A stretch of DNA of 64,000 bases from an uncultured Spartobacteria bacterium (lineage in GTDB: Bacteria; Verrucomicrobiota; Verrucomicrobiia; Chthoniobacterales; Chthoniobacteraceae). Every line of letters starts with the position of its first letter. Within the stretch, counting starts at the first letter, position 1. Positions 1 through 64,000 of this stretch are shown here, one piece after another. The DNA is taken from positions 3,680 to 67,679 of the forward strand of contig CAIRYQ010000023.1 in NCBI GenBank assembly GCA_903882875.1. Reading direction: 5' to 3'. The position numbers and the translations under genes were made by a program. Under the pieces are notes generated by a model. It made no database searches. It was not told the DNA's origin and saw nothing but the letters and a program-made list of their open reading frames with translations.

Positions 1-313
1 TCAGGATGTCGGCGCGCGGCACAACCTGCGCATCGGCACCTTCGGCCACATGGGCGACGGCAACCTGCATCCCACTTTCCTCACCGACGAAAAAAACGCC
101 GCCGAGATGACGCGCGTCGAACTCGCGATGCAGGAAATCTTCGACTTCGCCATCTCGCTCGGCGGCACGATCACCGGCGAGCACGGCGTCGGCCTCGCGA
201 AGAAACCCTTCCTCCGCCGCGCCCTCGGAAACGCGAGCCTCGACCTGATGAAGCTGCTCAAGAAATCGCTCGACCCGCTCGGCATTTTGAATCCGGGAAA
301 GATTTTCGATTAA
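1..313 (+). CDS. glcD: FAD-linked oxidase, glycolate oxidase subunit GlcD-like, C-terminal fragment (5' end outside window)
   Basis: The frame is open from nt 2. The C-terminal motif FGHMGDGNLHP...GGTITGEHGVGLAKK...LDPLGILNPGKIF is typical of FAD-binding oxidase C-termini. It is followed by a glcF-like gene. Confidence 0.8.
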   Translation, partial: QDVGARHNLRIGTFGHMGDGNLHPTFLTDEKNAAEMTRVELAMQEIFDFAISLGGTITGEHGVGLAKKPFLRRALGNASLDLMKLLKKSLDPLGILNPGKIFD

Positions 314-353
314 GCCGGCGCAAGCGTGCTCCTTTAAGCAGACGACACCTTTC

Positions 354-1721
354 ATGCACCCACACGCTCCGAAAACTCCGCTGCCGCCCTCGCCCGGCGC
401 GAAGCCATTCTATTTGAAGGATCTCGATTTCGGCGTGCTCGCGCAGTGCATCCATTGCGGCCTGTGCCTGCCGACGTGCCCGACTTACGACGCGACGAAA
501 TTGGAAAAACACAGCCCGCGCGGACGCATCCAGCTCATGCGGAATGTCGCCGAGGGGCGGCTCGATCTCACCGAGGCGTTTGGCGACGAAATGTATTTCT
601 GCCTCGGCTGCCTCGCGTGCGAGACGGCGTGCCCGGCGGGCGTGGACTACACGCGCATGTTTGAGGAGGCGCGCGCAGACATCGAGCGCGCGGGAATCCT
701 GAACACGGAAAAGCGGAACTGGATCCGCAGCATCATGCTGCGCGGAGTCTTCACGCGCCCGTGGCTGCTGCGGCTCATCGGCCGCATGCTGCGCATCTAT
801 CAGGCGAGCGGAATGGAGTGGCTCGTGAAGAAACTCGGCCTGCTCCGGCTGCTGCCGAAAAATCTCCGCGAACTCGAACCGCTCACACCGCGCGTGGAGC
901 GCGATTTTTCCGACGCGCTCATCGCCGAGGTCGAGACTCCGAAGGACGCGGCGCGCAAACGCGTGGGAATGCTCACCGGCTGCGTGCAGGATCTCACATA
1001 TTCCAGCGTGAACCGCGACACTGTGGACGTGCTGCTCGCGAATGGCTGCGAGGTCATCACCCCGCGGATGCAGCACTGCTGCGGTTCGCTGCACGGCCAC
1101 AACGGCGAGGTGGACACCGCACGCGACATGGCGCGGCGGAACATTGACGCCATGGAACGCAGCGCGGGATCGCTCGACGATCTCGACGCCATCATCACGA
1201 ATGCGGGCGGCTGCGGCTCGCACCTGAAGCACTACGATCACCTGCTCCACGACGACCCGCGCTACGCCGCACGCGCGCGCAAGTGGACGGCGAAGGTGAA
1301 GGACGTGCATGAATTTCTCTCCGCCATCGGCACGGTGAAACCAACCGGCGTTGGCACTGAACAAGTCGTGACGTATCACGAGAGCTGCCATCTTTGCCAC
1401 GGGCAGAAGATCACGAAGCAGCCGCGCGAATTGCTGAAGCTGATCCCCGGCCTGAAGCTCGTCGAGTTGCCCGAGTCCTCGTGGTGTTGCGGCAGTGCGG
1501 GCGTTTACAACATCACGCAGCCCGAGATGTCCGCGAAGCTGCTCGACCGCAAGATGGCCAACATCGCGAAGACCGGCGCGAAGTGCGTCGCCAACGGCAA
1601 CCCCGGCTGCAGCGTGCAGCTCGAAGCCGGCGTGCGCACCGCGGGCAGCGATGTGGAAATTGTGCATCCGATCACGCTGCTCGCGCGGGCGTATCGCGGT
1701 GGGCAAGGCGGAGAAAAATAG
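354..1721 (+). CDS. glcF: (Fe-S)-binding protein, glycolate oxidase iron-sulfur subunit GlcF-like
   Basis: Two 4Fe-4S ferredoxin-type motifs (CIHCGLCLPTCP, CLGCLACETACP) plus C-terminal cysteine-rich CCG-type domains. It lies immediately downstream of glcD. Confidence 0.85.
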   Translation: MHPHAPKTPLPPSPGAKPFYLKDLDFGVLAQCIHCGLCLPTCPTYDATKLEKHSPRGRIQLMRNVAEGRLDLTEAFGDEMYFCLGCLACETACPAGVDYTRMFEEARADIERAGILNTEKRNWIRSIMLRGVFTRPWLLRLIGRMLRIYQASGMEWLVKKLGLLRLLPKNLRELEPLTPRVERDFSDALIAEVETPKDAARKRVGMLTGCVQDLTYSSVNRDTVDVLLANGCEVITPRMQHCCGSLHGHNGEVDTARDMARRNIDAMERSAGSLDDLDAIITNAGGCGSHLKHYDHLLHDDPRYAARARKWTAKVKDVHEFLSAIGTVKPTGVGTEQVVTYHESCHLCHGQKITKQPRELLKLIPGLKLVELPESSWCCGSAGVYNITQPEMSAKLLDRKMANIAKTGAKCVANGNPGCSVQLEAGVRTAGSDVEIVHPITLLARAYRGGQGGEK

Positions 1722-1879
1722 CCGTGCCCGCCTCGCGTCCCGGAGGGACAAGAGAAATTAGCCAGTGGTTGATCTACGAAGTTCATCTGCCGGTTCCTTT
1801 CGCCGATGCGCGTTTTGATCCTTCATCCCCGCATGGCTCTGGGAATTTTCACAGAGGTCCCGGTCTGTGAAGTCCGGGA

Positions 1880-3685
1880 CTAAGTTGCGACTGCGACTGC
1901 GGGCTCGACCCACTTGCCGTGCTCGCGGATGAGGTCCTTCAGCCGGTCCACGGCCTCGGCCTCGGGGATGTTGAACTTCACGGCCTGCTTGCCCACGTAG
2001 AGGTTCACCTTGCCCGGCGCGCCGCCGACGTAGCCGAAGTCCGCATCGGCCATTTCGCCGGGCCCGTTCACGATGCAGCCCATGATGGCGATTTTCACGC
2101 CCTTGAGATGCAGCGTGGAGGCTTTGATTTTTGCGGTCGTGCTTTGCAGATCGAACAACGTGCGGCCGCAGCTCGGGCAGGCGACGTAGTCCGTTTTGAA
2201 AATGCGCGCGCCTGCTGCTTGCAGGATGTTGAACGCGAGGCGGAGCGACTGGCCGGGCGCTTCCTCGCCCTGGATGAGGATGGCGTCGCCGATGCCGTCG
2301 CAGAGCAGCGAGCCGATGTTCGCGGAACTCTCCAGCAGCGCGTCGAGGAACGGACGCTGCGCGTCGTGCGACGGAGTGAGCGTGTCCTTCAGCAAAATCG
2401 GATGCTTCGCCGTGAGGCGCGCAGCAAGAAGGCGGAATGCAGCGACAGTGGAAATTGCGAGGCCGTCCTTCACGGTGACGAGGTGCGGCTCGTCGGCGTC
2501 GTTGATTTCGGCGATGGCGCTGTCTTCACGCGGATCGATTTCGACGACGCCGGAAAGTTCGTAGATGAAGTCCGGCTGAAAATCACCGAGCGAGCGGACC
2601 TTGTGGGCGATGAGGTCGAACTTCCCTTGCCGGATGGCGACACGCGGGACTTCCTCGTCGCCGATGCCGACGGTGATGGAGTTGTGTTTGTCGTTCGGAA
2701 CCGCTGGGATCTTGATGCGCAGGCTCTCGCGGTGGCGGTAGGTGAAGGGGTCGAAGGACACGGGCGTCTCCGCCGCGCCGGGCGCGAAAAGCGCGGCGCC
2801 GATGTGGTGCTTCACGCCGGCGAGGGCCTTGGCGACGGGGATTTCGTGGACGCTGTCCTCGGTGAGCGAGACGCGGATGGTGTCGCCGATGCCGTCATTG
2901 AGCAGCGAGCCGATGCCGATGGCGGATTTGATGCGCCCATCTTCGCCGTCGCCGGCCTCGGTGACGCCAAGATGGATCGGATAATTCCAATCGGGCCCTT
3001 CCTCCGCGAGGCGCGCGACCAACAGCCGATACGCCTCGATCATCACCTTCGGGTTCGAGGACTTCATCGAGAAGACGAACTCGTGGTAGTCGAGTTCGCG
3101 GGCGATGCGGGCGAATTCCAGCGCGCTCTCGACCATGCCGAGCGGCGTGTCGCCGTAGCGGTTCATGATGCGGTCGCTGAGCGAGCCGTGGTTCGTGCCG
3201 ATGCGCATGGCGCGGCCGTGCTCCTTGCAAAATTTCACCAGAGGCGAGAAGCGCTCGCGGATGCGCTCCAGCTCGGCGGCATACTGCCCGTCGGTGTATT
3301 CGACGATCTTGAACTTTTTCGAGTCGGCGTAATTACCGGGGTTCACGCGGATTTTCTCGACCCACTTCGCGGCCTCCATCGCGGCCTCGGGCTTGAAATG
3401 GATGTCGGCGACAATCGGCACATTACATCCGCGCGCACGGAGGCCGGCGACGATGTGCTGGAGATTCGCCGCGTCCTTCACGGTTGGGGCGGTGATGCGG
3501 ACGATTTCGCAGCCGACTGCAGCGAGATCCATCGTCTGCCTGATGGAAGCCTCGGTGTCCATCGTGTCGCACGTAATCATGGACTGCACGCGGATCGGAT
3601 TGTCGCCGCCGATGGCGACATTTCCGACATGGACGACGCGCGTGGCGCGACGCCGGTAGTGATAGAGCGAGGAGCAGTGCTGCAT
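1880..3685 (-). CDS. ispG: 4-hydroxy-3-methylbut-2-en-1-yl diphosphate synthase (flavodoxin), long form with inserted domain
   Basis: 601 aa. The N-terminus RRATRVVHVGNVAIGGDNPIRVQSMITCDT and the C-terminus ACPSCGRT...MGCIVNGPGEMADADFGYVG are IspG hallmarks. The length implies the central insert domain of long-form IspG. Confidence 0.95.
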   Translation of the reverse strand: MQHCSSLYHYRRRATRVVHVGNVAIGGDNPIRVQSMITCDTMDTEASIRQTMDLAAVGCEIVRITAPTVKDAANLQHIVAGLRARGCNVPIVADIHFKPEAAMEAAKWVEKIRVNPGNYADSKKFKIVEYTDGQYAAELERIRERFSPLVKFCKEHGRAMRIGTNHGSLSDRIMNRYGDTPLGMVESALEFARIARELDYHEFVFSMKSSNPKVMIEAYRLLVARLAEEGPDWNYPIHLGVTEAGDGEDGRIKSAIGIGSLLNDGIGDTIRVSLTEDSVHEIPVAKALAGVKHHIGAALFAPGAAETPVSFDPFTYRHRESLRIKIPAVPNDKHNSITVGIGDEEVPRVAIRQGKFDLIAHKVRSLGDFQPDFIYELSGVVEIDPREDSAIAEINDADEPHLVTVKDGLAISTVAAFRLLAARLTAKHPILLKDTLTPSHDAQRPFLDALLESSANIGSLLCDGIGDAILIQGEEAPGQSLRLAFNILQAAGARIFKTDYVACPSCGRTLFDLQSTTAKIKASTLHLKGVKIAIMGCIVNGPGEMADADFGYVGGAPGKVNLYVGKQAVKFNIPEAEAVDRLKDLIREHGKWVEPAVAVAT

Positions 3686-3716
3686 GGGAAAATGGAGGCG
3701 GGCGGGCCGGCGGACC

Positions 3717-5423
3717 TTAGCTCGATTTCACAGCCGCGGCGCGTTCCCGGAATCGCATCGGTGGCTTTTCCTTCTCCTTTTTGCCGCCGCCGAAAAGATC
3801 CTGCACATCGAACATCGTGATGAAGAGCATCGTGCCGATGACGAGGAAAGTGCCGGCGATCTGCACATATTCGACGACCTTCGCTGTGCGCGCGCCGGGC
3901 GGCCTGCCGCGGATGAGTTCGACGAGCGCGAGCGTGATGTGACTGCCGTCGAGCGGCGGGATGGGGAGCATGTTCATGAGCGCGAGGTTCACGTTGATGA
4001 TCACGCTGAACCACAGCACGAGCCGCCAATTGTCCGGGTTCTCGAAAAGCATGTAGTAGATGCGCATCATCATCACCGGCCCGCCGAGCTGCTGGATGCC
4101 GATGCCGCTCTTCGACGTGGGCGAGAGTTTTTTCACCGTCTCGAAAATCTGGTTCGCCGCCTGGCTGAGCTGCTCGCCGGGGTGCGGATAAATGGGCGAT
4201 GTGCGCCCACGCTGATCAAAGACGAGGCCGTCGCTGCGTTCCATCAGGATGCCGATGCTGGGCTTCGGTTTCGCAGTTCCTTCCACCTCGACCGGAATCT
4301 CGGGCGTGACCTTCAGCTCCTTCGTCTCAGCGCCGCGCTCTATGCTGAGGGTGACTTCCTTGCCTTCGCGTTCCCAGACGTACGGAGGGAATGCCACGCC
4401 GTACGGCATCACCCGGCCGTCCACGGAGAGGACGCGGTCTCCTTTTTTCAGCCCCGCCACCTGTGCCGGGCTGCCGGGGTAAACTTCGCCCACCGTGAAA
4501 CCGCGCGGCTCGAAAGCAAGGTCCACCGAGGGATAGGTTCCGGCGGCTTTTTTCGCGCCACGCTCGACGGTGATCACGATCGGCTCGCCGGGATGCGCCT
4601 TGATCCAGTCGCCGACGCTGGCGTCGCCGTAAATCGGTTCACCGCCGACGCGGACGAGCACATCATTCGGCTGGAAGCCCGCCTTTTCCGCCGCGCTGTC
4701 CTTCACGATCGAGGCGACCATCGGGTGGCTCGCCGCGGCGATGCCGATCTGCTTCAGGCCCTTGCGCTGATACCATTTCGTCGGCTCGACGATCGGCGTT
4801 ACCGGGATCGTCTCCATCTTGCCTTCACGTTTCACGTCGAGGGTGATTTTTTCCTCCTCGCTGCCGACGATGCTCCACTGGATCGCGTCCTGCGCCTGCC
4901 CGGCCCAGCGTTTCACGCCGTGGCCGTCAATGCGCTGGATGTCATCGCCAGCCTTGAGTCCTGCCTTTGCCGCCGGCGAATCCGGCTGGACGTAGCCGAT
5001 CGTCGTCGTGCGCTCGCCCTCGGCGACCGGCCTGCCGACCTGCCACACGATGACGGCGAACGTCGCCGCGAGCAGGAAGCTGAACAGAGGTCCCGCGAAC
5101 GCGACGATGATTTTGTCGAGCGGCTTGAGCTTCGGCAGATCCTTTGCGGCGAATTCGCCCTGCCCCTCGATGGCGGAATCCATGAGCTGCGGCAGCTTCA
5201 CAAAGCCGCCCGCCGGGATGCTGCCGAGGCTGTAGAGCACCCCGCCGATGCGCTTCTGCCAGATCGGTTTTCCAAACCAGATGCCGAAGCCCTCGATGTG
5301 CAGCCCTCGCCATTTCGCCGCGAAAAAGTGGCCCAGCTCGTGGACGATGATGAGCAGGTTGAAGATGAGGATGACCTCGAGAATGATGCCGATGAATTTC
5401 AGGACGGCGAAAAATGTTTCCAT
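3717..5423 (-). CDS. rseP: RIP metalloprotease RseP (site-2 protease, M50 family) with PDZ domains
   Basis: HELGHFFAAKWRG zinc motif at the N-terminus, repeated PDZ-like segments (PAAKAGLKAGDDI, AAEKAGFQPNDVL, PAQVAGLKKGDRV) and a C-terminal LNMLPIPPLDG motif. Confidence 0.9.
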   Translation of the reverse strand: METFFAVLKFIGIILEVILIFNLLIIVHELGHFFAAKWRGLHIEGFGIWFGKPIWQKRIGGVLYSLGSIPAGGFVKLPQLMDSAIEGQGEFAAKDLPKLKPLDKIIVAFAGPLFSFLLAATFAVIVWQVGRPVAEGERTTTIGYVQPDSPAAKAGLKAGDDIQRIDGHGVKRWAGQAQDAIQWSIVGSEEEKITLDVKREGKMETIPVTPIVEPTKWYQRKGLKQIGIAAASHPMVASIVKDSAAEKAGFQPNDVLVRVGGEPIYGDASVGDWIKAHPGEPIVITVERGAKKAAGTYPSVDLAFEPRGFTVGEVYPGSPAQVAGLKKGDRVLSVDGRVMPYGVAFPPYVWEREGKEVTLSIERGAETKELKVTPEIPVEVEGTAKPKPSIGILMERSDGLVFDQRGRTSPIYPHPGEQLSQAANQIFETVKKLSPTSKSGIGIQQLGGPVMMMRIYYMLFENPDNWRLVLWFSVIINVNLALMNMLPIPPLDGSHITLALVELIRGRPPGARTAKVVEYVQIAGTFLVIGTMLFITMFDVQDLFGGGKKEKEKPPMRFRERAAAVKSS

Positions 5424-5477
5424 GTGAGAGGGTCGGACAGTATTCGGCGCGGGACGTTCAGCAACACGAACCTCGGG

Positions 5478-5879
5478 CTAGCGAAGTTCGTCGAGCGAAT
5501 GCACGACGCGCAGGCCGGGGATGTGGTCGAAATGCCGATCGTACGTGAGCACGACAGCGCCGATGCGCAGCGCGCACGCGGCGATGATGATGTCCTGCGC
5601 TGGCATGTTGTTGCCCTTGCGCGTGACGTGCCAGCCGATCTCGCAGGCGTCTTCCCAGAGCTGGTTGTCAGTCGTCACGTTTTGCATCACGTCGAAAAAT
5701 GCATCCATGCCCTGCCGCGCGCGGGGCGTGGCGAGACCGCGGATCACTTCGAGACGCACCATCCCGCACGTGGCGAGATCGGTGAGATCCAGCCGGCCCA
5801 TGAGTTCCTCGCCCGGATCGCGCCGCGCTTTCAGCAGCGTGATGAAGACGCAGCTATCTACCAGGACGGGGCTTTCCAT
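5478..5879 (-). CDS. vapC: PIN-domain ribonuclease, type II toxin VapC family
   Basis: 133 aa. The N-terminal VLVDSCVFI and C-terminal LTYDRHF motifs are typical of PIN toxins. It overlaps the upstream small antitoxin-like ORF; the start may be an internal GTG at 5861. Confidence 0.8.
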   Translation of the reverse strand: MESPVLVDSCVFITLLKARRDPGEELMGRLDLTDLATCGMVRLEVIRGLATPRARQGMDAFFDVMQNVTTDNQLWEDACEIGWHVTRKGNNMPAQDIIIAACALRIGAVVLTYDRHFDHIPGLRVVHSLDELR

Positions 5880-6117
5880 AGCGCACAGGCGGCGGCGGCT
5901 CGGCGACCCTCAGTGCGAGCGGATCGTAATCCGGCAGGACGGCGTTCGCGAGTTCATCCGGTGTGAGACCGAGGCCGGTCTTGCCGAATTCGCGGAGCTT
6001 CCTCTTCCGGACCAATTCGCGCAGGGCAAAGTCCACTGCGTCGGTCTTGGTGACGCAGCCAAATGTGTCCATCACTTCGTCGAGGAGCTTCTCATCAATG
6101 TGCATGGTCATCTTCAT
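5854..6117 (-). CDS. vapB: Type II antitoxin (VapB/DUF2191-like)
   Basis: 87 aa. MHIDEKLLDEVMDTFGCVTKTDAVDFALRELV resembles the VapB/Arc-like family. It sits directly upstream of the PIN toxin and overlaps it. Confidence 0.65.
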   Translation of the reverse strand: MKMTMHIDEKLLDEVMDTFGCVTKTDAVDFALRELVRKRKLREFGKTGLGLTPDELANAVLPDYDPLALRVAEPPPPVRYGKPRPGR

Positions 6118-6156
6118 GCCATACTATGTATGGCAACCTGCGTGCCGCGTCAAATT

Positions 6157-7314
6157 CTATCTCGCAAATTGTGCGATTTTTTCCGCTGCGATGGCGCGTG
6201 CCCACGAGTCGGCGTCGAGGATTTCTGCGAGCGAGGCGTGGGGCTTGTTCCTGTGTGCGCGCATCACACTTTCGACAGTGCGCCAGATCGCGGGGAAGCT
6301 GCACCGATCGTCGAGGAAAGTGGCGACGGCGACTTCGTTGGCGGCATTCATCACCGAGGGCAGCGTGCCGCCATCGGTGCCGGCCCAGCGGGCGAGATCG
6401 AGTGCGGGGAAATCCTTCGTGCGCGGGGCTTCGAATTCGAGCTTCGCGAGCTTGGTGAAATCGAGCGGCGGCAGGCGGTTCGGCACGCGCTCGGGCCACG
6501 TGACTGCGAATTGGATCGGGAAGCACATGTCCGTCGCGCTGAGTTGCGCGAGCACGGAGTTGTCCACGAATTCCACCATCGAATGCACGATGCTCTGCGG
6601 ATGCACGACCACGTCCACGCGCGCCATTTCCACGTCGAAGAGCCACCGCGCCTCGATCATTTCGAGGCCCTTGTTGAAGAGCGTCGCGGAATCAATCGTG
6701 ATCTTCGCACCCATCACCCACGTCGGATGTTTCAACGCCTGAGCACGCGTGACTTTTTCCAAATCCGCCACGGGCAATGTGCGGAACGGTCCACCGCTCG
6801 CGGTGAGAATGATGCGCCGCACCTGTTCCGGGCTGCGGCCCTCGATGCACTGGAAAATCGCGTTGTGCTCGCTGTCCACGGGGAGCACCTGCACACCCCT
6901 TTTCCGCGCGGCGGTCATCACCGCTTCGCCGGCCATCACGAGGATTTCCTTGCTCGCGACGGCGATGTCCTTCCCCGCCTCGATCGCCGCGAGCGCGGGC
7001 CGCAGGCCTGCTGTGCCGACGATCGCGATGAGCACGAGATCGGCTTCGGGCAATGCGGCGAGTTCGCAGAGCCCTTCATCACCGGCAAGAACGGGGCATT
7101 CGATTGCAGATTGCAGATCGCGGATTGCAGATTGCTCCGCGACCGATACGGCCCTCGGGTGAAATTCCCGCGCCTGCTCGATCAGCCGCGCGGAGTTTTT
7201 CCCGGCGGCGAGGCCGACGACTTCCATGCGCTCGGGGATGTCGCGCGCGACCTTCAGCGCGCTTTCGCCGATGCTCCCGGTGGAGCCGAGGATGACGACG
7301 CGGCGCTTTTTCAT
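6157..7314 (-). CDS. dxr: 1-deoxy-D-xylulose 5-phosphate reductoisomerase
   Basis: 385 aa. VVILGSTGSIGESAL NADPH-binding N-terminus and PVDSEHNAIFQC catalytic motif. ATGA overlap with the cdsA stop. Confidence 0.95.
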   Translation of the reverse strand: MKKRRVVILGSTGSIGESALKVARDIPERMEVVGLAAGKNSARLIEQAREFHPRAVSVAEQSAIRDLQSAIECPVLAGDEGLCELAALPEADLVLIAIVGTAGLRPALAAIEAGKDIAVASKEILVMAGEAVMTAARKRGVQVLPVDSEHNAIFQCIEGRSPEQVRRIILTASGGPFRTLPVADLEKVTRAQALKHPTWVMGAKITIDSATLFNKGLEMIEARWLFDVEMARVDVVVHPQSIVHSMVEFVDNSVLAQLSATDMCFPIQFAVTWPERVPNRLPPLDFTKLAKLEFEAPRTKDFPALDLARWAGTDGGTLPSVMNAANEVAVATFLDDRCSFPAIWRTVESVMRAHRNKPHASLAEILDADSWARAIAAEKIAQFAR

Positions 7315-8201
7315 CGGGACAAGATGAAACGCAGGTAGAAATACATCATCGGCGCGGTGAAGAGGATGCTGTCAATCAGGTCGAGCGCGCCGCCGATGCC
7401 TGGAAGGAAACGCCCGCTGTCCTTCGCGCCGCAGCTCCGTTTCAGCAGCGACTCCGCGAGGTCGCCGACGATGGCCGCGAAGCCGAGGATCAGCCCGAGG
7501 ATCACCGCGTCAGTCTGTTTCAAAAAGTGAAGTTTCTCCGGCATCAGCGCGACCAGCCCGCAGCCGCCGCCCACACTGAATGCGAGCGCGCCGAAAAATC
7601 CCTCCCACGTCTTCTTCGGCGAGATGTGCGGCACGAGCGGGTGTTTGCCGATGAGCGTGCCGGTGAGATACGCGCCCATGTCGCTGAACTTCGTCACCAG
7701 CACGAGGAAGAGCACGTAAAAATGGCCGGTCACAAAACCGTCGGCAGTCCGCGGCGTGAGATACACGATTTTTGCGACGAAGCTGAACGGCCACGGCACG
7801 TAGAACAGCCCGAAGAGCGTCAGCGCCATTGTCTCCAGCGGCACAAGCTCCACCACACGCACGAACATCTGCCGCGCGAAAACCACGAGCATGAAAAGCA
7901 GCAGCGCGCCGATTTCAAAATTGTAGAGCGCGTCCGGATTCAGTCTGCGCCAGCCGAGCAGGTAGAAGCTCCCGCCGAGCATCAGCGCGCCGCAGAACAG
8001 GCCGAACATTTTGAAGTTCGGCAGCTTCTTCGCGTCGAGCATCAGGTAGTACTCCAGCAGGCCGACAAGCCCGAGCCCGGAGATCAGCAGCACGAAGCCC
8101 GTCTCGTTGCCGCTCAGGATCGTCCACAGCGCGAGGCTCCACAGCACGACGGTGCTCGCGAAACGGCGGAGAAAAGTGAGCTTGCGGTCGGTCATCGGCA
8201 T
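7311..8201 (-). CDS. cdsA: Phosphatidate cytidylyltransferase
   Basis: Only the C-terminal ~296 aa of the 1056-aa track ORF look real. This part is multi-TM and carries the CdsA signature SDMGAYLTGTLIGKHPL...ISPKKTWEG...GDLAESLLKR. ATG candidates at 8201 and 8195. Confidence 0.85.
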   Translation of the reverse strand: MPMTDRKLTFLRRFASTVVLWSLALWTILSGNETGFVLLISGLGLVGLLEYYLMLDAKKLPNFKMFGLFCGALMLGGSFYLLGWRRLNPDALYNFEIGALLLFMLVVFARQMFVRVVELVPLETMALTLFGLFYVPWPFSFVAKIVYLTPRTADGFVTGHFYVLFLVLVTKFSDMGAYLTGTLIGKHPLVPHISPKKTWEGFFGALAFSVGGGCGLVALMPEKLHFLKQTDAVILGLILGFAAIVGDLAESLLKRSCGAKDSGRFLPGIGGALDLIDSILFTAPMMYFYLRFILSR

Positions 8202-8351
8202 CGGCGGCGCGGAAGGTGGCGGGCAGGCGCGCATGTGTCGAGTGCGGAGCCATTGAGGAGCCGACAATCGGCCGGCAGATTTGTCGGCCACGCATTCCAC
8301 GCGCGGGCTTGCTACGTGCGCAGCGGAACCGGTAACGTCGCCGGTTCCGCA

Positions 8352-10664
8352 ATGAAACTCCGCACCTTCGCTCTCGCCCTCGCCGCGCTGTGTACCGGCG
8401 CGCACGGCGCTCCGAAGACGCTGCCCGGGGACTCCGATTCGCCAGGGAAATTCAGCGACATCCCGATTGATATTGCCGCGGAGACACTCAACGCCTCGGG
8501 CTCGCTCGCGGTCGCTTCGGGCAATGTGCAGATCTCCTACGGCGCGACGACGATCTACGCCGACGAAGCGCAGTACGACCCGACCACGCGCGACGTGATC
8601 GCCACGGGAAATGTGCGGATCTACCGTGACGGCCAGCTCGTGACGGCCGAACGCGCCGTGTACAATCTCGAAACCAAGGACATCATGTCCGCCTCGGTGA
8701 ACGGCGACCATTTTCCCTACCTCTTTTCGGGAAATTCCTTCCAGAACAACTCGGGCGGCAACGGCTACCTCGTCAAGGGCGGCGTCTTCACCACGAGCGA
8801 TTCGCTCCAGCCGGACTGGTCGCTGCGCGCACGCCGCGTCCGCATGTATCCGAATGACAGCATCATTCTTTACGACGTGGATCTCTACGTCGGCGAGACG
8901 CCCATCCTGCGCCTGCCGTACCTCTACCAGTCGCTGAACCGCGAAAATGCCTTCAGCATCATCCCCGGCTACCGCTCGGTGTGGGGCGGCTACCTGCTGA
9001 CAAATTACACTTTCCCGCTCACCGAAAAACTCGGCGCGACGCTGCGGATGGACTACCTCACAAGCCGCGGATTCGCCGTCGGCCTCGGCACGAAGTGGGC
9101 GCCAAAGGAGGATGGCGGAAGAAATTGGGGCCGCTTCACCGCGTACGGGCTGCACGACGCCGGCGCGGACATCAACAGGACCGCCCTCGCCCGCGAAGCC
9201 GTCCCGTCCGGCCGCTACCGCGTCTCGCTCCAGGCGCGGCAGTATCTCACCGACGACATCTACGCCTCGGTGAACATCAACAAACTCAGCGACACGCGCT
9301 TTCTGCAGGACTTCTACGAGTCGGAATTCATCCACAATCCGCATCCCGACAACTCGGTGAGCCTCACGAAATTCGCCGACGATTACACGATGACGCTGCT
9401 CGCGCGGAAGCAGGTGAACAAATTTTTCGACGCCACGGAACGCCTGCCCGAATTTGCGGTCGATGCGACCCGCCAGCCCCTCCTGGGCAGCAAGATTTTC
9501 TATGAGGGGCAGACATCGGTCGGCAGCTACCGCCGGAATTTTGCAAGCGGCACCGCGCTGCCCGACTACGGCTACACGCGCGTGGATTCGTTCCACCAAT
9601 TCCTTTTCCCGCAGACCTACGGCGGCTGGCTCAGCATTGTCCCGCGCATCGGTGTCCGCGGCACCTGGTATTCCGAGACCGGGAGCACCGTGCAGGCCGC
9701 ACCCGTCACACCCCTCGAACTCAGCGCCGCCACAATCAAGAACGCCGACGGCACGATCAACCGGCTCCTCGAGACCGGTTCCGTTTTTCGTCCGGTCCTC
9801 AACGCGGGTGTCGAGGCGTCCTTCAAGGCATCGCGGGCCTACGAGAGCGTGCAGAGCCGCATGTGGGGACTCGACGGCCTGCGGCACATCATCCAGCCGT
9901 ACGTGAATCTCAGCTACGTCGCGACCGATTCGGACGGCAAACAGCTCTTCCAGATCGACCGCCTCCAGCAATCCTCGCAGTTGCCCGGGATTGATTTCCC
10001 CACGTTCAACAGCATTGACTCCATCACCAACTGGGACATCGCGCGTGTCGGCGTGCGCAACCGCCTCCAGACGCGCCGCGACGACTCCACATTCAACTGG
10101 CTCGAGATGGACAGCTTCATGGACATCCGCTTCCAGAACCCGAACTTTAGCACCCCCGATCCCAATCCCGGCCGCTATTCGAATTTCGTGAACCGCATCC
10201 GCTGGAATCCGCTCCCGTGGGCCGCCGTGGTCGTGGATTCGCAACTCCCGCTCATAGACAAAGGCTTCACCGAGGTGAATACCGACATCTATTTCATGCC
10301 GAACGACCGCATGAACTTCAGCGTCGGCCACCGCTACCTGTGCGGCAACGTGCTCTTCGCGGACAGTTCGCTGCTGAGCTTGAGCACCTACTTCCGTTTC
10401 AACGACGAATGGAGCGTCTCCGCACGCGGCGCTTACGAGCTGCACGATCACATCTTCCAAACCCAAAGCTACGAAATCCACCGCAACCTCACGAGCTGGA
10501 TCGCCAGCCTCGGCTTCACAGCCAACAACAACAGCAGCGCCACCATCTCACAGAAAAACTACGGCGTCATGCTTTCCTTCACACTCAAGGATCTGCCAAA
10601 CATCCGCCTCCCGCTCAACGTGAACCCCGGCTTTGGCAACACCACCAGCAGCACGAACCGGTAG
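8352..10664 (+). CDS. lptD: LPS-assembly outer membrane protein LptD/OstA family
   Basis: The ATG at 8352 gives signal peptide MKLRTFALALAALCTGAHG. An OstA-like N-domain follows (ASGNVQISYGATTIYADEAQYDPTTRDVIATGNVRIY), then a long beta-rich C-terminal region. Confidence 0.8.
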   Translation: MKLRTFALALAALCTGAHGAPKTLPGDSDSPGKFSDIPIDIAAETLNASGSLAVASGNVQISYGATTIYADEAQYDPTTRDVIATGNVRIYRDGQLVTAERAVYNLETKDIMSASVNGDHFPYLFSGNSFQNNSGGNGYLVKGGVFTTSDSLQPDWSLRARRVRMYPNDSIILYDVDLYVGETPILRLPYLYQSLNRENAFSIIPGYRSVWGGYLLTNYTFPLTEKLGATLRMDYLTSRGFAVGLGTKWAPKEDGGRNWGRFTAYGLHDAGADINRTALAREAVPSGRYRVSLQARQYLTDDIYASVNINKLSDTRFLQDFYESEFIHNPHPDNSVSLTKFADDYTMTLLARKQVNKFFDATERLPEFAVDATRQPLLGSKIFYEGQTSVGSYRRNFASGTALPDYGYTRVDSFHQFLFPQTYGGWLSIVPRIGVRGTWYSETGSTVQAAPVTPLELSAATIKNADGTINRLLETGSVFRPVLNAGVEASFKASRAYESVQSRMWGLDGLRHIIQPYVNLSYVATDSDGKQLFQIDRLQQSSQLPGIDFPTFNSIDSITNWDIARVGVRNRLQTRRDDSTFNWLEMDSFMDIRFQNPNFSTPDPNPGRYSNFVNRIRWNPLPWAAVVVDSQLPLIDKGFTEVNTDIYFMPNDRMNFSVGHRYLCGNVLFADSSLLSLSTYFRFNDEWSVSARGAYELHDHIFQTQSYEIHRNLTSWIASLGFTANNNSSATISQKNYGVMLSFTLKDLPNIRLPLNVNPGFGNTTSSTNR

Positions 10665-10880
10665 CCGTCTGGCGGGTGGCGTGGGCGGTCCAGGCGAAGC
10701 GGAAAAGGTGACGCGGACTGCCGGATTTCGCGCCCGGCGGCCGCAGCGCTGATTTTGATTCAGGCGTGCGGACACTGCGCTTCGGAGCACCTTGATCGTG
10801 CCGAGTCACGGGCGCGGGGACTTTCCATTTGCCCTCGCTTGCGGTGCGGGGCATGTTTCGCGCCCTTTGACCCTACGATC

Positions 10881-12254
10881 ATGACACTCACCGAAAAATT
10901 GCTCGCCCGCGCAAGCGGCAAGGCGCGCGTCCAGCCCGGCGAAAATGCCTGGGTGAATGTGGACGTGCTGATGACTCACGATGTGTGCGGCCCTGGCACC
11001 ATCGGCGTCTTCAAGCGCGAATTCGGCAAGGACGCGAAGGTGTGGGACCGCAGCAAGGTGGTCATCATCCCCGACCACTACATCTTCACTGCGGACTCGA
11101 TGAGCAACCGCAACGTGGACATCCTGCGCGACTTCGTGCGCGAGCAGGGGCTGGAGTATTTTTACGACGTGATTGATGACCCGAACGGCTCGTGGCATTT
11201 CGATCCCACGAAGGGGCAGCTCAAGCAGCAGTATGGGAAACATTTTGCCGGCGTGTGCCACACCACGCTGCCGTGGAAGGGGCATCTGCGGCCTGGCGAA
11301 GTGCTCGTGGGCACGGACTCGCACACCTGCATGGCGGGCGCGTTCAACCAGTTTGCGACGGGCATTGGCAACACGGACGCGGGCTTCGTGCTCGGCACCG
11401 GGAAAATCCTGCTGAAGGTGCCGGAGAGCATGCGCTTTTTCTGCGAGGGCGAAATGCAACCGGGCGTGATGGCGAAGGATGTGATCCTGCACGTCATCGG
11501 CGACATCGGCTTCGACGGTGCGACCTATCGCGCGATGCAGTGGGAAGGCCCCGGCGTGAACGCGATGAACATGGACGACCGCATGACGATCGCGAACATG
11601 GCGATCGAGGCGGGCGGCAAGAACGCGATTTTCCCGTACGACGAAAAGACCGGCGCGTACGTGCGCGAGCGCGTTGCGGAGAACGGGACGAAGTCGGACT
11701 TCGAGCCCGTGGAGCCCGACGCGGATCAGCAGTTCGTCTTCGACAAAAAATACGATCTCTCGAAACTCGAGCCGACCGTCGCGTGCCACCCCGATCCCGG
11801 CCAGCGCAAGCTCGCGCGCGAACTTACCGGCGTGAAACTGGATCGTGCTTACATTGGTTCATGCACCGGCGGAAAGACGAGCGACTTCCTTGCCTTCGCT
11901 CGCGTCGTGAACGGACGTAGCGTGAAGATCCACACCTTCGGCGTGCCCGCGACCACGAAGGTCGTGGCCGAGCTGAAGGCCGCGCAAATCGGCGGCAAGA
12001 GCGTGTGGAGCATCCTTGAAAACGCCGGCGTGCAGATGACCGAGAACGCCTCGTGCGCCGCGTGCCTCGGCGGGCCGCAGGACACCTTCGGCCGCATGAA
12101 CGAGAAGGCGCTCAAGTGCATCAGCGCGACGAACCGCAATTTTCCCGGCCGCATGGGCCACAAGGAATCGCAGGTCTTCCTCGCGTCGCCGTACACCGTC
12201 GCGGCGAGCGCGCTCACGGGTCACATCACCGACCCGCGCGAAGTGCTGGCGTAG
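10881..12254 (+). CDS. leuC: 3-isopropylmalate/homoaconitate-type dehydratase large subunit (aconitase family)
   Basis: The ATG at 10881 starts MTLTEKLLARASGK...VDVLMTHDV. Cys ligand contexts GTDSHTCMAG and GSCTGGK...CAACLG match the LeuC/HacA type. Confidence 0.8.
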   Translation: MTLTEKLLARASGKARVQPGENAWVNVDVLMTHDVCGPGTIGVFKREFGKDAKVWDRSKVVIIPDHYIFTADSMSNRNVDILRDFVREQGLEYFYDVIDDPNGSWHFDPTKGQLKQQYGKHFAGVCHTTLPWKGHLRPGEVLVGTDSHTCMAGAFNQFATGIGNTDAGFVLGTGKILLKVPESMRFFCEGEMQPGVMAKDVILHVIGDIGFDGATYRAMQWEGPGVNAMNMDDRMTIANMAIEAGGKNAIFPYDEKTGAYVRERVAENGTKSDFEPVEPDADQQFVFDKKYDLSKLEPTVACHPDPGQRKLARELTGVKLDRAYIGSCTGGKTSDFLAFARVVNGRSVKIHTFGVPATTKVVAELKAAQIGGKSVWSILENAGVQMTENASCAACLGGPQDTFGRMNEKALKCISATNRNFPGRMGHKESQVFLASPYTVAASALTGHITDPREVLA

Positions 12255-12289
12255 GAAAATGTGAGCGTGCCGTGAGTGTGCTGCGGAAC

Positions 12290-12817
12290 ATGCCCGGACT
12301 GCGCCTCGTGCTCGCCTGCGCTGCTGCGCTCGCATTTTCCGCATGTGCGGCTTCGCGGCCGAAAAAGGGCGACGTGTATTACGCCGTGAGTGCGAAGATG
12401 GCGCAGGTGTACCGCTTCGGGCCGTCGCAGCCGACGGGTGCGGACGCTCTGCTCAAGCAGGGCCAGCGCATCATCATGCTCCGCCAGGAATACGGCTACA
12501 GCCGTGTGATGACCGAGGACGGCATGACGGGCTACATCGCGAACGATCTCATCGCGCCCGCGCCGCCGCCGGAAAAGCCGCGCACTTTGCCCGGCGGCCT
12601 CGCGATGGCGGATCTGCCGCCGCTGCCGTCGCGCGGCACGGGCATCCCCGGCGTGAGTTCGGCAAACCGTGCGATCCTCCAGAGTGCGCCGCTCTTTGGC
12701 GACGACAAGCTGCCGCCGCTGCCGGACACCGACACGCACTCGCAAAAAAAATTGCCGGGCTTCCGTTTCAACGTCCACGCGCCGGCTCCGGCAGTTCCTG
12801 AAAAGCAGGAGCAGTGA
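12290..12817 (+). CDS. Lipoprotein with SH3-like domain and proline-rich tail
   Basis: Lipobox LAFSAC after a hydrophobic N-terminus. SH3_3-like segment QGQRIIMLRQEYGYSRVMTEDGMTGYIANDLI. Confidence 0.55.
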   Translation: MPGLRLVLACAAALAFSACAASRPKKGDVYYAVSAKMAQVYRFGPSQPTGADALLKQGQRIIMLRQEYGYSRVMTEDGMTGYIANDLIAPAPPPEKPRTLPGGLAMADLPPLPSRGTGIPGVSSANRAILQSAPLFGDDKLPPLPDTDTHSQKKLPGFRFNVHAPAPAVPEKQEQ

Positions 12818-12912
12818 ACGCGGAAGAAATGCGGGCGAGATCCGGCCGCGCATACCGTTCGACGTTTCACTTGCCCCCGCGCGGTGGCCGGGTATGACTC
12901 GCGGTTCGACCA

Positions 12913-14385
12913 ATGGAACCTACCGCAGACATCGCACTCATCGGACTGGCCGTCATGGGCCAGAATCTCATCCTCAACATGAACGACCACGGCTACACCG
13001 TCGTGGCTTACAATCGCACGACGGAGAAAGTGGATCACTTTCTCGCAAACGAGGCGAAGGGGACGAAAGTGCTCGGCACGCATTCGCTGGAGGAAATGGT
13101 CTCGAAGCTCAAGCGCCCGCGCCGCGTGATGATGCTCGTGAAGGCCGGCAAGCCGGTGGATGAATTCATCGAACACCTGCTGCCGCTGCTCGAACCCGGC
13201 GACATCATCATTGATGGCGGCAATTCGCTTTTCGACGACACCGCGCGGCGCGTGAAACTTTGCGAGAGCAAGGGGCTGCTCTACGTCGGCACCGGCGTCT
13301 CCGGTGGTGAAGAAGGTGCGCGTCGCGGCCCGAGCATCATGCCCGGCGGTTCGCCCGCGGCATGGCCGCACGTGAAGGAAATTTTCCAGGCCATCTCCGC
13401 GAAAGTGGACGGCGGCGTGCCGTGCTGCGACTGGGTCGGCGAGGGCGGTGCGGGCCATTACGTGAAGATGGTTCACAACGGGATCGAATACGGCGACATG
13501 CAGCTCATCTGCGAAGCCTACAACATCATGAAAAACGGCCTCGGCATGTCCGCGGACGAGATGCACGAGGTGCTGAAGGAATGGAACACCGGCGAACTCG
13601 ACAGCTACCTCATCGAGATTTCGCGCGACATCCTCGCGAAGAAGGACGAGGACGGCTCGCCGCTCGTGGACAAGATTCTCGACACCGCAGGCCAGAAGGG
13701 TACGGGCAAGTGGACGGTGATCAATTCGCAGGAACTCGGCATCCCGATCACACTCATGGCGGAGGCGGTGTATTCACGCTGCGTGTCGGCACTCAAAGAC
13801 GAGCGCCATCGCGCCGCGCGGAAGCTCAAGGGTCCGAACCCGCTCCTGCACAGCACCGCGAAGAGCCCGGCGAAGAAGAAGGCGTTCATCGAGGACATCC
13901 GCCTCGCGCTCTACGCGTCGAAAATCATCAGCTACGCGCAGGGCTACATGCTCATGCGCGCCGCCGCGAAGGAGTACAAGTGGAACCTGAACTACGGCGG
14001 CATCGCGCTGATGTGGCGCGGCGGTTGCATCATTCGCTCGCGCTTCCTCGGGAAAATCAAGGAGGCCTACGACAACAACCCGAAGCTCTCGAACCTGCTG
14101 CTCGACGATTTCTTCCGCGGCGAAATCAAGAAGTCGCAGAAGGGCTGGCGCAACGTCGTCGCCACCGCGGCGAAGAAAGGCATCCCGGTGCCCGCCTTCA
14201 GCACCGCGCTCGCGTTCTTCGATCAGTATCGCAGCGCCGTCCTGCCCGCGAACCTGCTCCAGGCGCAGCGCGACTATTTCGGCGCGCACACCTACGAGCG
14301 CGTTGACAAGCCGCGCGGCGAATTCTTCCACACGAACTGGACCGGCCGCGGCGGCGACGTGTCGAGCAGCACCTACACGGTGTAG
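12913..14385 (+). CDS. gnd: 6-phosphogluconate dehydrogenase (decarboxylating)
   Basis: 490 aa. IALIGLAVMGQNLILNM Rossmann N-terminus and MVHNGIEYGDMQLICEAY motif. Confidence 0.95.
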   Translation: MEPTADIALIGLAVMGQNLILNMNDHGYTVVAYNRTTEKVDHFLANEAKGTKVLGTHSLEEMVSKLKRPRRVMMLVKAGKPVDEFIEHLLPLLEPGDIIIDGGNSLFDDTARRVKLCESKGLLYVGTGVSGGEEGARRGPSIMPGGSPAAWPHVKEIFQAISAKVDGGVPCCDWVGEGGAGHYVKMVHNGIEYGDMQLICEAYNIMKNGLGMSADEMHEVLKEWNTGELDSYLIEISRDILAKKDEDGSPLVDKILDTAGQKGTGKWTVINSQELGIPITLMAEAVYSRCVSALKDERHRAARKLKGPNPLLHSTAKSPAKKKAFIEDIRLALYASKIISYAQGYMLMRAAAKEYKWNLNYGGIALMWRGGCIIRSRFLGKIKEAYDNNPKLSNLLLDDFFRGEIKKSQKGWRNVVATAAKKGIPVPAFSTALAFFDQYRSAVLPANLLQAQRDYFGAHTYERVDKPRGEFFHTNWTGRGGDVSSSTYTV

Positions 14386-14413
14386 TCGCGGCAGATTCCG
14401 CAGTTTGAAAAAA

Positions 14414-14448
14414 GGGCGCCGGAGAAAATCCGGCGCCCTTTTGTTTTT
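14414..14448 (+). terminator. Rho-independent terminator downstream of gnd
   Basis: Perfect 9-bp GC stem gggcgccgg / ccggcgccc with a 7-nt loop, followed by ttttgttttt. Confidence 0.7.
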
Positions 14449-14526
14449 GAGGATCGGCGGATTGTCGCGCACACGGTGCTCCTCTTGCACGCAAGCACCG
14501 GCATCTTTTGTCGCGCCATTGCCTGC

Positions 14527-14563
14527 AAAGAAAAAACCGGCACCTGCTTGCACAGGTGCCGGT
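14527..14563 (-). terminator. Rho-independent terminator for the minus-strand gene 14594-15037
   Basis: The minus strand reads accggcacctg-tgcaag-caggtgccggt followed by tttttcttt. Confidence 0.7.
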
Positions 14564-14593
14564 CTTTGAAAATGCGGTGAGTTTCCGCGGAGA

Positions 14594-15037
14594 CTACTTG
14601 GTGTTCGGTTTCGCGGGAGCGTCGGGCTTCTTTTCGCCGCCCGCGGGTTTCGCTGCCTTCGTCTTGGGCGCGCCGATGTAGGTGGTCTTCACCACTTCGT
14701 ATTCGGTGTCGCTCTTTTTCAGACGGCTGCCAGTGACCTCGTCGCCGACTTTGATGTCCTCGAACTTTGCTTCCTTGTCGCCATTCTTGAGTTCGGTCTT
14801 CGCGGTGACGACATTCTTCACCTCTTTGCCGTCCTTGTTTTTGTGGCTGAACGATTTTCCTGAGGCATCAATCGAATCCACGATGCTGTGGAAAGGCAGG
14901 GGCTTTGACGGGTCTGCCTTTGGCTTCTCCGCGGCTGGTGCCGGAGCGTCGGGTTTCTTCTTCGCCTCTGCGAATGTGGACTGGCCGCCGAGCGCGAGCG
15001 CGCAGGCGAGCGTGAATGTGAATACGAACTTTTTCAT
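14594..15037 (-). CDS. Secreted lysine-rich hypothetical protein
   Basis: Signal peptide MKKFVFTFTLACALALGGQSTFA and normal coding composition. It has its own terminator. No family recognised. Confidence 0.6.
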   Translation of the reverse strand: MKKFVFTFTLACALALGGQSTFAEAKKKPDAPAPAAEKPKADPSKPLPFHSIVDSIDASGKSFSHKNKDGKEVKNVVTAKTELKNGDKEAKFEDIKVGDEVTGSRLKKSDTEYEVVKTTYIGAPKTKAAKPAGGEKKPDAPAKPNTK

Positions 15038-15222
15038 GGGGTTGCCTTTCTGAGTTGTTGTTTTGTGGTGGGGAGAACTACGGGATCCGCAGGGGCGGAA
15101 CCGTCGCTCCCTTAGCCCAGATTTGGATGGATCGGATGTCCCGCGTCAAGCCTCGAACGCGGCCGCCCGAACTTGGAGCTTGGAACTTTCGCGGAACTTT
15201 GAGCTTTGATCGCCGCACACCC

Positions 15223-16485
15223 ATGCGAGTCGAAGTCATCAATACCGGCACCGAACTCATGCTCGGCGGCACCGTGAACACGCACCTCGCATTCATCGCA
15301 CGCGAGCTGTTCCCGCTCGGGCTGCGCGTGCAGCGGCAGGTCACCGTGCCCGACGGCGAGGCGATCCGCGACGTCGTGCGCGACACTTTTGGAAAGGCGG
15401 ACATCGTGCTTGTGACCGGCGGGCTTGGCCCGACGACGGACGACATCACGCGCGACATCGTCGCCAATCTGCTCGGCCTGCGGCTCGAACATGACGGGGA
15501 AATCTGGCGCGCGATCGAGGAGCGATTCGCACGGCGCGGCCTGAAGACGAACGATCGCGTGAAGCTCCAGGCGCTGCGCCCGCGCGAGGCCGCCGTGTTG
15601 TGGAATCCGCACGGCACCGCGCCCGGCCTGCATTTTCCCGCGCTCGCGGAAAAGGGGACGCCGCACATTTTCCTGCTCCCCGGCCCGCCGCGCGAGCTGA
15701 TGCCGATGGTGCGCGAAAAGCTCGTGCCGATCCTCGCCGCGCTGCTCCCGCATGGCGTGCGGCACGGGATGCGGACGTTTCGTGTGCTCGGGATCGGCGA
15801 GTCCGTCGTCGAGGAATCCGTCGGCGAGTCGTTGCTCGCGATGGGCCTCGAAGTCGGCTATTGCGCGCGGCCCGGCGAAGTGGACTTGCGGCTCATCGGC
15901 ACGGCGGATGCGCTCGACCGCGCAACGCCGCTCGTGCGCGAGCGGCTGGGAAAGTGGATCTTCACGAGCGACGAACGCGAGCTGCCCGAAGTCATCGTGG
16001 AAAAAATGACCGCGCTCGCGAAGACCCTCGCTGTCGCCGAGAGCTGCACCGGTGGCTTCATCGCGAACCAGCTCACGAACGTGCCCGGAGCATCGGCGGT
16101 TTTCCTTGCGGGCTACGTGGCGTACGCGAACGCCGCCAAGACCGCGGCGCTCGGCGTGGACGCCGTGCTCATCGCGCAGCACGGCGCGGTGAGCGAACCC
16201 GTCGCGCGGCAGATGGCCGAAGGCGCGCTTGAAAAATCCGGCGCTGATTTTTCCCTCGCGACCACCGGCATCGCCGGCCCCGGCGGTGGTAGCACGGAAA
16301 AGCCCGTCGGCACCGTCTTCATCGCACTCGCGGCCCGTGGATCGGCGACGCTCGTGCTGCGCGAGAAATTCCTGACGGACCGCGAGACTTTCAAACACCG
16401 CGTCTCGCAGACCGCGCTTGATCTGCTCCTGCGCCGGCTCGACGGACGCGACCGCGCAGCAGCGGGCGAGGACGCGAAGGTTTGA
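15223..16485 (+). CDS. cinA: Competence/damage-inducible protein CinA (MoCF-binding domain + nicotinamide-nucleotide amidase PncC domain)
   Basis: The ATG at 15223 starts MRVEVINTGTELMLGGTVNTH. GGLGPTTDDITR motif, and C-terminal AVAESCTGG...TGIAGPGGG CinA domain. Confidence 0.85.
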   Translation: MRVEVINTGTELMLGGTVNTHLAFIARELFPLGLRVQRQVTVPDGEAIRDVVRDTFGKADIVLVTGGLGPTTDDITRDIVANLLGLRLEHDGEIWRAIEERFARRGLKTNDRVKLQALRPREAAVLWNPHGTAPGLHFPALAEKGTPHIFLLPGPPRELMPMVREKLVPILAALLPHGVRHGMRTFRVLGIGESVVEESVGESLLAMGLEVGYCARPGEVDLRLIGTADALDRATPLVRERLGKWIFTSDERELPEVIVEKMTALAKTLAVAESCTGGFIANQLTNVPGASAVFLAGYVAYANAAKTAALGVDAVLIAQHGAVSEPVARQMAEGALEKSGADFSLATTGIAGPGGGSTEKPVGTVFIALAARGSATLVLREKFLTDRETFKHRVSQTALDLLLRRLDGRDRAAAGEDAKV

Positions 16486-16556
16486 TGATTCTCCCATGAG
16501 CATCCCCGTCAGCGACCTGAGACCGGAGGCAAACGCTCAACGCCAGCCCTTTTCGC

Positions 16557-18263
16557 TCAGTCCTTCCGCCCCGTGCGGCGGATCGCATCGGACAGCCACG
16601 CGCATTCCTCCTTCCACGGGCTCTGTGTGCGCATCTCGCGGACTGTCACCGGCATCCGGGCGGCCCAGTTTTTTCCGCTCTCGATGCCGGGGACGTTGAA
16701 GCGATCTTCCAGCGCAAAAAGATCCGTGAGCATGAATGCCGCAAAGCGCGCGTTGCTCGCGAGCAGCGCATCGAGGAGCGCGCGGCGGATCGTGTCGTCG
16801 TAGTGCGGCCAGTGGCCCTCCTGCACCGGCAGCCCCGAGAAGGACGCGAGCAGGCGCAGCTCTTTCTGCGCGAGCCAGTGGTCGGGCGCGTCGTGCGTGT
16901 TCGCGTCGCGTCGGCGGTGCTCCCAGTGCGTCTTCATCGGCTCGTGATCATGCGTCGCGTACGTCGTGAAGGCGCAGTTGTCGAAGCTGCTGCCGGGGAT
17001 CACGTTGCCGTGCCAGTCGGATTCCCAGTGCGAGATTTTGAAGCCCGGCACGTCGAGCCCCAGCAGATGCGGGCGCACGTAGTCCGGCACGATGCCGAGA
17101 TCCTCGGCGACGACTTCCTGCGGCGCGGCGGCGGCCACGACCATGCGCAGGTATTTGTCGCCCGCGGCGAGATTCGCGGCGCGGTGTTCCGGCGTGTCGT
17201 CATCATTTGGCTGGAAATGCGGGAGCCTCCCGCCGGTGCGCGCGCGCGCCTCGTCGTGCGAGAGATTCAGGAATTCCGCGTTCAGCTTCGGTCGCCACGG
17301 GAAGCTGTAGATGCGGTAAAATCCCAGCACATGATCGATGCGGAAGATGTCGAAAATTTCCGTGAGCTTGCCCACGCGCCTGCGCCACCACGCGAAGCCG
17401 TCCGCCTCCATCACGTCCCAGCGGTAAAGCGGGATGCCCCAGTTCTGCCCCCATCGCTGCACGAAGAGGTCGTCCTTGAAGTACGTCTCCGGCGGGGCGC
17501 CGCCGCACCATTCGAGATTGAACTGCTCGGGCTGGAAAAAAACATCTGCACTGCACCACGAGATGCCGATCGGTACGTCGCCCATCAGCCGCACGCCGCG
17601 TGCCGCCGCGTGCGCCCGCGCCGCGCGCCACTGGCTGAAGCACAGCCACTGCACATACGCGTGAAACCGCAGCCGCGCATTGATCTTCCGCGCTCCTGTG
17701 CGCCGCTGCCCGGCGAGCCATGCGCGCGCCTTTGCCGCCGTGTTCAGCGAGTCCGGCCAGCTCGTCCAGTCCTCGTGGCCGACTTCCTCCATCAGCACAC
17801 GGAAGAGACAGAAATCCTCCAGCCATCCCGCTTCCGAGGCGCGGAATTTTGCAAACTGTCGTCCCCGCGTCGTCGCCGTGCCCAGCCGCGCGAACGCACG
17901 CCGTAACAGCACATCCTTCAGCTCGCGCACCCGCACGTATTGCACCGCGCCTGTGCGAAGCTGCCCGATGTGAAATTTCGCCAGCGTCTCGTGAAAAAAA
18001 TCCGCGTCCAGCTCCGGGACCGCGCTGGGATTCAGCTCGAGCGTGAGCCAGTCGAGCGCGACGGAGCTGATTGCATTGTACGGGCTGCAGTCGCTCCCCG
18101 TCGCATTGATCGGCAGGAACTGCAAAAAGCCGATCCCCGTGTCCGCCGCCCAGTCCGCGAGTTCGCGCACGCCGCCCGTGTCGCCGATGCCGAGGTCACC
18201 CTCGGTGCGGATTGCAAAGGTCGGAATGAGAACACCAGCACGTCGCGGTCGGATCGTCGCCAT
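16557..18263 (-). CDS. malQ: 4-alpha-glucanotransferase (amylomaltase, GH77)
   Basis: 568 aa. GVLIPTFAIRTEGDLGIGD...FLQFLPIN N-terminus, IFRIDHVLGF and ATHDHEP motifs. Confidence 0.9.
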   Translation of the reverse strand: MATIRPRRAGVLIPTFAIRTEGDLGIGDTGGVRELADWAADTGIGFLQFLPINATGSDCSPYNAISSVALDWLTLELNPSAVPELDADFFHETLAKFHIGQLRTGAVQYVRVRELKDVLLRRAFARLGTATTRGRQFAKFRASEAGWLEDFCLFRVLMEEVGHEDWTSWPDSLNTAAKARAWLAGQRRTGARKINARLRFHAYVQWLCFSQWRAARAHAAARGVRLMGDVPIGISWCSADVFFQPEQFNLEWCGGAPPETYFKDDLFVQRWGQNWGIPLYRWDVMEADGFAWWRRRVGKLTEIFDIFRIDHVLGFYRIYSFPWRPKLNAEFLNLSHDEARARTGGRLPHFQPNDDDTPEHRAANLAAGDKYLRMVVAAAAPQEVVAEDLGIVPDYVRPHLLGLDVPGFKISHWESDWHGNVIPGSSFDNCAFTTYATHDHEPMKTHWEHRRRDANTHDAPDHWLAQKELRLLASFSGLPVQEGHWPHYDDTIRRALLDALLASNARFAAFMLTDLFALEDRFNVPGIESGKNWAARMPVTVREMRTQSPWKEECAWLSDAIRRTGRKD

Positions 18264-18459
18264 CCCCGAGCGTTAAATCGCCGGTGCCCCGCATGGCAAG
18301 AGCGCACGTCGTGCGGAACGAGGATCGCCATGGAAACTCCCACGGCCCGTCGCGCCGCCGCGTGCCCATGCGATCCCGTTGTCTGCGGTGGCTCTCCACC
18401 CATTGGGGCTGCACTGTAACTGAAAATGCCTGGCGCCAATCGCCAGCCACTTTGTCATC

Positions 18460-19452
18460 TCATGAGAGGCAGGCCATCGCTGCTCCGCACTCGCTGTCCG
18501 CAGGATGCTCGCCGCAATATGGCGGCTGTGGCGTGAGGCCGAGTTCGTCGAGCAGCGCGCGGTCGTCGTCCACGCCGGGATTCGCGGCGGTGAGGAGCTT
18601 GTCGCCGTAGAAGATCGAGTTTGCGCCGGCGAAGAAGCACAGCGCCTGTCCTTCGCGCGTGAGCCTCGTGCGGCCCGCGCTGAGGCGCACCTTTGCGCGC
18701 GGCAGCGCGATGCGCGTGGTGGCGATGAGGCGTACGAGCTGGAAGATGTCCACGGGCGGCTGCTCGTCGAGCGGCGTGCCGGGCATGGGCATGAGGCAAT
18801 TGATGGGCACGCTCTCCGGCGCTGGATCGAAATTGGTGAGGACTTCGAGCATCTTCAGGCGATCGAGTTCCGTCTCGCCCATGCCGATGATGCCGCCGCA
18901 GCACACACTCATGCCGGACTTTTGCACATGCCCGATGGTGTCGAGCCGATCTTGGAATGTGTGCGTGGTGACGATGTTCGGGTAATGCTCCGGCGACGTA
19001 TCAATGTTGTGGTTGTAGGCCGTGACGCCCGCGTCCTTGAGCTGCACGGCTTCCTTTTCACCGAGCTGCCCGAGCGTGACGCACACTTCCATGCCGAGCT
19101 TCGCAACGCGACGCACGCTCTCCAGCACGCTCTCAAATCGCGGGTCGCCATTGCGCACGCCCTTCCACGCCGCGCCCATGCAGAAGCGCGTGGAGCCATT
19201 TTCCCTCGCGCGCACGGCGACGGCCTCGATGGCCTCCGGCGACATCAGCGTCTCGCGCTCCACGCCCGTGTTGTAGCGCGCCGACTGCGCGCAGTAGCCG
19301 CAGTCCTCCGAGCAGCCGCCCGTCTTGATCGAGAGCAGCGTGCAGAGCTGCACCTCGCTCTTTTTCCAATGATCGAGATACGCCTTCCGCGAACGCGCGA
19401 TGAGATCGAAGAACGGCGTTTCGTAGATGGCCTGCAGTTCGCGGAGCGTCAT
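18460..19452 (-). CDS. bioB: Biotin synthase (radical SAM)
   Basis: CSEDCGYCAQS radical-SAM motif, length 330 aa, CCGGIIGMGE motif. Confidence 0.95.
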   Translation of the reverse strand: MTLRELQAIYETPFFDLIARSRKAYLDHWKKSEVQLCTLLSIKTGGCSEDCGYCAQSARYNTGVERETLMSPEAIEAVAVRARENGSTRFCMGAAWKGVRNGDPRFESVLESVRRVAKLGMEVCVTLGQLGEKEAVQLKDAGVTAYNHNIDTSPEHYPNIVTTHTFQDRLDTIGHVQKSGMSVCCGGIIGMGETELDRLKMLEVLTNFDPAPESVPINCLMPMPGTPLDEQPPVDIFQLVRLIATTRIALPRAKVRLSAGRTRLTREGQALCFFAGANSIFYGDKLLTAANPGVDDDRALLDELGLTPQPPYCGEHPADSECGAAMACLS

Positions 19453-19470
19453 GCTTTTGAAGAAAGGGGA

Positions 19471-20187
19471 TCAGCGCGTCCAGTGCCCGGCGTCGGTCGC
19501 GGGGATGGGCAGTTCGTCGGTCATGTACTGGCTCTTGCCAGTGAGCCCCCACATCGGGACACCGGTCGCCGAACGGAAACGTCCGGACATGCTCTCGCCC
19601 GTGTGGCAGCCCCAGCTCCGCACGAGCGCATCCTTTGTGAAGATGCCGCGGTTGATTTTCTTCATGTCAGTCTCGTGGAGCCAGACCTTCGATGCGCTGT
19701 CTATGTTGTTCGAGTAGTCAAAGAGCCAGCACGCCTTGTTGCTGTGGCCGAAGTAATCGAGATCGTTGATTTTCACGCGGTCGCGCGGCTGGCCCGCGTT
19801 GATGTAGTTCAGGAGCTGTGCAGTCGTGTCGAACCACATGAGTTTCACATGCAGCGACTCGCGGATTCCGTTGATGGCGCCGACGTAGTCCTGGCTGTCC
19901 TGCCGCCCGCGCGTGATGTAGGCGGGCCGGTACACGAGCCAGGTGATCGGCTGCTGCGGATTAATCTGCTGGATCTGCGCCATGCGGAGCTGCGCGGCGC
20001 GGATGAAATTCAGCCACCACTTGTCGTGAGGCTGCACCTTCCACTTTTCCCAGATGTAAAGTGAGAGGCCGCCGCTGATGATGATGGTCTCGCCGGGCTC
20101 CTTCGGTTCCGTCGGCGTCGCCGCACGCGAAAGCTGCGTACCAAAAAGTGCGAGTGCCGCGAGGAGAATTCTGAGCGCTTTGAACAT
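19471..20187 (-). CDS. Secreted hypothetical protein
   Basis: Signal peptide MFKALRILLAALALFGTQLSRA. Its composition looks like coding sequence, whereas the overlapping 519-aa plus-strand ORF is Arg/Ala/His-rich and looks like a shadow. No family recognised. Confidence 0.6.
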   Translation of the reverse strand: MFKALRILLAALALFGTQLSRAATPTEPKEPGETIIISGGLSLYIWEKWKVQPHDKWWLNFIRAAQLRMAQIQQINPQQPITWLVYRPAYITRGRQDSQDYVGAINGIRESLHVKLMWFDTTAQLLNYINAGQPRDRVKINDLDYFGHSNKACWLFDYSNNIDSASKVWLHETDMKKINRGIFTKDALVRSWGCHTGESMSGRFRSATGVPMWGLTGKSQYMTDELPIPATDAGHWTR

Positions 20188-20252
20188 GGCGCGGGAGTGA
20201 ACTGTGCATGTCCCATTTGCGCCAGTGGAAAATCAAACGGACGCCTGCACGA

Positions 20253-21023
20253 TTAACCGTAGCGGCCCTCGATGTATTCCGAGGTGCGGCTGTCGCGCGG
20301 CGTGAGGAAAAGGTCCTCGGTGCGCGCGTGCTCGATGAGTTCGCCGAGCAGCATGAAGATGGTCTCGTCGCTTGCTCGCCGCGCCTGCGCCATGTTGTGC
20401 GTGACGATGACGATCGTGTAGCGGCCCGCGAGGCTCCACATCAGCTCCTCGATGGCGCGCGTGCCGTCCACGTCGAGCGCCGAGCACGGTTCGTCCATGA
20501 GGATGATTTCCGGTTTCAGCGGCAGCAGACGCGCGATGCAGAGCTTTTGCTGCTGCTCGAGTTGGAGATTGATCGCGCGGTCGTTGAGGCGATCTTTCAA
20601 GTCAGACCACAGGCCGGTTTCCGTGAGCGCCTTTTCGACAGCGTCATCGAGGTCGCCGCGTGAAAGACTTTTCTCCGCGTGAATGCGCAGGCCGAAGACG
20701 ACATTTTCGTAAATGGAAAGCGGCAGCGGATTCGGCCGCTGGAATACCATTCCGACCGCCTTGCGAAGCTCGATGAGCGAGACGTCCGGGTCGTAGATGT
20801 TTTTGCCGAGCAGCTTGATCTCGCCGGTCGTGGTCACGTTGCCGTAGCGCTCGTTCACGCGGTTGAAGCAGCGCAGCAGCGTCGTCTTCCCGCATCCGCT
20901 CGGCCCGATGAGCGACGTGATCTTGCCGTGCTTGATGTCCACGTTGATGCCCTTGAGCGCCTGGAACTTTCCATACCAGAGCTTCACGTCGCGCGTGGTG
21001 ATGCTGAGTCGGGCGTCGCTCAT
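20253..21023 (-). CDS. pstB: Phosphate ABC transporter ATP-binding protein PstB (canonical)
   Basis: Walker A GPSGCGKTT, Q-loop VGMVFQRPNP, signature-region QQQKLCIAR, Walker B ILMDEP, H-loop VIVTHNMAQA, C-terminal TSEYIEGRYG. Confidence 0.95.
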   Translation of the reverse strand: MSDARLSITTRDVKLWYGKFQALKGINVDIKHGKITSLIGPSGCGKTTLLRCFNRVNERYGNVTTTGEIKLLGKNIYDPDVSLIELRKAVGMVFQRPNPLPLSIYENVVFGLRIHAEKSLSRGDLDDAVEKALTETGLWSDLKDRLNDRAINLQLEQQQKLCIARLLPLKPEIILMDEPCSALDVDGTRAIEELMWSLAGRYTIVIVTHNMAQARRASDETIFMLLGELIEHARTEDLFLTPRDSRTSEYIEGRYG

Positions 21024-21778
21024 CCGAAGATTCCGTTCACGTAATCATACGTGCGTTTGTCCTTCGGCTTGTCGCCGAAGAGTTGTTCGGTCGGGCCGAG
21101 TTCGATGATCTCGCCATTCCAGAGGAACATCGTGCGCGCGGCGAGACGGCGCGCCTGCTGCACGAGGTTCGTCACGAGGATGATGGTCACCTCTTTTTTC
21201 AGCACCTTGAGTACATCCTCGATGCGCATCGTCGTCACCGGATCGATCGCGATGCTGAATTCGTCGAGGCACAAAATCTCGGGGCTGTGCGAAAGCGCGC
21301 GGGCGATCGTGAGGCGCTGCTGCTGTCCGCCGGAGAGTTTCGTGCCGAGCGAGTCGAGGCGGTCCTTCACCTCGTCCCACAGCGCGGACTGCGTGAGGCA
21401 TTTCTCCACGAGCGTATCGAGTTCGCCTTTCTTCTTCATGCCCGCGGCACGCGGGGCGAAGGCGACATTGTCGTAGATCGAGAGCGGTAGTCCGACCGGC
21501 AGAGGCGCGACCATGCCGACGCGGCGGCGCAGCTCATACACGTTCCGCATTTCCGAGATATCCTCGCCGTCCACGCGGATCGTGCCGCTCGGCTTCGCGC
21601 CGACGGTGAATTCAATCGTCCGGTTGATGCAGCGCAACAGCGAAGTCTTGCCGCTCTGCGCGGGGCCGATGATGCCGAGGATTTCGTTCGGCTCGATGTC
21701 GAACGAAATGCCGTGGATAACTTCCCTCGGCCCGTAGCTGAGCCGGAGGTTTTCGACCTGGACCTTGGGCTTCACCAT
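21020..21778 (-). CDS. PstB-like ABC ATPase paralog with degenerate Q-loop and H-loop
   Basis: 252 aa from the ATG at 21778. Walker A GPAQSGKTS, signature LSGGQQQR and Walker B ILCLDEF are present. The Q-loop Gln is absent (VGMVAPLP) and the H-loop His is replaced (ILVTNLVQQA). ATGA overlap with the pstB start. Confidence 0.85.
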   Translation of the reverse strand: MVKPKVQVENLRLSYGPREVIHGISFDIEPNEILGIIGPAQSGKTSLLRCINRTIEFTVGAKPSGTIRVDGEDISEMRNVYELRRRVGMVAPLPVGLPLSIYDNVAFAPRAAGMKKKGELDTLVEKCLTQSALWDEVKDRLDSLGTKLSGGQQQRLTIARALSHSPEILCLDEFSIAIDPVTTMRIEDVLKVLKKEVTIILVTNLVQQARRLAARTMFLWNGEIIELGPTEQLFGDKPKDKRTYDYVNGIFG

Positions 21779-22689
21779 TTTTTGCGTCCGCGCAGCCAGG
21801 AGCGGATGAGTATGGCAGTGAGATTTACGAACACCACGAGGCCGAGCAGCACGAGGGCGATGGCGAAGGACAATGCTTCGGGCGCATTCGTGACCTGCGT
21901 CTTCACGGCGAAGAGATGCGTCGAGAGCGCCATGCACTGATCGGTGATGTTGTATGCGAAGAGGTTCCCTTCCTCGATGCGCCGGTAAAACACGGCGCCG
22001 GTGAACATGATCGGCGCGGTCTCGCCGGCGGTGCGACTCACTTGCAAAATCACGCCGGTGAGGATGCCGCTGATCGAATTCGGCAGCACGATGCGCCAGA
22101 TGGTCTGCCACTTCGTCGCGCCGACATTCCAGCACGCCTCGCGGAACTGGCGCGGCACTGCGGCGAGCGCCTCCTTCGTCGAAGCGATGATGACCGGCAT
22201 GGTCATGATCGCGAGCGTGAGCGACGCGGCGAGGATGCTGCGTCCCATGTGCGCGAAGAGCACGAACGCGCCGAGGCCGAAGAGCGCATGCACGATGCTC
22301 GGCACGCCGGCGAGATTTACCACGGCGAGATTCACGACCCGGGTGAACCAATTGTCCTTCGCGTATTCGTTGAGATACACGGCGGCGAGCACGCCGATGG
22401 GCGCGCTGATGCAAAGCGAAACCCCGACGAGCCAGAACGTGCCGAGCAGCGCGCTCCAGATGCCGCCTTCGCGCATGCCGTGCGTCGGATTGGTCGTGAG
22501 AAATTTCCACGAGATCAGCGAGTAGCCCTCCTTCACGAGATAGCCGATGATGACGATGAGCGGGATGACGATGCACGCGACCATCACCGCGAAAATGGCG
22601 CGCGCGATTTTTTCGCTGCGCTGCTTTTTCCGCGTGAATGGCGTCTCGCCAAACTGCGCCACGGGCTGTGCGTCGGCTGGCATGTTCAT
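21772..22689 (-). CDS. pstA: Phosphate ABC transporter permease PstA
   Basis: 305 aa, multi-TM, with an EAA-like region EALAAVPRQFREACWNVGATKWQTIWRIVLP. Position in the pst operon. Confidence 0.9.
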   Translation of the reverse strand: MNMPADAQPVAQFGETPFTRKKQRSEKIARAIFAVMVACIVIPLIVIIGYLVKEGYSLISWKFLTTNPTHGMREGGIWSALLGTFWLVGVSLCISAPIGVLAAVYLNEYAKDNWFTRVVNLAVVNLAGVPSIVHALFGLGAFVLFAHMGRSILAASLTLAIMTMPVIIASTKEALAAVPRQFREACWNVGATKWQTIWRIVLPNSISGILTGVILQVSRTAGETAPIMFTGAVFYRRIEEGNLFAYNITDQCMALSTHLFAVKTQVTNAPEALSFAIALVLLGLVVFVNLTAILIRSWLRGRKKW

Positions 22690-23618
22690 TTCTTGCGGAC
22701 GCCTTTGACCACGAAGTCGGCGATGAGGTTGACGATGAAGGTGATCGTGAAAAGCAGGATGCCGATGAGAAAGAGCACCTGGTAGTGCGGCGAGTGCTCG
22801 CGCGTCTCACCGAGTTCGGCGGCGATGGTCGCGGTGAGCGTGCGGCAACTGTCGAAGATGCTGTGCGGGATTTGCACCGCATGACCGGTGGCCATGAGCA
22901 CGGCCATCGTCTCGCCGACTGCACGACCGACGCCGAGGAGCACGGCGGCGAGCAGGCCGTTCTTTGCCGCAGGCAAAAGGACGCGCCAGATGATCTGCCA
23001 GCGTGTCGCGCCGAGGGCGAGCGCGCCTTCGCGGTAGCTGTCGGGCACGGCCTTCAGCGCGTCTTCGCCGATGCTGACCATCACGGGGATGCTCATGAGC
23101 GCGAGGAGGATTGCGGCGTTGAGCACGTTCAGTCCGACGGGGACGTGGAAAAGGTTTTGGATGATCGGATTCATCACCGTGAGGCCGATGAATCCCCACA
23201 CGATGCTCGGGATCGCGGCGAGCAGTTCGATGACGATCTTCAAAATCTCCCGCACTTTTCCGGTGCAAAACTCGGAGACAAAAATCGCCGCGCCGAGTCC
23301 GAACGGCACAGCGATGAGCATCGCCACGCCGGTCACGCTCAGTGTGCCGGCGAGCAGGGCCAGTGTGCCGAAGCGCACATTGCTCATGGACGTGGGATAC
23401 CACTCGGTGCTGGTGAGGAATTTTCCGAGGCTGAAGTCCTTGCTCGCGAGGATCGGCGCGCCTTCGCGGAAGACGAAGAAGAAGATCGCGAAGACAAAGA
23501 TGATCGCGCTCACGCCGCAGAGGCGGATGAGCAGTTCGATGGCCTTTTCGCCGTAGATGCTGAGTGTGGAGCGGGAGCCTGTCATTTGCGGAAAAGGCGG
23601 GAGGCGCCGTTCAAGCAC
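22686..23618 (-). CDS. pstC: Phosphate ABC transporter permease PstC
   Basis: 310 aa, multi-TM, with DALKAVPDSYREGALALGATRWQIIWRVLLP. ATGA-type overlap with pstA. Confidence 0.9.
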   Translation of the reverse strand: MLERRLPPFPQMTGSRSTLSIYGEKAIELLIRLCGVSAIIFVFAIFFFVFREGAPILASKDFSLGKFLTSTEWYPTSMSNVRFGTLALLAGTLSVTGVAMLIAVPFGLGAAIFVSEFCTGKVREILKIVIELLAAIPSIVWGFIGLTVMNPIIQNLFHVPVGLNVLNAAILLALMSIPVMVSIGEDALKAVPDSYREGALALGATRWQIIWRVLLPAAKNGLLAAVLLGVGRAVGETMAVLMATGHAVQIPHSIFDSCRTLTATIAAELGETREHSPHYQVLFLIGILLFTITFIVNLIADFVVKGVRKK

Positions 23619-23648
23619 CTCCCGCCTGCGATCCGTGTCGCGGTGAGA

Positions 23649-24566
23649 TTATTTTTCTTCCTTCGGTGCGAATTCCGGGAGCGGCACGTAGCCGGTCTCG
23701 ATCACGATTTTCTGTCCCGGCGCGGTGAGGATCCACTGGATGTATTCCTCGGCTTCGGGTTTTGCGTTGGGCGACACATACATGAACATCGGTCGCGCAA
23801 TCGGGTAGGTTTTGTCGAGTGTGGTCTTGATACTCGGGGCGACGCCTGCCTCGCCGGTTTTCTTCGAGACCTTCACGACTTTCACCTTGTCGGTCTTGTA
23901 GCCGATGCCGCTGAAGCCGATGGCCGTCGGCGTGGTGGCGACGAGGTCCACGACTTCCTTCGAGCCGTTCATGTCGCGCGAGCCCTGCTTGAAGTCGTTC
24001 TTCTTCCCGACCACCGCCTCGCGAAAATAGTGATACGTGCCGCTGTTGCTCTGGCGGCTGGCGCGGACGATATCGTCGCCGCCGGGGACGGTCACGCCGA
24101 GCTCGCTCCATTTGTTGATCTTGCCGCCCTCTTTGTAGATCTCGCTGAGCTGCTCGATAGAAATCTCGGTGATCGGGTTGCTCGGATGCACGTAGATGGC
24201 GAGCGCGTCGAAGCCGACGACATGTTCCTTCGGGTGCTTGCCTTCATATTTCGCCGCCGCCTTTTCCTCCTCCTCTTTTTCGAGGCTGCGCGAGCTGTTC
24301 GCGATGTCGCATGTGCCATTGATGAGCGCCGCGATGCCGACGCCGCTGCCGCCGCCGACGACTTCCACTGAGACGCCCTTCTTAACATCGTGGTAAGCCT
24401 CGGCCCATGCCTGCGCGAGGTTCACCATCGTGTCGGAGCCGATGTTTTGCAGGGCGATTTCGCCGCCTTTCTTGCCGCCGTCCGCGGAGCCTTTTTTGTC
24501 GCATCCGGTGAGGAAGAGTAGCGTCGCCGCGAGGGTCGCGAGCGCGAATGTGGATGTTCGTTTCAT
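23649..24566 (-). CDS. pstS: Phosphate-binding lipoprotein PstS (PhoT-type PBP)
   Basis: The ATG at 24566 gives MKRTSTFALATLAATLLFLTGC (lipobox). GSDTMVNLAQAWAEAY...GGGSGVGIAALINGTCDIANSSR is typical of PstS-family binding proteins. Confidence 0.85.
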   Translation of the reverse strand: MKRTSTFALATLAATLLFLTGCDKKGSADGGKKGGEIALQNIGSDTMVNLAQAWAEAYHDVKKGVSVEVVGGGSGVGIAALINGTCDIANSSRSLEKEEEEKAAAKYEGKHPKEHVVGFDALAIYVHPSNPITEISIEQLSEIYKEGGKINKWSELGVTVPGGDDIVRASRQSNSGTYHYFREAVVGKKNDFKQGSRDMNGSKEVVDLVATTPTAIGFSGIGYKTDKVKVVKVSKKTGEAGVAPSIKTTLDKTYPIARPMFMYVSPNAKPEAEEYIQWILTAPGQKIVIETGYVPLPEFAPKEEK

Positions 24567-24588
24567 GTTCTTTGGTTGGTTGGAAAAA

Positions 24589-25686
24589 TCAGCCGATGCT
24601 GTCGCTGAGCACGGCGTCGCAGAGTTCGGAGATGTGTTCGTGGAGAAACTGGTAGGCGGACTCGTAGGCCGCGCGCTTTTCCTCGTCGCTGCCGGTGACC
24701 TCCGAAGGATCCGGCAGGCTCCAGTCGAGGCACACGGCCTTGGTTGGTTTCGGGAAGGCCTTCTTCGCTGCGGGTGTGAGCGCGACGATGATTTGCGCGG
24801 AGTCGAGGTTCGGGAGCTGCCCGACGTTGCGGCTCTGCGCATGAGAGAGGTCCACGTTCTTGCTCCGCATGAATTCCACCGTGCCCGGATCCAGTTCGGT
24901 CGGCGTGAGGCCGGCGCTGGCGAAGACGAATTGCGGGCGATCCAGTGCGGTGCCGATGGCTTCGGCCATCTGGCTGCGGCAACTGTTGCGGTCGTCTATG
25001 AAAACCATGCGCCACGTTTCGCCGCCGAGTTTGCCGGGATATTGGCCGGTCGCCATGTAGATCACGTCCTCGCAGATGTTCGTGGCCTGGTCGGAGACGC
25101 GTTCGAACCGGCGCGCGATGGTCATCAGCGGCGTGAGCGCCTCGAGCGGGATGAGGTTTTCCGAGCGCAGCTTGAACAGCTCGTTGTTGATGACGTTGCG
25201 CAGCGCATCCACCTCGTATTCGCGGCCGAGGACATCGCGCGCGAGCGCCTCGTCGCCCGCGATGAATGCCTTCACCGCGTCGCGCAGCATCGGGATGCTG
25301 AGGCTGCCGATCTGCTGGAAACGCTCGATGGGAATGTGCGCGTTCACCTTCGCGAGCTTCAGCATCTGCCGCGCGACGCTTTCCGCGTAGTCGCCGATGC
25401 GCTCCAGCTCCAGCGTCACGCGGATCGTGATGTACGCAAAGCGCAGGCTGCGCGCGACGGGCTGCTGGCGGATGAGAAATTCCAGGCACAGCCGATCGAG
25501 TTCCTTCTCCAATTCATCAATGCGCCGGTCGCGCAAAATCACCGCATAGGCGAGCTGGCGGTCGCGCGTGGTGAGCGCCTTAATGCACGCCTCCAGCGCA
25601 CCTTCCGCGAGGCGCGCCATCTCGGCGACCTTGTGCTTGATGCGATCAACGTCGTGCTGCAGCGAGTCTTCGTAGTGGGATGGCAT
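24589..25686 (-). CDS. phoU: PhoU-family phosphate signalling protein fused to a cysteine-less ArsC/LMW-PTP-like domain
   Basis: The ATG at 25686 gives 365 aa. Residues ~1-215 carry two PhoU repeats (ELERIGDYAESVA and RRFERVSDQATNICEDV). The C-terminal ~140 aa match Staphylococcus pI258-type ArsC/LMW-PTP (MVFIDDRNSCRSQMAEA vs IYFICTGNSCRSQMAEG). Confidence 0.85.
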   Translation of the reverse strand: MPSHYEDSLQHDVDRIKHKVAEMARLAEGALEACIKALTTRDRQLAYAVILRDRRIDELEKELDRLCLEFLIRQQPVARSLRFAYITIRVTLELERIGDYAESVARQMLKLAKVNAHIPIERFQQIGSLSIPMLRDAVKAFIAGDEALARDVLGREYEVDALRNVINNELFKLRSENLIPLEALTPLMTIARRFERVSDQATNICEDVIYMATGQYPGKLGGETWRMVFIDDRNSCRSQMAEAIGTALDRPQFVFASAGLTPTELDPGTVEFMRSKNVDLSHAQSRNVGQLPNLDSAQIIVALTPAAKKAFPKPTKAVCLDWSLPDPSEVTGSDEEKRAAYESAYQFLHEHISELCDAVLSDSIG

Positions 25687-25878
25687 CAGTGGAGGCAAGG
25701 GTGAGAGGTTGCGTGCGGCATGTGGCGGTTGCGTGGCAGTTGGGAGCCAAAGACGTGACACTGCAATCTTTCGTCCCGGCAATTCAACTGCGGAAAAACC
25801 GGCGGGAAAAATTCATCCGTGGGTTCGGCGGCGCCGGATCGAACGGCGGCCGCGCGAAGTCCACCACAGAACAAGATT

Positions 25879-27054
25879 TTACCAAAACATCCGGAACCCG
25901 ACGAGCGTGGTCCAGCCGCGGTAATTGGCGTTTGCGCCCTTGCCGCCGGTGAGTTCGTCGTACTGCGCGCCGACCATGAGTTTCATTTTCTGTCCGTGGA
26001 TGTAGTAGTTCAGCCCGACGTAGGCGGAGTCGTATTTGCTGCCGGTGAATTTCCCGACGCTGCTCACCTGCCGGTTCAGCATGGTGATGCCGTTGGCCTG
26101 ATCCGAACTGCCGTACTGGTAGCGGGTGATCACCTCCAGCTTCTCCGGGATGATGTAAAATGACGGCATGAGCGTCACGCCGACAACGTCACCCTTCGCG
26201 GTGGTGCCGTTGCCGTAGGCGATCTGCGCCACAAGGCAGAAGCGGCCATTCTGAAAGTCGAAGTAAGTCGCCCCCGCGTTGTGCATCGTGTTGAACACGT
26301 TGCTCTGGCCGTTCAGGTCAATGTGCATGTAGTCCGCCGCCCACAGCGCCTTGTCCACGCCGAACGCCTTTGAGAAGTCGTAGCTCAGCTCGAACAGCTC
26401 GCTCGATCCGCCGTTGAAGGTTCCGAACTCCTTGTTCGCCATGTTCGAGAACATCGCGGCCTGATAGCCGAAGTTGCCGATTTTTCCGAGGACGGACACG
26501 CCGCTCGTGTAGTCGTTGCCCGTGTTGTTAAAGAGCTGATCGTCGAAGAATCCGCGCTCGAAAAACTTCTGCGTGTTGTCCGAGAACTCGCGGTCGTAGC
26601 CGAAGTGCGGCTCGAACTTGCCCACACGGATGTTCAGCGCATCGTTGATGTGGAAGTTAAGATAGAGATCCGTCATCCGGTTGTAGAAGACGGCTTGCTT
26701 GTGGTAGGCGTCCAGCGCGGTGTCCACCGTCGCCTTCAACTCCACATGGCGGTCGAAGAACCACGAATCAATGCCGAGGCGGAAGCGCCGGATTTCCGTG
26801 AAGTCAATGTCGCCCTGCTTGAACGCCTTGGGCTTGTTGTCGGCATTGATGCCGAACCAGTCGAGCTGTAAGCGCCCGGTAAAGTCGAACTCCTCGATGA
26901 TGTGGTTGCTGTCGTTCTTGTAGAGCACCGGCAGCTCCCATAGCCTGTCGAGGGCGGACTCCGGTTTCGGTGTGGCTGCGATGACGTCGGCTGTTCCGGC
27001 AAATGCGGAGGCAGTGACGAGGGCGAGGCTCAGGGTGAGGGTGGTTTTCAACAT
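25879..27054 (-). CDS. Phosphate-selective porin O/P family outer membrane protein
   Basis: The ATG at 27054 gives signal peptide MLKTTLTLSLALVTASAFA. FTGRLQLDWFG motif, beta-rich sequence ending in an aromatic residue (FRMFW). Lies directly upstream of the phoU-pst operon. Confidence 0.75.
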   Translation of the reverse strand: MLKTTLTLSLALVTASAFAGTADVIAATPKPESALDRLWELPVLYKNDSNHIIEEFDFTGRLQLDWFGINADNKPKAFKQGDIDFTEIRRFRLGIDSWFFDRHVELKATVDTALDAYHKQAVFYNRMTDLYLNFHINDALNIRVGKFEPHFGYDREFSDNTQKFFERGFFDDQLFNNTGNDYTSGVSVLGKIGNFGYQAAMFSNMANKEFGTFNGGSSELFELSYDFSKAFGVDKALWAADYMHIDLNGQSNVFNTMHNAGATYFDFQNGRFCLVAQIAYGNGTTAKGDVVGVTLMPSFYIIPEKLEVITRYQYGSSDQANGITMLNRQVSSVGKFTGSKYDSAYVGLNYYIHGQKMKLMVGAQYDELTGGKGANANYRGWTTLVGFRMFW

Positions 27055-27241
27055 GGTGGTGTGTGTCTTGGGTGTTTCGATTGCGGCGCAAAGGTGGCAC
27101 CCAAATGTTACGAACAGATGGCGACTCGGTGCCGTTATCGAAACATCCGCGACGAAATGCCGCATTTATGCGTCAACAGTGACATCCCGGCGTCTCCAGT
27201 CTGCTCTTGTCAAACACGCTTCCCACAGCCCACAAGGCGCA

Positions 27242-27595
27242 ATGAAGAAGAGCCTTTTCTCCCTGCTGGCCCTCACGCTCACGCTCACCCTCCACGCTGA
27301 GGAAAAGCTCACGCTCAAGGGTTCCAATTCGCTCCGGGTGACACTCATGCCGAAGCTCTCCGAAGCCTATCGCGCCACGGGCAAAAGGGTGAAGTTTTCC
27401 ATCTCCGCCGAAGGTTCCTCCACGGCATTTCCGGCGCTGCTGAACGGTAACGCGGACATCGGCATGAGCAGCCGCAAAATCACCGCAGAGGAATCCGCGA
27501 TGTTCCGCATCAAGGGCGCGGTGGTCAGCCAGACGCTCCTTTGCATGTGCATGCTTGCCGCAGTGCATCCGGCAGCCTATTCCGTGCAGGCGTGA
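27242..27595 (+). pseudogene. Truncated PstS-family phosphate-binding protein remnant (N-terminal ~117 aa only)
   Basis: Signal peptide MKKSLFSLLALTLTLTLHA, then LKGSNSL...AEGSSTAFPALLNGNADIGMSSRKITAEE, matching the first lobe of PstS-type PBPs. It stops after ~117 codons, where full-length proteins have ~300. Confidence 0.5.
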
Positions 27596-27999
27596 AAGCA
27601 TTTTTTGCCATCCTCTTCGCCACCGCCCTGACCTGCGCCGTCACCGCGGCACCGGCGGCACCGAAAATCGTCTCTCCGGACGAGGCCGAGGTGCTCATCA
27701 AAGAAACTCCCGCGCTCGTCATCCTCGACGTGCGGACGCCGGACGAATTTGCCGGCGGACACATCCACGGCGCGAAGAACGTGGATTTTTTCGGCGATGA
27801 TTTTGAGAAGCAAATCGCCGCCCTCGATCCCGCGAAGCCGGTGCTCGTGCATTGCGCGGCGGGAGGCCGCAGCTCGCAGGCGGTGGAAAAGCTCGCGGCG
27901 CTGAAAAAGCCCCCGGTCATCTATCACCTCAAGGCCGGATTCAACGGCTGGAAGGCGGCAAAGAAACCCGTGGAAGGCAAACCGGCGGAGGGAAAATAG
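27592..27999 (+). CDS. Secreted single-domain rhodanese-like sulfurtransferase
   Basis: The GTG at 27592 (GTGA overlap with the preceding stop) gives signal-like VKAFFAILFATALTCAVTAAPA. Rhodanese core ILDVRTPDEFAGGHIHGAKNV...VLVHCAAGGRSSQA includes the active-site Cys loop. Confidence 0.75.
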   Translation: MKAFFAILFATALTCAVTAAPAAPKIVSPDEAEVLIKETPALVILDVRTPDEFAGGHIHGAKNVDFFGDDFEKQIAALDPAKPVLVHCAAGGRSSQAVEKLAALKKPPVIYHLKAGFNGWKAAKKPVEGKPAEGK

Positions 28000-28165
28000 C
28001 CGTCTTCTCCACTTCGTTTCGCGCATGAAACTGGCCTGCATCGCACGCACCGAACAGGCCATCAGTCGGCGCGGCAGGCCGGGTGGATGACCTCAGTTTT
28101 CGCGTTCGGGTTGTCGAAAGTTTCATGACTGTATGAATCGGGAAGAGCGTGGGTTTTCTTAAGCG

Positions 28166-29137
28166 TCACGCCACCGGGTGGAGGATGCGCAGCAGCAGCA
28201 CGGTGAGCGCCGCGAGCGCCGCGCCGCACGGGAGCGTGACCAGCCAGCAGAGGGCGATCTGGCCGACGGATTTCCAATGCGCCTTGCGCGTGACGGTGCC
28301 GATGCCGACGAGCGAGCCGACGCTGACGTGCGTGGTGCTCACGGGCAGCGAGTAGAATGTCGCGGCGTTGACGAGCAGCGCGGTGGCGACGTTTGCGGCG
28401 AAGCCTTCGCCGGGATTCATGCCGGTGATCTTTTTGCCGAGGGTCTCGGCGACGTTGCGCGCGTCGAGCAATCCGCCGATGGCCATCGTCACCGCGACGG
28501 CGAGGAAACCCCAGCGGATGTCGAGCGCGTGCGCGACCATGAGCAGCGCGGCCATCTTCGGCGTGTCATTCAGCCCGCGCGCAAAGCTCGCCGCGCCGCC
28601 GCTGAGGAAATGCAGCGTGTCGAGCGTGCGCGTGCGATGATCAGGAAGAAGGCGCGCGGCTTTCAGGATGAAATAGACGAGCGCACCCGCGGCGATGGCC
28701 AGCACCGGGCTGAGCAGCAGTGGATTCACGAATGTCTTGATGAGCGGCGTGAGATGCACCGTGTGATCGCCGCTCGCGAGTCCCGCGCCGACGAGCGCAC
28801 CCACGAGCGCGTGCGTGGTCGAGACGGGAAAGCTCAGCCGCGTGGCGAGAAAACTCGTGATCGCCGCGCCGAGCGCGACAGCGAGCAGGAAGTCCGACGA
28901 CTGCGTGAGCGCATCCGGCACGAGGCCCTTGCCGCTGAACGCCGCGAGCAACCCGCGCGCGGCGAAGAGCGCGGTGATGGCCCCGGCGAAAGTCGTCGCC
29001 GTTCCCCACCAAATCGTCGTGCGCAGGCTCGCGGTGCCGCTGCCGTAAATGGAGGCGACGCCCTTGAAGTTTGCGTTCGCGCCGTTCGTAAACGCGACGA
29101 AGCACGTCGCGATGAAGAGGAGGATGATGAGGATCAC
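28166..29137 (-). CDS. PiT-family (PHO4) inorganic anion transporter
   Basis: 323 aa, multi-TM. N-terminal FTNGANANFKGVASIYG and internal repeat ARGLNDTPK...VSTTHVSVGSLVGIG match PiT-family repeats. Confidence 0.85.
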   Translation of the reverse strand: MILIILLFIATCFVAFTNGANANFKGVASIYGSGTASLRTTIWWGTATTFAGAITALFAARGLLAAFSGKGLVPDALTQSSDFLLAVALGAAITSFLATRLSFPVSTTHALVGALVGAGLASGDHTVHLTPLIKTFVNPLLLSPVLAIAAGALVYFILKAARLLPDHRTRTLDTLHFLSGGAASFARGLNDTPKMAALLMVAHALDIRWGFLAVAVTMAIGGLLDARNVAETLGKKITGMNPGEGFAANVATALLVNAATFYSLPVSTTHVSVGSLVGIGTVTRKAHWKSVGQIALCWLVTLPCGAALAALTVLLLRILHPVA

Positions 29138-29229
29138 GGGGGCGGGAAGTTTTGTTGCAGGCAGTCAAAAGCACAACTGCGCCGCCACCCGAAGGCAGCG
29201 ACGCAGTCGTCCTTTCACACAACGGTGAG

Positions 29230-30171
29230 TTACTTTCCGGCTGGCTCGCCGCCGGTCTCGGCGGGCAGGGACTTGTCCTTGAGCCAGACGTATTCCTTCC
29301 ACGCGCCCTCGTAGAGGCGCACGTTCGGATAGTGGGCAACGTGCTTGAGATAGAAGCGCAGCAGGCTGCCTTCGCGCGACGTGGCGCAGTAGCAGATGAT
29401 GTTTTTGTCGGGCGTGATGCCGGCTTTTTCCAGCTCAGCCTTCGTCTCGGAGAACGGCTTGAACTTATGCGTGTTGTCCTTCTCCATCAGCCGCGCCCAG
29501 TGGAAGCTGATCGCGCCGGGGATGTGGCCCTTGCGCAGCCAGATTTCGTCCTGGCCCTGGAACTCGTTGATCGGGCGCGCATCAATCAGCAGGTTGCCCG
29601 GCTTGCCGACATGCTTCTGCACGTCGGTGACGTTTGCGGCGATTTCGGGGCTCGTCTTTTTCGGCAGATGGCCGGGAGGATTGCCGAAGTAATCCTGCGT
29701 CGGCGCGAAGCCCTGCTTCTTCCACTCGGGCAGGCCGCCGTCCACGATCTTCACGTCCTTGAAGCCGAATTTCTCCAGCACATGCACGACCATCGTGCTG
29801 CTGAGGATTTCGTCGTTCGGAAGCTCCGCTCCGGTGGCATAGACAAGAATCAGGCGATCCTTGTCCGCGCCCGCGCGGATGAGCAGCGCGCGCGTGAGAT
29901 CATCGGGAAGATACTGCACCGGCACGGCGTGGTCGGTGCCGCGCAGTGTGTCGAACTCGAGGTGATGCGCCGTGGGAAGATGGCCGCGGAAGTAGTCCTT
30001 GTAGCCGCCGCGCGTGTCGAGGACGATCGGGCGCTTCTTCGCGTCCGGGTCTTCGATGAGCTTCTTTGCATCGGCGGGCGAGATGACGCCGATGTCCGCT
30101 AGCACGGGCCGCGCGGAGACGGTGAGCAATGCGACGGACGCGAGGAGCGTGAGGATTGGTTTGAGTTTCAT
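29230..30171 (-). CDS. Secreted tandem-rhodanese sulfurtransferase (SseA/thiosulfate sulfurtransferase-like)
   Basis: The ATG at 30171 gives signal peptide MKLKPILTLLASVALLTVSARPVLA. Two rhodanese modules; the second carries an active-site Cys (IICYCATSREGS). Confidence 0.8.
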   Translation of the reverse strand: MKLKPILTLLASVALLTVSARPVLADIGVISPADAKKLIEDPDAKKRPIVLDTRGGYKDYFRGHLPTAHHLEFDTLRGTDHAVPVQYLPDDLTRALLIRAGADKDRLILVYATGAELPNDEILSSTMVVHVLEKFGFKDVKIVDGGLPEWKKQGFAPTQDYFGNPPGHLPKKTSPEIAANVTDVQKHVGKPGNLLIDARPINEFQGQDEIWLRKGHIPGAISFHWARLMEKDNTHKFKPFSETKAELEKAGITPDKNIICYCATSREGSLLRFYLKHVAHYPNVRLYEGAWKEYVWLKDKSLPAETGGEPAGK

Positions 30172-30209
30172 GGTGTGTGGGTTTTTCGGGGTTGGGATGA
30201 ATTGTGCGG

Positions 30210-30938
30210 TTAGAAGTGGATCACGAAATCTCCCTTGATCGTGAGGGATGCCTTGGTGCCGTCGGTGGGGAAATTGCCCCAGGTCTCGAAGACGAAATGC
30301 TTGCACACCGGCACCTTGACGCCGGCGGAGAGAAGCCACGTGTGGTTGAGCTGCTGGATTCCGTCCCCGCACAGCATGAAAAGATCGCGCTCCTTCACCG
30401 TGGTCTTCGGGCCGGATTTCCCGTCCGACTTCCCGTCTTGCGCAGGCACCGTGGATTTGATCTTGAACGTCCTGTCCAAGCCGAAGAACGGCAGCGGTTG
30501 GCTGAACTGCTCGGCGATTCCCGCGTGGACTCGGAACCACTTGAGATCCTGTGTCGCGACGAAATACGGGAACGGGTCGCCCGCACGGCGACGGTCGTGG
30601 TCTGAGAACGAAATGTTTGCCACGCCGGCCGCGATTGTGGGCAGGCCCGTTCCGAGCGGGACGGCGATTTTTGCCTGCGCCACCGCCGGGCCGCCGTTGC
30701 CGGGGCTGATGTGGCTGTCCACGCCGACTTCCAGTTTCAGAACCTTGAGGTCAAAGCCGGTCTTGAAGCCGAGGTTGAAGTCCTGCTTCTGGCCGTAACC
30801 GACGGTGGAATAGGTCTGGATCACGTAGTCGCCCTGCGAAGGCGTGTCCGCGGTGGGGATGTTGTTCAGGCCGGAGGGAGTGGCGTACGCCGCCGAGCCG
30901 GCTGCGAGGAGGATTGCGAGTGTGCGGTGGGGTTTCAT
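30210..30938 (-). CDS. Putative outer-membrane beta-barrel protein (hypothetical)
   Basis: Signal peptide MKPHRTLAILLAAGSAAYA, alternating beta-strand-like pattern, C-terminal Phe (VIHF). No family recognised. Confidence 0.5.
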   Translation of the reverse strand: MKPHRTLAILLAAGSAAYATPSGLNNIPTADTPSQGDYVIQTYSTVGYGQKQDFNLGFKTGFDLKVLKLEVGVDSHISPGNGGPAVAQAKIAVPLGTGLPTIAAGVANISFSDHDRRRAGDPFPYFVATQDLKWFRVHAGIAEQFSQPLPFFGLDRTFKIKSTVPAQDGKSDGKSGPKTTVKERDLFMLCGDGIQQLNHTWLLSAGVKVPVCKHFVFETWGNFPTDGTKASLTIKGDFVIHF

Positions 30939-31157
30939 TGGTGAGCGTGCGCGTATGCGCAGTCAGGCATTTACCGTCAAGCGGGTTCTGTATTAGCCGC
31001 AGTTTTTTCACCCGCTGTTCTCCGAGTGCGAGCGCGTCGGAGCGGACGGCTCCTCACAAGCGGCAGCATTCCAGAGCCAATTTGGGGCGTGTATATTCAT
31101 CCGGAACGCCTGTGAGATTTCTCTTCTTTGGAATCGCTCGCGGCAGGCCATGCACCA

Positions 31158-32939
31158 TCATTGTCTGCTGCGGGATGGCGTCGGGGATGCGGTTGCGCTT
31201 GGTCGTGCTTGGCCGTCCGTCTTGGGAGTTTGGGTGCGGACGAGCAGGGCCTTTTCCTCGGGCAGCATGGGCCAGCCAGCGGAGAGCCCGAGGTATTCTT
31301 CCGCCTTTTCCGATTGGCCGGCGGAGATGAGGAATATGGCATAGTAGAGCGCGACCTGCGGCTGGCGGAGATCCTCCGGCTTGAGCGCGGACATTACCCT
31401 GATGGCCTCCTCCGTCCTGCCTTGCTGGAAGAGGGAAAGCCCGTACGTCGAGGCGATCGTGGGGTTTTCCGGGTTTTCGCGATGGAGGTTCTCCACGAGG
31501 CGCTGAGGATCGCCCTCGTTGCTCCGGGTGAGCAGCGAGAGGAATGCGTAGTTGTTCCGCGAGGCGATGCCTTTCGGATCCATTTTCACAAGGGTGGCGC
31601 TGAGCTTTTGAAGTTGGGCGGTTTCGCCGCGCCGGTAGGCGGTCTGCCAGAGGGAATTCAGCACCCATTGCGGGCATCCCGGCAGCTTCGCGAGCGCCCA
31701 CAGGATCTCCCCTGCACGCGCCTCCCAATTCGCCTGAATGGCCATTCGCGCCAGCCGCTGCAAGGCATCGGGATGCCTGCCCGCCACGGTGACCGCCGCC
31801 TGCCATTCCGTTTCGGATTCCCCGGCTTCACCGGTGTGCTCCAGCGCACGGGCAAGCATGGCCCTGCGCAGGTACTCGGTGTCTCCCCAAGAGGAAAGCA
31901 TGACGATGTTTTCCAATTCTTTCCAAGCCCCGAGATGGAGATGTGCCTCCGCGACCGCGATGCAGACGGGTGGCTTGGCAATCAGATCTTCCGGCATCTG
32001 CTTCACCCATTCGGAGACCATCATGGAAAGGTCGTGGCCATTCATCCACGACAGCAGGGCGGAAAGATCCGCGGGGGCGGTCATCGTCGCATCCCGCAAA
32101 CCGAGGAGATACGGACCCGAACGCGCATCGTGAAGCAAGCGAAGTGAGGTGAGGCGTGAGAGCCTGTCGGCGAACTGCGAGCGTGCATCCGCGACGAGCG
32201 CATCCGCGGCCTCCATCGCCGCGGCCGTTTCGAGATGGCGGACGGCATCGGTGAGCAGAAGTCGCAGTGCTTCGACGCTGGTCGCCGGTTTGTCCCTCAG
32301 TTCCCGCAGCGCATTCAGCCCGGCCTCACGCACGCCGGGAGTCCGCGATTCGAGCCGCACGCTGGCGAGACTCAGTTGGTGCCGGCTCTCCTTTGGCTCC
32401 AGCCGGACTGCCTCCGCCCAGTGCGATTCCGCGGAAGCCATGTCGTGCTTTTCTGTCGCGATGGCCGCGGCTACGGAATGGAACGCCACGCTGTTCCTGT
32501 CCGCCGGATCCAGGCCCTTCACCAGTTCCTCCGCCGTCTCCACGGCGCCGGCTTTCAATGCGGCGCGTGCGCGCGCCAGCGCATTTTCCGCATCATCGGG
32601 CTGCAAGGCATCGAGCCGCGCACGCCATTGCCCCGCCTCGGGCGTGCCGGCGGTCTCCAGCGATTTCGCCATGATGCGCATGGCCCCGACATCAAGCGGG
32701 CTGTGCAGCAGCGCATTTTTCGCACTCAGAATCGCGTGCCGGAGATCGCCCTGCGCGAGGAACTCCGACGCCTGCCGGACATCGCGCTGCGTTCTCCACC
32801 GGTTGTAGCGGTTCTTTGCATGCGGCCATGCGAAGACGGCTGCCGCAAGCCCACCAATGAGAAGAGCCGAAAACCAAAACCAAAAGGCGCTTCGCTTCCG
32901 TGTTCGAGAAGATGGCATGGCGGTCAAAGCGCGATTCAA
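31158..32939 (-). CDS. Membrane-anchored TPR-repeat protein
   Basis: N-terminal TM segment ([20 protein letters not shown]) followed by Ala/Leu-rich helical repeats. ATGA overlap with the upstream pseudopilin gene. Confidence 0.7.
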
Positions 32940-33721
32940 TATGCTGCGTCCGCCTTTTCAAAGACGCCGAGGATCGTGCTGAAGGCCGCATGGAGCTGGC
33001 TGTAATCCTGAAGATCCACGGTGAATCGCTTGTCGTCATTGCTGAAGGACGAGACGTGGCCAGTGCTGTAAAGGACGTTGACCCAGAGGCCGCCGTGGTT
33101 CGTCTTGTTGGACACACCGAAAGTCTTGAACGCGGGCATCGTCAGGAATTCGGAATCGAGCACCAGCGCACGGATGGGCACTCCGCTGCTGTTGTCACCA
33201 AGATTGGTGAGGCGGATGTTTTGCGGCTCGGGAGCCTGGCCGAATGGGTCGAAGAGATTCGTGTTGCCTGCGTGGCGGTAGTAGTAGCTCGACTGCGCCT
33301 GCGCTTTGCCGACCTTCGTGAGTTCGGCATCCATGTCCACGGACTGATCAGCACCGGGGCAGAAGAGCACCTGCGGAGTCTTGGCGAGGTATTGGCCGAG
33401 CAGGAGGCCGAGACCGACGGGGGCGCCGCTTTGCAGGGAGATGAGGCTGGTGGGCGCGCCGGTCGAGGGGTAAAGGTCGCCGGGATTGGTGAAAGGCGGC
33501 GCCTTGGGGCCGTAGGGGATCAGTCCGTCATTGTCCCCGGCATAGGCGAAGATGGCGGCACCGATCTGGCGAAGATTGGAAATGCAGGCTGTGCGCCGTG
33601 CAGAGGCGGTGCCTTGCCGAAGAGCTGTGAGGAGGAGTGCCGCGAGCACTGCGATGATGGCGATGACGACGAGCAGCTCGATGAGCGTGAACCCCCGTCG
33701 CCCCGTCGCCCGCCATTTCAT
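32936..33721 (-). CDS. Prepilin-type N-terminal cleavage/methylation domain protein (pseudopilin-like, H-X9-DG-type)
   Basis: [23 protein letters not shown] prepilin leader/methylation motif. C-terminal [16 protein letters not shown] resembles the H-X9-DG class common in PVC bacteria. Confidence 0.85.
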
Positions 33722-34458
33722 GCGCGGCGAGATCGGCGGGCGAGCACGGCGAGCCCGCCGAAGGCGAGCAACACGGCCGAGGCCGGTTCAGGCACGGGCG
33801 TTGCCGTCAGCCGCACATTGTCCAGATCCCAGTAGCCGCCCTGATTGGCAGAGGTTGCCGTCGAGAGAAACTCGATGCCGATCGGCTGTCCCGCCCACGC
33901 GTCGGACGCCTGCACGGCGGGGATGTCCAGCGTGAAGTCGTAAACGTGCGTATGGTTCGGAAAATTCGTCGCGTTGTGTATGACGACCTGATCGCCGATG
34001 ACGACAGTTGTGGTCGGCGATGTCCGATAGTAAAGCTGGAGATCGATGGTGACGCCTGCCAGCATCCCTCCGCCCTGACCGACAAGGCCGAGCGTAAGAT
34101 GATAGGAATTGCCCACCTGATAGGTGCTGCTGAGTTCCTGGTAGATCCCCAATCCCGGAACCCCAAACATGAGCGCCGCCTGTGTGCCGTCGAGATTATC
34201 AATGTGATCCGGCGAGGACGGCGCAGTGTTGAGGAAGACGCCCGTGAGGACGGACCAAGGGTAGCCGCCATTCGATGCCGGGTCGTAAGACGCCGGCTGC
34301 GCAGTCTGTGTCCAGTTGGTGATGGACGACGTGACAAAGGTCGTCGTCGGATTCTCGAATGAAAAATTCGGGACAGTGACGGACTGGCCGTGCGCCTGCC
34401 CAGCAGTGCAGGCGGAGACAACCGCCACTGCAAGAGCCGCACTGCGAAAAATTTTCAT
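33718..34458 (-). CDS. PEP-CTERM sorting-domain secreted protein (paralog B)
   Basis: Signal peptide. C-terminal [25 protein letters not shown] is a PEP-CTERM anchor. The N-domain is homologous to the upstream paralog. Confidence 0.85.
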
Positions 34459-35249
34459 TAGCGGCGATTCCGGCGGCGCAACTGCATTGCGATCCCACCA
34501 AAGACAAACAGCACTGCTGCGGAAGTGGGTTCTGGCACGGGTGCCAATTCCTCATCCAGCCGCACGTTGTCGACATCCCAGTAGCTGCCGGCGAGGGGAT
34601 AATCCGAGGTTGCCACAAGCTCGATGCCGATCTGCTGCCCGGCCCACGCGTCGCTCGCCTGCACCGTTGCGAGGTTGAGCGTGTAGTCGTAGGCTGTCGT
34701 GTGGTTGGGGAAATTGGTCGCGTTTTCCGTGACGGTCTGGCTGCCGATCACGGTCCGGTTTCCGCCGTTGTTGTAGTAGAGCTGGAGGGCCATGGTCGCA
34801 CCATCCGGCAGTCCCTGGCTATCCCCGATCACGCCCACGGTGAGGCTGTAGTTTTTGCCCGCCTGATAGGTGTTGCTGGTTTGCTGGTAGATTCCATCAC
34901 CGGGAACTGCAAAAAAGAACGCCGACTGGTTGCCGTCGAGGTTGGTGATGTAACCCGGCCCCGGATTGTTGGCGAAGATGCCCGTAGTAACTTGCCACGG
35001 ATAGCCGCCCGTGTACGCAGAATTAAAGTTATTCGGCTGATCTGTCTGCGTCCAGTTCGTGATGGCGTTCGAGACAAAGCCCGTCGTCGGATTCTCGAAG
35101 GAGTAGTTTGCGACGGTGAGCAGTCCGGCTTGCGCCTGCCCGGCGATGCACATGCAGGCGGCCGCCACGGGGAGCGCCACAGAGCGGAAAATGCCCCGCG
35201 CAAAGCGGGACTGGGAGACGGGGGACGAGTGGTTGGGATGGATTTTCAT
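34458..35249 (-). CDS. PEP-CTERM sorting-domain secreted protein (paralog A)
   Basis: C-terminal VPEPTSAAVLFVFGGIAMQLRRRNRR. Shares blocks with paralog B ([41 protein letters not shown]). TAATG overlap with paralog B. Confidence 0.85.
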   Translation of the reverse strand: MKIHPNHSSPVSQSRFARGIFRSVALPVAAACMCIAGQAQAGLLTVANYSFENPTTGFVSNAITNWTQTDQPNNFNSAYTGGYPWQVTTGIFANNPGPGYITNLDGNQSAFFFAVPGDGIYQQTSNTYQAGKNYSLTVGVIGDSQGLPDGATMALQLYYNNGGNRTVIGSQTVTENATNFPNHTTAYDYTLNLATVQASDAWAGQQIGIELVATSDYPLAGSYWDVDNVRLDEELAPVPEPTSAAVLFVFGGIAMQLRRRNRR

Positions 35250-35349
35250 GTGATGAGTGGTGTGTGGCGTGTGCTAATATGCGCAACAAGGCATATTCAC
35301 CGTCAAGTAAAGATTGCCTTAGAGCGAAAAATTCCGCATCCATCGCGTC

Positions 35350-35655
35350 ATGCCTTCCGGTGATTGCACGAGCATCCTCAAAGCCCTCTCCGACCGCACG
35401 CGTATGCGGCTGGTGAAGCGGTTGCTCGCTGGGGATCACGGCGTGAACGATCTCTCCGAGCAGCTCGACCTTTCGCAATACAACGTGTCGAAGCACCTGC
35501 GCGTGCTCAAGCACGCGGGCATCGTGGATGTGCGCGCCGTCGCCCAGCGCCGCGAATATTTCATCGCGAAGCCATTCCGGAAGCGGCTGCAAAAGGAGGG
35601 CTCGGTGCTCGACTTCGGCTGCTGCTCGTTCGACTTCTCGAAGCTGCCGGATTGA
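35350..35655 (+). CDS. ArsR/SmtB-family transcriptional regulator
   Basis: 101 aa. ILKALSDRTRMRLVKRLL...VNDLSEQLDLSQYNVSKHLRVLKHAGIV is a winged HTH of the ArsR family. Divergent from the PEP-CTERM operon. Confidence 0.85.
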   Translation: MPSGDCTSILKALSDRTRMRLVKRLLAGDHGVNDLSEQLDLSQYNVSKHLRVLKHAGIVDVRAVAQRREYFIAKPFRKRLQKEGSVLDFGCCSFDFSKLPD

Positions 35656-35676
35656 GCGCACCCTGTGGGACGCGCG

Positions 35677-36177
35677 CTATTTTTTCTCCGCGGCGGCCGG
35701 CTTGTCCTTTGTGATGATGCCGCTCATCAGGCCGCCGTGATCGCCGCCGCTCCATGTGCCTGCATACGTGCCCTCGTGGATGAGCACGCGCGCCGAGTAT
35801 GCGGCTCCGCCGTAGCCGGGGCCGGGAATGGTCATCTTGTCCACGGTGATCACCGCGGTGTCGCCCGCCCATTTCACCTTCACCGGAATCGGCGCGACGA
35901 TTTCCAACTGCTTGTAGCGCATCCGCGCATTGATGGTCCACATGTCGCCGCTCACCTTCTCGACGCTGACGATCGTGTATTTGTCCTCCTTCTCCGCACC
36001 GAGCACGCCGTCCTTGAGCGGGCACCAGCGGCCCGACATCGTCACCGCAGTCATCGCCTCCTTGAATTTCGCCTCCAGATCCTCCGGCTTCGCCTTCGTG
36101 TCCTCTGCGTGAATGGATGCCGTGAGCAAAAAGCCCGCGGTGGCGGCGATGGAGAAAAGATTCGTTTTCATGGGCAA
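35677..36177 (-). CDS. Secreted hypothetical protein
   Basis: Signal peptide (MPMKTNLFSIAATAGFLLTASIHA) and normal coding composition. No family recognised. Confidence 0.55.
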   Translation of the reverse strand: MPMKTNLFSIAATAGFLLTASIHAEDTKAKPEDLEAKFKEAMTAVTMSGRWCPLKDGVLGAEKEDKYTIVSVEKVSGDMWTINARMRYKQLEIVAPIPVKVKWAGDTAVITVDKMTIPGPGYGGAAYSARVLIHEGTYAGTWSGGDHGGLMSGIITKDKPAAAEKK

Positions 36178-36210
36178 GGGGAGTGTGGACGGGGCAAGAA
36201 CGGCACGCGC

Positions 36211-36924
36211 CTAGCACTCGCCGCCGACCTTGCCAAGCGCCATCACGATCCGCCACTCGCCGGGCGCGAGATTTTCCAACGTGAAATCGCCGAAACGGCT
36301 CCGGTGCAGCCGCACGACCGGGCAGCCTTGGCTCGCGAACATGCGCTTCACCTGATGGTAGCGGCCCTCGATGATTTCCAGCCGCGCCTCGCGTGCGCTC
36401 AAAATCTCGACGCGCGCGGGCAGGCACGGCTTGTCCTCACCTTCGAGTAGCAGCGTGCCGCTGGCAAAAATCTCCGCGAGATTCGCCGGCAGATTTTCGG
36501 CGACCGTCACCTCGTAAATTTTCGCGACTTTGTGCTTCGGCGAAGTCCAGCGGTGGACGAGGTCGCCGTCGTCCGTCACGAGCAGCACGCCCGTCACGTC
36601 CTTGTCGAGCCGGCCGATGCTCGTCACCGGCGGATTGCGCGCGAGCCAGCGCGGCGGGAGCAGATCGTAAATGGTCGGGCCTTCCGCCGAGTCGTGCGAG
36701 CACACGTAGCCCGCGGGTTTGTGCAGCAGCGCGAGGATGCCGTGCGGATGCTCCACCGGCTCGCCGTCCACGAGCACGTTGCCCGGCGCGGCCTTGTCCG
36801 AATGCGATTTTGCAGGTGCCGCACCGACACGCACGCGGCCCGCCTTGATCCACGCGCGCGCCTCGCTGCGCGTGCAGTAGCCAAAGCGCGAGAGCAGCGC
36901 GTCGAGACGGATCGGCGCACTCAC
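36211..36924 (-). CDS. rsuA: Pseudouridine synthase, RsuA/RluB family (S4 domain + catalytic domain)
   Basis: The GTG at 36924 starts VSAPIRLDALLSRFGYCTRSEARAWIKAGRV (S4 domain). GRLDKDVTGVLLVTDDG catalytic Asp motif and EGRYHQVKRM motif. Confidence 0.85.
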   Translation of the reverse strand: MSAPIRLDALLSRFGYCTRSEARAWIKAGRVRVGAAPAKSHSDKAAPGNVLVDGEPVEHPHGILALLHKPAGYVCSHDSAEGPTIYDLLPPRWLARNPPVTSIGRLDKDVTGVLLVTDDGDLVHRWTSPKHKVAKIYEVTVAENLPANLAEIFASGTLLLEGEDKPCLPARVEILSAREARLEIIEGRYHQVKRMFASQGCPVVRLHRSRFGDFTLENLAPGEWRIVMALGKVGGEC

Positions 36925-37580
36925 ACGCGCTCTTTGAACGGCTCGAAGCCGAGCTCGAAAAAGTTCACCGAGTTCTCCATCACATGCACGAGCGAGCCGA
37001 TGAAGGTCTCCCATTCCTGGTCGTTCACGAACTGCGTGTCCCACGCGACAAAGACGCAGTTCGGCGCGGCGTTCGACACTTCGATGAGCACGCGGATGTC
37101 CTTTTCCCAGTCGGGAATTTTCACGTAGCCGAGCGCGCACGGCTTGTGGACGAGCGCATTGTGCGAGAACTGATCGAGCCACTTGTCACGCTCCTCGGGC
37201 GTGTCGAACTTCGCGTGAACGTGCGTCGAGAGATGCGTCACGGTTTTCTTGTCGAACTTCATCAGGTTGAAAAATCGCGTGAGCGTCTGCGCGATGATCG
37301 TCCAGTCGCCCGCCGTGCGAGCGTTGCGCACGCCGAGCTTCACGCGGTCGGCGGTGCGGTTCAGCGAGCCGTTGTCGCCGAAGAAGACGGCCTTCAGCTC
37401 GTAGTCAAAAAGGTCGTCCACTTTCCGCAGGTGGATTTGATCAGGGCGCAGTCCGAGTCCCGTCTGCGGGTCGCAGACCTTCGCGGCAAAATCATCCAGC
37501 TTCGCGCTGCCGTAGCCGAGCGGCGCGGGGAACGGCACATCAACGGCGACGCCAAAAATTTCAATCGGGAGTACTTCCAT
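36921..37580 (-). CDS. Hypothetical protein (219 aa), translationally coupled to rsuA
   Basis: Normal coding composition. Its stop overlaps the rsuA GTG start (GTGA). No family recognised with confidence. Confidence 0.6.
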   Translation of the reverse strand: MEVLPIEIFGVAVDVPFPAPLGYGSAKLDDFAAKVCDPQTGLGLRPDQIHLRKVDDLFDYELKAVFFGDNGSLNRTADRVKLGVRNARTAGDWTIIAQTLTRFFNLMKFDKKTVTHLSTHVHAKFDTPEERDKWLDQFSHNALVHKPCALGYVKIPDWEKDIRVLIEVSNAAPNCVFVAWDTQFVNDQEWETFIGSLVHVMENSVNFFELGFEPFKERV

Positions 37581-37727
37581 GGGGCGCGGAGCCTAGCGGG
37601 AAAGGCGCGGATGCAAATCCTGTTTTTGCGCGCCGGCAGTCCCGCATTGACGGCCACAATTCCCGAGTCGCCCCGCGCAATCCCCGCGCTTCCCATCACG
37701 CCTGCGCTCGCGCATGTTGCGGGCGCG

Positions 37728-38336
37728 ATGACCACTGCGAACAAGATCACCATCGGGCGGATCGTGATGATCCCGTTCTTTGTGCTCATGGCGCTGTACT
37801 ACGGGCGCAGCGTCGCGCACGGGCACCCGCAGGAATGGATGCGCCTCACGGCCATCGCCATTTTCGTCGTCGCCGCGGCGAGCGACGGCATTGATGGCTA
37901 CATCGCGCGCCGCTACAATCAGATGAGCAAGCTCGGCACCGTGCTCGATCCCATCGCGGACAAGGGGCTGCTCCTCGCCGGCGTCATCACGCTCAGCGTG
38001 AGCAACTGGCAGTACGAATTCCCGCTGTGGTTCCCCGTGCTCGTCATCGCGCGCGACGTGGCCATCGTCACGGGCGTCATCGCCGTGCATTTCATCAATG
38101 GCGACACCCGCGTGAGCCCGAGCTGGATGGGAAAGACGGCCACCGTCGCGCAGATGATCGCCATCGGCTGCGCGATGCTTTTCACCGGCAGCGAATGGAA
38201 GGGCTACCTCGACGTGCCGGTCTTCGTCGCCGGATTCTTCACGCTCGTCTCCGGCCTGCTCTACATCCGCGAAGGCATCCGCCAGCTCCACGCGAAAGGA
38301 CACGGCGAACCGCAGCCGCCGGGCAGGCTGCTTTAG
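37728..38336 (+). CDS. pgsA: CDP-alcohol phosphatidyltransferase (PgsA-like)
   Basis: The ATG at 37728 opens the ORF. The motif DGIDGYIARRYNQMSKLGTVLDPIADK matches D(x)2DG(x)2AR...G(x)3D(x)3D. Multi-TM. Confidence 0.85.
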   Translation: MTTANKITIGRIVMIPFFVLMALYYGRSVAHGHPQEWMRLTAIAIFVVAAASDGIDGYIARRYNQMSKLGTVLDPIADKGLLLAGVITLSVSNWQYEFPLWFPVLVIARDVAIVTGVIAVHFINGDTRVSPSWMGKTATVAQMIAIGCAMLFTGSEWKGYLDVPVFVAGFFTLVSGLLYIREGIRQLHAKGHGEPQPPGRLL

Positions 38337-38417
38337 GCGGACGGCAAAATCCGTCCCTTGCGCAGGGTTCCAATTTCAGCGATCCGTGCGCGCATCCGGC
38401 ATCCGGGCTGCGAATCC

Positions 38418-38666
38418 ATGAATGTGAAACCCACCGCCCTCGGCATCATCCTCATTGTCGCGCTCCTCCAGCAGGGATGCATTGTCGCCCGTGTCGTCAC
38501 GTCCCCGATCCGGTACGCCGAGCACCGCGCGGAAATCGCGAGGGCCAAAAAGCGCGGTGAGCGGGAGGCCGAAAAGCGCAGCGAGAAGGAAGCCGAGAAG
38601 AGGGAAGCCCCGCCGGCGCACATCGAGCGGCCCGATGCCCCGCCTCCGGAAGCGCCCGCGAACTAG
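38418..38666 (+). CDS. Small lipoprotein with charged Lys/Glu/Arg-rich tail (hypothetical)
   Basis: MNVKPTALGIILIVALLQQGC lipobox-like N-terminus. Short, no homology recognised. Confidence 0.45.
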   Translation: MNVKPTALGIILIVALLQQGCIVARVVTSPIRYAEHRAEIARAKKRGEREAEKRSEKEAEKREAPPAHIERPDAPPPEAPAN

Positions 38667-38730
38667 CACGCGCCCGGCAGGCTGCGGCAGCGCGTTTCAT
38701 GGACTTCATCGAGGGCCAACGGCCCCGCAC

Positions 38731-38914
38731 AAGCCAGCCCAGGGCAAGTCCGCGTGATGGCTGCATCACGCGGACGCCGCCCTGGGATCTGAATGAAGAA
38801 TGATCAATGCCCTGAAGGGGCGGGACAAACCGTGTGGCGCCCCTTCAGGGCTTTGTCCTTTTTCCACGCTATTCCCAGGGCGGCGCTCGTTCCTCGCTTG
38901 CCCTGGGCTGGCTT
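38731..38914. repeat. 184-nt perfectly nested palindromic element (four perfect helices)
   Basis: P1 38731-38748 pairs with 38897-38914 (18 bp). P2 is a hairpin, 38748-38759 with 38764-38775 (12 bp). P3 38776-38786 pairs with 38874-38884 (11 bp). P4 is a hairpin, 38809-38822 with 38838-38851 (14 bp), followed by a T-rich run. Confidence 0.75.
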
Positions 38915-39101
38915 GTTCCGGGCCTTTGGCCCGCGATGCACCGCGGTTTTCAAAGTGCATGACACGCTGCGGCAACGGCCAAGATCCAACGAACACACCC
39001 TCGCCGGGATTGCCCGTCGCACACTTCACCGCTATTCCCGACACCATGCGTGAGCGGGCGGGAGGAAAACGGATCGGAGCGCGCAACGCGGAGCACGGAT
39101 T

Positions 39102-39156
39102 GTGACTGGTGACTGGTGACTGGTGAATGGATGGGCGCTTCTAGTCACCAGTCACA
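39102..39156. repeat. Inverted heptamer arrays (GTGACTG x3.5 / CAGTCAC x2) forming a hairpin in the 5' leader of the 39197 gene
   Basis: gtgactggtgactggtgactggtga, then a 16-nt spacer, then agtcaccagtcaca. The arms are reverse complements over 13 nt. Confidence 0.8.
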
Positions 39157-39196
39157 GCCTCTTGCCCGCCGCACCTTTCCAATTTATCCACGCACC

Positions 39197-42100
39197 ATGC
39201 GCACGCCCCTCCTCTCCCTCGTCCTCGCACTCGCAGCGATTTTTTCCACGCACGCCGCCGAGCCCTTTGAGATAAAAGACGGCGACCGCGTCCTCTTCCT
39301 CGGGGACACGCTCCTCGAACGCGAGGGCACCTACGGCTACCTCGAGACCCGCATGGCCGAGCAGTTCCCCGACCGGAAGTTCACCGTGCGCAACCTCGCC
39401 TTCAGCGCCGACACGCCGCTCGGCTGGTCGCGCGCGTCGTTCGACCCCGCGGCGAAGGGCTTCGAGCGGCTGAAGGAGCAGCTCGCGCTCGTGCAGCCCA
39501 CGGTCGTCTTCCTCGGCTACGGCATGGCCGCGAGCCTGCAGGAAATGACCGACCGCTCGCAGGACTGGACGCTGAACCGCGACACCGCCCGCTACGGTGC
39601 CGAGCCGATGAGCGCCGGGCGGTTCAAACGCGAGCTTGCACAACTCATGGACGCAATCGTGGAGGGAAACCGGAAACCGGATACCGGATACCGGAAAGGG
39701 GAAGATGGCGACGCTGACGCGTCGAAGCAGAATCTATCCGGTATCCGGTATCCGGTATCCGGTTTCCGTTTCGTCCTGCTCTCGCCGATCCGGCACGAGG
39801 ACTTGCGCGCGACGCGCCCCGGCCTGCCCGACCCGACGGAGCACAACAAGCTGCTGGAGCAATACAGCAAGGCCATCGAGGAACTGGCGAAGGAGCGCGG
39901 GGCGCGGTTTGTCTCGCTGAACTTCCCGTTAATCTACCATCTCACACCCGAGCAAATCGCGACGAATATGGGAGGGCCGAATCCGATTCTCTTGACGGAC
40001 AACGGCATCCATCTCAACGAGGTGGGTTACGTCGGGATGCTGCGCCAAATGTGTGAGGCTCTCAGTTGGGGCAGCTACCTCGGGAAGGGAGTGGCGCTCG
40101 GTGAACCCATTTCCACACCGCCGGGACCCAAATTCACTCAGGAGGATATCGCGGCATCTTTGAAATGGCATGAGCGCAAGGAAGCCCTCCGCGCCGCCAT
40201 CATCCGCAAGAACGCGCTCTTCTTCCACCGCTGGCGGCCGGCGAATGAGACCTACCTCTTCGGCTTCCGCAAACGCGAGCAGGGGCAGAACGCCGTCGAG
40301 ATTCCGAAGTTCGACCCGCTCATCGAAGCCGCCGAGGCCGAGATCGAGAAGCTGAAGCACGCTCCCAAGGGGGCCAGCGTCATGCCCTCCGAAGACGGGG
40401 CCACGGCTGACATTCACGGCGGCGTGTCCCCCGAACTCCCTGCTGTGTCCGCCGAACACCGGTCGGTGTCTGGCGAACACCGATCGGTGTCTGACGAACA
40501 CCGGTCGGTGTCTGGCGAACACCGGTCGGTGTCTGACGAACACCGGTCGGTGTCTGGCGAACACCGGTCGGTGTCTGGCGAACACCGGTCGGTGTCTGAC
40601 GAACACCGGTCAGTGTCTGACGAACACCGGTCGGTGTTTGACGAACACCGGTCGGTGTTTGACGAACACCGGTCGGTGTTTGACGAACACACAGCCGCTT
40701 CCGCGCAGCAAAAGGCCGATTTTCAGCCACAAACGCCCGTTTTCACCTCCGCCGGCCAACTTTACGCAGCCAACGACACCCCGGCGATCGGGAACCAGCC
40801 CCCAGTCACCAGTCACCAGTCACCAGTCACATCCCCCGACCCCGCCCGCCAGACCCCCGCCGAGACGCCCGACCTTTCCAAGCTCCCCGCCTCGCCCTCC
40901 ACCCTCCCGCTCCCCACCTTCACCCTCGCCGACGGCCTCGAAATCTCCCTCTGGGCCGAAAACCCGCTCCTCGCCAAGCCGACCGAGATGAATTGGGACG
41001 CACAGGGCCGCCTGTGGGTGGCGAGCAGCGCACTGTATCCCATGATCGCCCCCGGCCAGGCGGCGGACGACAAAATCCTCATCCTCGAAGACCCCGGCCA
41101 CACGGGGAAGGGGACGAAGAGCACGGTCTTCGTGGACGGGCTGCTGCTGCCGACGGGGGTGGCACCGGTGCTCGTGGAAGACCGGAAAGCGGATACCGGA
41201 AACCGGAAAGGGGAAGATGGCGACGCTGACGCGTCTAAGCAGAATCTATCCGGTATCCGCTCTCCGGTATCCGGTATCGCCCGCTGGGCCTGCTACGTCG
41301 GCCAGTCCACCGAGCTGCTCTACTTCGAGGACACGCAAGGCACCGGCAAGGCGGACAAAAAGCGCATCGTCCTCAGCGGATTCGGCACCGAGGACACGCA
41401 CCACATCGTCCACACCCTGCGCTGGGGGCCGGATGGCCGGCTCTATTTTAACCAAAGCGTGTACATCCACACGCACATGGAGACGCCGTGGGGCGTCGTG
41501 CGGCTGAACAGCGGCGGCGTCTTCGCCTACGACCCGCGCACCGAGCGCGTGGAAGTCGTCACGAAGGGCCTCTGGAACACGTGGGGCCACGCATGGGACC
41601 AATGGGGCCAGAGCTTCCTCTCGGATGGCGCGGGCTTCAGCGGCATCTCGTGGGCATTCCCCGGAGCCGTCTTCAACCCGAGCGAAGGCAGCCGCCGGCA
41701 GATGCCCAGCATCAGCCCCGGCAGCTACCCGAAATTCGCCGGCCTCGAGCTCATCTACAGCCCGCACTTCCCCGCCGAGTGGCAGGGCACGGCGGTGACG
41801 TGCGACTTCCGCGCGCACAAAATCGTGCATTTCAAGATCAACGACCTCGGTTTGGAGCAGTCAGCAAAGAGCGGCTACGTCACCGATCAGCTCCCCGTGC
41901 TTGCGCAGACGAGCGACGCGACCTTCCGCCCGATTGACGTGAAGCTCGGCCCCGACGGCGCGATCTACATCGCCGACTGGAGCAACCCGATCATCAACCA
42001 CGGCGAAGTGGACTTCCGCGACCCGCGCCGCGACCACGAGCACGGCCGCATCTGGCGCCTGAGCATGAAGGGTGGAGCGGCGGTGAAGTGGGAGAGTCTG

Positions 42101-44182
42101 GTGGGGAAAAATAAGGAGGAGCTAATTTCAGCGCGCCGTTCAAAAAGCCAATGGGCACTGGAACAAGCGACTCACTTGCTAATCTACAGACCGCACACCG
42201 AAGCAGAACGCCAAGCCAGCCGCGACAGCTTGCTCGTCCAGATGCTTACCGACCCGGCGGCTCAATTTGAGGTTCCCGCATTACTCATCCTCAATACCAG
42301 GCCTCGCATCCGCATCGGAGCGATGCGAGCACTTGCGCGCTTACCAAAAATCGAAAGCGCCTCGCTCATCCTCGACGCCGCGATCAACGCGCCGAAGGAC
42401 GATCCGTTTTACGAGTTCGCCGCGTGGCTTTCCATCAATGACGTCGCGGAGGTCTGGACGGAGGCGGTGCTCGCCGGGAAATGGAAAATCGAGGGGCGCG
42501 AGAAGCAGTTGGAGTTTGCGCTCGATGCGCTGGATGCGGCCCGCTCCGGCCCCGTCATCGCCGCGCTGCTCAAGGAGCGGCCCATCACCCGCGACGGCGC
42601 GGGCCCGTGGATCGAGCTCATCGGCAAAGGCGGCGGCAAGGCCGAGCTGGAGCAGCTTTTCGAGCGTGTCGCGAAGGGCGACTTCGAGCCGCCCGCATTC
42701 GTCCGCGCGATCAACGCGCTCGCCGACGCCGCCCGCCTCCGCAACCTCCGCCCCGAGGGCAACCTTGCATCCATCAGAATGTGCCTCGTCGATCCTCATG
42801 CGGAGATCGCTTCCGCCGCCGCGCGCCTTGCGGGCCAGTGGCATCTTTCCGAAGTCGTGCCGTATATCGTCAATCTCGCACAGCATCCGGATGAGGGACC
42901 GCGCGCCGCCGCAATCGAGGGATTGCGCAACGTCGGCGGTGCCAAGGCCGTTGACGGGCTGCTATCCCTGACGCGCTCGAGAAGACCGGAGGTTCGGCCC
43001 GCCGCCCTCGCCGCGCTCGCGCAGCTCAAGCCCGCCGCCGCCATTTCCGAAATCCCGACCGTGCTCGGCGCAATCCAGTCCGAGCCCGAGCTGCTCGCCA
43101 CATGGCGCGGCATTTTCCAATCGAAGGAAGCCGCCGACACGCTGGCGAAGAACTTTCCGGCGGACCTCCCGAAGCCCGTCATCACCGCCGCGCTGCACGC
43201 CGCGCGCGAGCTTGGCCGCAAGGGCGAACGTCTCGTCGCGAAACTCGCGCCGCTCGCCGGCGAGAGCCTCGCGAATTTCGTCCCCGCCGATTTCGCCGAC
43301 CTCGCCGCCCGCGCGAAAAAGGACGGCGACCCCGTGGCCGGCGAAGCCCTGTATCGCCGCATGGCCAGCGCCTGCACGACCTGCCACGCCATTGGCGGAG
43401 CCGGCGGCAAGCTCGGCCCCGACCTCACGAGCATCGGCGCGAGCGCACCGGCGGACTACATCATCGAGAGCGTGCTGAACCCCGCCGCGAAAGTGAAGGA
43501 AGGCTACCATGCGTTTTCCTTCGCGATGAAGGACGGCACCGAGGCCATCGGCATCCCGACGCGCGAGACGCCGCAGGAGCAGTTCATCCGCACGATCGCC
43601 GGCGAGCAGGGACTGCCGAAGGCGAACATCGTTTCCAAAAAAATCGCCGAGGGCGGCGCAAGCCTGATGCCCGCCGGCCTCACCGCCGCATGGAGCGACC
43701 GCGAGCGGCTGAACCTCTACGCATTCCTCATGGAGCTGGGCCGCCCCGGCCCCTTCGACGCGAGCAAGAACAACGTGGCGCGCGTGTGGCAGCTCACCGA
43801 CTCCGGCAAAGTGGACGGCGCTCTGAAAGTCGAAGCCGCAGCGTCCACGCCGTCCATCCCGTCCACCTACGCCTACACCCTCGTGGACGGTCGCCTCACC
43901 AAGGACCTCCTCACCGAGAAGCTCGCCATCCTCCAGCCGAAGAACACCGCCGTGCATCTCACCGCGCGCTTCCAAGCCGCGAGCGCCGGCAAGGCCAAGC
44001 TCAACCTCACCGGCATCCGCAAAGCCTGGCTCGACGGCCAGCCCCTCGCCATCGCCAGCGAGCCGAGCCCGAGCGTCGAACTGACCGCAGGCGCGCACAC
44101 TTTCACCGTCGAAGTGGACGCCAAGTCCCCGCCCGAAGTCCTGCGCCTCGAATCGCCCGCGGCGAATTTCCTCGGGGACTGA
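39197..44182 (+). CDS. Giant secreted multidomain protein: SGNH/GDSL-like hydrolase + PVC-type membrane-bound-dehydrogenase beta-propeller + HEAT repeats + CxxCH cytochrome c domain
   Basis: The ATG at 39197 gives signal peptide MRTPLLSLVLALAAIFSTHA. SGNH block DGDRVLFLGDTLLERE. FTLADGLEISLWAENPLLAKPTEMNWDAQGRLWVA matches the Pirellula/Verrucomicrobium dehydrogenase N-domain type. HEAT-like repeats (VRPAALAALAQL). Heme motif CTTCHAIGGAGGKLGPDL. Contains three repeat families, listed separately. Confidence 0.85.
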   Translation: MRTPLLSLVLALAAIFSTHAAEPFEIKDGDRVLFLGDTLLEREGTYGYLETRMAEQFPDRKFTVRNLAFSADTPLGWSRASFDPAAKGFERLKEQLALVQPTVVFLGYGMAASLQEMTDRSQDWTLNRDTARYGAEPMSAGRFKRELAQLMDAIVEGNRKPDTGYRKGEDGDADASKQNLSGIRYPVSGFRFVLLSPIRHEDLRATRPGLPDPTEHNKLLEQYSKAIEELAKERGARFVSLNFPLIYHLTPEQIATNMGGPNPILLTDNGIHLNEVGYVGMLRQMCEALSWGSYLGKGVALGEPISTPPGPKFTQEDIAASLKWHERKEALRAAIIRKNALFFHRWRPANETYLFGFRKREQGQNAVEIPKFDPLIEAAEAEIEKLKHAPKGASVMPSEDGATADIHGGVSPELPAVSAEHRSVSGEHRSVSDEHRSVSGEHRSVSDEHRSVSGEHRSVSGEHRSVSDEHRSVSDEHRSVFDEHRSVFDEHRSVFDEHTAASAQQKADFQPQTPVFTSAGQLYAANDTPAIGNQPPVTSHQSPVTSPDPARQTPAETPDLSKLPASPSTLPLPTFTLADGLEISLWAENPLLAKPTEMNWDAQGRLWVASSALYPMIAPGQAADDKILILEDPGHTGKGTKSTVFVDGLLLPTGVAPVLVEDRKADTGNRKGEDGDADASKQNLSGIRSPVSGIARWACYVGQSTELLYFEDTQGTGKADKKRIVLSGFGTEDTHHIVHTLRWGPDGRLYFNQSVYIHTHMETPWGVVRLNSGGVFAYDPRTERVEVVTKGLWNTWGHAWDQWGQSFLSDGAGFSGISWAFPGAVFNPSEGSRRQMPSISPGSYPKFAGLELIYSPHFPAEWQGTAVTCDFRAHKIVHFKINDLGLEQSAKSGYVTDQLPVLAQTSDATFRPIDVKLGPDGAIYIADWSNPIINHGEVDFRDPRRDHEHGRIWRLSMKGGAAVKWESLVGKNKEELISARRSKSQWALEQATHLLIYRPHTEAERQASRDSLLVQMLTDPAAQFEVPALLILNTRPRIRIGAMRALARLPKIESASLILDAAINAPKDDPFYEFAAWLSINDVAEVWTEAVLAGKWKIEGREKQLEFALDALDAARSGPVIAALLKERPITRDGAGPWIELIGKGGGKAELEQLFERVAKGDFEPPAFVRAINALADAARLRNLRPEGNLASIRMCLVDPHAEIASAAARLAGQWHLSEVVPYIVNLAQHPDEGPRAAAIEGLRNVGGAKAVDGLLSLTRSRRPEVRPAALAALAQLKPAAAISEIPTVLGAIQSEPELLATWRGIFQSKEAADTLAKNFPADLPKPVITAALHAARELGRKGERLVAKLAPLAGESLANFVPADFADLAARAKKDGDPVAGEALYRRMASACTTCHAIGGAGGKLGPDLTSIGASAPADYIIESVLNPAAKVKEGYHAFSFAMKDGTEAIGIPTRETPQEQFIRTIAGEQGLPKANIVSKKIAEGGASLMPAGLTAAWSDRERLNLYAFLMELGRPGPFDASKNNVARVWQLTDSGKVDGALKVEAAASTPSIPSTYAYTLVDGRLTKDLLTEKLAILQPKNTAVHLTARFQAASAGKAKLNLTGIRKAWLDGQPLAIASEPSPSVELTAGAHTFTVEVDAKSPPEVLRLESPAANFLGD
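39665..39771. repeat. Intragenic palindromic element, copy 1 (inverted heptamer-array arms + 43-nt core), in frame
   Basis: Left arm ggaaaccggaaaccggataccggataccgg. Right arm ccggtatccggtatccggtatccggtttccg (reverse complement). The 58-nt core 39690-39747 is 57/58 identical to 41202-41259. Confidence 0.85.
40445..40690 (+). repeat. 21-nt tandem repeat, ~11.7 copies, in frame (VS[G/D/A]EHRS)n
   Basis: The unit gaacaccggtcggtgtctg[g/a]c is repeated head to tail. Each unit contains the palindrome acaccg-gt-cggtgt. The last three units share a variant (ttt, giving VFDEHRS). Confidence 0.9.
40803..40830 (+). repeat. Heptamer array CAGTCAC x4 inside the CDS
   Basis: Exactly four tandem copies. 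It is the same heptamer family as the leader hairpin at 39102-39156. Confidence 0.9.
41181..41280. repeat. Intragenic palindromic element, copy 2, in frame
   Basis: accggaaagcggataccggaaaccgg, then the core, then ccggtatccgctctccggtatccggtatcg. It has the same codon phase as copy 1 and encodes the near-identical peptide RKGEDGDADASKQNLSGIR. Confidence 0.85.
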
Positions 44183-44186
44183 TCCC

Positions 44187-44287
44187 CGTAGCCGCCGGCG
44201 GAAGGAGGCGGGCTGATCTTTCTTTCCGCGTTCCGAGATCCGAACTCCGCACTTCAAGGCACCCGCCTCCTTCCGTCGGCGGCTACG
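44187..44287. repeat. REP-like inverted repeat (27-nt arms, 47-nt spacer) just after the stop of the giant gene
   Basis: cgtagccgccggcggaaggaggcgggc (44187-44213) versus acccgcctccttccgtcggcggctacg (44261-44287), 25/27 complementary. A solo arm copy gccgacggaaggaggcgggc lies at 51794-51813. Confidence 0.8.
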
Positions 44288-44350
44288 ATAATTCTCCGCT
44301 CGCCTTGAGGTCACCTGAACTGCTCTCGTCCCCGGCACTTTTCACAGGCC

Positions 44351-44910
44351 ATGCCGTCACGAACATCCATTACGGATGAAGCCGTCAGCGCCATCCGTTC
44401 GCTGTACGAAAGCGGCGCCTACGTCGCGGCGTGGCAGCGCACGCAGTCGCTGCCGCCATTCCGCGAATGGGCCGGCGCTGCCGCGCTCACGATCGCGGGA
44501 CGGCTGCTGAACAACCTCGAAGCGCCGCGGCTCGCGCACGCGCTACATGCCCGCGCATGGCGGGAGCATCGCGGCGACCCCGATGCAGCGTATTACCGTG
44601 CGAGCACGATCGCCCGGCGCTTCGGTCCGTTGCGTGCGCTGCGCTTCCTCGACTCGCTTCCGCGACTTCGAGCGCGCGGATGCGCTGCTGAAGGAGGCGC
44701 TGGAACTCGACGGCACGAGCGCGTGGCTGTGGGTCGAGCACGCGTGGTGCATGGAGCGTGCGGACCGTTACGCCGCCGCGCTCGAATCCGCCCGGCGCGC
44801 ATTCGATCTGTGACCATGGTACCGGCCTGCGGTGCAGCGCGTCGCGCATCTTCTCACGCTGCTCGGCCGCGATGATGATGCGCTCGCCTTGCTCCGCGAT
44901 GCATCGGCGC
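44351..44910 (+). pseudogene. Decayed helical-repeat (TPR-like) gene: frameshift, in-frame TGA, then IS insertion. A 3' remnant continues at 47333-47512.
   Basis: The reading frame switches near 44657-44664 (FLDSLP / RDFERADALLKEALELDG). There is an in-frame TGA at 44811-44813. Joining 44911 to 47341 restores the frame (...DASARFIIYDWQSIG...). Confidence 0.55.
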
Positions 44911-45286
44911 GACTGGAAAGGGGGATAATATACTTGCGTGCCCAAACCCCCTGAGAGCGCCGCGATCCCGTTGCCTCTCAGTTCTTGCGCGCCTTGCGCT
45001 TCGCGGCCCTGATGTTCCTCTCGTTCGCTAGGGCGCGATCCACTTTAATCTTCGGTGCCGCGAGCACCTGCTTTGCGAACGCCCGGAGCTTGTCAAACGG
45101 GGTCGGCTCCGGTGTGGCTGGCGCAGGTTGGCTCATGTCTTTGGGTAGCAAAGACAGCGAGGAGACGCAATCGTGATCATGATTCGGATTGACATCCTGA
45201 ATCCGATGCAGGACGCGGCAATCTCATGCCTCTGAACGTGAATGACCCGCACGAGTTCCAACCTACTGACCTCCGCACTCGGGAAT

Positions 45287-45622
45287 TTATTCTTCGTCGC
45301 GCTTGGCGTTTGGGTCGGTCGGAAAATAAGCCCGGTATCGATCCTCACCCTTCAGCGAGTTCCGCATGTCCACGGATTCGGCGAGTGATGGGTTTTGCTG
45401 CCTCATTTCTTCGAGCATGTCGTCGTAAACTGTTTGGATGATCTTCCCAAGGCCGGCCCGCTCAACCTCGAACTTCGTGCCGTGCATTTCCGCTGAAACC
45501 GATGATAAATGTGCTGCCAGTGCTTCAAGTTGAGCGGATTGCAAATAGACGAGTTGGCGCAAAAAATCGATCTCCGAATGTATCTCTTTCACGGCCTCTG
45601 CTGGCGTCTGTTCGTCGCTCAT
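45287..45622 (-). CDS. Hypothetical protein (111 aa) inside the IS element
   Basis: Reasonable coding composition and acidic, helical character. Lies downstream of the transposase on the same strand. No family recognised. Confidence 0.5.
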   Translation of the reverse strand: MSDEQTPAEAVKEIHSEIDFLRQLVYLQSAQLEALAAHLSSVSAEMHGTKFEVERAGLGKIIQTVYDDMLEEMRQQNPSLAESVDMRNSLKGEDRYRAYFPTDPNAKRDEE

Positions 45623-45753
45623 GTGACGCGATTAACCACGCCGCATTCAGCGCCGTCAATCACTGGCTTTTCCTCATCGCCTTTGCAGCCCGGAGCGCAT
45701 TCGCGAGCCGCTTGAGGCATCGCGTGTTGCACCGCTTCCCGCGTCCCTCCCGC

Positions 45754-46731
45754 TTATGCAGCGGGTCGAAGCCCGTCATCACCGATCAGCTTCTTGTATG
45801 TCAGCCGCTTGCCGATGATGCCGTTGATTGCTTTCAGGAACCGACCCTGATCGTCGTCCTTCCGTTCGTTGAAACGGAAAACCTGTTCCGTGACGTAGCG
45901 GTGCAAATGGAAGGGCTCAACGCTGATGTACGTTCCTTTGATGGCGCGTTTCAAGAGCGCCCAGAAGTTCTCAAGACCGTTCGTGTGGACGTTGCCTTGC
46001 ACGTAGGCTTTCGCGTGATCCACGACTTTGTGAATGAAATCGCGCTGCACGTCCTCGTAAATCTTGGACGAATCCGTGTGGACTTCCGTGCCCTTCTCAA
46101 CGGTCGCGTGCATGTGGGGCATTGCCGTGCGCTTTGTGGGCACCTTGGGCAGCACGGCGGCAAACACCTTGGAAACGGGATGCGCTTCCGTGGGGCGTTG
46201 CAGAAGGCCGACAACCGCCGTTTTCGCGTACCAGCCGTTGCCCTGCGTGATTCCACGACGGCGCTTGACGTTCTTGTGCATGAACTCGGCGCGCCCGCCG
46301 ACGTAGGTTTCATCGGCTTCAATCGTGCCGGTCATTTTGACAATCGAGCCGTTCTGGATCGCAAGGCGAATGCGGCCCAGCATGAACCAGCCCGTCTTTT
46401 GCGTGACGCCGATCGCGCGGTGGATCTCGTAGCTGCTGATTCCGTTCTTCGCATTCGTGAGAAGCCAGAAGGCCATCATCCATTTGCCGAGCGGCAGAGG
46501 CGAGTCCTGAAAGATTGTGCCGAAGCGCACACCGTATTTGTGCGAGCATCCCTTGCATTTCCACATCCGGCGCGAGGCAAGGAAATACGATTTCTTCGAT
46601 GCACAGCGCGGGCACGTCGCCTCGCCATTCTCCCAGCGGATCGAGCGCACGAATTCAAAGGCCCGCTGCTCATCGGCGAAGAAAACAATCGTCTCTTGCA
46701 GCGTCTCGGGAAATTCGTTTTCTGTTTTCAT
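45754..46731 (-). CDS. IS1595-family transposase (N-terminal zinc ribbon + ISXO2-like DDE domain)
   Basis: CPRCASKKSYFLASRRMWKCKGCSHKY zinc ribbon and IEADETYVGG DDE block. About 325 aa from the ATG at 46731; the track ORF extends to a GTG at 46749. Confidence 0.85.
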   Translation of the reverse strand: MKTENEFPETLQETIVFFADEQRAFEFVRSIRWENGEATCPRCASKKSYFLASRRMWKCKGCSHKYGVRFGTIFQDSPLPLGKWMMAFWLLTNAKNGISSYEIHRAIGVTQKTGWFMLGRIRLAIQNGSIVKMTGTIEADETYVGGRAEFMHKNVKRRRGITQGNGWYAKTAVVGLLQRPTEAHPVSKVFAAVLPKVPTKRTAMPHMHATVEKGTEVHTDSSKIYEDVQRDFIHKVVDHAKAYVQGNVHTNGLENFWALLKRAIKGTYISVEPFHLHRYVTEQVFRFNERKDDDQGRFLKAINGIIGKRLTYKKLIGDDGLRPAA

Positions 46732-46768
46732 CTTGACTAAAAGTAGCACATCAATTCAGATTGAGTCA

Positions 46769-46963
46769 ATGAAAAAAAGTAGCACAAAAAAGAAAGTTTC
46801 TCGTGGGCGGCCAACGGTGCCCGCGAAGAAAAAGCGCAGCCTGACCATCTCGTTTCGCGCCACCGCCGCAGAGCAAGAACGCATTGAGCGGGCCGCATTG
46901 CGGGCCGCCACTCGCGCAACGACGTGGATACGCAACGTGGTGCTCGCCGCTGCCGCTGATTGA
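46769..46963 (+). CDS. Small basic ribbon-helix-helix-like protein (MobC/CopG-like), divergent from the transposase
   Basis: 64 aa. A Lys/Arg-rich N-terminus is followed by RSLTISFRATAAEQERIERAALRAATRATTWIRNVVL, a pattern typical of RHH DNA-binding proteins. The assignment is by pattern only. Confidence 0.5.
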   Translation: MKKSSTKKKVSRGRPTVPAKKKRSLTISFRATAAEQERIERAALRAATRATTWIRNVVLAAAAD

Positions 46964-46973
46964 CAGCGGGGTG

Positions 46974-47046
46974 TACCGAGGGTAGGATTTGAACCTACAA
47001 GCTCCGACCTAGATCATCGGTGTTCGTTCCATCGAACTGCCTCGGC
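46974..47046 (-). tRNA. tRNA-like cloverleaf (anticodon position UCU, Arg-like) with atypical features; possible pseudo-tRNA
   Basis: The minus strand reads GCCGAGG-CA-GTTC-GATGGAAC-GAAC-A-CCGAT-GATCTAG-GTCGG-AGCTT-GTAGG-TTCAAAT-CCTAC-CCTCGGT-A. All four stems pair and the T-loop is canonical. However, positions 8 and 33 are C and A instead of U, and no CCA is encoded. Confidence 0.4.
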
Positions 47047-47558
47047 GGTTCCGGTAATCGTGGGCGCTGCAACGCCCGCGACGCGGAAAGTGGTTGCTGG
47101 GAAAGGGGTCGCATCCCGGTGTGAAAGACTGCGACGACAGCAGCGCCACCGCGGACTCGCGATGACTGCCGGGATGCGATTTGGAAGTTGGCTTCTGCAT
47201 GTGCGTCACGGTCTTTCACAACCGTGATTCGCGGCGTCCTGCATCGGTCTGGAAATGGCAAGAAAAATCTTCAGGACTGACCAAGGCACCCTAATTCATG
47301 GGCATCCAAGTATATTATTCCCCTTTCCAGTCCCGGCGCGTTTCATTATTTACGACTGGCAATCCATCGGCGCGCGCAACGAAGCGTGCCCGCGCTGTCA
47401 CCAGCACGGCAGCGGACGAGCGAGTTTTTTTTTGCCTTGTGAAAAAGCCGTTAAGAAACCTCCGCGTTCCCGATTCTCCAATCAATGCCTCACTTGCAAC
47501 CCTGCCTGCTAGGGCTGCCTCACCGGGCGGTGAGTGTGAGTTTCCTGTCCCCTAATCC

Positions 47559-50426
47559 ATGAAACATTCCCTCCTCCTTCTCGGGCTTCTGCCTGCCGTC
47601 GTCCTCGCAAATGCGATCCGTCCCGCCGAGCCGGCAGCGGACAAAGCATCGAAACTTGCGGGTGCCGCGAAAATCACAAAGACCGCGGGCGAGCGATGGA
47701 AGGACATCGCGAAGGCGGACGATGCGAGTTTCCGCAGGCATGTGATTCCGCTGATGTCGCGCGCAGGTTGCAGCGGGCGCGAGTGCCACGGATCGTTCCA
47801 AGGGCGCGGCGGATTCCAGCTTTCGCTGTTTGGCTACGACTTTGAAAAGGATCACGAGGCGATCACTCAGGGGAAGGGCGGCGCGGAGGAAGTGCGCGTG
47901 GATTTGAAGGATCCGATGAAGAGCCTCATCATCGCGAAGCCGGCGCTCGACGGCGAGGAGCACAAGGGCAAGAAGCGGTTCGAAAAAGGATCGTGGGAAT
48001 ACAATCTGATTCTCAAGTGGATTCAGGCGGGCGCAAAATCGGACGTCGCGGAAACGGGTGATTTTGCGCGTCTCGAAGTGCTGCCGAAGGAACTCGTTTT
48101 CAAGAAGAGCGGCGAGGCGATACAGCTCAAGGTGATCGCTTACTGGAAGGACGGCACGGTCGAGGATGTCACGCAGCTCACACGCTTCCGCACGAATGAC
48201 GAGTCGGTGGCGCTCGTGAATGACACGGGCCTCGTGACCTCGAAGACGCCGGGCGACACGCACATCGTGGCATTTTACGACAATGGCGTGGAGCCGGTGC
48301 CCGCGGTGCTGCCGGTCTCGGACAAGGTCGGCGCAAATTTCCCGAAAGTGCGCACGCCCACGAAGGTGGACGAGATCGTGGTCGCGAAGCTGCGCAAGAC
48401 AGGGATCCTGCCGAGCGAGATCTGCACGGACTCGGAGTTCTTGCGGCGCGCTTCGCTCGATGTCACGGGCACGCTGCCGACGGCGCGCGAGGCGGAGACT
48501 TTTGCAAAGGACACCGCGCCGGACAAGCGCGCGAGAAAGATTGACGAACTGCTCTCGCGCCCGGCCTACGCGGCGTGGTGGACGACAAAGCTGTGCGATT
48601 TTACCGGGAACAATCCGCGGCGCATCCGCCTCGGCGGAAACGTCGGGCGCAACTTGGGCGGTGAGATGTCGAAGCAGTGGTACGACTGGATTTACAAGCG
48701 CATCGCGGAGAACACGCCTTATGACAAGCTCGCGGCAGGCATCGTCCTAGCGACGAGCCGCACTAAGCCGGATCAAAAGTACGGGGAATTCGTGCATGAG
48801 ATGGGCAGCTATTTCCGCAAGGAGAATCCCGCAGACTTTGCGACACGGCCAAATCTGCCGTGGTATTGGATGCGGCAGAATGTGCAGAAGCCGGAGGAAA
48901 AGGCGCTGTCGTTTGCGCACACGTTCCTCGGCGTGCGCATTGAATGCGCGCAGTGCCACAAGCATCCGTTCGACCAGTGGACGAAGACGGACTTCGAGCA
49001 CTTCCAGGCATTTTTCTCCGGCGTCGCGGGCGGATCCAAGGGCGGTGGTGAGAAAATGTCGAAGGGCGATGCAGCCGCAGCGGCGGCGTCGGGCGAGATG
49101 ACGCCTGCGAGCCTGCGCGCGGAGATCAAGGCCACGGTGGACAAGGCGATGGACGGCAAAGTGGAGGACATGAAGAAAGGCAACGAGCGGCAAAAGATCG
49201 AGCAGACGGAGATGGGCCGGCGCATCAGCGCAGGCGAGCCGATTCCGTGGGACGAGCTTTACGTGGACATCAAGCGCGTCGGCCAGCCGATGAAGCAGGA
49301 CAAGAAAGATTTTCAGAACAGTTCGCGAGTGATCACGCCAAAGATCCTCGGCGGCACGGAAGTGATGATGGAGCAATACAATGATCCGCGCGCACCGCTG
49401 ATGGAATGGCTGCGCAGCAAGGAGAACCCGTATTTTGCAAAGGCATTCGTCAACCGCGTGTGGGCGTCTTATTTCAGCCGCGGCATCGTGGAACCCGCGG
49501 ACGACCTGAACCTCGCGAACGCGCCGAGCAATGCGGAGCTGTTCAATTACCTCGCAAACGGATTCATCGCGCACAATTTCGACATCAAGTGGCTGCACCG
49601 CGAAATCCTGAACAGCGACACGTATCAGCGGAGCTGGAAGACGAACCCGACAAACAAGCTCGACGAGAAAAACTTCAGCCATGCGGTGATCCGCCGCCTG
49701 CCCGCCGAGGTGGTCTTTGATGCTATCGCGATGGCCACGGCCTCGACGGAGCGCGCGGAGAAATTCGCGACCGACATCACCGACCGCACCATCGGCCCGA
49801 ACGCGATTTCGGGTACCGTCGGCAAGGGTGGCGGCGGTGGCGACTCCTACGCAATGACCATCTTCGGCAAACCCGCCCGCGAGGTGAACTGCGACTGCGA
49901 ACGCACGACCGATCCGACCTTGCTCCAGACGATCTACACGCGGAACGATCCAAACCTTCTGACCAAGGTCGAAGGCTCCAACCGCTCGGGCTGGATGGAC
50001 GAGGTGCGCAACCAGTTCACTCCGGTGCAGGATCGGAGCCCCGAGGCCATCCGCGGCAAGATCGCGAAGATGGATGCGAAATTCGCGGAAGTGGTGAAGG
50101 AGCCGAAGAAACCCGAACCGGGCAATGCCAAGGCCGATGCCGGTTACCAGGAGCAGATGCGGCAGTATGAAAGCCGCGTCGCCGAAGTGAAGGTGCAGCG
50201 CGCCGAACTCACGAAGCAGCTCGCCGAGGCGGAAAAGCCGAGGCGGAAACTGGATCTCGACACCGCGATTGGCGAAATATTTCTCCGCACCGTGAGCCGT
50301 CCCGCCACCGCCGATGAAGTCGCGCAGGCGAAGACCGACATCGCCGCCGCAAAGACGCCCGTGGACGGCATCCGCGATTTGCTCTGGGCCATGCTGAACA
50401 CGCGCGAATTCATGGTGAACCACTGA
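47559..50426 (+). CDS. DUF1549/DUF1553 domain protein (PSCyt-type) with Ig-like domain
   Basis: Signal peptide. LMSRAGCSGRECHGSFQGRGGFQLSLFGYD matches DUF1549, and ECAQCHKHPFDQWTKTDFEHFQAFF matches DUF1553. It is followed by its usual DUF1501 partner. Confidence 0.9.
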   Translation: MKHSLLLLGLLPAVVLANAIRPAEPAADKASKLAGAAKITKTAGERWKDIAKADDASFRRHVIPLMSRAGCSGRECHGSFQGRGGFQLSLFGYDFEKDHEAITQGKGGAEEVRVDLKDPMKSLIIAKPALDGEEHKGKKRFEKGSWEYNLILKWIQAGAKSDVAETGDFARLEVLPKELVFKKSGEAIQLKVIAYWKDGTVEDVTQLTRFRTNDESVALVNDTGLVTSKTPGDTHIVAFYDNGVEPVPAVLPVSDKVGANFPKVRTPTKVDEIVVAKLRKTGILPSEICTDSEFLRRASLDVTGTLPTAREAETFAKDTAPDKRARKIDELLSRPAYAAWWTTKLCDFTGNNPRRIRLGGNVGRNLGGEMSKQWYDWIYKRIAENTPYDKLAAGIVLATSRTKPDQKYGEFVHEMGSYFRKENPADFATRPNLPWYWMRQNVQKPEEKALSFAHTFLGVRIECAQCHKHPFDQWTKTDFEHFQAFFSGVAGGSKGGGEKMSKGDAAAAAASGEMTPASLRAEIKATVDKAMDGKVEDMKKGNERQKIEQTEMGRRISAGEPIPWDELYVDIKRVGQPMKQDKKDFQNSSRVITPKILGGTEVMMEQYNDPRAPLMEWLRSKENPYFAKAFVNRVWASYFSRGIVEPADDLNLANAPSNAELFNYLANGFIAHNFDIKWLHREILNSDTYQRSWKTNPTNKLDEKNFSHAVIRRLPAEVVFDAIAMATASTERAEKFATDITDRTIGPNAISGTVGKGGGGGDSYAMTIFGKPAREVNCDCERTTDPTLLQTIYTRNDPNLLTKVEGSNRSGWMDEVRNQFTPVQDRSPEAIRGKIAKMDAKFAEVVKEPKKPEPGNAKADAGYQEQMRQYESRVAEVKVQRAELTKQLAEAEKPRRKLDLDTAIGEIFLRTVSRPATADEVAQAKTDIAAAKTPVDGIRDLLWAMLNTREFMVNH

Positions 50427-50475
50427 TTCTTTCGACGACGAAAAACCACCCAAACCTCCAAACAAAAACACCACT

Positions 50476-51780
50476 ATGTCCAACTACATCTGCTGCGACG
50501 GCATCGCCCGCCGCGACTTCATCCGGGTCGGAGCCATCACCGGCTTCAGCCTCGGTTTCGGCCTGCAAAACTTCCTCGCGCACGCCGCGACCGAAGGCAT
50601 CTCACCCAAGGGAAAAGCCAAGGCTGCCATCTTCGTCCGCCTTGGCGGCGGGCCGAGCCACATGGACACCTTTGACCTGAAGCCCGACGCGCCCGACACG
50701 CACCGCGGCGAATTCAAGCCGATCGCCACGAATGTCCCCGGCATGCAAATTTCCGAGCATCTACCGAAGCTCGCGAAATGCGCCGACAAGTTTGCGATCC
50801 TGCGCGGCGTCTCGCACACGCTCGCGGCGCATGAACTCGGCTCGATCTACATGGGCACCGGCAACCGTCCCCTGCCCTCGCTGCAATTCCCGAGCCTCGG
50901 CGCAGTCGTGTCAAAGGAACTCGGCGCGGCCCCCGAACTGCCCGCGTTCGTCGCAGTGCCCTCGCAGGGCAACAACCCGACCGGCTACCTCGGCGTGGAA
51001 TACGGGCCGTTCGACACCGGCTCGGCACCGCAGCCCGGCAAGGCCATGGAAATCCGCGGCCTCGCGCTGCGCGGCGTGACGATGGAAGACGTGGATCGCC
51101 GCCAGAATCTCGTGGGCCGTTACGACAAGGCCTTCGGCGAACTCGCAAAGGAGGACAAAATCCTCGCGGGCATGGATGAGTTCGGACGCAAGGCCTACGC
51201 GATGATGCGCTCCGAGAAAGCGCGCGAGGCATTCGATCTCTCCAAGGAATCCCCGAACATCACGAGCCTCTTCGGCACGGATCAGTTTTCGCAGAGCGCC
51301 CTGCTCGCGACGCGCCTCGTCGAAAGCGGTGTGAAATTTGTGACGCTGAACCTCGGCGGCTGGGACACGCACGCCGACAACTTCAATGCGCTGAAAAACA
51401 AGCAGCTTCCGCCGCTCGACGCCGGCCTCAGCGGTCTCTTCCAGGCGCTCGCGCTCAAGGGCCTGCTCGACTCCACGGTCGTCTATGTCACCGGCGAATT
51501 CGGCCGCACGCCGAAGGTCAACCAGCGCGGCGGACGCGACCATTATCCGCGCGCCATGTTCACGCTGCTCGCGGGCGGCGGAATCAAGATGGGGCAGGTC
51601 GTCGGAGCCAGCGATGAGAAAGGCGAAGGCCCGAAGGATCAAGGCATCTCGCCCGATGACGTCGCTGCGACGTTCTTCACCGCGCTCGGCATCAATCCGC
51701 GCAAGGAATACAACACTCCCAGCGGCCGCCCGGTGATGATCACGCGCTACGGCACGCCGGTCAAGGAACTCATCGGCTAG
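50476..51780 (+). CDS. DUF1501 domain protein (sulfatase-like fold, Tat signal)
   Basis: RRDFIRVGAITGFSLGFG twin-arginine-type leader, GGPSHMDTFDLKPDAP and GGWDTHADNF motifs. Confidence 0.9.
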   Translation: MSNYICCDGIARRDFIRVGAITGFSLGFGLQNFLAHAATEGISPKGKAKAAIFVRLGGGPSHMDTFDLKPDAPDTHRGEFKPIATNVPGMQISEHLPKLAKCADKFAILRGVSHTLAAHELGSIYMGTGNRPLPSLQFPSLGAVVSKELGAAPELPAFVAVPSQGNNPTGYLGVEYGPFDTGSAPQPGKAMEIRGLALRGVTMEDVDRRQNLVGRYDKAFGELAKEDKILAGMDEFGRKAYAMMRSEKAREAFDLSKESPNITSLFGTDQFSQSALLATRLVESGVKFVTLNLGGWDTHADNFNALKNKQLPPLDAGLSGLFQALALKGLLDSTVVYVTGEFGRTPKVNQRGGRDHYPRAMFTLLAGGGIKMGQVVGASDEKGEGPKDQGISPDDVAATFFTALGINPRKEYNTPSGRPVMITRYGTPVKELIG

Positions 51781-51830
51781 CGATCTCGTGCTCGCCGACG
51801 GAAGGAGGCGGGCCGGGCGAAAAATCACGA

Positions 51831-51866
51831 AGGCCGGATGCTGAGAGGCATCCGGCCTTTGTCGTT
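51831..51866. terminator. Possible bidirectional terminator hairpin between convergent genes
   Basis: aggccggatgc-tgagag-gcatccggcct is an 11-bp stem. The T-tracts are weak on both strands. Confidence 0.45.
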
Positions 51867-52017
51867 CCAGGAGCGCGCGAAAGCGGAAAAGATTGCCTGC
51901 CTTGTCACCGGATTGCGCACGCGCAGGATCTTTCTTGTTCGCCTCACTGCGCTCGATCTGGACGCGCGGATTTTCGGGAGCCACACACTCCCGACTGTGC
52001 TCGCGGGACGTGGCGAA

Positions 52018-53853
52018 CTATTCTGAAACGGCGCACATCTCGAAATACGCCGGCGTGAGCGGTGGCATTTCGGCGAGCGTGATTCCATTTGCTAACACTT
52101 CATTCGCGTCGATGCGCAGCGGCACGAGGCCGCTCACGCGATCTTCGAACAGCAACGTGCCGGACATTTTTCCGAAAGCCAAGCATGCCTCGTCGCTGAA
52201 GAGGACTCTCACGTCGCGGAATGTCGTGCTGCGGTGCAAGTTCACGATGACAAGAAACGGGTGTGCATCCGTGACAGGCACTCGCAGGTAAGCGTAGAGC
52301 CAGTGACCGCTCGCGGGCTCGCCTTCGATGCGGCCAAATCCGGGATTTGAAATGTTCGCGCCATTCAGCGGAATGAACGTGCCGTCGCGGAACGCGGGCT
52401 CGCCGCACACCGCGAGCAGCCTGCCGTAAAATGCGCGCAGGCTGCGTTGCAGAGGCGAGAGGCGGGCGCCGTCGTAGCGGTGGCCGTTCACCCATTTCGC
52501 AAACTCGGGCATGGACCAGTAATCAAAGATCGTCGTGCGCCCGTTGCCGCCGCCGAATCCCGCGACGCTATCGGCGGGTTCGCCGACTTCCTGCCCGTGG
52601 TAGAGCAGCAGCGGGCCGCGCGAAATTCCGAAGAGCACGCCGCACACGGCGCGTCCCACTTCCATGCCAATGCCGCCCCATTCGCCGCGCGCGGCGAGCC
52701 GCACTTCGTCGTGATTTTCCGCGTAGCGCAATGCGGTGGAGAAAAATTCCGCAGACTGCGCAGTGAGCGTGCCGTCGAGGTCGTTTGCCCACGCGGGGCC
52801 GTCGTAGATGCGCTTGAGCGTCTTGTAGGACGGGTCGTCGTACACGGCGTCGAAGCCCGCGTGGAGCAGCGCGGTGAGCACGTTGCCGCGCTCCACTTTC
52901 ATCGGATCGTTGTCGTACGCCTCGGCGATGAAAAATGCATGCGGGTCGCGCTCGCGCGCGCGAACGATCGCCCACGCCCAAAATTTCACGGGCACCATGT
53001 GCGCCATGTCGCAGCGGAAGCCGTCCACGCCGAGCGCCTGCCAGCGCGCGAGCACGGCGTCCATCTTCCTCCATGTGCCGGGCACGGGCGCGGCGGGATT
53101 TTCCGCGCAGGGAAAGCGGCGCAGGCCGGTCGTGAACTCATAGCCGTAGTTGAGCTTCACGGTCTCGTACCAGTCGTTCGGCGAAGGCGTCCACGTCGCG
53201 GCATTGTTGCCGGTCGCGCGTGCGTGTTCCATTTCACCGGAAAAAAATCCGTCGCACGTTCCGAGCACGCGGCAGGTCGGGCTGATGCACTCGCCGTTCA
53301 CGATGGTCGGCAGGCGTAGCGGCGGGCCGCCGGGGTGCCAGCCGGGTTGCAGCCAGAAGAAATTGTTTTCCGGCGAGAAAAATTTCCCGCGGTCGTCGTT
53401 CGCGCCGAAATCCACGAGCTTCGAGCGGTGGCTGCGCGCGACGTGGTTGGCGACGAAATCAATGATCACCCGCAGGCTGAGCGCGTGCGCGCGGTCGAGC
53501 AGCGCGCGGAATTCGTCCATGCGCTTTTCCGGATCGATCGCGTAGTCGGGGCAGACGAATGCGTAGTCCTTGATCGCATACGGCGAGCCGGCGAGGCCCT
53601 TGAGCAGATCGGGATCGTCGGCGGGCGCGCCGATGGACGACCAGTCCGTCGCCGTGGCCTGCGCATGGACGCCGGTGAGCCACAGGTGCGTGATGTGCAG
53701 TTCCTCGCGCAGCGCACGCAGCGCGGTGTCGCTGATGTCCGCAAATTTCCCGACACCGTTTTCCGCGAGCGTGCCGTTTGGCTTGCGGGTCTCGTTCGTG
53801 TTTCCGAAGAGGCGGGGAAGTAGCTGGTAGATGCGCGGACGCTCCATGTGCAC
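52018..53853 (-). CDS. Alpha-amylase family glycoside hydrolase (GH13)
   Basis: GH13 conserved regions VIIDFVANHV, GVDGFRCDMAHMVP, FFIAEAY and YAENHDE. Confidence 0.85.
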   Translation of the reverse strand: MHMERPRIYQLLPRLFGNTNETRKPNGTLAENGVGKFADISDTALRALREELHITHLWLTGVHAQATATDWSSIGAPADDPDLLKGLAGSPYAIKDYAFVCPDYAIDPEKRMDEFRALLDRAHALSLRVIIDFVANHVARSHRSKLVDFGANDDRGKFFSPENNFFWLQPGWHPGGPPLRLPTIVNGECISPTCRVLGTCDGFFSGEMEHARATGNNAATWTPSPNDWYETVKLNYGYEFTTGLRRFPCAENPAAPVPGTWRKMDAVLARWQALGVDGFRCDMAHMVPVKFWAWAIVRARERDPHAFFIAEAYDNDPMKVERGNVLTALLHAGFDAVYDDPSYKTLKRIYDGPAWANDLDGTLTAQSAEFFSTALRYAENHDEVRLAARGEWGGIGMEVGRAVCGVLFGISRGPLLLYHGQEVGEPADSVAGFGGGNGRTTIFDYWSMPEFAKWVNGHRYDGARLSPLQRSLRAFYGRLLAVCGEPAFRDGTFIPLNGANISNPGFGRIEGEPASGHWLYAYLRVPVTDAHPFLVIVNLHRSTTFRDVRVLFSDEACLAFGKMSGTLLFEDRVSGLVPLRIDANEVLANGITLAEMPPLTPAYFEMCAVSE

Positions 53854-53865
53854 CTACTTTGAACG

Positions 53866-55221
53866 CTAATCCCAGAGCCGGTCGAGCGCGCGTGCGACGG
53901 CGGCAAAAATGACATCAATCTCTTCGCGCGTGATCGTGAGCGGCGGCGCGATGGCGATGAGGTCGCGGATGCCGCGGACGATCACGCCTTCCTCGCGCAC
54001 AAGCTTCGATCCCCGGATGCCGAGCGCCGACGTGGGCGTGAGCGCGGACTTGCCCCCGCGCGGCACGAGTTCCATCGCTCCGATGAGCTGGCAGCCACGG
54101 ATTTCCGCGACGGCGGGATGCTTCACGAACGACTGGAGCTGCTGTTGAAAATACGGCCCGACATCATCGCGCACTCGCTCGACGAGATGCTCTCTTTCGA
54201 TGAGTGCGATATTCGCAAGCGCGACGCCGCAGGGCACCGGATGCCCGCTGTATGTGAAACCGTGGGCAAGGTAGCCGCCGTGGATTAGGATCTCGGCCAT
54301 TTCGTCGGCGACCATCGTCGCGCCGAGCGGGAGGTAGCCGCTGGTGAGACCTTTCGCGAGGCACATGAGATCGGGATCGAGGTTCCAGATGTCGCTCGCA
54401 AACCACGCGCCGAGCCGACCGAATGCGGTGATGACCTCGTCGGCGACAAACAGGATGCCGTGCTGCCGCGCGAGCGCGCGGAGCTTTGCGAGGTAGCCGG
54501 GCGGCGGGACGATCACTCCGCCCGCGCCCTGAATCGGTTCGGCGAAAATCGCGCCGATGGTGTCCGGCCCTTCGCGTTCGATGAGGCGCGCGGTCTCTGC
54601 GATGCACCAGTCGGCGTGCGCATCGGGATCGGATTCGCGGTTCGCCGCGTATGCGTGCGGCGCGGGCGCGTGGAGGAATCCCGGCAGAGGGAGATCGAAT
54701 GGCGTCTGGCAGCTCGGCAGCCCGGTCATGCTCGTGGTGGCAAGCGTCACTCCGTGGTAGGCAAATTCGCGCGTGATGATCTTCGTCCGGTGCGGCCGGC
54801 CTTTCAGCTTCCAGTAGGCGCGGATCAGTTTCAACGCGGTCTCATTCGCCTCGCTGCCGCTGTTGCTGAACATCGCGTGATTGAGCCGCGCAGGTGCAAG
54901 CTCGGAGAGCTTCGCGGCGAGCTCGATCGCGGGCTCTGTCGTGGTGTTAAAGAATGACGGGTAGTAGCAGAGCCGCTTCATCTGCTGCGTCGCGGCACGG
55001 ATGAGTTCGTCCCGGCCGTAGCCGACATTCACGCACCACAGCCCGGCAAGTGCGTCGAGGAGCCGGCGTCCATTTTGATCCGTCAGCCAGACACCGTTTC
55101 CCTCGCCGATGATGTGGGTGCCTGCCGCGTGCAACTCCTCGTGATTGGTGAACGGATGCAGTTGGTGCTCCGCGTCGAGCCTCTGCAGATGGGACAGCGT
55201 GCTCATGGCATGACTATACAT
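53866..55221 (-). CDS. Class III (omega) aminotransferase, PLP-dependent
   Basis: LWCVNVGYGR, FSNSGSEANE, AEPIQGAGGVIVPP and FVADEVITAFGRLG motifs. Confidence 0.85.
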   Translation of the reverse strand: MYSHAMSTLSHLQRLDAEHQLHPFTNHEELHAAGTHIIGEGNGVWLTDQNGRRLLDALAGLWCVNVGYGRDELIRAATQQMKRLCYYPSFFNTTTEPAIELAAKLSELAPARLNHAMFSNSGSEANETALKLIRAYWKLKGRPHRTKIITREFAYHGVTLATTSMTGLPSCQTPFDLPLPGFLHAPAPHAYAANRESDPDAHADWCIAETARLIEREGPDTIGAIFAEPIQGAGGVIVPPPGYLAKLRALARQHGILFVADEVITAFGRLGAWFASDIWNLDPDLMCLAKGLTSGYLPLGATMVADEMAEILIHGGYLAHGFTYSGHPVPCGVALANIALIEREHLVERVRDDVGPYFQQQLQSFVKHPAVAEIRGCQLIGAMELVPRGGKSALTPTSALGIRGSKLVREEGVIVRGIRDLIAIAPPLTITREEIDVIFAAVARALDRLWD

Positions 55222-55296
55222 GCTACGGATGCCACGTCCAATGCGAGTGCAGTGGTGGCCTTGACGGAAGGTGCGCGCCTCCTACGCTCGCGCGCC

Positions 55297-56907
55297 ATGA
55301 AATTCCTCCCGGTCGCCTTTTTCCTCAGCGCCGCACTGTCGTCCGCGGAGGAACCGGACTCACGTGCGCGCGGCGAGCGCATTTTTCAGCAGACGTGCAT
55401 CGTGTGCCATCAGGCGACCGGTCAGGGTGCGCCGCCGGTGTTTCCGCCGCTCGCGGGATCGGACTGGATCAAGGCGAACCGCGAGCGTGCAATCCGCGCA
55501 CTGTGCGAGGGACTTGGCGGGGCGATTCGCGTGAACGGCGCGGAATACAACAACCAGATGCCCGTGCAGCCGCTCGACGATCCCGGTGTCGCTGATGTGC
55601 TCACGTTCGTCTTTTCCTCGTGGGGAAATGCGGAGAAGGCCGTGACGCCGGCCGAGGTCGCGAAGGTGCGCAAGACCTCGAAGTTTCCGACCTACGAAAA
55701 ACTCGTGCGCGCGCACGCATTCGCGCCGTTGCCCGCCGCGCCGAAAGGCATGAAGGTTCGCGAAGTTGTGCAGCTCACCGATTTCGCCACGCGGCTCGCC
55801 GGGCCGGATCGCGACGGTTCTGTGTACGTCCTCGGGCAGAATGGCACGGTGTGGAAACTTGACGTGACGAACAACCTCCTCGCGCCGCTCGCGCAGCCAC
55901 CCGATCCCGGTGTCACAGCGCTGGGCCTCACACTCGCACCGGATGGGCATCTTTGGATGACGACGAATTGCGGCCGCGTCAGCGCCGGGCCGTACAAGCT
56001 CAACGAAACCGTGATCTGGCGCAGCAACGTCCCGGCGCGCGACGGCGTGGTGAACATGAATCCGTGGTTCACGCACCGGTATCCGTACGGCGTCGGGCCG
56101 TTCAACCACGGCATCTCACATCTTGCGTTCGGGCCGGACGGGATGCTCTACGTGAGCAGCGGCTCGCGCACGGACGGCGGCGAGCCAGGGAATGCGAAGG
56201 ACATTTTCAAAGGCGGCGAAGTCGAGACAACCGCGTGCATCTGGCGGCTCGATCCAAAAAACACGAAGCCGGAGATCGAAGTGTACGCGCACGGCCTGCG
56301 GAACGCGTTCGGCTTCGCGTGGGATTCCTCGGGAAACCTTTTTTCCGTCGTGAACGGCCCCGACATCAACGCGCCGGAGGAGATGGAATTCATCGAGCGC
56401 GGAAAGCACTACGGCTTTCCGTTTCAGTTCAGCAACTGGCCGCTCGAACCGCGCCCGTATCCGCACACGCCCGTGCCGCCGGCCGGGTTGAAATTTGCAG
56501 TGCCCGTGAAAAACCTCGGCCCGGCGGCCGGCGGAAAAAAGGACGGCCTGTGGACATTCGATCCGCACAGCTCGCCTGCGGGCATGACGTGGTGCGGCGA
56601 AGATTTTCCCGAACCGCTGCGGAATGGATTCCTCGTCACGCGCTTCGGAAACCTCCTCGGCGAGAGCCGCACGGGCATCGCGGAGGATGTTGGCTTCGAC
56701 CTGCTCTCCGTGCATCCGCTGCGCGAGGCCGACGGCTCGTGGAGCGCGCGGACGGAGAGCATTTTCTCCAAGCTCGGCAGGCCGATTGATGTGCTGCGCA
56801 CTGGGAAGGATCGCGTGCTGATCCTGGAATACACGCGCACGAGCAGCTTCAAAGACGGCCTCGGCTGGCTGCCGGGCCGCATCCTGGAACTGAGCACGGA
56901 GAAGTGA
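55297..56907 (+). CDS. Secreted cytochrome c domain fused to a sorbosone/glucose-dehydrogenase-like beta-propeller
   Basis: The ATG at 55297 gives signal peptide MKFLPVAFFLSAALSSA. Heme motif CIVCHQATG. The C-terminal region has SGSRTDGGEPG and HGLRNAFGFAWD, typical of soluble sugar-dehydrogenase propellers. Confidence 0.75.
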   Translation: MKFLPVAFFLSAALSSAEEPDSRARGERIFQQTCIVCHQATGQGAPPVFPPLAGSDWIKANRERAIRALCEGLGGAIRVNGAEYNNQMPVQPLDDPGVADVLTFVFSSWGNAEKAVTPAEVAKVRKTSKFPTYEKLVRAHAFAPLPAAPKGMKVREVVQLTDFATRLAGPDRDGSVYVLGQNGTVWKLDVTNNLLAPLAQPPDPGVTALGLTLAPDGHLWMTTNCGRVSAGPYKLNETVIWRSNVPARDGVVNMNPWFTHRYPYGVGPFNHGISHLAFGPDGMLYVSSGSRTDGGEPGNAKDIFKGGEVETTACIWRLDPKNTKPEIEVYAHGLRNAFGFAWDSSGNLFSVVNGPDINAPEEMEFIERGKHYGFPFQFSNWPLEPRPYPHTPVPPAGLKFAVPVKNLGPAAGGKKDGLWTFDPHSSPAGMTWCGEDFPEPLRNGFLVTRFGNLLGESRTGIAEDVGFDLLSVHPLREADGSWSARTESIFSKLGRPIDVLRTGKDRVLILEYTRTSSFKDGLGWLPGRILELSTEK

Positions 56908-56980
56908 GCGCACGCATGGACATAGCGCCCCCGATTCGCCCTTGCATCGCTTTGCACCGCCTGCGGAAAGTGCGCGCCTG

Positions 56981-57661
56981 ATGAATTCCCCGAAGCCATT
57001 TTTCGGCCTGCTGCAACGCCGGCAGTGCATCGTGCCCACATGGCGCGGCTGGCTGCTGCTCCTCCTTGCGTTCGGAACCGCAGGCGTGCTTTTCGTGCGA
57101 AACATCTACGGCTTTCTCGCGGTGAACGATCCGCTGCCGGGCGACATCCTCGTCATCGAGGGATGGTCGTCGGACTACGTCATCGAAAGTGCGGTGGAGG
57201 ATTTCCGCAAATCGCAATACAAGCGCATCTGCCTCACGGGCGGGCCGATTGATTTCGGGAACGTGATGCGCGAGCACAAGACCTTTGCGGAATACGGGAA
57301 GGCGATGTGTTTGAAACTCGGTCTTCCTGCGGACGTGCTCCACACGGTGCCCGCGCCCGCGGTGGAAAAGGATCGCAGCTATGCCTCGGCGCTCGCGCTC
57401 CGGCAGTGGCTGCGCGAGCACGGCGGGACGGATGTGAAAATCAACATCGCAGGCAACGGCGCGCACTCGCGGCGCACCCGGCTCGTCTATGAAAAGGCGC
57501 TCGGGCCGGGCGTGCATGTGGGCATCAGCACCATCGCGGAACAAGGCTTCGATCCGAATCGCTGGTGGAAGACGAGCCAGGGATTCCGCACCGTGGTGGA
57601 CGAGACGATCGCATACGCCTACGCGCGGTTTTTCTTTTCACCGCCAAAGCCGCAACCGTGA
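56981..57661 (+). CDS. DUF218/YdcF (ElyC/SanA-like) membrane-anchored protein
   Basis: N-terminal TM segment, then the ILVIEGW...LTGGP pattern of DUF218 proteins. Confidence 0.6.
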   Translation: MNSPKPFFGLLQRRQCIVPTWRGWLLLLLAFGTAGVLFVRNIYGFLAVNDPLPGDILVIEGWSSDYVIESAVEDFRKSQYKRICLTGGPIDFGNVMREHKTFAEYGKAMCLKLGLPADVLHTVPAPAVEKDRSYASALALRQWLREHGGTDVKINIAGNGAHSRRTRLVYEKALGPGVHVGISTIAEQGFDPNRWWKTSQGFRTVVDETIAYAYARFFFSPPKPQP

Positions 57662-58575
57662 ACCGCGGCTGGATCACTCCCGCGCAGTTCGCAGCCTTCG
57701 GTGCCGCAGGCACGGACGCGCACCGGATGTTTTCCGACACCGAGGGCTGGATCGAGCGGCTCGCTGAGGACGTGCTGCTTTCGCACAAGACCGACGCCGC
57801 ACGCGATGCGATGCACTGCGGCCTCGCGGAATGGGCTGCGGCGAACATCTGGCAGCCGCGGCGCATTTTCGAAAAGCTGCTCCCGAGGCAGAACGAGGAT
57901 CGCGATTCGCCCGTGCTGTTCAGCGGCGATCCCGCGCTGCCGCTCACGGGCGAGGTGCGCGAGAACGGCGTGCGTTACGGGCTGGATTTCGCGGCGGGAT
58001 ATTCGGCGGGACTGTTCCTCGACCAGCGGATGAACCGCGCATTTGTCCGCAATGTCGCGCCGAAGCGGATGCTGAACACGTTCGCATACACCTGTTCGTT
58101 CAGCGTCGCCGCGGCGCTCGCCGGGGCGGAAACCGTGAGCATTGATCTCTCGAAAAAATCGCTCGACCGCGGGCGCGCGAATTTCTTGATGAACGGGCTG
58201 GATCCGAACACCGGACACAAATTCATCGCCGATGACGTGCTCGAAGTGCTGCCGCGGCTTGCACGGCGCGCGGAAAACTTCGACGCCATCGTGCTCGACC
58301 CGCCGACATTTTCCCGCGGCAACAAGGGACGCCGCTGGCAGGTGGAACAACATCTGGAAGATCTCGTAATCGCGGCGATGGAACTCGCCGCGCCGCGGGC
58401 GAGTATCCTCGTGTCCACAAATTGCACGACGATCCAGTTCGCAGATTTGGAGCGCGTCGCGCGGTTCGCGCTGAAGTTCCACCGGCGTCCGGGCGATCTC
58501 CATCGCGAGGCACAGCCTCCGGATTTTCCGCCGGGCCACGGCGCGAGGACGCTGTGGATTTCGCTGCGCGGCTGA
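57658..58575 (+). CDS. Class I SAM-dependent methyltransferase, RlmI/RlmK-like
   Basis: GTG start with GTGA overlap. GLFLDQRMNR, LNTFAYTCSFSVAAALAGA and IVLDPPTFSR motifs of the RlmI-type MTase family. Confidence 0.8.
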   Translation: MNRGWITPAQFAAFGAAGTDAHRMFSDTEGWIERLAEDVLLSHKTDAARDAMHCGLAEWAAANIWQPRRIFEKLLPRQNEDRDSPVLFSGDPALPLTGEVRENGVRYGLDFAAGYSAGLFLDQRMNRAFVRNVAPKRMLNTFAYTCSFSVAAALAGAETVSIDLSKKSLDRGRANFLMNGLDPNTGHKFIADDVLEVLPRLARRAENFDAIVLDPPTFSRGNKGRRWQVEQHLEDLVIAAMELAAPRASILVSTNCTTIQFADLERVARFALKFHRRPGDLHREAQPPDFPPGHGARTLWISLRG

Positions 58576-58577
58576 GG

Positions 58578-59420
58578 TCAGCGCGGGCGCAGGGCGACAT
58601 CGAGGAAAACGGCGGCGACGAAGACCACGCTGACGAATGCATTGCTCTGAAAAAATGCGCGGTTGATTCCGCGGACATCGAGCGAGCGGGCGCTGCGCTG
58701 CTCGAAAATGAGCGCGACGGCGACCAGCGCGAGGCTGCCGAAATACACGCCCCCAAGTGCGGCCAGCCATCCGAATGCCGCGAGCCCGGCGAGCATGAGC
58801 CAGTGCAGCGCGGCGGCGACGACGAGGCTGCGCGCGACGCCCATTTTCACGACGAGCGAATGCAGCCCCTCGGCACGATCGAACTCACGATCCTGCGTGG
58901 CGTAGATGATGTCGAAGCCCGCGACCCACAGCAGCACGGCGAGTGCGAGCGCGAGCGGCGCGAGATCGAAATGGCCGCGCACCGCGAGCCATGCGCCGAC
59001 GGGCGCGACGGAGAGCGCGAGGCCGAGGAAGAAATGGCTGAAGTGCGTGAATCGCTTCGTAAGCGAATAGAGGAACACAATCCCGATCGCCATGGGCGAG
59101 AGCCAAAAGCAGAGCGGATTGATGAACCGCGTCGTGCCGACGAATCCCGTCGAGCTGACTGCGAGCAGTACGATGGCCGCGGGTTTCGGCAGCAGCCTGT
59201 GCCGTCCGGCGGTGCGCGGATTGCGCCGGTCAATTTCCCAATCCGCGAGGCGGTTGAAAACCATCGCCGCGGTGCGCGCGCAGACCATCGCGAGCAGGAT
59301 GAGCGCGCAGATTCTCCACCCGGGGAATCCACCCGCTGCGACGGCCATCGAGCCGAGCGCGAAGGGCAGCGCGAAGATCGTGTGCGAGAAACGGATGAAC
59401 CGAAGCGCGTCGGCGATCAT
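58578..59420 (-). CDS. UbiA-family polyprenyltransferase (4-hydroxybenzoate polyprenyltransferase-like)
   Basis: 280 aa, multi-TM. ARTAAMVFNRLADWEIDRRNPRT and YATQDREFD Asp-rich motifs. Confidence 0.85.
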   Translation of the reverse strand: MIADALRFIRFSHTIFALPFALGSMAVAAGGFPGWRICALILLAMVCARTAAMVFNRLADWEIDRRNPRTAGRHRLLPKPAAIVLLAVSSTGFVGTTRFINPLCFWLSPMAIGIVFLYSLTKRFTHFSHFFLGLALSVAPVGAWLAVRGHFDLAPLALALAVLLWVAGFDIIYATQDREFDRAEGLHSLVVKMGVARSLVVAAALHWLMLAGLAAFGWLAALGGVYFGSLALVAVALIFEQRSARSLDVRGINRAFFQSNAFVSVVFVAAVFLDVALRPR

Positions 59421-59429
59421 CTCACGGAC

Positions 59430-59939
59430 CTATGGGCGCTCCTCGCGGCCGCGTCCTTCGTCGGTCTCGTCGAACATCGCGTTGAGCCGGTCGTCCACGC
59501 GGATATCGATCAGCCTCCAAGTGTCCATCGGCTTGTAGAAATAGAAACGCCAGCGGAGCGGGAATTCCTTGCCAAGCGAGATCAGCGTGTAGCTCACGAG
59601 CCGCGTGCCGACTTTTTTCGTCACCACGGAATCGTAGCCGAGCATCGGGCCGAAGACCGTGATGGCCTCCCTGGTCTTCGACTTCAGCGTGCGCACGTCC
59701 TCGGCGCGCTCGGCGATCTTCGTGCCGCGCGTGAGCTGGTCGTAAGCTTGGTCCACTTCGCGCCGCTCGAGCTGCGTGAAAAAGCGCGCGATGATTTTTT
59801 CCGGGCCGTCCGCGTCCGAACTGGGCGTCTCCACCGCGAGGGTGGCGGTCGGCTTTGCGACGTAAGCCGGGACAGGAGGCTGCGAAAATGCGGCCGTGAC
59901 GAGCGCGCAGGTGAGGAAAAGTGTGAGGGATTTTTTCAT
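59430..59939 (-). CDS. Secreted hypothetical protein
   Basis: Signal peptide MKKSLTLFLTCALVTAAFS and normal composition. ATGA-type overlap with the upstream gene. Confidence 0.5.
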   Translation of the reverse strand: MKKSLTLFLTCALVTAAFSQPPVPAYVAKPTATLAVETPSSDADGPEKIIARFFTQLERREVDQAYDQLTRGTKIAERAEDVRTLKSKTREAITVFGPMLGYDSVVTKKVGTRLVSYTLISLGKEFPLRWRFYFYKPMDTWRLIDIRVDDRLNAMFDETDEGRGREERP

Positions 59940-60532
59940 GCGAGGAGCTGTTGGAGTTTGGTGCGAGGCGAGTCGGTGAGCGGTGCGCCGTGGGCGAAGG
60001 TCATGACTTGGAAATCACAAGACAACAGTTTTCTCAGCGACCGGCGAAGTTGTGCTGGGTCGGCGCAGTATTGGTCGGGGAGAATGCGGAGTCCATGCGG
60101 CGGCAGGTGGATCAGCGCGTCGCCAATGCACGCGATCCCGTTGCCGACGAGTGCGATCTCGCCGGGACCTGCACCGGGCAGCGAGAGAATCCGCATTTGG
60201 CCGAATGCAAGCTGGCCGTCGGCAAGCGTGCCGTCCGGCGTGATTTCGGGGCCCTCCGCACCGGTTGATGCGAAAATTTTAACACCCAGCAGCGCACGGA
60301 ATTTTTCCGCATCGCGCGTGTGGTTGCCGTTCGTGATCACGATGGCACGCGGTTTCCGTCCGTGGATCATTTCCGCAAAGGATGCGTCTGCGAGTTCGAT
60401 GGGATCCACGAGGATGAGGCCTTCTTCGGTGTCGAGCGCGCACGATGAAAGCTCGCACTTCACGGCGGGTTCATACGCATGCCACGAGAAGAGCGCGGGC
60501 GTGACTGTTTGAAAATCTGTCGCGAGAGGCAC
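59936..60532 (-). CDS. MBL-fold metallo-hydrolase-like protein
   Basis: GLILVDPIEL...AIVITNGNHTRDAEKF resembles the MBL-fold core, but the HxHxDH motif is degenerate (NGNHTRD). Confidence 0.55.
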   Translation of the reverse strand: MPLATDFQTVTPALFSWHAYEPAVKCELSSCALDTEEGLILVDPIELADASFAEMIHGRKPRAIVITNGNHTRDAEKFRALLGVKIFASTGAEGPEITPDGTLADGQLAFGQMRILSLPGAGPGEIALVGNGIACIGDALIHLPPHGLRILPDQYCADPAQLRRSLRKLLSCDFQVMTFAHGAPLTDSPRTKLQQLLA

Positions 60533-60572
60533 GGGGAAACCCGGTGGTTTCGGAGCGGGAGACGCGGCGCGC

Positions 60573-61058
60573 TCAGTCCTCCTCGCCGATGAATTCCTTG
60601 TTCAGCAGCAAGCCGTCGGCATCCACCTCGATGCGGTACTTGCGCTTCCCGAGCTTTGTCTGGCCGACGTAGTAGGTCTTGCGCTCGATGTGCTCGATTT
60701 CCGTGATGACTCCGGCCCCTGCCTCGCGCTGCATTGTGTCGCGGACGACAGCGGGGAGCGCCTCGATTCGCACCATGTGCGGGCCGCCTTCGCCGGTGTC
60801 GAGGCGCTTGCGCATCACGCGGCCCGACGCATCGAGGGAAAGTTCCCACGCCTTGTCGCCGACGAGGATGCCGACGATGTAGGCCGTGCCGTCGGATTCG
60901 TTGACCCTGCGGAATTCACGCACGGTGCCAGCGCCCCCTTTTTCGCGCGCGATGGTCGCCTGCACGGAGGACGGGATCGGGATGGTAAGCTTGCCGTCCT
61001 CCTCGGCAGACGCCGCCACGACGAAAGTGAGCGAGAGAAAGAGGGGGATGATTTTCAT
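60573..61058 (-). CDS. Secreted hypothetical protein with two PepSY-like repeats
   Basis: The ATG at 61058 gives signal peptide MKIIPLFLSLTFVVAASA. There is an internal duplication pattern (...V..FRRV.ESDGTAYIVG / ...ITEIEHIERKTYYVG). Confidence 0.5.
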   Translation of the reverse strand: MKIIPLFLSLTFVVAASAEEDGKLTIPIPSSVQATIAREKGGAGTVREFRRVNESDGTAYIVGILVGDKAWELSLDASGRVMRKRLDTGEGGPHMVRIEALPAVVRDTMQREAGAGVITEIEHIERKTYYVGQTKLGKRKYRIEVDADGLLLNKEFIGEED

Positions 61059-61107
61059 GACGGTGAATTGCCAGCGGATGCGCTGGGCGTCAATCGAGTG
61101 GATGGCG

Positions 61108-61944
61108 CTACTTCGTCTTCTCCGGCTCGATCCCTTTCCCTTCGTCGAGAAATGCAAGTCCCTGTTCGAGCCACGTCGCCGCTGGCAGATTGTGCCCGAC
61201 TCCCGGCGCTTCGAGATAGCGCACGTTCGCGAAGCCTTCCTTCCGGTAGCCGTCCTCAAATGCCGACTTCGTCCCCGGACGGTTGAAGTCCTTCTCGCCG
61301 GTCACGAGCACATAGCGGCACGCTTTTTTTGCGATCGCGAGCACCTCCGCGTCCGGGATGAAACTTGCGCCCAGCGTGCGCTTGCCGTCGCCCGCCGGGA
61401 TGTCCTCGTAAAAATTCACGCCCATGAACGGCATCGCGCCGCTGAACATGTCCGCGTACGCCACGCCGAGCATGCTCGCCACGCGCCCGCCGCCGGAGAA
61501 CCCGCTCACATACACGCGCCTGCCATCCACATTGAACCGCTCACGCATTCCGACGTTTGCGGCGAGTGCGAGACGGAAGCGGTCGAAGACATTGCGCGGA
61601 TTTCCCGACTTGTATGCGCCGACGAAGATGAGTTTCCGCGCTGCGAGCACCGGCTCCCAGTCCGCAGGAATCCCCGGCGCGTCGCCCGGCGAAATCCAGA
61701 TGAACACGCCCCATCGCTCGGAATGTTTGTAAGCCGCCGGCACGATGATCTGGAATTTTTCCTTCGCCAAATCGAGCGCCGCCGCGTCCTCGATCGAGTG
61801 CAGCCGCATCTTCATCTCCGTGGCATCCGCCTGCGGTGGGAGCTTCGCAAATTCCACGGTGCTCTTGCCGACGGTGAATAGCGGAAGCTCGGCACCCTGG
61901 AGGCAGCACGAGGACAATGCGAGGAGGGCGGACAACATTTTCAT
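61108..61944 (-). CDS. Secreted alpha/beta-hydrolase-fold esterase-like protein
   Basis: The ATG at 61944 gives signal peptide MKMLSALLALSSCCLQGA. GFSGGG nucleophile-elbow motif (GxSxG). Confidence 0.6.
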   Translation of the reverse strand: MKMLSALLALSSCCLQGAELPLFTVGKSTVEFAKLPPQADATEMKMRLHSIEDAAALDLAKEKFQIIVPAAYKHSERWGVFIWISPGDAPGIPADWEPVLAARKLIFVGAYKSGNPRNVFDRFRLALAANVGMRERFNVDGRRVYVSGFSGGGRVASMLGVAYADMFSGAMPFMGVNFYEDIPAGDGKRTLGASFIPDAEVLAIAKKACRYVLVTGEKDFNRPGTKSAFEDGYRKEGFANVRYLEAPGVGHNLPAATWLEQGLAFLDEGKGIEPEKTK

Positions 61945-62179
61945 ACGGTGCAAAGAAAACGATCTGCCGACGGCAGACACGAACTTTTCCGACAGCGTCT
62001 CACGCACAAAAAGCACGTCCGTCGCCTTGGGATGCCCTTTCGTCAATCCCCGTCGGAGAAGTCCGGATGCTCCGATTCACCGCATTGCGCTCTGACGCGC
62101 CCATCGGCCAGTTGACGCCCCTCCTGCTGCGCTGCACCGTCCCGCCCGCGTCCCGCTGCGGGCGCGAAGTGCACACCAC

Positions 62180-63487
62180 ATGAACGGAACCGATACTCTC
62201 GCACGCCTGCGCGCCGCGATCCCCGAGGGGGGATTGTTTGCGGAAAAGGACTGGCTGCTCTCGCCCGAGCCGCTGCGCATTGACGCCGCATTCGCCGAGG
62301 AACTCCAAAAGCTCGGCCGCCGCCTCACGATCTTCCAGCGCGCGCAGAACGAACTCTACCAGCGCAGCGCGAACGGCAAGGCACCCGCATGGATCGCCGA
62401 CTGCCTCGATCGCGGAAAGCCGGTGGAACTCATCGGGTTCGCGCGGCGCAAGCAGTTCCGCGCCGACGTGCCGCAGGTCATCCGTCCCGATCTGCTGCTC
62501 ACTGCGGAAGGCTTCGCGATCACCGAGCTGGACAGCGTCCCCGGCGGTATCGGCCTCACCGCGTGGCTCGCAAAAAATTACAGCGAACTCGGATTCGACC
62601 TCCTCGGCGGCGCTGACGGAATGCCCGCCGGCTTCCGCTCCATCCTCGGCGACAGCGCGGACATCCTCGTCTCCGACGAATCCGCCACCTACCGCCCCGA
62701 GATGCAATGGCTCGCCGAACGTGCGAACGAAACCGGCGCACAGTGGACCGTTCAGCGCGCGGAGGACTTCACTCCGCACTCCGCACTTCGCACTCCGCAT
62801 TCGCTCTACCGTTTCTTCGAGCTATTCGATCTCCCGAACATCCCCGCCGCACGCGCCATCATGGACGCCGCGGCGAATGGCGCGCGCATCACGCCGCCCT
62901 TCAAGCCGTGGCTCGAAGAAAAAATATGGCTCGCACTTTTCTGGTCGCGCCCCCTCCGCGAATTCTGGCGACGCGAACTCACTGAGCGCAACTGGCTCAT
63001 CCTCCAAAAGCACATCCCGCAGTCGTGGATTCTCGATCCCGCACCGCTGCCGCATCACGCCGTTCTGCCGTGGCTGAACATCTCCTCGTGGGACGAGCTG
63101 AAGACCTTCTCGCAAAAGGAACGCGACTTCGTTTTGAAGGTCAGCGGCTTCTCGCCCGAGTCGTGGGGCAGTCGCGGCGTCACCGTCGGCGCCGATGTCC
63201 CGCAGGCCGAATGGGCCGCCGCGATTGACCGCGCCGTCGCCGCCTTCCCGCATCACCCGCACGTCCTCATGCGCTTCGCCCGCTCACGCATCGTCGAGCA
63301 TCCGTATTTCGATCCCGCGACCGGCGAAATCCGCACCATGCGCGGCCGCGTGCGCCTTTGCCCGTACTACTTCGTCGCCGACGGCGAAACCAAGCTCGGT
63401 GGCATCCTCGCCACCATCGTCCCCGCGGACAAGAAGCTCATCCACGGAATGAGCGACGCGATTCTGGTGCCGGTGGCGGTGAAGTAA
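62180..63487 (+). CDS. Hypothetical protein (435 aa), possibly ATP-grasp-like
   Basis: Good coding composition. VIRPDLLLTAEGFAITELDSVPGGIG and LMRFARSRIVEHPYF are reminiscent of ATP-grasp-type ligases, but the assignment is weak. Contains a heptamer array at 62771-62804. Confidence 0.6.
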   Translation: MNGTDTLARLRAAIPEGGLFAEKDWLLSPEPLRIDAAFAEELQKLGRRLTIFQRAQNELYQRSANGKAPAWIADCLDRGKPVELIGFARRKQFRADVPQVIRPDLLLTAEGFAITELDSVPGGIGLTAWLAKNYSELGFDLLGGADGMPAGFRSILGDSADILVSDESATYRPEMQWLAERANETGAQWTVQRAEDFTPHSALRTPHSLYRFFELFDLPNIPAARAIMDAAANGARITPPFKPWLEEKIWLALFWSRPLREFWRRELTERNWLILQKHIPQSWILDPAPLPHHAVLPWLNISSWDELKTFSQKERDFVLKVSGFSPESWGSRGVTVGADVPQAEWAAAIDRAVAAFPHHPHVLMRFARSRIVEHPYFDPATGEIRTMRGRVRLCPYYFVADGETKLGGILATIVPADKKLIHGMSDAILVPVAVK

Positions 63488-63510
63488 CCGAGGCCGCGCA
63501 GCAGGGCCGC

Positions 63511-64000
63511 TCAGTCCCCCTCCGCAATAAACTGCACGAGATCGCGGATCGCACGCTTGCTGAGCACCTGACCGAATGCGGGCGTCATCGGGCTCGGCAG
63601 CGGCGTGCGCTCGACGACCTTCGCGAGTTTCACCGTGCTGCGCTTGCCGTCCGTGAATGACGCGAGCGTGATGTCCACCGCCGACTCGCCGCGCACGACG
63701 CCTGCGACAGTCTCGCCGTTTTTCAGCTTCAGCGCGACGCTGTTGAAGCCGGTCGCGATGGTCGCGTTCGGCAGGAGGATGGACTCGAGAATGTGCGCGC
63801 GCTCGGTGTTGTGCCGGAGCCACGCGAGATCCGGGCCGACCTGCCCGCCCTTGCCGTCCATCGAGTGACAGCGGACACATCCCGCCTCGGGCTTTTTTTC
63901 AAAAACGGCGCGGCCCTGCTCGCCATCGCCGCCCTCGAGGCATTCCTCGAAACGCCGCAGCGGATCAGGCGACTTCGCCAGGCGCTCCTCGCGTTCTGCG
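63511..64000 (-). CDS. C-terminal part of a PVC-type CxxCH heme-binding protein (5' end outside window)
   Basis: The frame is open to the window edge. GRAVFEKKPEAGCVRCHSMDGKGGQVGPDL heme motif, plus the downstream beta-rich tail typical of the Pirellula/Verrucomicrobium heme-binding domain. Confidence 0.75.
   Translation of the reverse strand, partial: AEREERLAKSPDPLRRFEECLEGGDGEQGRAVFEKKPEAGCVRCHSMDGKGGQVGPDLAWLRHNTERAHILESILLPNATIATGFNSVALKLKNGETVAGVVRGESAVDITLASFTDGKRSTVKLAKVVERTPLPSPMTPAFGQVLSKRAIRDLVQFIAEGD

What the first reader, a model, noticed from the sequence alone, without database searches (positions are those of the whole stretch)
41181..41280. Second in-frame copy of the palindromic element, placed inside the beta-propeller dehydrogenase domain
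Copy 2 interrupts the otherwise family-typical segment ...LLLPTGVAPVLVE / ACYVGQSTELLYFEDTQGTGKADK with DRKADTGNRKGEDGDADASKQNLSGIRSPVSGIAR. Its arms are more degenerate than in copy 1 (cggaaagcggatacc... / ...tccgctctccgg), which suggests it is older or decaying. The core is nearly identical. Two independent insertions in one gene, both in phase 1, argues either for selection on frame compatibility or for a phase-specific insertion mechanism.
Basis: partly seen in the sequence, partly recalled or inferred. Interest (0 to 1): 0.6.

Follow-up and report, generated by a model that had tools for sequence, protein, structure and literature searches.

The report
In-frame heptamer-armed palindrome in propeller loop
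A roughly 100-base hairpin-forming DNA repeat sits in frame in a surface loop of a bacterial beta-propeller protein, and related species carry quite different hairpin repeats at exactly the same spot, so this loop is a long-lived landing site for selfish-looking palindromes.

Summary
Window 41176-41278 is a second copy of the palindrome at 39664-39766. The copies are 92% identical and 1512 nt (504 codons) apart, both in frame in a 1688-aa PVC-type heme-binding protein.

Copy 2 adds 35 residues (689-723). An AlphaFold2 model shows them as a disordered loop (pLDDT about 30) between two confident strands of a PQQ-sugar-dehydrogenase-like propeller. Of 80 orthologs, 72 have only 9-33 nt at this position.

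The element belongs to a dispersed family of about 19 loci (29 arm matches) that is almost private to this Chthoniobacteraceae genome. Its arms are tandem CCGGAWA heptamers, which contain no stop in any of the six frames. Eight copies lie deep inside unrelated genes and all keep the frame.

- **Phase:** the loop-side end of the left arm falls in phases 2/2/4, so a phase-specific insertion mechanism is not supported. The right arm is read in one phase in 7 of 8 copies, which is unexplained.
- **Age:** copy 2 is not decaying. Its "degenerate" bases are the family-typical GCGG/CCGC unit and pair with each other.
- **New here:** at both sites of this gene, and at a third host gene, close relatives (78-86% identical at fourfold sites) carry unrelated palindromes or none. 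These are recurrent hot spots with rapid turnover.

The scan already reported copy 1 of this family.

The parts
39197..44182 (+). Host gene. The stop-to-stop ORF starts at 39116; the likely start is the ATG at 39197, before a signal-peptide-like MRTPLLSLVLALAAIF. Domain order: GDSL/SGNH lipase-like N-terminus, repeat linker, DUF7133/TIGR02604 propeller, HEAT repeats, CxxCH cytochrome c domain.
   Evidence: PF23500 DUF7133 2.4e-60, TIGR02604 8.5e-59, TIGR02603 1.9e-24.
41180..41210 (+). Copy 2, left arm: four heptamer units (GACCGGA AAGCGGA TACCGGA AACCGGA) ending in AAG.
41211..41245 (+). Copy 2, loop. It is nearly identical to the loop of copy 1 (one mismatch in the 44-nt core) and contains a small internal hairpin GACGC-TGAC-GCGTC.
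41246..41278 (+). Copy 2, right arm: CTATCCG GTATCCG CTCTCCG GTATCCG GTATC, complementary to the left arm with one unit out of register.
   Evidence: (I13, I20, I21).
41180..41284 (+). The 35 extra codons (residues 689-723, DRKADTG...SGIAR) relative to empty-site orthologs, which read LTPEG[HR]W here.
   Evidence: The AF2 low-confidence coil spans 689-721.
39664..39771 (+). Copy 1 of the same element, in frame in the GDSL-like domain (residues 184-218), with near-perfect arms.
   Evidence: This site is also a hot spot in orthologs.

Best explanation
Copy 2 is a member of a dispersed, hairpin-forming repeat family. The arms are tandem CCGGAWA heptamers ending in CCGGAAAG / CTTTCCGG, and the loops fall into diverged subfamilies. 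The family has expanded in this one Chthoniobacteraceae genome. It behaves like a small non-autonomous selfish element, similar in behaviour to the Rickettsia palindromic elements.

Copy 2 landed in, or was copied into, the turn between the second and third strands of a propeller blade. There it is translated as a 35-residue hydrophilic, disordered surface loop.

Three things allow it to survive inside a gene:
- Three heptamers make 21 nt, and this heptamer has no stop in any of the six frames.
- The net insert is a multiple of three.
- The site is a permissive turn.

Copies that broke a frame or a fold were removed by selection, so no phase-specific insertion mechanism is needed. Copy 1 and copy 2 come from one recent copying event within the gene. 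The same loop is used again and again in related species by other palindrome families, so the elements turn over far faster than point mutation.

Shown: the anatomy, family membership, loop location, frame preservation, phase spread and site recurrence. Inferred: mobility as the cause of dispersal, selection as the filter, and the direction and mechanism of copying.
For: **Family.** There are about 19 loci with the same arms. Arm pattern matches: 29 in this genome, 0-4 in each of 29 other genomes of the genus, 0 for the reversed control. Loops are related across loci, for example the C26 copy encodes DHPDADGASEQNLSGI against GEDGDADASKQNLSGI here.

**Insertion.** 72 of 80 orthologs have 9-33 nt at the site, mostly a GDGG turn. 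The closest relatives L014 and L015 have 15 nt.

**Loop.** The AF2 model has mean pLDDT 82.7 and pTM 0.85. The insert has pLDDT 29-33 and is coil between two strands. The fold matches PQQ sugar dehydrogenases (3a9g, E 4e-11).

**Frame tolerance.** Eight copies lie deep inside long ORFs with normal codon-position GC. The hosts are this protein (twice), two DUF1553 paralogs, an ABC exporter, a Ser/Thr kinase and a B12/radical-SAM protein (twice). All keep the frame. Most copies have 0-1 stops over all six frames. Left-arm phases are 2/2/4. No split gene was seen at the non-intragenic copies.

**Turnover.** At site 2 the relatives carry GTGCTCA, CCAGCAA, AAGTCGG, GAACATC or GATGAAG palindromes, 8- or 9-mer palindromes, or nothing. 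The same holds at site 1 and in the ABC exporter, although fourfold-site identity to the closest relatives is 78-86%. In 15 orthologs, palindromes cluster at residues ~200, ~701-715 and ~915.

**Local copying recurs.** In G010 the same gene carries two copies of a GAACGTC palindrome, at site 1 and at ~915.
Against: - No transposase is linked to the family. The genome has three IS200/IS605-type Y1 transposase genes, but none is flanked by CCGGAWA arms.
- No target-site duplication is visible at the ends.
- All filled site-2 alleles share L-V at the left junction and all empty ones share L-T-P-E-G, while filled and empty alleles are intermixed on the flank tree. This fits neither simple independent insertion nor simple loss.
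- The AAGTCGG heptamer of G011 exists only at this locus, which points to change in place and not to insertion of a dispersed element.
- The right arm is read in one phase in 7 of 8 copies, which a pure tolerance filter does not predict.
- Intragenic copies are 8 of about 19. That is fewer than random insertion into a gene-dense genome would give, but no broken genes were found to show the losers of the filter.
Confidence: 0.6

Rival explanations
1. The palindromes grow and are replaced in place. The loop codons form a mini-hairpin. Replication slippage amplifies a 7-nt unit, and fold-back or template switching copies it to the other arm. Ectopic gene conversion between hairpins then makes loci in one genome look like a 'family'. 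On this reading the palindromes are a mutational by-product of hairpin-prone sites and not insertions of a mobile element.
For: - The same three or four sites are occupied in many species by unrelated units.
- The AAGTCGG unit of G011 occurs only at this site, on both arms. It differs from CGGAAAC by a paired two-base change, and its loop may be related to the loop here.
- The empty alleles are themselves small quasi-palindromes: CGCCC-GAG-GGACG and GCC-CGAA-GGC (read).
- There is no target-site duplication and no linked transposase.
- Period-7 arrays are strongly over-represented: 62 arrays at lag 7 against 4-9 at lags 6, 8, 9, 10 and 12. Mrazek-type heptamer slippage is described in the literature (quoted in PMC4679880).
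Against: - About 19 loci in unrelated genes and spacers share arms and partly share loops. That requires copying between loci, whatever it is called.
- The family is nearly private to one genome, which looks like a burst.
- Copies 1 and 2 are 92% identical over loop and arms, 1.5 kb apart.
Confidence: 0.2
2. The hairpin is functional. Possible roles are a strong mRNA stem-loop placed between folding units to pause ribosomes or stabilise the message, a contingency switch (loss or gain of one heptamer, or inversion between the arms, would shift or recode the frame), or a selected flexible surface loop.
For: - The stem is very stable (-52 to -76 kcal/mol) and complementarity is kept in every species despite complete sequence turnover.
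- Sites are conserved for long times.
- The right arm has a fixed reading phase in 7 of 8 copies.
- Five of eight copies stay open if inverted in place.
- Intragenic invertons are a described phenomenon (bioRxiv 10.1101/2023.03.11.532203, abstract as listed).
Against: - The closest relatives (L014, L015, L016) lack the element at site 2 and keep an intact gene, so it is dispensable.
- The family also lies in spacers and leaders.
- The arrays are short (3-4 units) and interrupted, so they are poor slippage substrates.
- Copy 2 acquires a stop if inverted.
- No inverted or unit-number variant appears in the contigs laid, although contigs hide minor variants.
Confidence: 0.12
3. Assembly artefact: a fold-back chimera or a repeat-induced misjoin in a metagenome-assembled genome.
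For: The genome is a 129-contig MAG. Logan unitigs break inside the loops of both copies.
Against: - The insert is in frame, a multiple of three, and flanked by perfectly conserved coding sequence.
- Analogous in-frame palindromes sit at the same site in independently assembled MAGs from other studies.
- Unitigs from both sides overlap across the loop with no differences.
Confidence: 0.02

Closest known systems
Rickettsia palindromic elements (RPE; Ogata et al. 2000, as summarised in PMC10969869)
   Same: A dispersed palindromic repeat of about 100-150 bp that is found in frame inside unrelated protein-coding genes. It is translated as an extra peptide at positions compatible with the fold. 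A large share of copies are intragenic.
   Different: There is no sequence relation and the phylum is different (Verrucomicrobiota). The arms here are built of tandem 7-nt units. The loops are not conserved across the family. The same host sites are re-used by different families in sister species, which is not reported in the RPE passage read.
Convergent pairs of heptameric simple repeats, (GGGAATC)n in Xanthomonas (PMC4692102)
   Same: Tandem heptamer arrays, typically about four units, that often occur as two arrays in inverted orientation close together and can form stem-loops. They are dispersed over the genome.
   Different: [quoted passage not shown] The units here have no G-tracts, and 8 of about 19 copies are in frame inside genes.
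REP/BIME elements and REPINs with RAYT transposases
   Same: Short, species-specific palindromes in many copies with hairpin potential. Y1 (IS200-like) transposase genes are present in the genome.
   Different: REPs are extragenic, 20-40 bp, and typically carry GTAG/CGTC heads. Here no Y1 gene is flanked by the CCGGAWA arms, and the three Y1 proteins score as IS200/IS605 and stay below the RAYT cut-off.
Heptamer direct repeats: cyanobacterial STRR and TAACTGA repeats of Beggiatoaceae (PMC4679880)
   Same: Over-representation of period-7 tandem repeats, family-specific units, and patchy distribution among genomes.
   Different: Those are direct arrays, mostly intergenic and just upstream of start codons, with only one indirect repeat among 170 sets. 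Here the defining feature is the inverted pair and in-frame residence.

Membership tests
Rickettsia palindromic elements (RPE) | Palindromic repeat of about 100-150 bp present in many dispersed copies | tested here: met
   About 19 loci and 29 arm matches. Hairpin z-scores are -4.8 and -10.6.
Rickettsia palindromic elements (RPE) | Frequent in-frame residence inside unrelated protein-coding genes | tested here: met
   Eight copies lie deep in long ORFs of six proteins from five families, and all preserve the frame.
Rickettsia palindromic elements (RPE) | Insert lies at a position compatible with the protein fold (surface loop) | tested here: met
   In the AF2 model the insert is coil with pLDDT about 30 between two confident strands. 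Orthologs have a 3-6 residue turn at this position.
Rickettsia palindromic elements (RPE) | Sequence homology to RPE-1 to RPE-10, in Rickettsia | not tested
   No RPE sequence was compared. The host is a Chthoniobacteraceae MAG and the arms are heptamer arrays, which are not mentioned in the RPE passage read. I file it as working like an RPE, not as a member.
Convergent heptameric SSR pairs (Xanthomonas GGGAATC type) | Arms are tandem 7-nt units in inverted orientation | tested here: met
Convergent heptameric SSR pairs (Xanthomonas GGGAATC type) | G-tract units able to form G-quadruplexes | tested here: not met
   The unit CCGGAWA has no run of three G.
REP/REPIN with RAYT | A cognate Y1 (RAYT) transposase gene flanked by the repeat | tested here: not met
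   Three PF01797 genes were found. Their flanks hold other palindromes but no CCGGAWA arms. NCBIfam assigns them to IS200/IS605, and the RAYT model scores below its cut-off.
REP/REPIN with RAYT | Extragenic location | tested here: not met
   8 of about 19 copies are intragenic.
MITE | Terminal inverted repeats plus a target-site duplication, and a parent IS with the same ends | tested here: inconclusive
   The whole element is an inverted repeat. No direct duplication is visible at the ends of 19 copies. A parent IS was not searched for systematically.
Intragenic inverton | Both orientations of the segment between the inverted repeats present in one population | not testable with these tools
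   Only assembled contigs were available for the holding runs and no inverted form appears among them. Copy 2 would gain a stop if inverted.

The most novel reading that the evidence does not exclude
Particular protein loops in Chthoniobacteraceae act as persistent landing pads where hairpin elements replace one another. That is, a structure-guided (hairpin-to-hairpin) copying or conversion process moves heptamer-armed palindromes between pre-existing hairpin sites, including sites within the same gene. It keeps arms complementary while the unit sequence changes completely between sister species. This would be a mode of repeat mobility and in-frame protein-loop renewal not described for REP, MITE or RPE elements.
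Probability: 0.2. Interest if true: 0.75.

Novelty: new variant of a known kind. Interest (0 to 1): 0.55.

Why it matters
In-frame selfish palindromes are textbook-known almost only from Rickettsia. Here the same behaviour appears in free-living freshwater/soil Verrucomicrobiota, with a different architecture (tandem heptamer arms that are open in all six frames).

The comparative data add something testable: the same loops of the same proteins are occupied in sister species by unrelated palindromes or by none, at only about 15-20% neutral divergence. That makes it possible to ask how such elements choose or keep their sites, how fast they turn over, and whether they renew surface loops of secreted proteins.

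For annotation, the result warns that low-complexity inserts in PVC proteins are DNA-level repeats and not protein-level features.

Tried and rejected
- **Phase-specific insertion.** Rejected on the left-arm phase census, 2/2/4.
- **Copy 2 as a decaying copy.** Rejected after comparing all family arms.
- **Vertical neutral drift as the cause of different units at one site.** Rejected because fourfold-site identity to those relatives is 78-86%, while the elements share no similarity.
- **RAYT/IS200 linkage.** Three Y1 genes were found, but none is flanked by the arms.
- **Apparent frameshift in L017/G004.** Checked as a possible heptamer slippage. It is a 140-nt tandem duplication upstream of the domain and unrelated to the arrays.
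- **Inverton reading.** In-place inversion leaves 5 of 8 copies open but puts a stop in copy 2. No inverted contig was seen.
- **Read-level polymorphism.** It could not be assessed, because the holding runs are kept only as contigs.
- **Literature.** Three searches found heptamer repeats and RPEs but no description of heptamer-armed in-frame palindromes in Verrucomicrobia.
- **Technical failure.** A first alignment failed because one locus (L017) contained stops, and it was redone without that locus.
Full report
**1. What is there**

The window lies in a 5.78-Mb, 62.5% GC, 129-contig genome. By the record titles of the closest loci, the organism is a Chthoniobacteraceae/Chthoniobacterales bacterium of the Verrucomicrobiota.

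The finding sits in a 1688-codon ORF, 39116-44182, with a likely start at 39197. Pfam and NCBIfam describe it as a GDSL-lipase-like N-terminus, a DUF7133/TIGR02604 'PVC-type heme-binding CxxCH protein' domain, HEAT repeats and a cytochrome c domain.

Repeat finding gives two copies of a ~103-nt element, 39664-39766 and 41176-41278. They are 92% identical and 1512 nt apart, so they share a codon phase. The 44-nt core occurs only at these two places, with 0 matches in 100 shuffles.

Copy 2 consists of:
- a left arm, 41180-41210, of four heptamer units;
- a 35-nt loop, 41211-41245;
- a right arm, 41246-41278.

It adds residues 689-723 (DRKADTG...SGIAR). As RNA it folds to -52.2 kcal/mol (z -4.8); copy 1 folds to -75.7 (z -10.6). 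The DNA folds give the same structures.

**2. It is an insertion in a surface turn of the propeller**

I fetched 80 orthologous loci. Of these, 72 have only 9-33 nt between the two conserved flanks, mostly encoding a GDGG turn. Eight have 66 nt or more. The closest relatives, L014 and L015, have 15 nt (LTPEG[RH]W).

An AlphaFold2 model of residues 600-1000, built on a 79-sequence alignment, has mean pLDDT 82.7 and pTM 0.85. Residues 90-122 of the fragment (689-721 of the protein) are the only long low-confidence stretch. They have pLDDT 29-33 and no secondary structure, and lie between strands 80-85 and 126-131. By strand order these are the second and third strands of the second four-stranded blade. 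That assignment is my inference from the strand list.

The model's best structural matches are PQQ-dependent sugar dehydrogenases (3a9g, 2ism; E about 1e-10, TM 0.6-0.7).

**3. The element belongs to a dispersed family with heptamer arms**

BLAST of the two copies against the genome, plus a unit regex, find about 19 loci with arms made of CCGGAWA units. The arms end in CCGGAAAG on the left of the loop and CTTTCCGG on the right.

A 21-nt arm pattern with one mismatch allowed matches 29 times in this genome. It matches 0-4 times in each of 29 other genomes of the genus, and the reversed control matches 0 times. The family has therefore expanded here.

The loops are not uniform but fall into related groups. 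The copy in a kinase gene, for example, encodes DHPDADGASEQNLSGI, against GEDGDADASKQNLSGI here.

Most copies carry an AGCGGAW unit on the left and its partner WTCCGCT on the right. Those are exactly the bases that make copy 2 look 'degenerate', and they pair with each other in its fold. So copy 2 is close to the family consensus and copy 1 is the homogenised one. 'Older or decaying' is not supported.

More generally, period-7 arrays are strongly over-represented in this genome:
- 62 arrays at lag 7, against 4-9 at lags 6, 8, 9, 10 and 12;
- several families are present: TGCGGAT, GTGACTG, GTGCGGA and CCGGAWA;
- about a third of the arrays have an inverted partner within 200 nt.

**4. Frame census**

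Eight copies lie deep inside long ORFs with the normal codon-position GC signature. The hosts are:
- this protein (two copies);
- two DUF1553 paralogs, at the same TYRQ(S)S site;
- an ABC exporter, in the linker between the membrane and ATPase domains;
- a Ser/Thr kinase domain;
- a B12-binding/radical-SAM protein (two copies).

All keep the frame. The other copies lie in spacers, leaders or downstream regions, and a codon-usage profile shows no gene split by them.

Three heptamers make seven codons, and CCGGAWA and its complement contain no stop. The arms are therefore open in all six frames, and most whole copies have 0-1 stops over the six frames.

The loop-side end of the left arm lies in phases 0,0,1,2,1,2,2,2. 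The only two phase-0 copies are the two in this gene, which share a loop that is open in two of three forward frames. There is therefore no sign of a phase-specific insertion mechanism, and the tolerance-plus-selection reading is favoured.

One thing remains odd. The loop-side end of the right arm is in a single phase in 7 of 8 copies (6 of 7 if the twin copies count once). By my own binomial estimate, treating copies as independent, that has a chance probability of roughly 0.02. All three phases give the same cyclic peptide, so I have no explanation for the bias.

**5. The same loops are hot spots with rapid turnover**

This is the main new result.

*Site 2.* Same-genus relatives carry palindromes made of quite different units:
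- GTGCTCA (G015);
- CCAGCAA (G004, G014);
- AAGTCGG (G011);
- GAACATC, GATGAAG, and 8- and 9-mer units in further relatives;
- a 228-nt GC-rich palindrome and a 357-nt insert in two others;
- only 15-18 nt in L006/L016, L014 and L015.

In the G015 copy an extra base in the right arm resets the register so that the TGA of the unit never falls in frame (read). This is a direct trace of selection for an open frame.

*Site 1.* The same picture holds: the base state is 21-30 nt, and close relatives carry 78-204 nt palindromes of other kinds.

*ABC exporter site.* The same holds again. There the G015 ortholog carries, in frame, a relative of the REP-like element that follows the stop codon of the giant gene in this window at 44187-44287.

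Across 15 full-length orthologs, palindromes cluster at residues ~200 (5 genomes), ~701-715 (6), ~915 (3) and in the linker.

Fourfold-degenerate sites are 78-86% identical between this genome and the closest relatives. The complete dissimilarity of the elements therefore cannot be ordinary drift. They are gained, lost or replaced much faster.

On a tree of the flanking protein sequence, filled and empty alleles are intermixed. Yet all four filled alleles share L-V at the left junction and all three empty ones share L-T-P-E-G. This argues against both a simple 'independent insertions' story and a simple 'one gain, several losses' story.

The unit families differ in range:
- GTGCTCA is abundant in four relatives (37-174 matches) and rare here (6).
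- CCAGCAA is confined to G004 and G014.
- AAGTCGG exists only at this very locus in G011. It differs from CGGAAAC by a two-base change mirrored on both arms, next to a loop that may be related to the one here. That suggests concerted, compensatory change in place.

'Two copies of one palindrome in one gene' also recurs. In G010 the homologous gene carries a GAACGTC palindrome both at site 1 and at ~915, with shared flank and loop starts. Local copying between hot spots is thus a repeated event. Copies 1 and 2 here are best read as one such event and not as two independent insertions.

**6. Mechanism**

*Best-supported reading (0.6).* A selfish, hairpin-forming repeat is dispersed by an unknown copying process. 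It is tolerated in frame because of its stop-free arms, its length in multiples of three, and its residence in permissive turns. Selection removes the rest.

*In-place growth and replacement (0.2).* Slippage and template switching, with ectopic conversion, would create and replace the palindromes at hairpin-prone sites. This fits the site persistence, the locus-private unit, the quasi-palindromic empty sites and the lack of target duplications. It does not by itself explain a 19-locus family private to one genome.

*A functional hairpin or switch (0.12).* This is weakened by the intact empty alleles in the nearest relatives.

*Assembly artefact (0.02).* This is excluded for practical purposes by the in-frame structure and by the analogous inserts in independent MAGs.

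Three IS200/IS605-type Y1 transposase genes exist in the genome, but none is flanked by the arms. No mobilising enzyme can be named.

**7. Comparison with what is known**

In behaviour the closest system is the Rickettsia palindromic element: a dispersed palindrome, frequently in frame in unrelated genes, at fold-compatible positions (PMC10969869).

In architecture the closest are the convergent pairs of heptameric repeats of Xanthomonas. [quoted passage not shown]

Heptamer direct repeats of cyanobacteria and Beggiatoaceae share only the period (PMC4679880).

The element fails the defining features of REP/RAYT tested here: it is not extragenic and no Y1 gene is flanked by it. It cannot be called a MITE, since no target duplication was seen and no parent IS is known.

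I found no paper describing heptamer-armed palindromes in frame in Verrucomicrobial genes.

An earlier follow-up in this scan, on copy 1 of the same window, reached the same identification of the family.

**8. Verdict**

The feature is real. It is a new variant of a known kind. The single copy is of moderate interest. The site-persistence and turnover pattern, and the unexplained right-arm phase bias, are the parts worth following.

Noticed in passing
window 44187-44287; L119 (G015:C24), site: The REP-like inverted repeat just after the stop of the giant gene (arms CGTAGCCGCCGGCGGAAGGAGGCGGG and its complement) has a close relative that sits in frame in the TMD-NBD linker of an ABC exporter in genome G015. 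In this genome the same linker site holds a CCGGAWA palindrome.
   Followed up: partly
window 39101-39130 and 40802-40831: GTGACTG heptamer arrays. One lies in the 5' leader, where that strand carries TGA in every frame. The inverse orientation lies in frame in the linker and encodes SHQSPVT repeats. The family has 11 arrays genome-wide, mostly without a partner arm.
   Followed up: partly
window 40348-40725: A 21-nt tandem array of about 12 units encodes (EHRSVSG/D)n in the linker between the lipase-like domain and the propeller. Orthologs have other repeat peptides in the same linker.
   Followed up: no
G000:C115:77583-77673 and G000:C15:7597-7665 (L111, L113): Two DUF1553 (PSD1) paralogs each carry a CCGGAWA palindrome at the same position, directly after the conserved TYRQ(S)S motif. 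This is another case of site recurrence, here between paralogs.
   Followed up: partly
L098 (G010:C137), codons ~240-290 and ~945-990 of the homologous gene: Two in-frame copies of a (GAACGTC)n ... (GACGTTC)n palindrome lie in one gene, at site 1 and at a third hot spot (~residue 915 in this genome's numbering). They share flank and loop starts.
   Followed up: yes
G000:C15:183887-183928 and 184308-184349: A left arm and a right arm of the CCGGAWA family lie about 380 nt apart and flank a stretch with weak coding signal, between two minus-strand genes in the same frame. This may be a composite or interrupted element.
   Followed up: no
the eight deep intragenic CCGGAWA copies of G000: The loop-side end of the right arm (CTTTCCG) is in codon phase 0 in 7 of 8 copies, giving ...LSGIRYPVSG, although all three phases are open and give the same cyclic peptide. 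The left-arm phases are spread.
   Followed up: partly
L017 / L095 (G004:C170), about 3955-4242 of L017: A 140-nt tandem duplication (98.6% identical) just upstream of the propeller domain shifts the frame of the homologous gene in G004. It may be a real disruption or an assembly error.
   Followed up: partly
L108 118-187 and 1185-1405; L109 407-579: The flanks of two IS200/IS605-type transposase genes hold other palindromes: a GATGAAG-type heptamer palindrome, nested long GC-rich palindromes, and an array of ~21-nt palindromic units.
   Followed up: no

What the first reader, a model, noticed from the sequence alone, without database searches (positions are those of the whole stretch)
40445..40690. 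21-nt tandem array (~11.7 units) in frame, each unit a mini-palindrome
The unit gaacaccggtcggtgtctg[g/a]c repeats head to tail and encodes (VS[G/D]EHRS)n in the linker between the SGNH domain and the propeller. Each unit contains acaccg-gt-cggtgt, so the DNA or RNA can form a ladder of small hairpins or slipped structures. Unit variants are ordered: G/D alternation first, then three identical terminal VFDEHRS units. That order indicates recent stepwise expansion. The array is a likely length-variable (VNTR-like) linker in a secreted protein.
Basis: seen in the sequence. Interest (0 to 1): 0.55.

Follow-up and report, generated by a model that had tools for sequence, protein, structure and literature searches.

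The report
In-frame 21-base repeat lengthening a linker
A 21-base unit repeated about twelve times sits in frame in the spacer between two domains of a large secreted Verrucomicrobial protein; it behaves like an ordinary length-variable coding repeat, but this genome and its genus build nearly all their longer tandem repeats in steps of 21 bases, and nothing found here explains that.

Summary
Window 40445-40690 holds 11.7 head-to-tail copies of a 21-nt unit (TRF score 415; no match in shuffles). It lies in frame in a 1661-aa SGNH / beta-propeller / HEAT / cytochrome c protein, in the interdomain linker.

- A second public assembly encodes the same protein, residue for residue, minus exactly one of the three identical 3'-terminal units.
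- The unit was not found in 29 other species of the genus.
- Orthologs have either a 54-58 aa linker or other repeats at this site.
- The array decays at its 5' end and is homogeneous at its 3' end.

The mini-palindrome is real and lets the whole array fold back on itself (z -7.8). It is not a general feature of this genome's arrays.

The wider result is that 49 of the genome's long arrays have period 21 (8 have 22, 7 have 42). Most are intergenic, the units are species-specific, and some adjoin a REPIN-like element. All 13 repeat-expanded ortholog linkers have periods of 21, 42 or 63 nt. The cause of this 21-nt quantum is unknown. Earlier notes of this scan report 21- and 42-bp arrays in other Verrucomicrobia; I did not check them.

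The parts
39197..44182 (+). Host gene: 1661-aa PVC-type heme-binding protein (signal peptide, SGNH/GDSL hydrolase, linker, DUF7133 beta-propeller, HEAT repeats, cytochrome c CxxCH, C-terminal domain)
   Evidence: An ORF is open from 39116. Public records start the same protein at ATG 39197 (P0122). Pfam matches: GDSL_2, DUF7133 (2.4e-60), HEAT_2, Cytochrome_CBB3. The N-terminus MRTPLLSLVLALAAIFSTHA/AEP reads as a Sec signal peptide; this is read from the sequence and was not tested.
40307..40954 (+). Interdomain linker (KFDPLIEAAEAEIEKLK ... LPLPTFTLADGLEISLW). It is 216 aa here and 54-58 aa in the shortest orthologs.
   Evidence: Ortholog alignment and anchor motifs.
40409..40450 (+). Two decayed 21-nt units at the 5' edge (DIHGGVS, PELPAVS). 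The second is 14/21 like the consensus.
   Evidence: Phase-aligned listing of units; sequence.
40451..40690 (+). Core array: 11 full units of GNC GAA CAC CGG TCG GTG TCT, encoding [A/G/D]EHRSV[S/F], plus a truncated twelfth unit. Each unit contains ACACCG-GT-CGGTGT.
40619..40681 (+). Three identical youngest units (DEHRSVF). One of them is missing in the second assembly (P0002).
40794..40830 (+). Heptamer module (ACCAGTC)x5.3 in the same linker, 104 nt after the array. It belongs to a dispersed module family and is not part of the 21-nt array.
   Evidence: TRF. BLAST finds this 30-nt module on about 30 contigs of the genome.

Best explanation
The feature is a coding minisatellite (VNTR). A 21-nt unit, equal to 7 codons, has been amplified head to tail inside a permissive interdomain linker of a secreted or periplasmic multidomain protein. 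It adds about 82 residues of (S/F)(G/D)EHRSV spacer between the SGNH domain and the propeller.

It gains and loses whole units by slipped-strand mispairing or unequal recombination, mostly at its 3' end. Every change keeps the reading frame because 21 is a multiple of 3. Units are homogenised within the species and replaced between species (concerted evolution). The partly palindromic unit lets either strand fold back on itself in many registers, which should favour slippage.

The peptide is most likely a tolerated spacer and not a specific functional motif. The array is one instance of a lineage-wide tendency to form tandem arrays with a 21-nt (or 22/42-nt) period. That tendency acts on DNA and not on protein.

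Shown: the array, its frame and position; one unit-number variant; species specificity; ortholog linker diversity; fold-back potential; the genome-wide 21-nt quantum.
Inferred: the slippage mechanism, 3'-end polarity, and neutrality of the peptide.
For: - Array and frame.
- Position between domains.
- Unit-number variant in an otherwise identical 1654-aa protein from an independent assembly.
- Gradient from decayed 5' units to three identical 3' units.
- Variant sites within the units are 2 synonymous and 2 non-synonymous (G/D, S>F), so the peptide shows no sign of constraint.
- Unit not found in 29 congeneric species and two public contig collections.
- The nearest relative (about 80% identical in the domains) has (DSKSVMA)n at the same site. 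Others have (DERRAAS)n, a 21-aa unit, (PSAMxxA)n or 14-aa units. Minimal orthologs have 54-58 aa.
- Fold-back: RNA -153.9 kcal/mol, z -7.8; DNA z -5.8; the MFE structure has a very low frequency in the ensemble, meaning many registers.
- Genome-wide, arrays with at least 4.5 copies: period 21 n=49, 22 n=8, 42 n=7, 7 n=38, every other period 8 or fewer.
- Only 2 of 45 long 21-nt arrays are clearly inside a CDS.
- No conserved structure: AF2 predicts a helix for this array and coil for G003's.
Against: - Only one copy-number variant was found. It lies in the 63-nt run of identical units, where assembly collapse is possible. Three other contigs carry the same 11-unit allele, so the locus is not hypervariable.
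- AF2 (single sequence) predicts the array as one long helix with pLDDT 91-96. This argues against a purely floppy spacer and leaves room for a structural role.
- The cause of the 21-nt period is not explained by simple slippage.
Confidence: 0.78

Rival explanations
1. The array is a module of a mobile or copyable repeat class. A pre-formed 21-nt array from the genome's dispersed array families, some of which adjoin a REPIN-like palindrome with a RAYT-like Y1 transposase, was inserted or converted into the linker. It did not grow there in situ.
For: - The array aligns over its whole length at 68-71% with two intergenic arrays, C31:44644-44932 and C6:85589-85856. The unit consensus is 16/21 identical to C6's in the same phase.
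- Unit families recur at several loci: 58 unit pairs within 6 mismatches against 1 in shuffles.
- About 10 arrays of different families adjoin the same 235-nt palindromic element.
- 2 of 3 Y1_Tnp genes have a 21-nt array within 2 kb.
- Unrelated arrays occupy the same linker in different species.
Against: - The flanks of this array are unique coding sequence, with no REPIN element or shared flank.
- The proposed shared 'tail' was not significant by BLAST.
- The 5' decay gradient and the related units in the closest relatives (DERRAAS, 4/7 identical) fit long residence and in-situ turnover.
- I estimate the chance of a 16/21 unit match among about 50 arrays at roughly 1-5%. That is suggestive only.
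Confidence: 0.12
2. The repeat encodes a selected structural element: a rigid single alpha-helix or heptad-based rod that sets the distance and rotational phase between the SGNH domain and the propeller. Unit number would tune that distance by about 1 nm, or two helical turns, per unit.
For: - AF2 predicts residues 44-136 of the linker segment as one continuous helix with pLDDT 91-96.
- The unit is exactly a heptad.
- R and D lie at i, i+4.
Against: - The prediction is single-sequence on a perfect repeat, a case where AF2 confidence is unreliable.
- Each heptad holds two Ser, half of them hold Gly, and only one residue is hydrophobic, so there is no a/d core.
- Orthologous arrays are Pro/Ser/Thr-rich, and G003's is predicted as coil at pLDDT about 50.
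- Many orthologs work with a 54-58 aa linker.
- Most of the genome's 21-nt arrays are non-coding, so the heptad period does not come from protein structure.
Confidence: 0.07
3. The array, or its apparent copy-number difference, is an artefact of short-read metagenome assembly.
For: The genome is a 129-contig draft in which many 21-nt arrays sit at contig ends. The only difference between the two alleles lies in a run of identical units.
Against: - The array is internal to a 74.6-kb contig.
- Unit-specific variants anchor most of its units.
- It keeps a 1661-aa frame open.
- The same 11-unit protein is on record from 3 contigs.
- An artefact could affect the count of terminal units but not the existence of the array.
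Confidence: 0.03

Closest known systems
In-frame variable-number tandem repeats (coding minisatellites) of bacterial secreted and surface proteins, as reviewed in PMC3899988; textbook examples recalled from my own knowledge are the 24-nt X-region repeats of Staphylococcus aureus spa and the SD repeats of clfA
   Same: Unit length is a multiple of 3. The array sits in a spacer region of an exported protein. Whole units are gained or lost without a frameshift. Units are homogenised within a lineage. The proposed mechanism is slipped-strand mispairing.
   Different: The host is an uncultured soil Verrucomicrobium and not a pathogen under immune selection. The array is one of about 50 arrays in the genome with the same 21-nt period but different sequences, and most of those are non-coding. 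The unit is partly palindromic.
In-frame 21-bp repeat linker of RecE-like prophage exonucleases in E. coli
   Same: A 21-nt unit in frame that encodes a polar 7-aa spacer with occasional unit-number changes between strains.
   Different: Unrelated gene and sequence. No genome-wide 21-nt class has been reported there.
REP/BIME clusters and REPINs with their RAYT (Y1) transposase
   Same: The unit holds a short palindrome. This genome has a REPIN-like 235-nt palindromic element and a Y1_Tnp gene flanked by its two halves, and several 21-nt arrays adjoin that element.
   Different: This array is strictly head to tail with no spacers, and it is in frame in a CDS. Its unit is found at this one locus only. 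No REPIN copy or Y1 gene lies beside it. Most of the genome's 21-nt units are not palindromic.
Heptanucleotide simple repeats (cyanobacterial STRR; (GGGAATC)n of Xanthomonas) and the heptamer modules of this genus (earlier notes e1-3039747, e1-3039750)
   Same: The period is a multiple of 7. Heptamer modules occur in the same gene and the same linker (40794-40830).
   Different: The 21-nt unit shows no internal 7-nt periodicity: 6/21 matches at shift 7 for this unit. Across 44 arrays the fraction is 0.305 at shift 7, against 0.21-0.28 at shifts 2-10.

Membership tests
Coding minisatellite / VNTR | Head-to-tail copies of a unit of 10 nt or more, far beyond chance | tested here: met
   21 nt x 11.7, TRF score 415. 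11 matches against 0 in shuffles.
Coding minisatellite / VNTR | Unit length is a multiple of 3 and the array is in frame inside an intact gene | tested here: met
   The 1661-aa ORF is open through the array. Codon-position GC on both flanks fits one frame.
Coding minisatellite / VNTR | Unit number differs between isolates or assemblies of the same species | tested here: inconclusive
   One allele has one unit fewer in an otherwise identical protein from another assembly. Three contigs share the 11-unit allele. Assembly collapse is not excluded, and no reads were available.
Coding minisatellite / VNTR | Units are more alike within an array than between orthologous arrays (concerted evolution) | tested here: met
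   94% identity within the array. The closest orthologs have different units at the same site.
Phase-variation (contingency) switch by repeat slippage | A change of unit number shifts the reading frame or the promoter spacing and turns the gene on or off | tested here: not met
   The unit is 21 nt (7 codons) and lies mid-gene, so gain or loss keeps the frame. The 10-unit allele is a full-length protein.
REP / REPIN-type palindromic repeats | Many dispersed copies of the same palindromic unit, associated with a RAYT | tested here: not met
   The unit occurs only at this locus in the genome. The flanks hold no REPIN-like element. The Y1_Tnp genes lie on other contigs.
Coiled coil / single alpha-helix domain | Heptads with hydrophobic a and d positions, or E/K/R-rich i,i+4 salt-bridge pattern, conserved among orthologs | tested here: not met
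   Each heptad has one hydrophobic residue, and Ser and Gly are frequent. Orthologous arrays are Pro/Ser/Thr-rich and one is predicted as coil. AF2 does predict a helix for this array, so local helicity remains possible.
Known structured RNA | Match to an Rfam family | tested here: not met
   No Rfam hit at gathering threshold in 38500-44600.

The most novel reading that the evidence does not exclude
This Verrucomicrobial lineage has a dedicated DNA-level process that creates and amplifies tandem arrays with a fixed quantum of 21-22 bp, about two helical turns. The process could be linked to its REPIN/Y1-transposase system or to some protein with a footprint of that size. It would seed species-specific satellite families in intergenic DNA and, where 21 = 7 codons is tolerated, in protein linkers. 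The array in this gene would be one of its products. That would be a new kind of length-quantised prokaryotic satellite DNA, and it would explain why every repeat-expanded ortholog linker in the genus has a 7-, 14- or 21-aa period.
Probability: 0.25. Interest if true: 0.7.

Novelty: new member of a known kind. Interest (0 to 1): 0.42.

Why it matters
Taken alone, the array is an ordinary coding VNTR. It could serve as a strain marker, and it is an example of how a linker in a large periplasmic enzyme tolerates rapid change in length and sequence.

The context is the more interesting part. In this genome nearly all longer tandem arrays have a period of exactly 21 nt (or 22/42), whether coding or not, and each species has its own units. 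The same linker in a dozen related species has been expanded only in steps of 21 nt. If a specific mechanism sets this quantum, it is undescribed in the papers I could search. It would also bear on how repeat-rich, disordered or helical linkers arise in bacterial proteins.

Tried and rejected
1. Exact two-unit pattern in metagenome contigs and genome contigs: no hit. The same pattern with up to 3 mismatches in 29 species of the genus: no hit.
3. The search for related loci in metagenomes returned only two distant loci. DNA of the closest orthologs (P0003-P0005) could not be obtained, so unit homology with them rests on peptides only.
4. Idea that palindromic units define the 21-nt class: rejected. 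Only 11% of units are more self-complementary than their shuffles at p<=0.05. This unit's 6-bp stem has p about 0.08.
5. Idea that 21-nt units are three decayed heptamers: not supported for this unit and weak overall.
6. Idea that the 21-nt period follows from codon constraint: rejected, because most long 21-nt arrays have no coding signal on one or both sides.
7. Idea that array plus downstream 'tail' (AQQKADFQPQTPVFT) is one inserted element shared with intergenic arrays: BLAST found no significant tail similarity.
8. The Pfam 'grass antifreeze beta roll' match at residues 445-508 is below the curated cut-off (28 vs 30 bits). I take it to reflect the repeated SVSG motif and not homology. AF2 gives a helix and no beta roll.
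9. Rfam: nothing.
10. Literature searches for quantised 21-bp arrays or heptanucleotide repeats in Verrucomicrobia found nothing relevant.
11. DNA comparison with G003's array at the same site: 7/21 matches in phase, so homology is not demonstrable.

Full report
**Observation.** TRF reports one array at 40445-40690 with period 21, 11.7 copies, 94% matches, no indels and score 415. This is the strongest repeat in the 64-kb window. The consensus 21-mer matches 11 times with at most 2 mismatches, and never in 100 dinucleotide-preserving shuffles.

Read in codon phase:
- Eleven full units lie at 40451-40681. Each reads GNC GAA CAC CGG TCG GTG TCT and encodes [A/G/D]-E-H-R-S-V-[S/F].
- Two decayed units precede them at 40409-40450 (DIHGGVS, PELPAVS). 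The second is 14/21 like the consensus.
- A truncated unit follows, and the right boundary is sharp.
- Four sites vary among the units. Two are synonymous singletons (CGG>CGA in unit 2, TCG>TCA in unit 8). Two are non-synonymous (GGC/GAC, which is Gly/Asp, and TCT>TTT, which is Ser>Phe).
- The last three units (40619-40681) are identical.

**Host gene.** The array lies in an ORF open from 39116 to 44182. Public records start the protein at ATG 39197, giving 1661 aa (P0122).
- The N-terminus (MRTPLLSLVLALAAIFSTHA/AEP) reads as a Sec signal peptide. This is read from the sequence and was not tested.
- Pfam finds GDSL_2 (residues 70-305 of the long ORF), DUF7133 (2.4e-60), HEAT_2 and a cbb3-type cytochrome c domain.
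- Relatives are named 'PVC-type heme-binding CxxCH protein' from Chthoniobacter and other Verrucomicrobia.
- The array sits in the linker between the conserved helix KFDPLIEAAEAEIEKLK and the start of the propeller, LPLPTFTLADGLEISLW.

**Copy-number evidence.** A search of the linker region against 5.8 billion proteins returned P0002. It is 1654 aa and comes from an ENA metagenome contig of 13.3 kb. It is identical to the window's protein over its whole length, except that it has two VFDEHRS units instead of three. The 11-unit form is on record from three contigs.

So two assemblies of essentially the same organism differ by exactly one unit, at the homogeneous 3' end where slippage is expected. 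The same stretch is also where a short-read assembler is most likely to miscount. I rate this as probable but unproven polymorphism, about 60:40.

**Species specificity and orthologs.** The two-unit pattern is absent from the metagenome and genome contig collections. With up to 3 mismatches it was also not found in 29 other species of the genus.

I fetched the orthologous locus from about 25 congeneric genomes and aligned the linkers.
- The linker is 54-58 aa with no repeat in G002, G009, G018, G035, G038, G040 and this genome's own paralog on C78.
- Among 59 family members for which I could locate both anchors, the median linker is 62 aa.
- Every strongly expanded linker is expanded by a tandem repeat whose period is 21, 42 or 63 nt:

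| Source | Repeat in the linker |
|---|---|
| This genome | (EHRSVSD) x 11.7 |
| P0003 | (DSKSVMA) x about 10 |
| P0004 | (DERRAAS) x about 5 |
| P0005 | 21-aa unit x 5 |
| P0037 | (NPRVDAA) x 3-4 |
| G003 | (PSAMxxA) x 12 |
| G016 | (QPSKDVx) x 7 |
| G037 | 7- and 14-aa units |
| G014 and G004 | related 14-aa unit x 9-10 |
| G007, G031, G033 | three further, different 14-aa units |

That is 13 of 13 arrays, with at least 10 unrelated unit sequences. The nearest relative, P0003, is only about 80% identical in the domains and already has a different unit. P0004's unit shares 4 of 7 residues with this one. This pattern fits rapid turnover with homogenisation within each lineage.

**Structure of the nucleic acid.** The core ACACCG-GT-CGGTGT makes every unit complementary to every other unit. 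ViennaRNA therefore folds the strand into one long imperfect fold-back, not a ladder of mini-hairpins.
- As RNA: -153.9 kcal/mol against -112 +/- 5.4 for shuffles, z -7.8.
- As DNA: z -5.8.
- The MFE structure has a very low frequency in the ensemble, which means many alternative registers.

Fold-back of this kind is a plausible promoter of slippage. However, a 6-bp stem occurs in about 8% of shuffles of this 21-mer, and only about 11% of the genome's 21-nt units are significantly self-complementary. The palindrome is real but is not what defines the class.

**Structure of the peptide.** AlphaFold2 without an alignment predicts the array as one continuous helix with pLDDT 91-96 and low-confidence flanks. 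The orthologous array of G003 is predicted as coil at pLDDT about 50. Single-sequence predictions of perfect repeats are unreliable, and the heptad has two Ser, often a Gly, and only one hydrophobic residue. No structure is conserved across orthologs. I read the peptide as a tolerated spacer, possibly locally helical in this species.

**Genome-wide context.** The window is C23:3680-67679 of a 5.78-Mb, 129-contig, 62% G+C genome. The unit occurs nowhere else in it. TRF on the whole genome shows a striking pattern.
- Among arrays with at least 4.5 copies, 49 have period 21, 8 have 22, 7 have 42 and 38 have 7. Every other period has 8 or fewer.
- Two-copy repeats of 21 nt are also over-represented: 93, the same as for 18 nt, against 23 for 24 nt.
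- The units differ between arrays but fall into families that recur at several loci. There are 58 unit pairs within 6 mismatches, against 1 in shuffles.
- This array's nearest relatives are two intergenic arrays, C31:44644-44932 and C6:85589-85856. They align at 68-71% over the whole array, and the unit consensus is 16/21 identical to C6's in the same phase.
- By a codon-position G+C test, only this array and one other (C68:122130) are clearly embedded in frame in a CDS. Most lie between genes or at gene ends. The 21-nt quantum is therefore not a consequence of the reading frame.
- The largest array family of this genome was not found in the 29 other species.
- A 400-kb sample of relative G014 also has its longest short-unit arrays at 21, 22, 42 and 44 nt. 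A 400-kb sample of G008 has few arrays of any kind.
- Two earlier notes of this scan describe 21-bp and 41-42-bp arrays in other Verrucomicrobia. I did not check them.

**Possible link to a mobile system.** Many arrays share flanking sequence. The shared part is a roughly 235-nt highly palindromic element with terminal inverted repeats TCCGGTTGCYTGACACAG, present at more than 20 loci.
- The genome has three Y1_Tnp (PF01797) genes.
- The one at C92:13522-13872 is flanked by the two halves of that element in inverted orientation, which is the RAYT/REPIN arrangement.
- The other two Y1_Tnp genes each have a 21-nt array within 2 kb.

This association is suggestive, but nothing of the kind adjoins the array under study. 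A proposed shared 'tail' downstream of arrays was not significant.

**Conclusion.** The finding is a genuine in-frame minisatellite in a permissive linker. It evolves by gain and loss of whole units, and there is one probable copy-number variant on record. That makes it a new member of a well-known kind (coding VNTRs; general review PMC3899988). The unexplained and potentially new part is the strict 21-nt (22/42) quantum of tandem arrays in this genome and genus. It holds in coding and non-coding DNA alike. Four literature searches found no description of it.

Noticed in passing
G000 whole genome, e.g. C128:15000-15578, C15:152837-153220, C117:76369-76698, C68:122130-122374: About 50 long tandem arrays have a period of exactly 21 nt and different, species-specific units. 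The longest has 27.6 copies. Most are intergenic or at gene ends and many sit at contig ends. Periods 7, 21, 22 and 42 dominate all long arrays.
   Followed up: partly
G000 C87:1-469, C53:697-1014, C17:99868-100105, C115:75872-76108, C89:1-175, C101:43923-44034, C105:18974-19099: A family of 22-nt arrays shares the core GAGTGGTCG....GACAT. Several also share a conserved flank of about 115 nt on one side (…GAAACCGCAAAAACAGCC…). The layout is a conserved flank followed by an array without spacers.
   Followed up: no
G000 C69:29165-29412, C59:26520-26764, C80:41482-41717 and more than 20 other loci; C92:13340-13975: A roughly 235-nt highly palindromic REPIN-like element has terminal inverted repeats TCCGGTTGCYTGACACAG. 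A Y1_Tnp (PF01797) gene at C92:13522-13872 is flanked by the two halves of this element, like a RAYT. About 10 arrays of 21/22 nt from different unit families lie directly beside copies of the element.
   Followed up: partly
G000 C3:7678-7841 with C3:8763-9101; C120:116235-116402 with C120:118198-118536: The two other Y1_Tnp genes of the genome each have a 21-nt array within 1-2 kb.
   Followed up: no
window 39660-39775 and 41170-41285; 39102-39156; 40794-40830: The same gene carries two in-frame copies of a heptamer-armed palindrome, (GGAAACC)n...(TATCCGG)n. It also carries GTGACTG/CAGTCAC heptamer modules in the leader and in the linker. The CAGTCAC module recurs on about 30 contigs of the genome. 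Other reports of this scan already cover these.
   Followed up: no
L014 (G008:C3:387800-394800) and L024 (G004:C170:10400-17400): The orthologs in G008 and G004 are split over several reading frames. This means either frameshifts or assembly errors near their repeats. In G004 the break lies just after its 42-nt array.
   Followed up: no
P0005 (JGI metagenome ortholog), propeller loop matching window about 41170-41285: Where this genome has the heptamer palindrome, this ortholog has an insertion of about 150 aa that carries a further Pfam domain (PF22461). The same surface loop accepts very different inserts.
   Followed up: no
window 40448-40640 (residues 445-508 of P0001): Pfam 'LbR_Ice_bind' (grass antifreeze beta roll) scores 28 bits, just under its cut-off of 30. 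The repeated SVSG motif probably causes this. AF2 gives a helix and no beta roll.
   Followed up: yes

What the first reader, a model, noticed from the sequence alone, without database searches (positions are those of the whole stretch)
47049..47298. ~250-nt ORF-poor structured segment between the tRNA-like gene and the right IS end, with mutually exclusive helices
No convincing ORF covers this stretch; only shadow-like ORFs do. It contains an 11-bp perfect long-range helix (47109-47119 with 47169-47179). A 9-10-bp helix (47120-47129 with 47211-47220) crosses the first helix, so the two are either a pseudoknot or alternatives. A local hairpin (47206-47211 with 47222-47227) competes for the same 3' strand. 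A small GC hairpin lies at 47062-47077. On the minus strand the order is right TIR, this segment, tRNA-like, then the transposase gene region. That is the position where other IS families encode guide or regulatory RNAs. No such RNA is known to me for IS1595, so this is speculative, but it is the best candidate in the window for an undescribed RNA component.
Basis: inference. Interest (0 to 1): 0.6.

Follow-up and report, generated by a model that had tools for sequence, protein, structure and literature searches.

The report
Conserved knotted leader RNA in transposon
The stretch holds a real, conserved, non-coding folded RNA element of no catalogued family, whose two crossing helices are both kept by compensating mutations. 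It sits in front of a tRNA-shaped gene inside a jumping gene, and it looks like a control leader for the element's cargo, not a guide RNA.

Summary
It lies inside a 2404-bp IS1595-family element (44920-47323, two copies in this genome), between the transposase-side end and a non-canonical tRNA-like gene.

Only part is conserved. The 73 nt next to the end (47226-47298) are unalignable. 47049-47225 is conserved in a related element (L051).

A covariance model of the 121-nt core (47105-47225) found two more diverged copies. One is in a second IS1595 element of this same genome. The other is beside an IS1-like transposase in a congener.

Across the four copies, 91.6% of pair positions (one sequence at one pair) form pairs. 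15 of 37 pairs changed on both sides; 0 of 500 shuffles reached this. That includes helix A, which the model did not contain. Both crossing helices are therefore selected, as a pseudoknot or a two-state switch.

Indels rule out a protein. No complementarity to ends, targets or the tRNA-like gene was found, so the guide-RNA idea has no support. Best reading (about 50%): a cis-acting leader RNA that controls the cargo behind it. No expression data exist. This scan noted similar IS1595 leader-plus-tRNA-like modules on other DNA.

The parts
44920..47323 (-). IS1595-family (ISNwi1-type, passenger-carrying) element that contains the finding; transposase sense is the minus strand
   Evidence: The repeat boundary is exact to within a base or two. 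The ends of contigs C21 and C107 overlap it by 125 nt, starting at 44919 and ending at 47324. The IS is its own 2406-nt Logan contig at depth 18, against flanks at 8 and 11.7. Ends were set by aligning its inverted repeats with those of 14 relatives. Pfam: DDE_Tnp_IS1595 2e-33 and Zn_ribbon_IS1595 1e-12.
47299..47323 (-). Terminal inverted repeat on the transposase-upstream side (GGGGAATAATATACTTGGATGCCCA)
47226..47298 (-). Unconserved distal spacer. It may hold the promoter of the leader: a weak candidate is -35 TTTCCA at 47250-47255, a 17-nt spacer, then -10 GCGAAT at 47227-47232. It also holds one arm (47231-47247) of a 17-nt inverted repeat with 45203-45219.
   Evidence: 42% identity to L051, which is background level. 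Homology starts abruptly at 47225. The promoter is inferred from the sequence only; the consensus scan found none here.
47105..47225 (-). Conserved 121-nt core of the leader RNA: helices B, A and D plus the start of a CU-rich tail
   Evidence: Covariance models R1 and R2 match it at 133-144 bits, L051 at 105-115, L078 at 59 then 120, and L080 at 58.5.
47204..47220 (-). Helix B, 5' arm (pairs with 47120-47136)
   Evidence: I4. 6 of 17 pairs changed on both sides; 87.7% of pair positions (one sequence at one pair) form pairs.
47120..47136 (-). Helix B, 3' arm
47169..47179 (-). Helix A, 5' arm (pairs with 47109-47119). It crosses helix B.
   Evidence: I20. 4 of 11 pairs changed on both sides; 95.5% of pair positions form pairs. 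Helix A was not part of the model structure used to find or align the copies.
47109..47119 (-). Helix A, 3' arm. It directly abuts the 3' arm of helix B.
47145..47166 (-). Hairpin D (9-bp stem, loop AGUC), lying between the 5' arm of A and the 3' arm of B
   Evidence: 5 of 9 pairs changed on both sides; 94.1% of pair positions form pairs.
47096..47108 (-). CU-rich element (CCCCUUUCCCAGC) just after helix A. All four copies keep a CU-rich run there (CCUUUUCC, CCUUUUUC, CCUUCC in the others).
   Evidence: Alignments. In minimum-energy folds it pairs with the Shine-Dalgarno sequence of the ORF behind it in L078 and L080, and with the 5' arm of helix B in L051.
47050..47087 (-). Hairpin C: a long GC-rich stem-loop with a 6-nt loop, ending 3 nt before the tRNA-like gene
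   Evidence: The stem is kept while the loop varies in the X3 and X5 contigs, with one U-A to C-G double change and one C.A to C-G repair.
46973..47046 (-). Non-canonical tRNA-like gene (anticodon loop GAUCUAG, A33, C8, G14), directly downstream of the leader on the same strand
   Evidence: ARAGORN and Rfam tRNA at 38.4 bits. 97% identical in L051. In L046 it is replaced by a 61%-identical cloverleaf carrying many compensatory changes.
46769..46963 (+). 64-aa ribbon-helix-helix protein gene, convergent with the tRNA-like gene and divergent from the transposase gene
   Evidence: Pfam NikA-like 5e-05 (below the cutoff) and NCBIfam MbpA 4e-3 to 9e-5. 75% identical protein P0121 beside a 95%-identical transposase. 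Also present in L046 and L051.
45754..46731 (-). IS1595-family transposase gene (325 aa from the ATG at 46731)

Best explanation
Window 47049-47225, read on the minus strand, is the structured 5' leader of the cargo transcription unit of an IS1595-family element.

Proposed layout of the RNA:
- It probably starts near 47225 (ACGGUUG...).
- It forms hairpin D and one or both of two crossing helices, B (17 bp) and A (11 bp).
- A CU-rich element follows, then the long hairpin C.
- It then runs straight into the tRNA-like gene.

Shown here: the element is conserved, non-coding and under selection for helices A, B and D. It recurs in front of other cargo, namely small ORFs and/or a tRNA gene, in other IS1595 or IS1-type contexts.

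Inferred: it acts in cis as a two-state or pseudoknotted regulatory leader. In one state the purine-rich 5' arm of B (GAAAG) pairs with the 3' arm of B. That leaves the CU-rich element free to mask whatever lies downstream, which is the ribosome-binding site of the small ORF in the copies that have one. In the other state helix A forms and the 5' arm of B captures the CU-rich element.

In this window the downstream cargo is the tRNA-like RNA. Here the leader would set how much of that RNA is made, and how much read-through continues antisense to the RHH gene into the transposase gene. RNase P would be expected to cut the leader off at the tRNA-like 5' end.

The 73 nt next to the IS end are spacer, possibly holding the promoter.
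For: 1. Selection on the sequence. Core identity to L051 is 71%, against 42% in the adjacent distal part. The transposases are only about 71% identical at the protein level. Differences fall preferentially in unpaired columns: 21 of 104 paired against 29 of 75 unpaired, Fisher p = 0.011.

2. Selection on the structure. In four copies, 91.6% of pair positions (one sequence at one pair) form pairs, against 33-43% when partners are slid by 1-3 columns. 15 of 37 pairs changed on both sides, against 0-2 when slid. 0 of 500 shuffles reached this. Helix A was absent from the model that found and aligned the copies, yet has 4 double changes and 95.5% pairing.

3. Non-coding. Indels are not multiples of three. 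There is no protein homologue and no Pfam hit.

4. Orientation and role. In all four copies the core lies upstream of, and on the same strand as, the cargo:
- the tRNA-like gene here and in L051;
- a Shine-Dalgarno sequence, a 37-aa ORF and a tRNA in L078;
- a Shine-Dalgarno sequence and a 24-aa ORF in L080.
Conservation begins sharply at ACGG/ACUG.

5. Masking. The CU-rich element pairs with the Shine-Dalgarno sequence in the minimum-energy folds of L078 and L080, and with the 5' arm of B in L051.

6. Two states. States B+D+C and A+D+C are nearly equal in energy here: -55.2 against -54.0 kcal/mol. The minimum-energy fold picks B here and A in L051.

7. Cargo, not core machinery. Relatives with 45-66% identical transposases (the locus searches) have the inverted repeat only about 45-60 nt from the transposase start. 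They carry neither the leader nor the tRNA-like gene.
Against: - No transcript evidence exists. No RNA run holds the sequence, so the strand, the start and the RNase P cut are all inferred.
- The wobble test does not settle the strand: 9 G.U against 6 A.C pair positions, p = 0.3. Fold energies are similar on both strands.
- Only four full copies are known. The alignment was fitted to helices B and D, which inflates their counts.
- The promoter-like hexamers are weak, and the consensus scan found none here.
- In this window no ORF follows the core. The masking mechanism is therefore extrapolated from L078 and L080 and rests on minimum-energy folds only.
- Helices A and B might form together as a pseudoknot rather than alternate. 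The data cannot tell these apart.
Confidence: 0.5

Rival explanations
1. The conserved helices act at the DNA level, as hairpins or cruciforms. Examples would be an origin of transfer served by the NikA/MbpA-like RHH protein, or subterminal sites read by the transposase. On this reading it is not an RNA at all.
For: - The only family hits of the RHH protein, all weak, are to relaxosome accessory proteins: NikA-like 5e-05 and MbpA down to 9e-05.
- IS1595-family passenger elements with a working oriT are known: MTnSag1 and tISCpe8 (PMC5704250).
- This IS lineage appears to insert into the 6-nt loops of GC-rich hairpin-like targets. Hairpin C has just that shape.
- The strand is not settled by wobble pairs or by energy.
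Against: - The core is always oriented with the downstream tRNA-like gene or Shine-Dalgarno sequence and ORF.
- L078 and L080 carry the core without any RHH gene nearby, and at different positions relative to the transposase gene.
- No relaxase gene was noticed in any of these loci, though no dedicated search was made.
- Conservation starts at a sharp 5' boundary, as in a transcript.
- The RHH hits are below the curated cutoffs.
Confidence: 0.1
2. It is a guide or bridge-type RNA that directs the transposase to its target or to the IS ends.
For: - It lies between the IS end and the transposase gene, where other IS families encode such RNAs.
- Both copies in this genome sit at the same rare 12-mer, GACTTTCCAGTC. 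That 12-mer occurs only twice more in 5.8 Mb, so targeting is specific.
- A 7-mer of that target (TTTCCAG) occurs in the unconserved distal part, and CCCCUUUCCCAG in the linker resembles the junction of IS end and target.
Against: - Matches between an element's own target and its own interior are 7-9 nt. Other elements' targets match as well or better (mean about 8, maximum 9-11) across 16 element-target pairs.
- Relatives without the module, for example L037 and L038, also hit one shared 11-12-mer. Site choice therefore does not need this RNA.
- The CU-rich motif is conserved in copies whose elements sit at unrelated sites.
- The core also sits in front of small ORFs and beside an IS1-like transposase.
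- DDE transposases of the IS1595 type are not known to use guide RNAs (established knowledge of the family).
Confidence: 0.04
3. The functional RNA is the plus strand. The stretch would be the long structured 3' UTR of the RHH mRNA, which reads through the antisense of the tRNA-like gene. The helices would then stabilise or terminate that mRNA.
For: - In IS1-like elements carrying the same RHH plus convergent tRNA-like pair, the strong GC hairpin beyond the tRNA-like gene is followed by a U-tract in the RHH sense. It is therefore terminator-like for the RHH transcript (sequences).
- Plus-strand folding is as stable as minus-strand folding.
- Two mismatches on the minus strand would be G.U pairs on the plus strand.
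Against: - In this window and in L051 no U-tract follows hairpin C or helices A or B in the plus sense.
- L078 and L080 have the core but no RHH gene upstream in the plus sense.
- More pairs are G.U on the minus strand than on the plus strand: 7 against 3 distinct pairs.
Confidence: 0.12
4. It is functionless captured flanking DNA, for example the upstream region of a former chromosomal tRNA gene. On this reading the helices are chance features of GC-rich sequence, kept only because the copies are recent.
For: - The module is cargo that most relatives lack.
- GC-rich DNA folds well in any case.
- The two-sequence comparison alone was not significant: 66 of 500 shuffles reached it.
Against: - Copies with no blastn-detectable similarity (L078, L080) keep all three helices through 15 double changes.
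- The neighbouring 73 nt have decayed to 42% identity while the core is held.
- Stems change less than loops, p = 0.011.
Confidence: 0.04

Closest known systems
Riboswitch-type and attenuator-type 5' leaders with mutually exclusive helices that mask a ribosome-binding site
   Same: It is a conserved leader of about 120-180 nt upstream of, and on the same strand as, its cargo. Two competing helices share strands. A CU-rich segment can pair with the downstream Shine-Dalgarno sequence in L078 and L080.
   Different: No ligand, protein or tRNA partner is known. In this window the cargo is a tRNA-like RNA and not an ORF. No Rfam family matches. The two helices may instead coexist as a pseudoknot.
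IS1595-family 'transporter IS' (passenger-carrying ISNwi1/ISPna2-type elements; Siguier, Gagnevin and Chandler 2009, as cited in PMC5704250; MTnSag1, tISCpe8)
   Same: The host element has the family's zinc-ribbon plus DDE transposase, its inverted repeats and short target duplications, and it carries passenger sequence.
   Different: The described passengers are protein genes (for example lnu) and an oriT. A structured RNA leader with a tRNA-like gene was not found as a described passenger in the paper library. This lineage makes 6-bp duplications, whereas 8 bp is reported for MTnSag1 and tISCpe8.
IS110-family bridge RNAs and IS200/IS605 omega-RNAs (IS-encoded guide RNAs)
   Same: It is a structured non-coding RNA encoded next to an IS end and the transposase gene.
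   Different: No loop is complementary to the target or to the ends beyond control level. The transposase is a DDE enzyme of another kind. Sister elements do without it. The core also leads small ORFs.
Structured 5' leaders of tRNA precursors, and the upstream-pseudoknot-plus-tRNA-like-structure ends of plant virus RNAs
   Same: A pseudoknot-capable domain and a hairpin lie directly 5' of a tRNA-shaped module. RNase P would be expected to separate the two.
   Different: It is bacterial and transposon-borne. The tRNA-like part has an unusable anticodon loop (A33). There is no replication role and no sequence relation.
Protection of IS10/IS50-type transposase genes from outside transcription by RNA structure (established IS biology, recalled and not tested here)
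   Same: A structured RNA region lies between the IS end and the transposase gene. It could blunt read-through from flanking genes.
   Different: Here the transposase gene has its own promoter region 590 nt inside the element, with an RHH gene in between. The structure is far from the transposase start codon.

Membership tests
Any Rfam 15 RNA family | Match to a curated covariance model | tested here: not met
   cmscan at E up to 10 over 44000-49000 finds only the tRNA model at 46974-47046. Nothing matches in 47049-47298. Nothing matches at the homologous cores of L078 or L051 (gathering scan).
IS1595 family insertion sequence (the host element) | Transposase with N-terminal zinc ribbon and ISXO2-like DDE domain | tested here: met
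   PF12762 2.2e-33 and PF12760 1.3e-12
IS1595 family insertion sequence (the host element) | Terminal inverted repeats and a short direct target duplication | tested here: inconclusive
   The inverted repeats are present and match those of 14 relatives, which show clean 6-bp duplications. Here the flanks are TGGAAA / TTTCCA in copy 1 and TTTCCA / TGGAAA in copy 2. A direct duplication is recovered only if the two copies exchanged flanks by recombination.
IS110-type bridge RNA / IS605-type omega-RNA (guide RNAs) | RNA segments complementary to the target site and/or to the element's ends | tested here: not met
   Own-target matches of 7-9 nt are no better than those with foreign targets, which average about 8.
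IS110-type bridge RNA / IS605-type omega-RNA (guide RNAs) | Association with the cognate recombinase or nuclease (DEDD/serine IS110 recombinase; TnpB/IscB) | tested here: not met
   The neighbouring genes are DDE transposases of IS1595 or IS1 type.
Conserved structured RNA (generic criterion) | Helices maintained by compensatory substitutions in diverged homologues | tested here: met
   15 of 37 pairs changed on both sides, 91.6% pairing, 0 of 500 shuffles reaching this, slid controls 0-2. Caveat: only 4 sequences, and the alignment was fitted to helices B and D but not to A.
Conserved structured RNA (generic criterion) | Evidence of transcription, with defined ends and strand | not testable with these tools
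   No RNA run is listed as holding the sequence. Only DNA contigs could be laid.
T-box leader | Specifier or other pairing with the partner tRNA, and the T-box motif | tested here: not met
   No complementary stretch of 7 nt or more between the leader and the tRNA-like gene. The one 6-mer found here is not kept in L051. No Rfam T-box hit.
Intrinsic terminator | GC-rich hairpin followed directly by a U-tract | tested here: not met
   The scan finds none in 46960-47400 on either strand. Hairpin C is followed by AUUACCGG on the minus strand and by AAGUGGUUG on the plus strand.
Origin of transfer with RHH accessory protein | A relaxase partner or recognisable nic site, and an accessory protein passing its family threshold | tested here: inconclusive
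   The RHH hits to NikA-like (23.8 bits, cutoff 27) and MbpA (17-22 bits, cutoff 90) are below threshold. No relaxase gene was noticed in these loci, but neither relaxases nor nic sites were searched for. The core also occurs without the RHH gene.

The most novel reading that the evidence does not exclude
The core, hairpin C, the tRNA-like RNA and the small RHH protein together form a previously unrecognised regulatory or addiction-like RNA-protein module that IS1595 and IS1-type transposons carry across bacterial phyla. In it a pseudoknotted leader senses a cellular signal, for example translation or tRNA-processing status. It then sets the level of a tRNA mimic and, through antisense read-through of the RHH repressor gene, the level of transposition.
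Probability: 0.15. Interest if true: 0.85.

Novelty: new variant of a known kind. Interest (0 to 1): 0.62.

Why it matters
DDE insertion sequences are usually seen as a transposase gene between two inverted repeats, at most with protein-coding passengers. Here a transposon lineage carries a selected, pseudoknot-capable RNA leader joined to a tRNA mimic. The same leader recurs in front of other cargo in different transposons.

If it is a switch, it would show how such elements time the expression of their cargo, or of the transposase itself. It would also add a new RNA motif, with a testable two-helix architecture, to the short list of IS-borne RNAs.

Other agents in this scan independently noted 'structured leader plus tRNA-like gene' cargo in IS1595 elements of several phyla. 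The phenomenon may therefore be widespread and overlooked.

Tried and rejected
Expression:
- No RNA holder was listed for 46700-47340. Only DNA contigs could be laid.

Searches for more copies that found nothing:
- JGI metagenome scan with the anticodon-arm 23-mer.
- JGI metagenome scan with the RHH alignment.
- IMG/VR pattern scan.
- Plasmid collection, distant blastn.
- blastn of the module in 151 family genomes and 401 phylum genomes: only chance-level short hits, or none.
- Model R2 in 150 class and 150 phylum genomes: nothing above 25 bits.

Weak model hits set aside as probable false positives:
- L079 (25 bits) lies in GC-rich, apparently coding sequence with no transposase homologue or tRNA nearby.
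- L081 and L082 score 23-24 bits with many unpaired positions.

DNA that could not be fetched:
- The contig of the 95%-identical transposase P0001, which has the RHH gene in the same place.
- The contigs of P0123 and P0124.
- L051's genome is not held for genome searches.

Ideas tested and dropped:
- Protein-coding reading: the 88-aa frame has no homologue and no Pfam hit.
- Leader pairing with the tRNA-like gene: nothing of 7 nt or more; a single 6-mer match is absent from L051.
- Guide-RNA matching to targets: no excess over controls.
- A REP-like repeat family as the insertion target: the hairpin motif is not repeated in the genome.
- Strand assignment by wobble pairs or by energy: inconclusive.
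- Promoter: the consensus scan found none in the stretch. The hexamers I name are weak and picked by eye.
- Leaders of the IS1-like RHH/tRNA-like modules (L058-L073) do not match models R1 or R2. Only the 'strong hairpin just upstream of the tRNA-like gene' is shared, and that as architecture only.

Full report
**Observation.**
- The perfect 11-bp helix 47109-47119 / 47169-47179 is present (I20).
- A crossing helix is present and is longer than reported: 47120-47136 / 47204-47220, 17 nt, 88% complementary (I4).
- The competing 6-bp hairpin 47206-47211 / 47222-47227 is present.
- The GC hairpin around 47062-47077 is the core of a longer stem-loop, 47050-47087.

The 250 nt fold better than dinucleotide shuffles on both strands, with z -2.9 and -3.2. 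Rfam has no match in the stretch even at E = 10.

**Context.** The stretch lies inside a 2404-bp IS1595-family element, 44920-47323. The boundaries are fixed in two ways.
- Two contig ends of the same assembly overlap the element by exactly 125 nt.
- Its inverted repeat, GGGG(G/A)ATAATATACTTG, aligns with those of 14 related elements.

In the source metagenome the IS is its own contig at depth 18, against flanks at 8 and 11.7. That fits two copies.

Read on the minus strand, the order of parts is:
1. Inverted repeat (47323-47299).
2. The stretch (47298-47049).
3. A non-canonical tRNA-like gene (47046-46973; A33, C8, G14; Rfam tRNA 38 bits).
4. A 64-aa ribbon-helix-helix gene on the other strand (46769-46963).
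5. A 37-nt divergent control region with two AAAGTAGCACA repeats.
6. The transposase gene (46731-45754).
7. Two small ORFs.

The genome has an ordinary tRNA-Arg(UCU) elsewhere.

**The module is cargo.** In most of the related elements fetched (transposases 45-66% identical), the inverted repeat lies only about 45-60 nt upstream of the transposase start. L033 and L047 instead carry other upstream passengers. None of them has a tRNA-like gene or this stretch. Only the closest lineage has the module:
- P0001 (95% identical transposase) has the RHH gene in the same place, but its DNA could not be fetched.
- The P0002 cluster (71%) includes L046 and L051, both with the RHH gene and a tRNA-like gene.
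- Short contigs from peat and soil metagenomes carry it too (X3, X4, X5).

**Conservation.** L051 aligns with the window from 47225 inwards.

| Region | Identity to L051 |
|---|---|
| Distal part, 47226-47298 | 42% (unalignable) |
| Core and hairpin C, 47049-47225 | 71% |
| tRNA-like gene | 97% |
| RHH gene | 75% |

Indels of 1, 4, 1, 1, 3 and 2 nt rule out a conserved reading frame. The 88-aa frame has no homologue. Differences are rarer in paired than in unpaired columns: 21 of 104 against 29 of 75, p = 0.011.

With two sequences the covariation was only suggestive, with 3 double changes and 66 of 500 shuffles as high.

**More copies.** A covariance model of the 121-nt core (47105-47225) was built with helices B and D only. 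It found a diverged copy in the same genome at C50:1095-1213, scoring 59 bits, E about 5e-13. blastn had not seen this copy. It lies in a second, unrelated IS1595 element whose transposase is 32% identical.

The rebuilt model found another copy in a congener, G129:C7:184618-184733, at 58.5 bits. That copy lies about 870 nt upstream of an IS1-like transposase gene.

In the four-sequence alignment:
- 91.6% of pair positions (one sequence at one pair) form standard pairs, against 33-43% when partners are slid by 1-3 columns.
- 15 of 37 pairs changed on both sides, against 0-2 when slid.
- No shuffle out of 500 reached any of the measures.
- By helix, the double changes number 6 in B, 4 in A and 5 in D.

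Helix A was not in the model, so its four compensatory pairs and 95.5% pairing are independent of the alignment procedure. Both of the crossing helices are therefore under selection. The order along the RNA is B5'-A5'-D-B3'-A3', with B3' and A3' contiguous. This allows either a pseudoknot with long loops or two alternative states. The two nested states are nearly equal in energy here, at -55.2 and -54.0 kcal/mol. The minimum-energy fold picks B here and A in L051.

**Hairpin C.** Its stem is kept while its loop varies in X3 and X5. There is one U-A to C-G double change and one C.A to C-G repair.

**What follows the core.**
- Here and in L051: a CU-rich element, hairpin C, then the tRNA-like gene.
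- In L078: CCUUUUUC, a Shine-Dalgarno sequence with a 37-aa ORF, a small hairpin, then an 86-nt tRNA gene.
- In L080: CCUUCC, a Shine-Dalgarno sequence with a 24-aa ORF, then a hairpin followed by a T-run.

The core is thus always upstream of its cargo and on the same strand. Conservation starts sharply at ACGG/ACUG. That is my main reason for reading it as a minus-strand 5' leader.

In minimum-energy folds the CU-rich element pairs with the Shine-Dalgarno sequence in L078 and L080. In L051 it pairs with the purine-rich 5' arm of B. This suggests a masking switch, but it is inference only. Wobble pairs (9 G.U against 6 A.C) and energies do not settle the strand. No RNA data exist.

**Guide-RNA idea.** The two copies here sit at the same rare 12-mer, GACTTTCCAGTC. 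Even so, three results argue against a guide RNA.
- Own-target matches inside each element (7-9 nt) are no better than matches to other elements' targets.
- Elements without the module also show shared target sites (L037 and L038).
- The leader has no conserved complementarity to the tRNA-like gene.

**Wider module.** RHH homologues (35-43% identical) were found in 18 of the 400 other class genomes sampled. From sequence I count at least 10 of the 20 fetched loci with a tRNA-shaped gene convergent with the RHH stop. ARAGORN and Rfam flag 6 of these; the rest I read. The divergent gene there is an IS1-like DDE transposase.

Five of the eight such loci that I folded have a strong GC hairpin ending 12-16 nt upstream of the tRNA-like gene. 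This is the same architecture as hairpin C. In the RHH sense that hairpin is followed by a U-tract (sequences). Those leaders do not match models R1 or R2.

The RHH protein's only family hits, all weak, are to relaxosome accessory proteins. IS1595 passenger elements with an oriT are known (PMC5704250). I therefore keep a DNA-level or oriT reading as a minor rival.

**Literature and earlier notes.** Searches of the paper library found no description of such an RNA in IS1595 or IS1 elements. Earlier AI notes of this scan report a tRNA-like gene plus a structured leader in IS1595 elements of other phyla, and a tRNA-mimic reading for 46974-47046. I used these as leads only. The claim of a small RNA pairing with the tRNA, made for another genome, was not reproduced here.

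**Verdict.** This is a real, conserved, non-coding, pseudoknot-capable RNA-type element of an undescribed family. It most likely acts as a cis-acting leader of transposon cargo. The guide-RNA analogy is not supported. Expression, strand and mechanism remain to be shown.

Noticed in passing
window 44906-44919 and 47324-47340; L002 1490-1501; L003 1490-1501: The 6-bp flanks of the two IS copies are swapped. Copy 1 has TGGAAA on the left and TTTCCA on the right; copy 2 has the reverse. Relatives make clean 6-bp direct duplications. The pattern fits two insertions into the same 12-mer, GACTTTCCAGTC, in opposite orientations, followed by recombination between the two copies (an inversion or another rearrangement).
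   Followed up: partly
L031-L050 element ends; window 44906-44919 / 47324-47340: This IS lineage seems to insert into a mostly AT-rich 6-mer flanked by GC-rich inverted repeats, that is, the loop of a hairpin-like site. Examples are GAGCATCC-AAATTA-GGATGAGC, GTGATGGC-TTCTCA-GCCGTCAC and GCCGGGAC-TTTCCA-GTCCCGGC. L037 and L038, from different assemblies, share one target core. The duplication is 6 bp, not the 8 bp reported for MTnSag1 and tISCpe8.
   Followed up: partly
L057-L076 (for example L058 1673-1747, L061 1396-1470, L073 1380-1453, L059 1678-1767, L066 1408-1479): A small RHH gene with a convergent tRNA-shaped gene right after its stop recurs in other Verrucomicrobiota, next to IS1-like DDE transposase genes. 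Many of these cloverleaves carry a conserved UUACAC-type anticodon loop, with stop-codon-like anticodons UUA or CUA and a pyrimidine at position 37.
   Followed up: partly
window 46973-47046 versus L051 271-344 and L046 20-93: The elements are mosaics. The tRNA-like gene is 97% identical between elements whose transposases are only about 71% identical (with anticodon UCU against CCU). L046 and L051 share a 90%-identity transposase cluster, yet their cloverleaves are only 61% identical and differ by many compensatory changes. This suggests cassette exchange. Contigs of this lineage often break inside the module.
   Followed up: partly
window 46734-46750 and 46770-46786: Two 17-nt direct repeats (TGAC/AAAAAAGTAGCACA) bracket the 37-nt region between the divergent transposase and RHH start codons. 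The region has face-to-face TTGACT boxes and is 87-92% conserved in L046 and L051. It is a likely operator for the RHH protein, and both genes look nearly leaderless.
   Followed up: no
window 45203-45219 and 47231-47247: A 17-nt inverted repeat (16 of 17 complementary) links the unconserved distal part of the stretch to a site between the 111-aa and 57-aa ORFs, 2 kb away. By my rough estimate about 0.01 such repeats are expected by chance in 3 kb. No equivalent was seen in L051, whose distal part is incomplete.
   Followed up: partly
G000 C50 (L078 1-2713): A second, unrelated IS1595-family element in the same genome carries the leader core, a 37-aa ORF and an 86-nt tRNA with a long extra arm (ARAGORN: Pro, UGG; Rfam 54.6 bits). 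The tRNA is convergent with the transposase gene. A sub-threshold Acido-Lenti-1 hit (30 bits) lies at L078 88-123.
   Followed up: partly
window 44187-44287: A long GC-rich inverted repeat just after the 1688-aa gene gives spurious microRNA-precursor hits in Rfam at about 24 bits. It is outside the finding and was already noted by the scan as a REP-like repeat.
   Followed up: no
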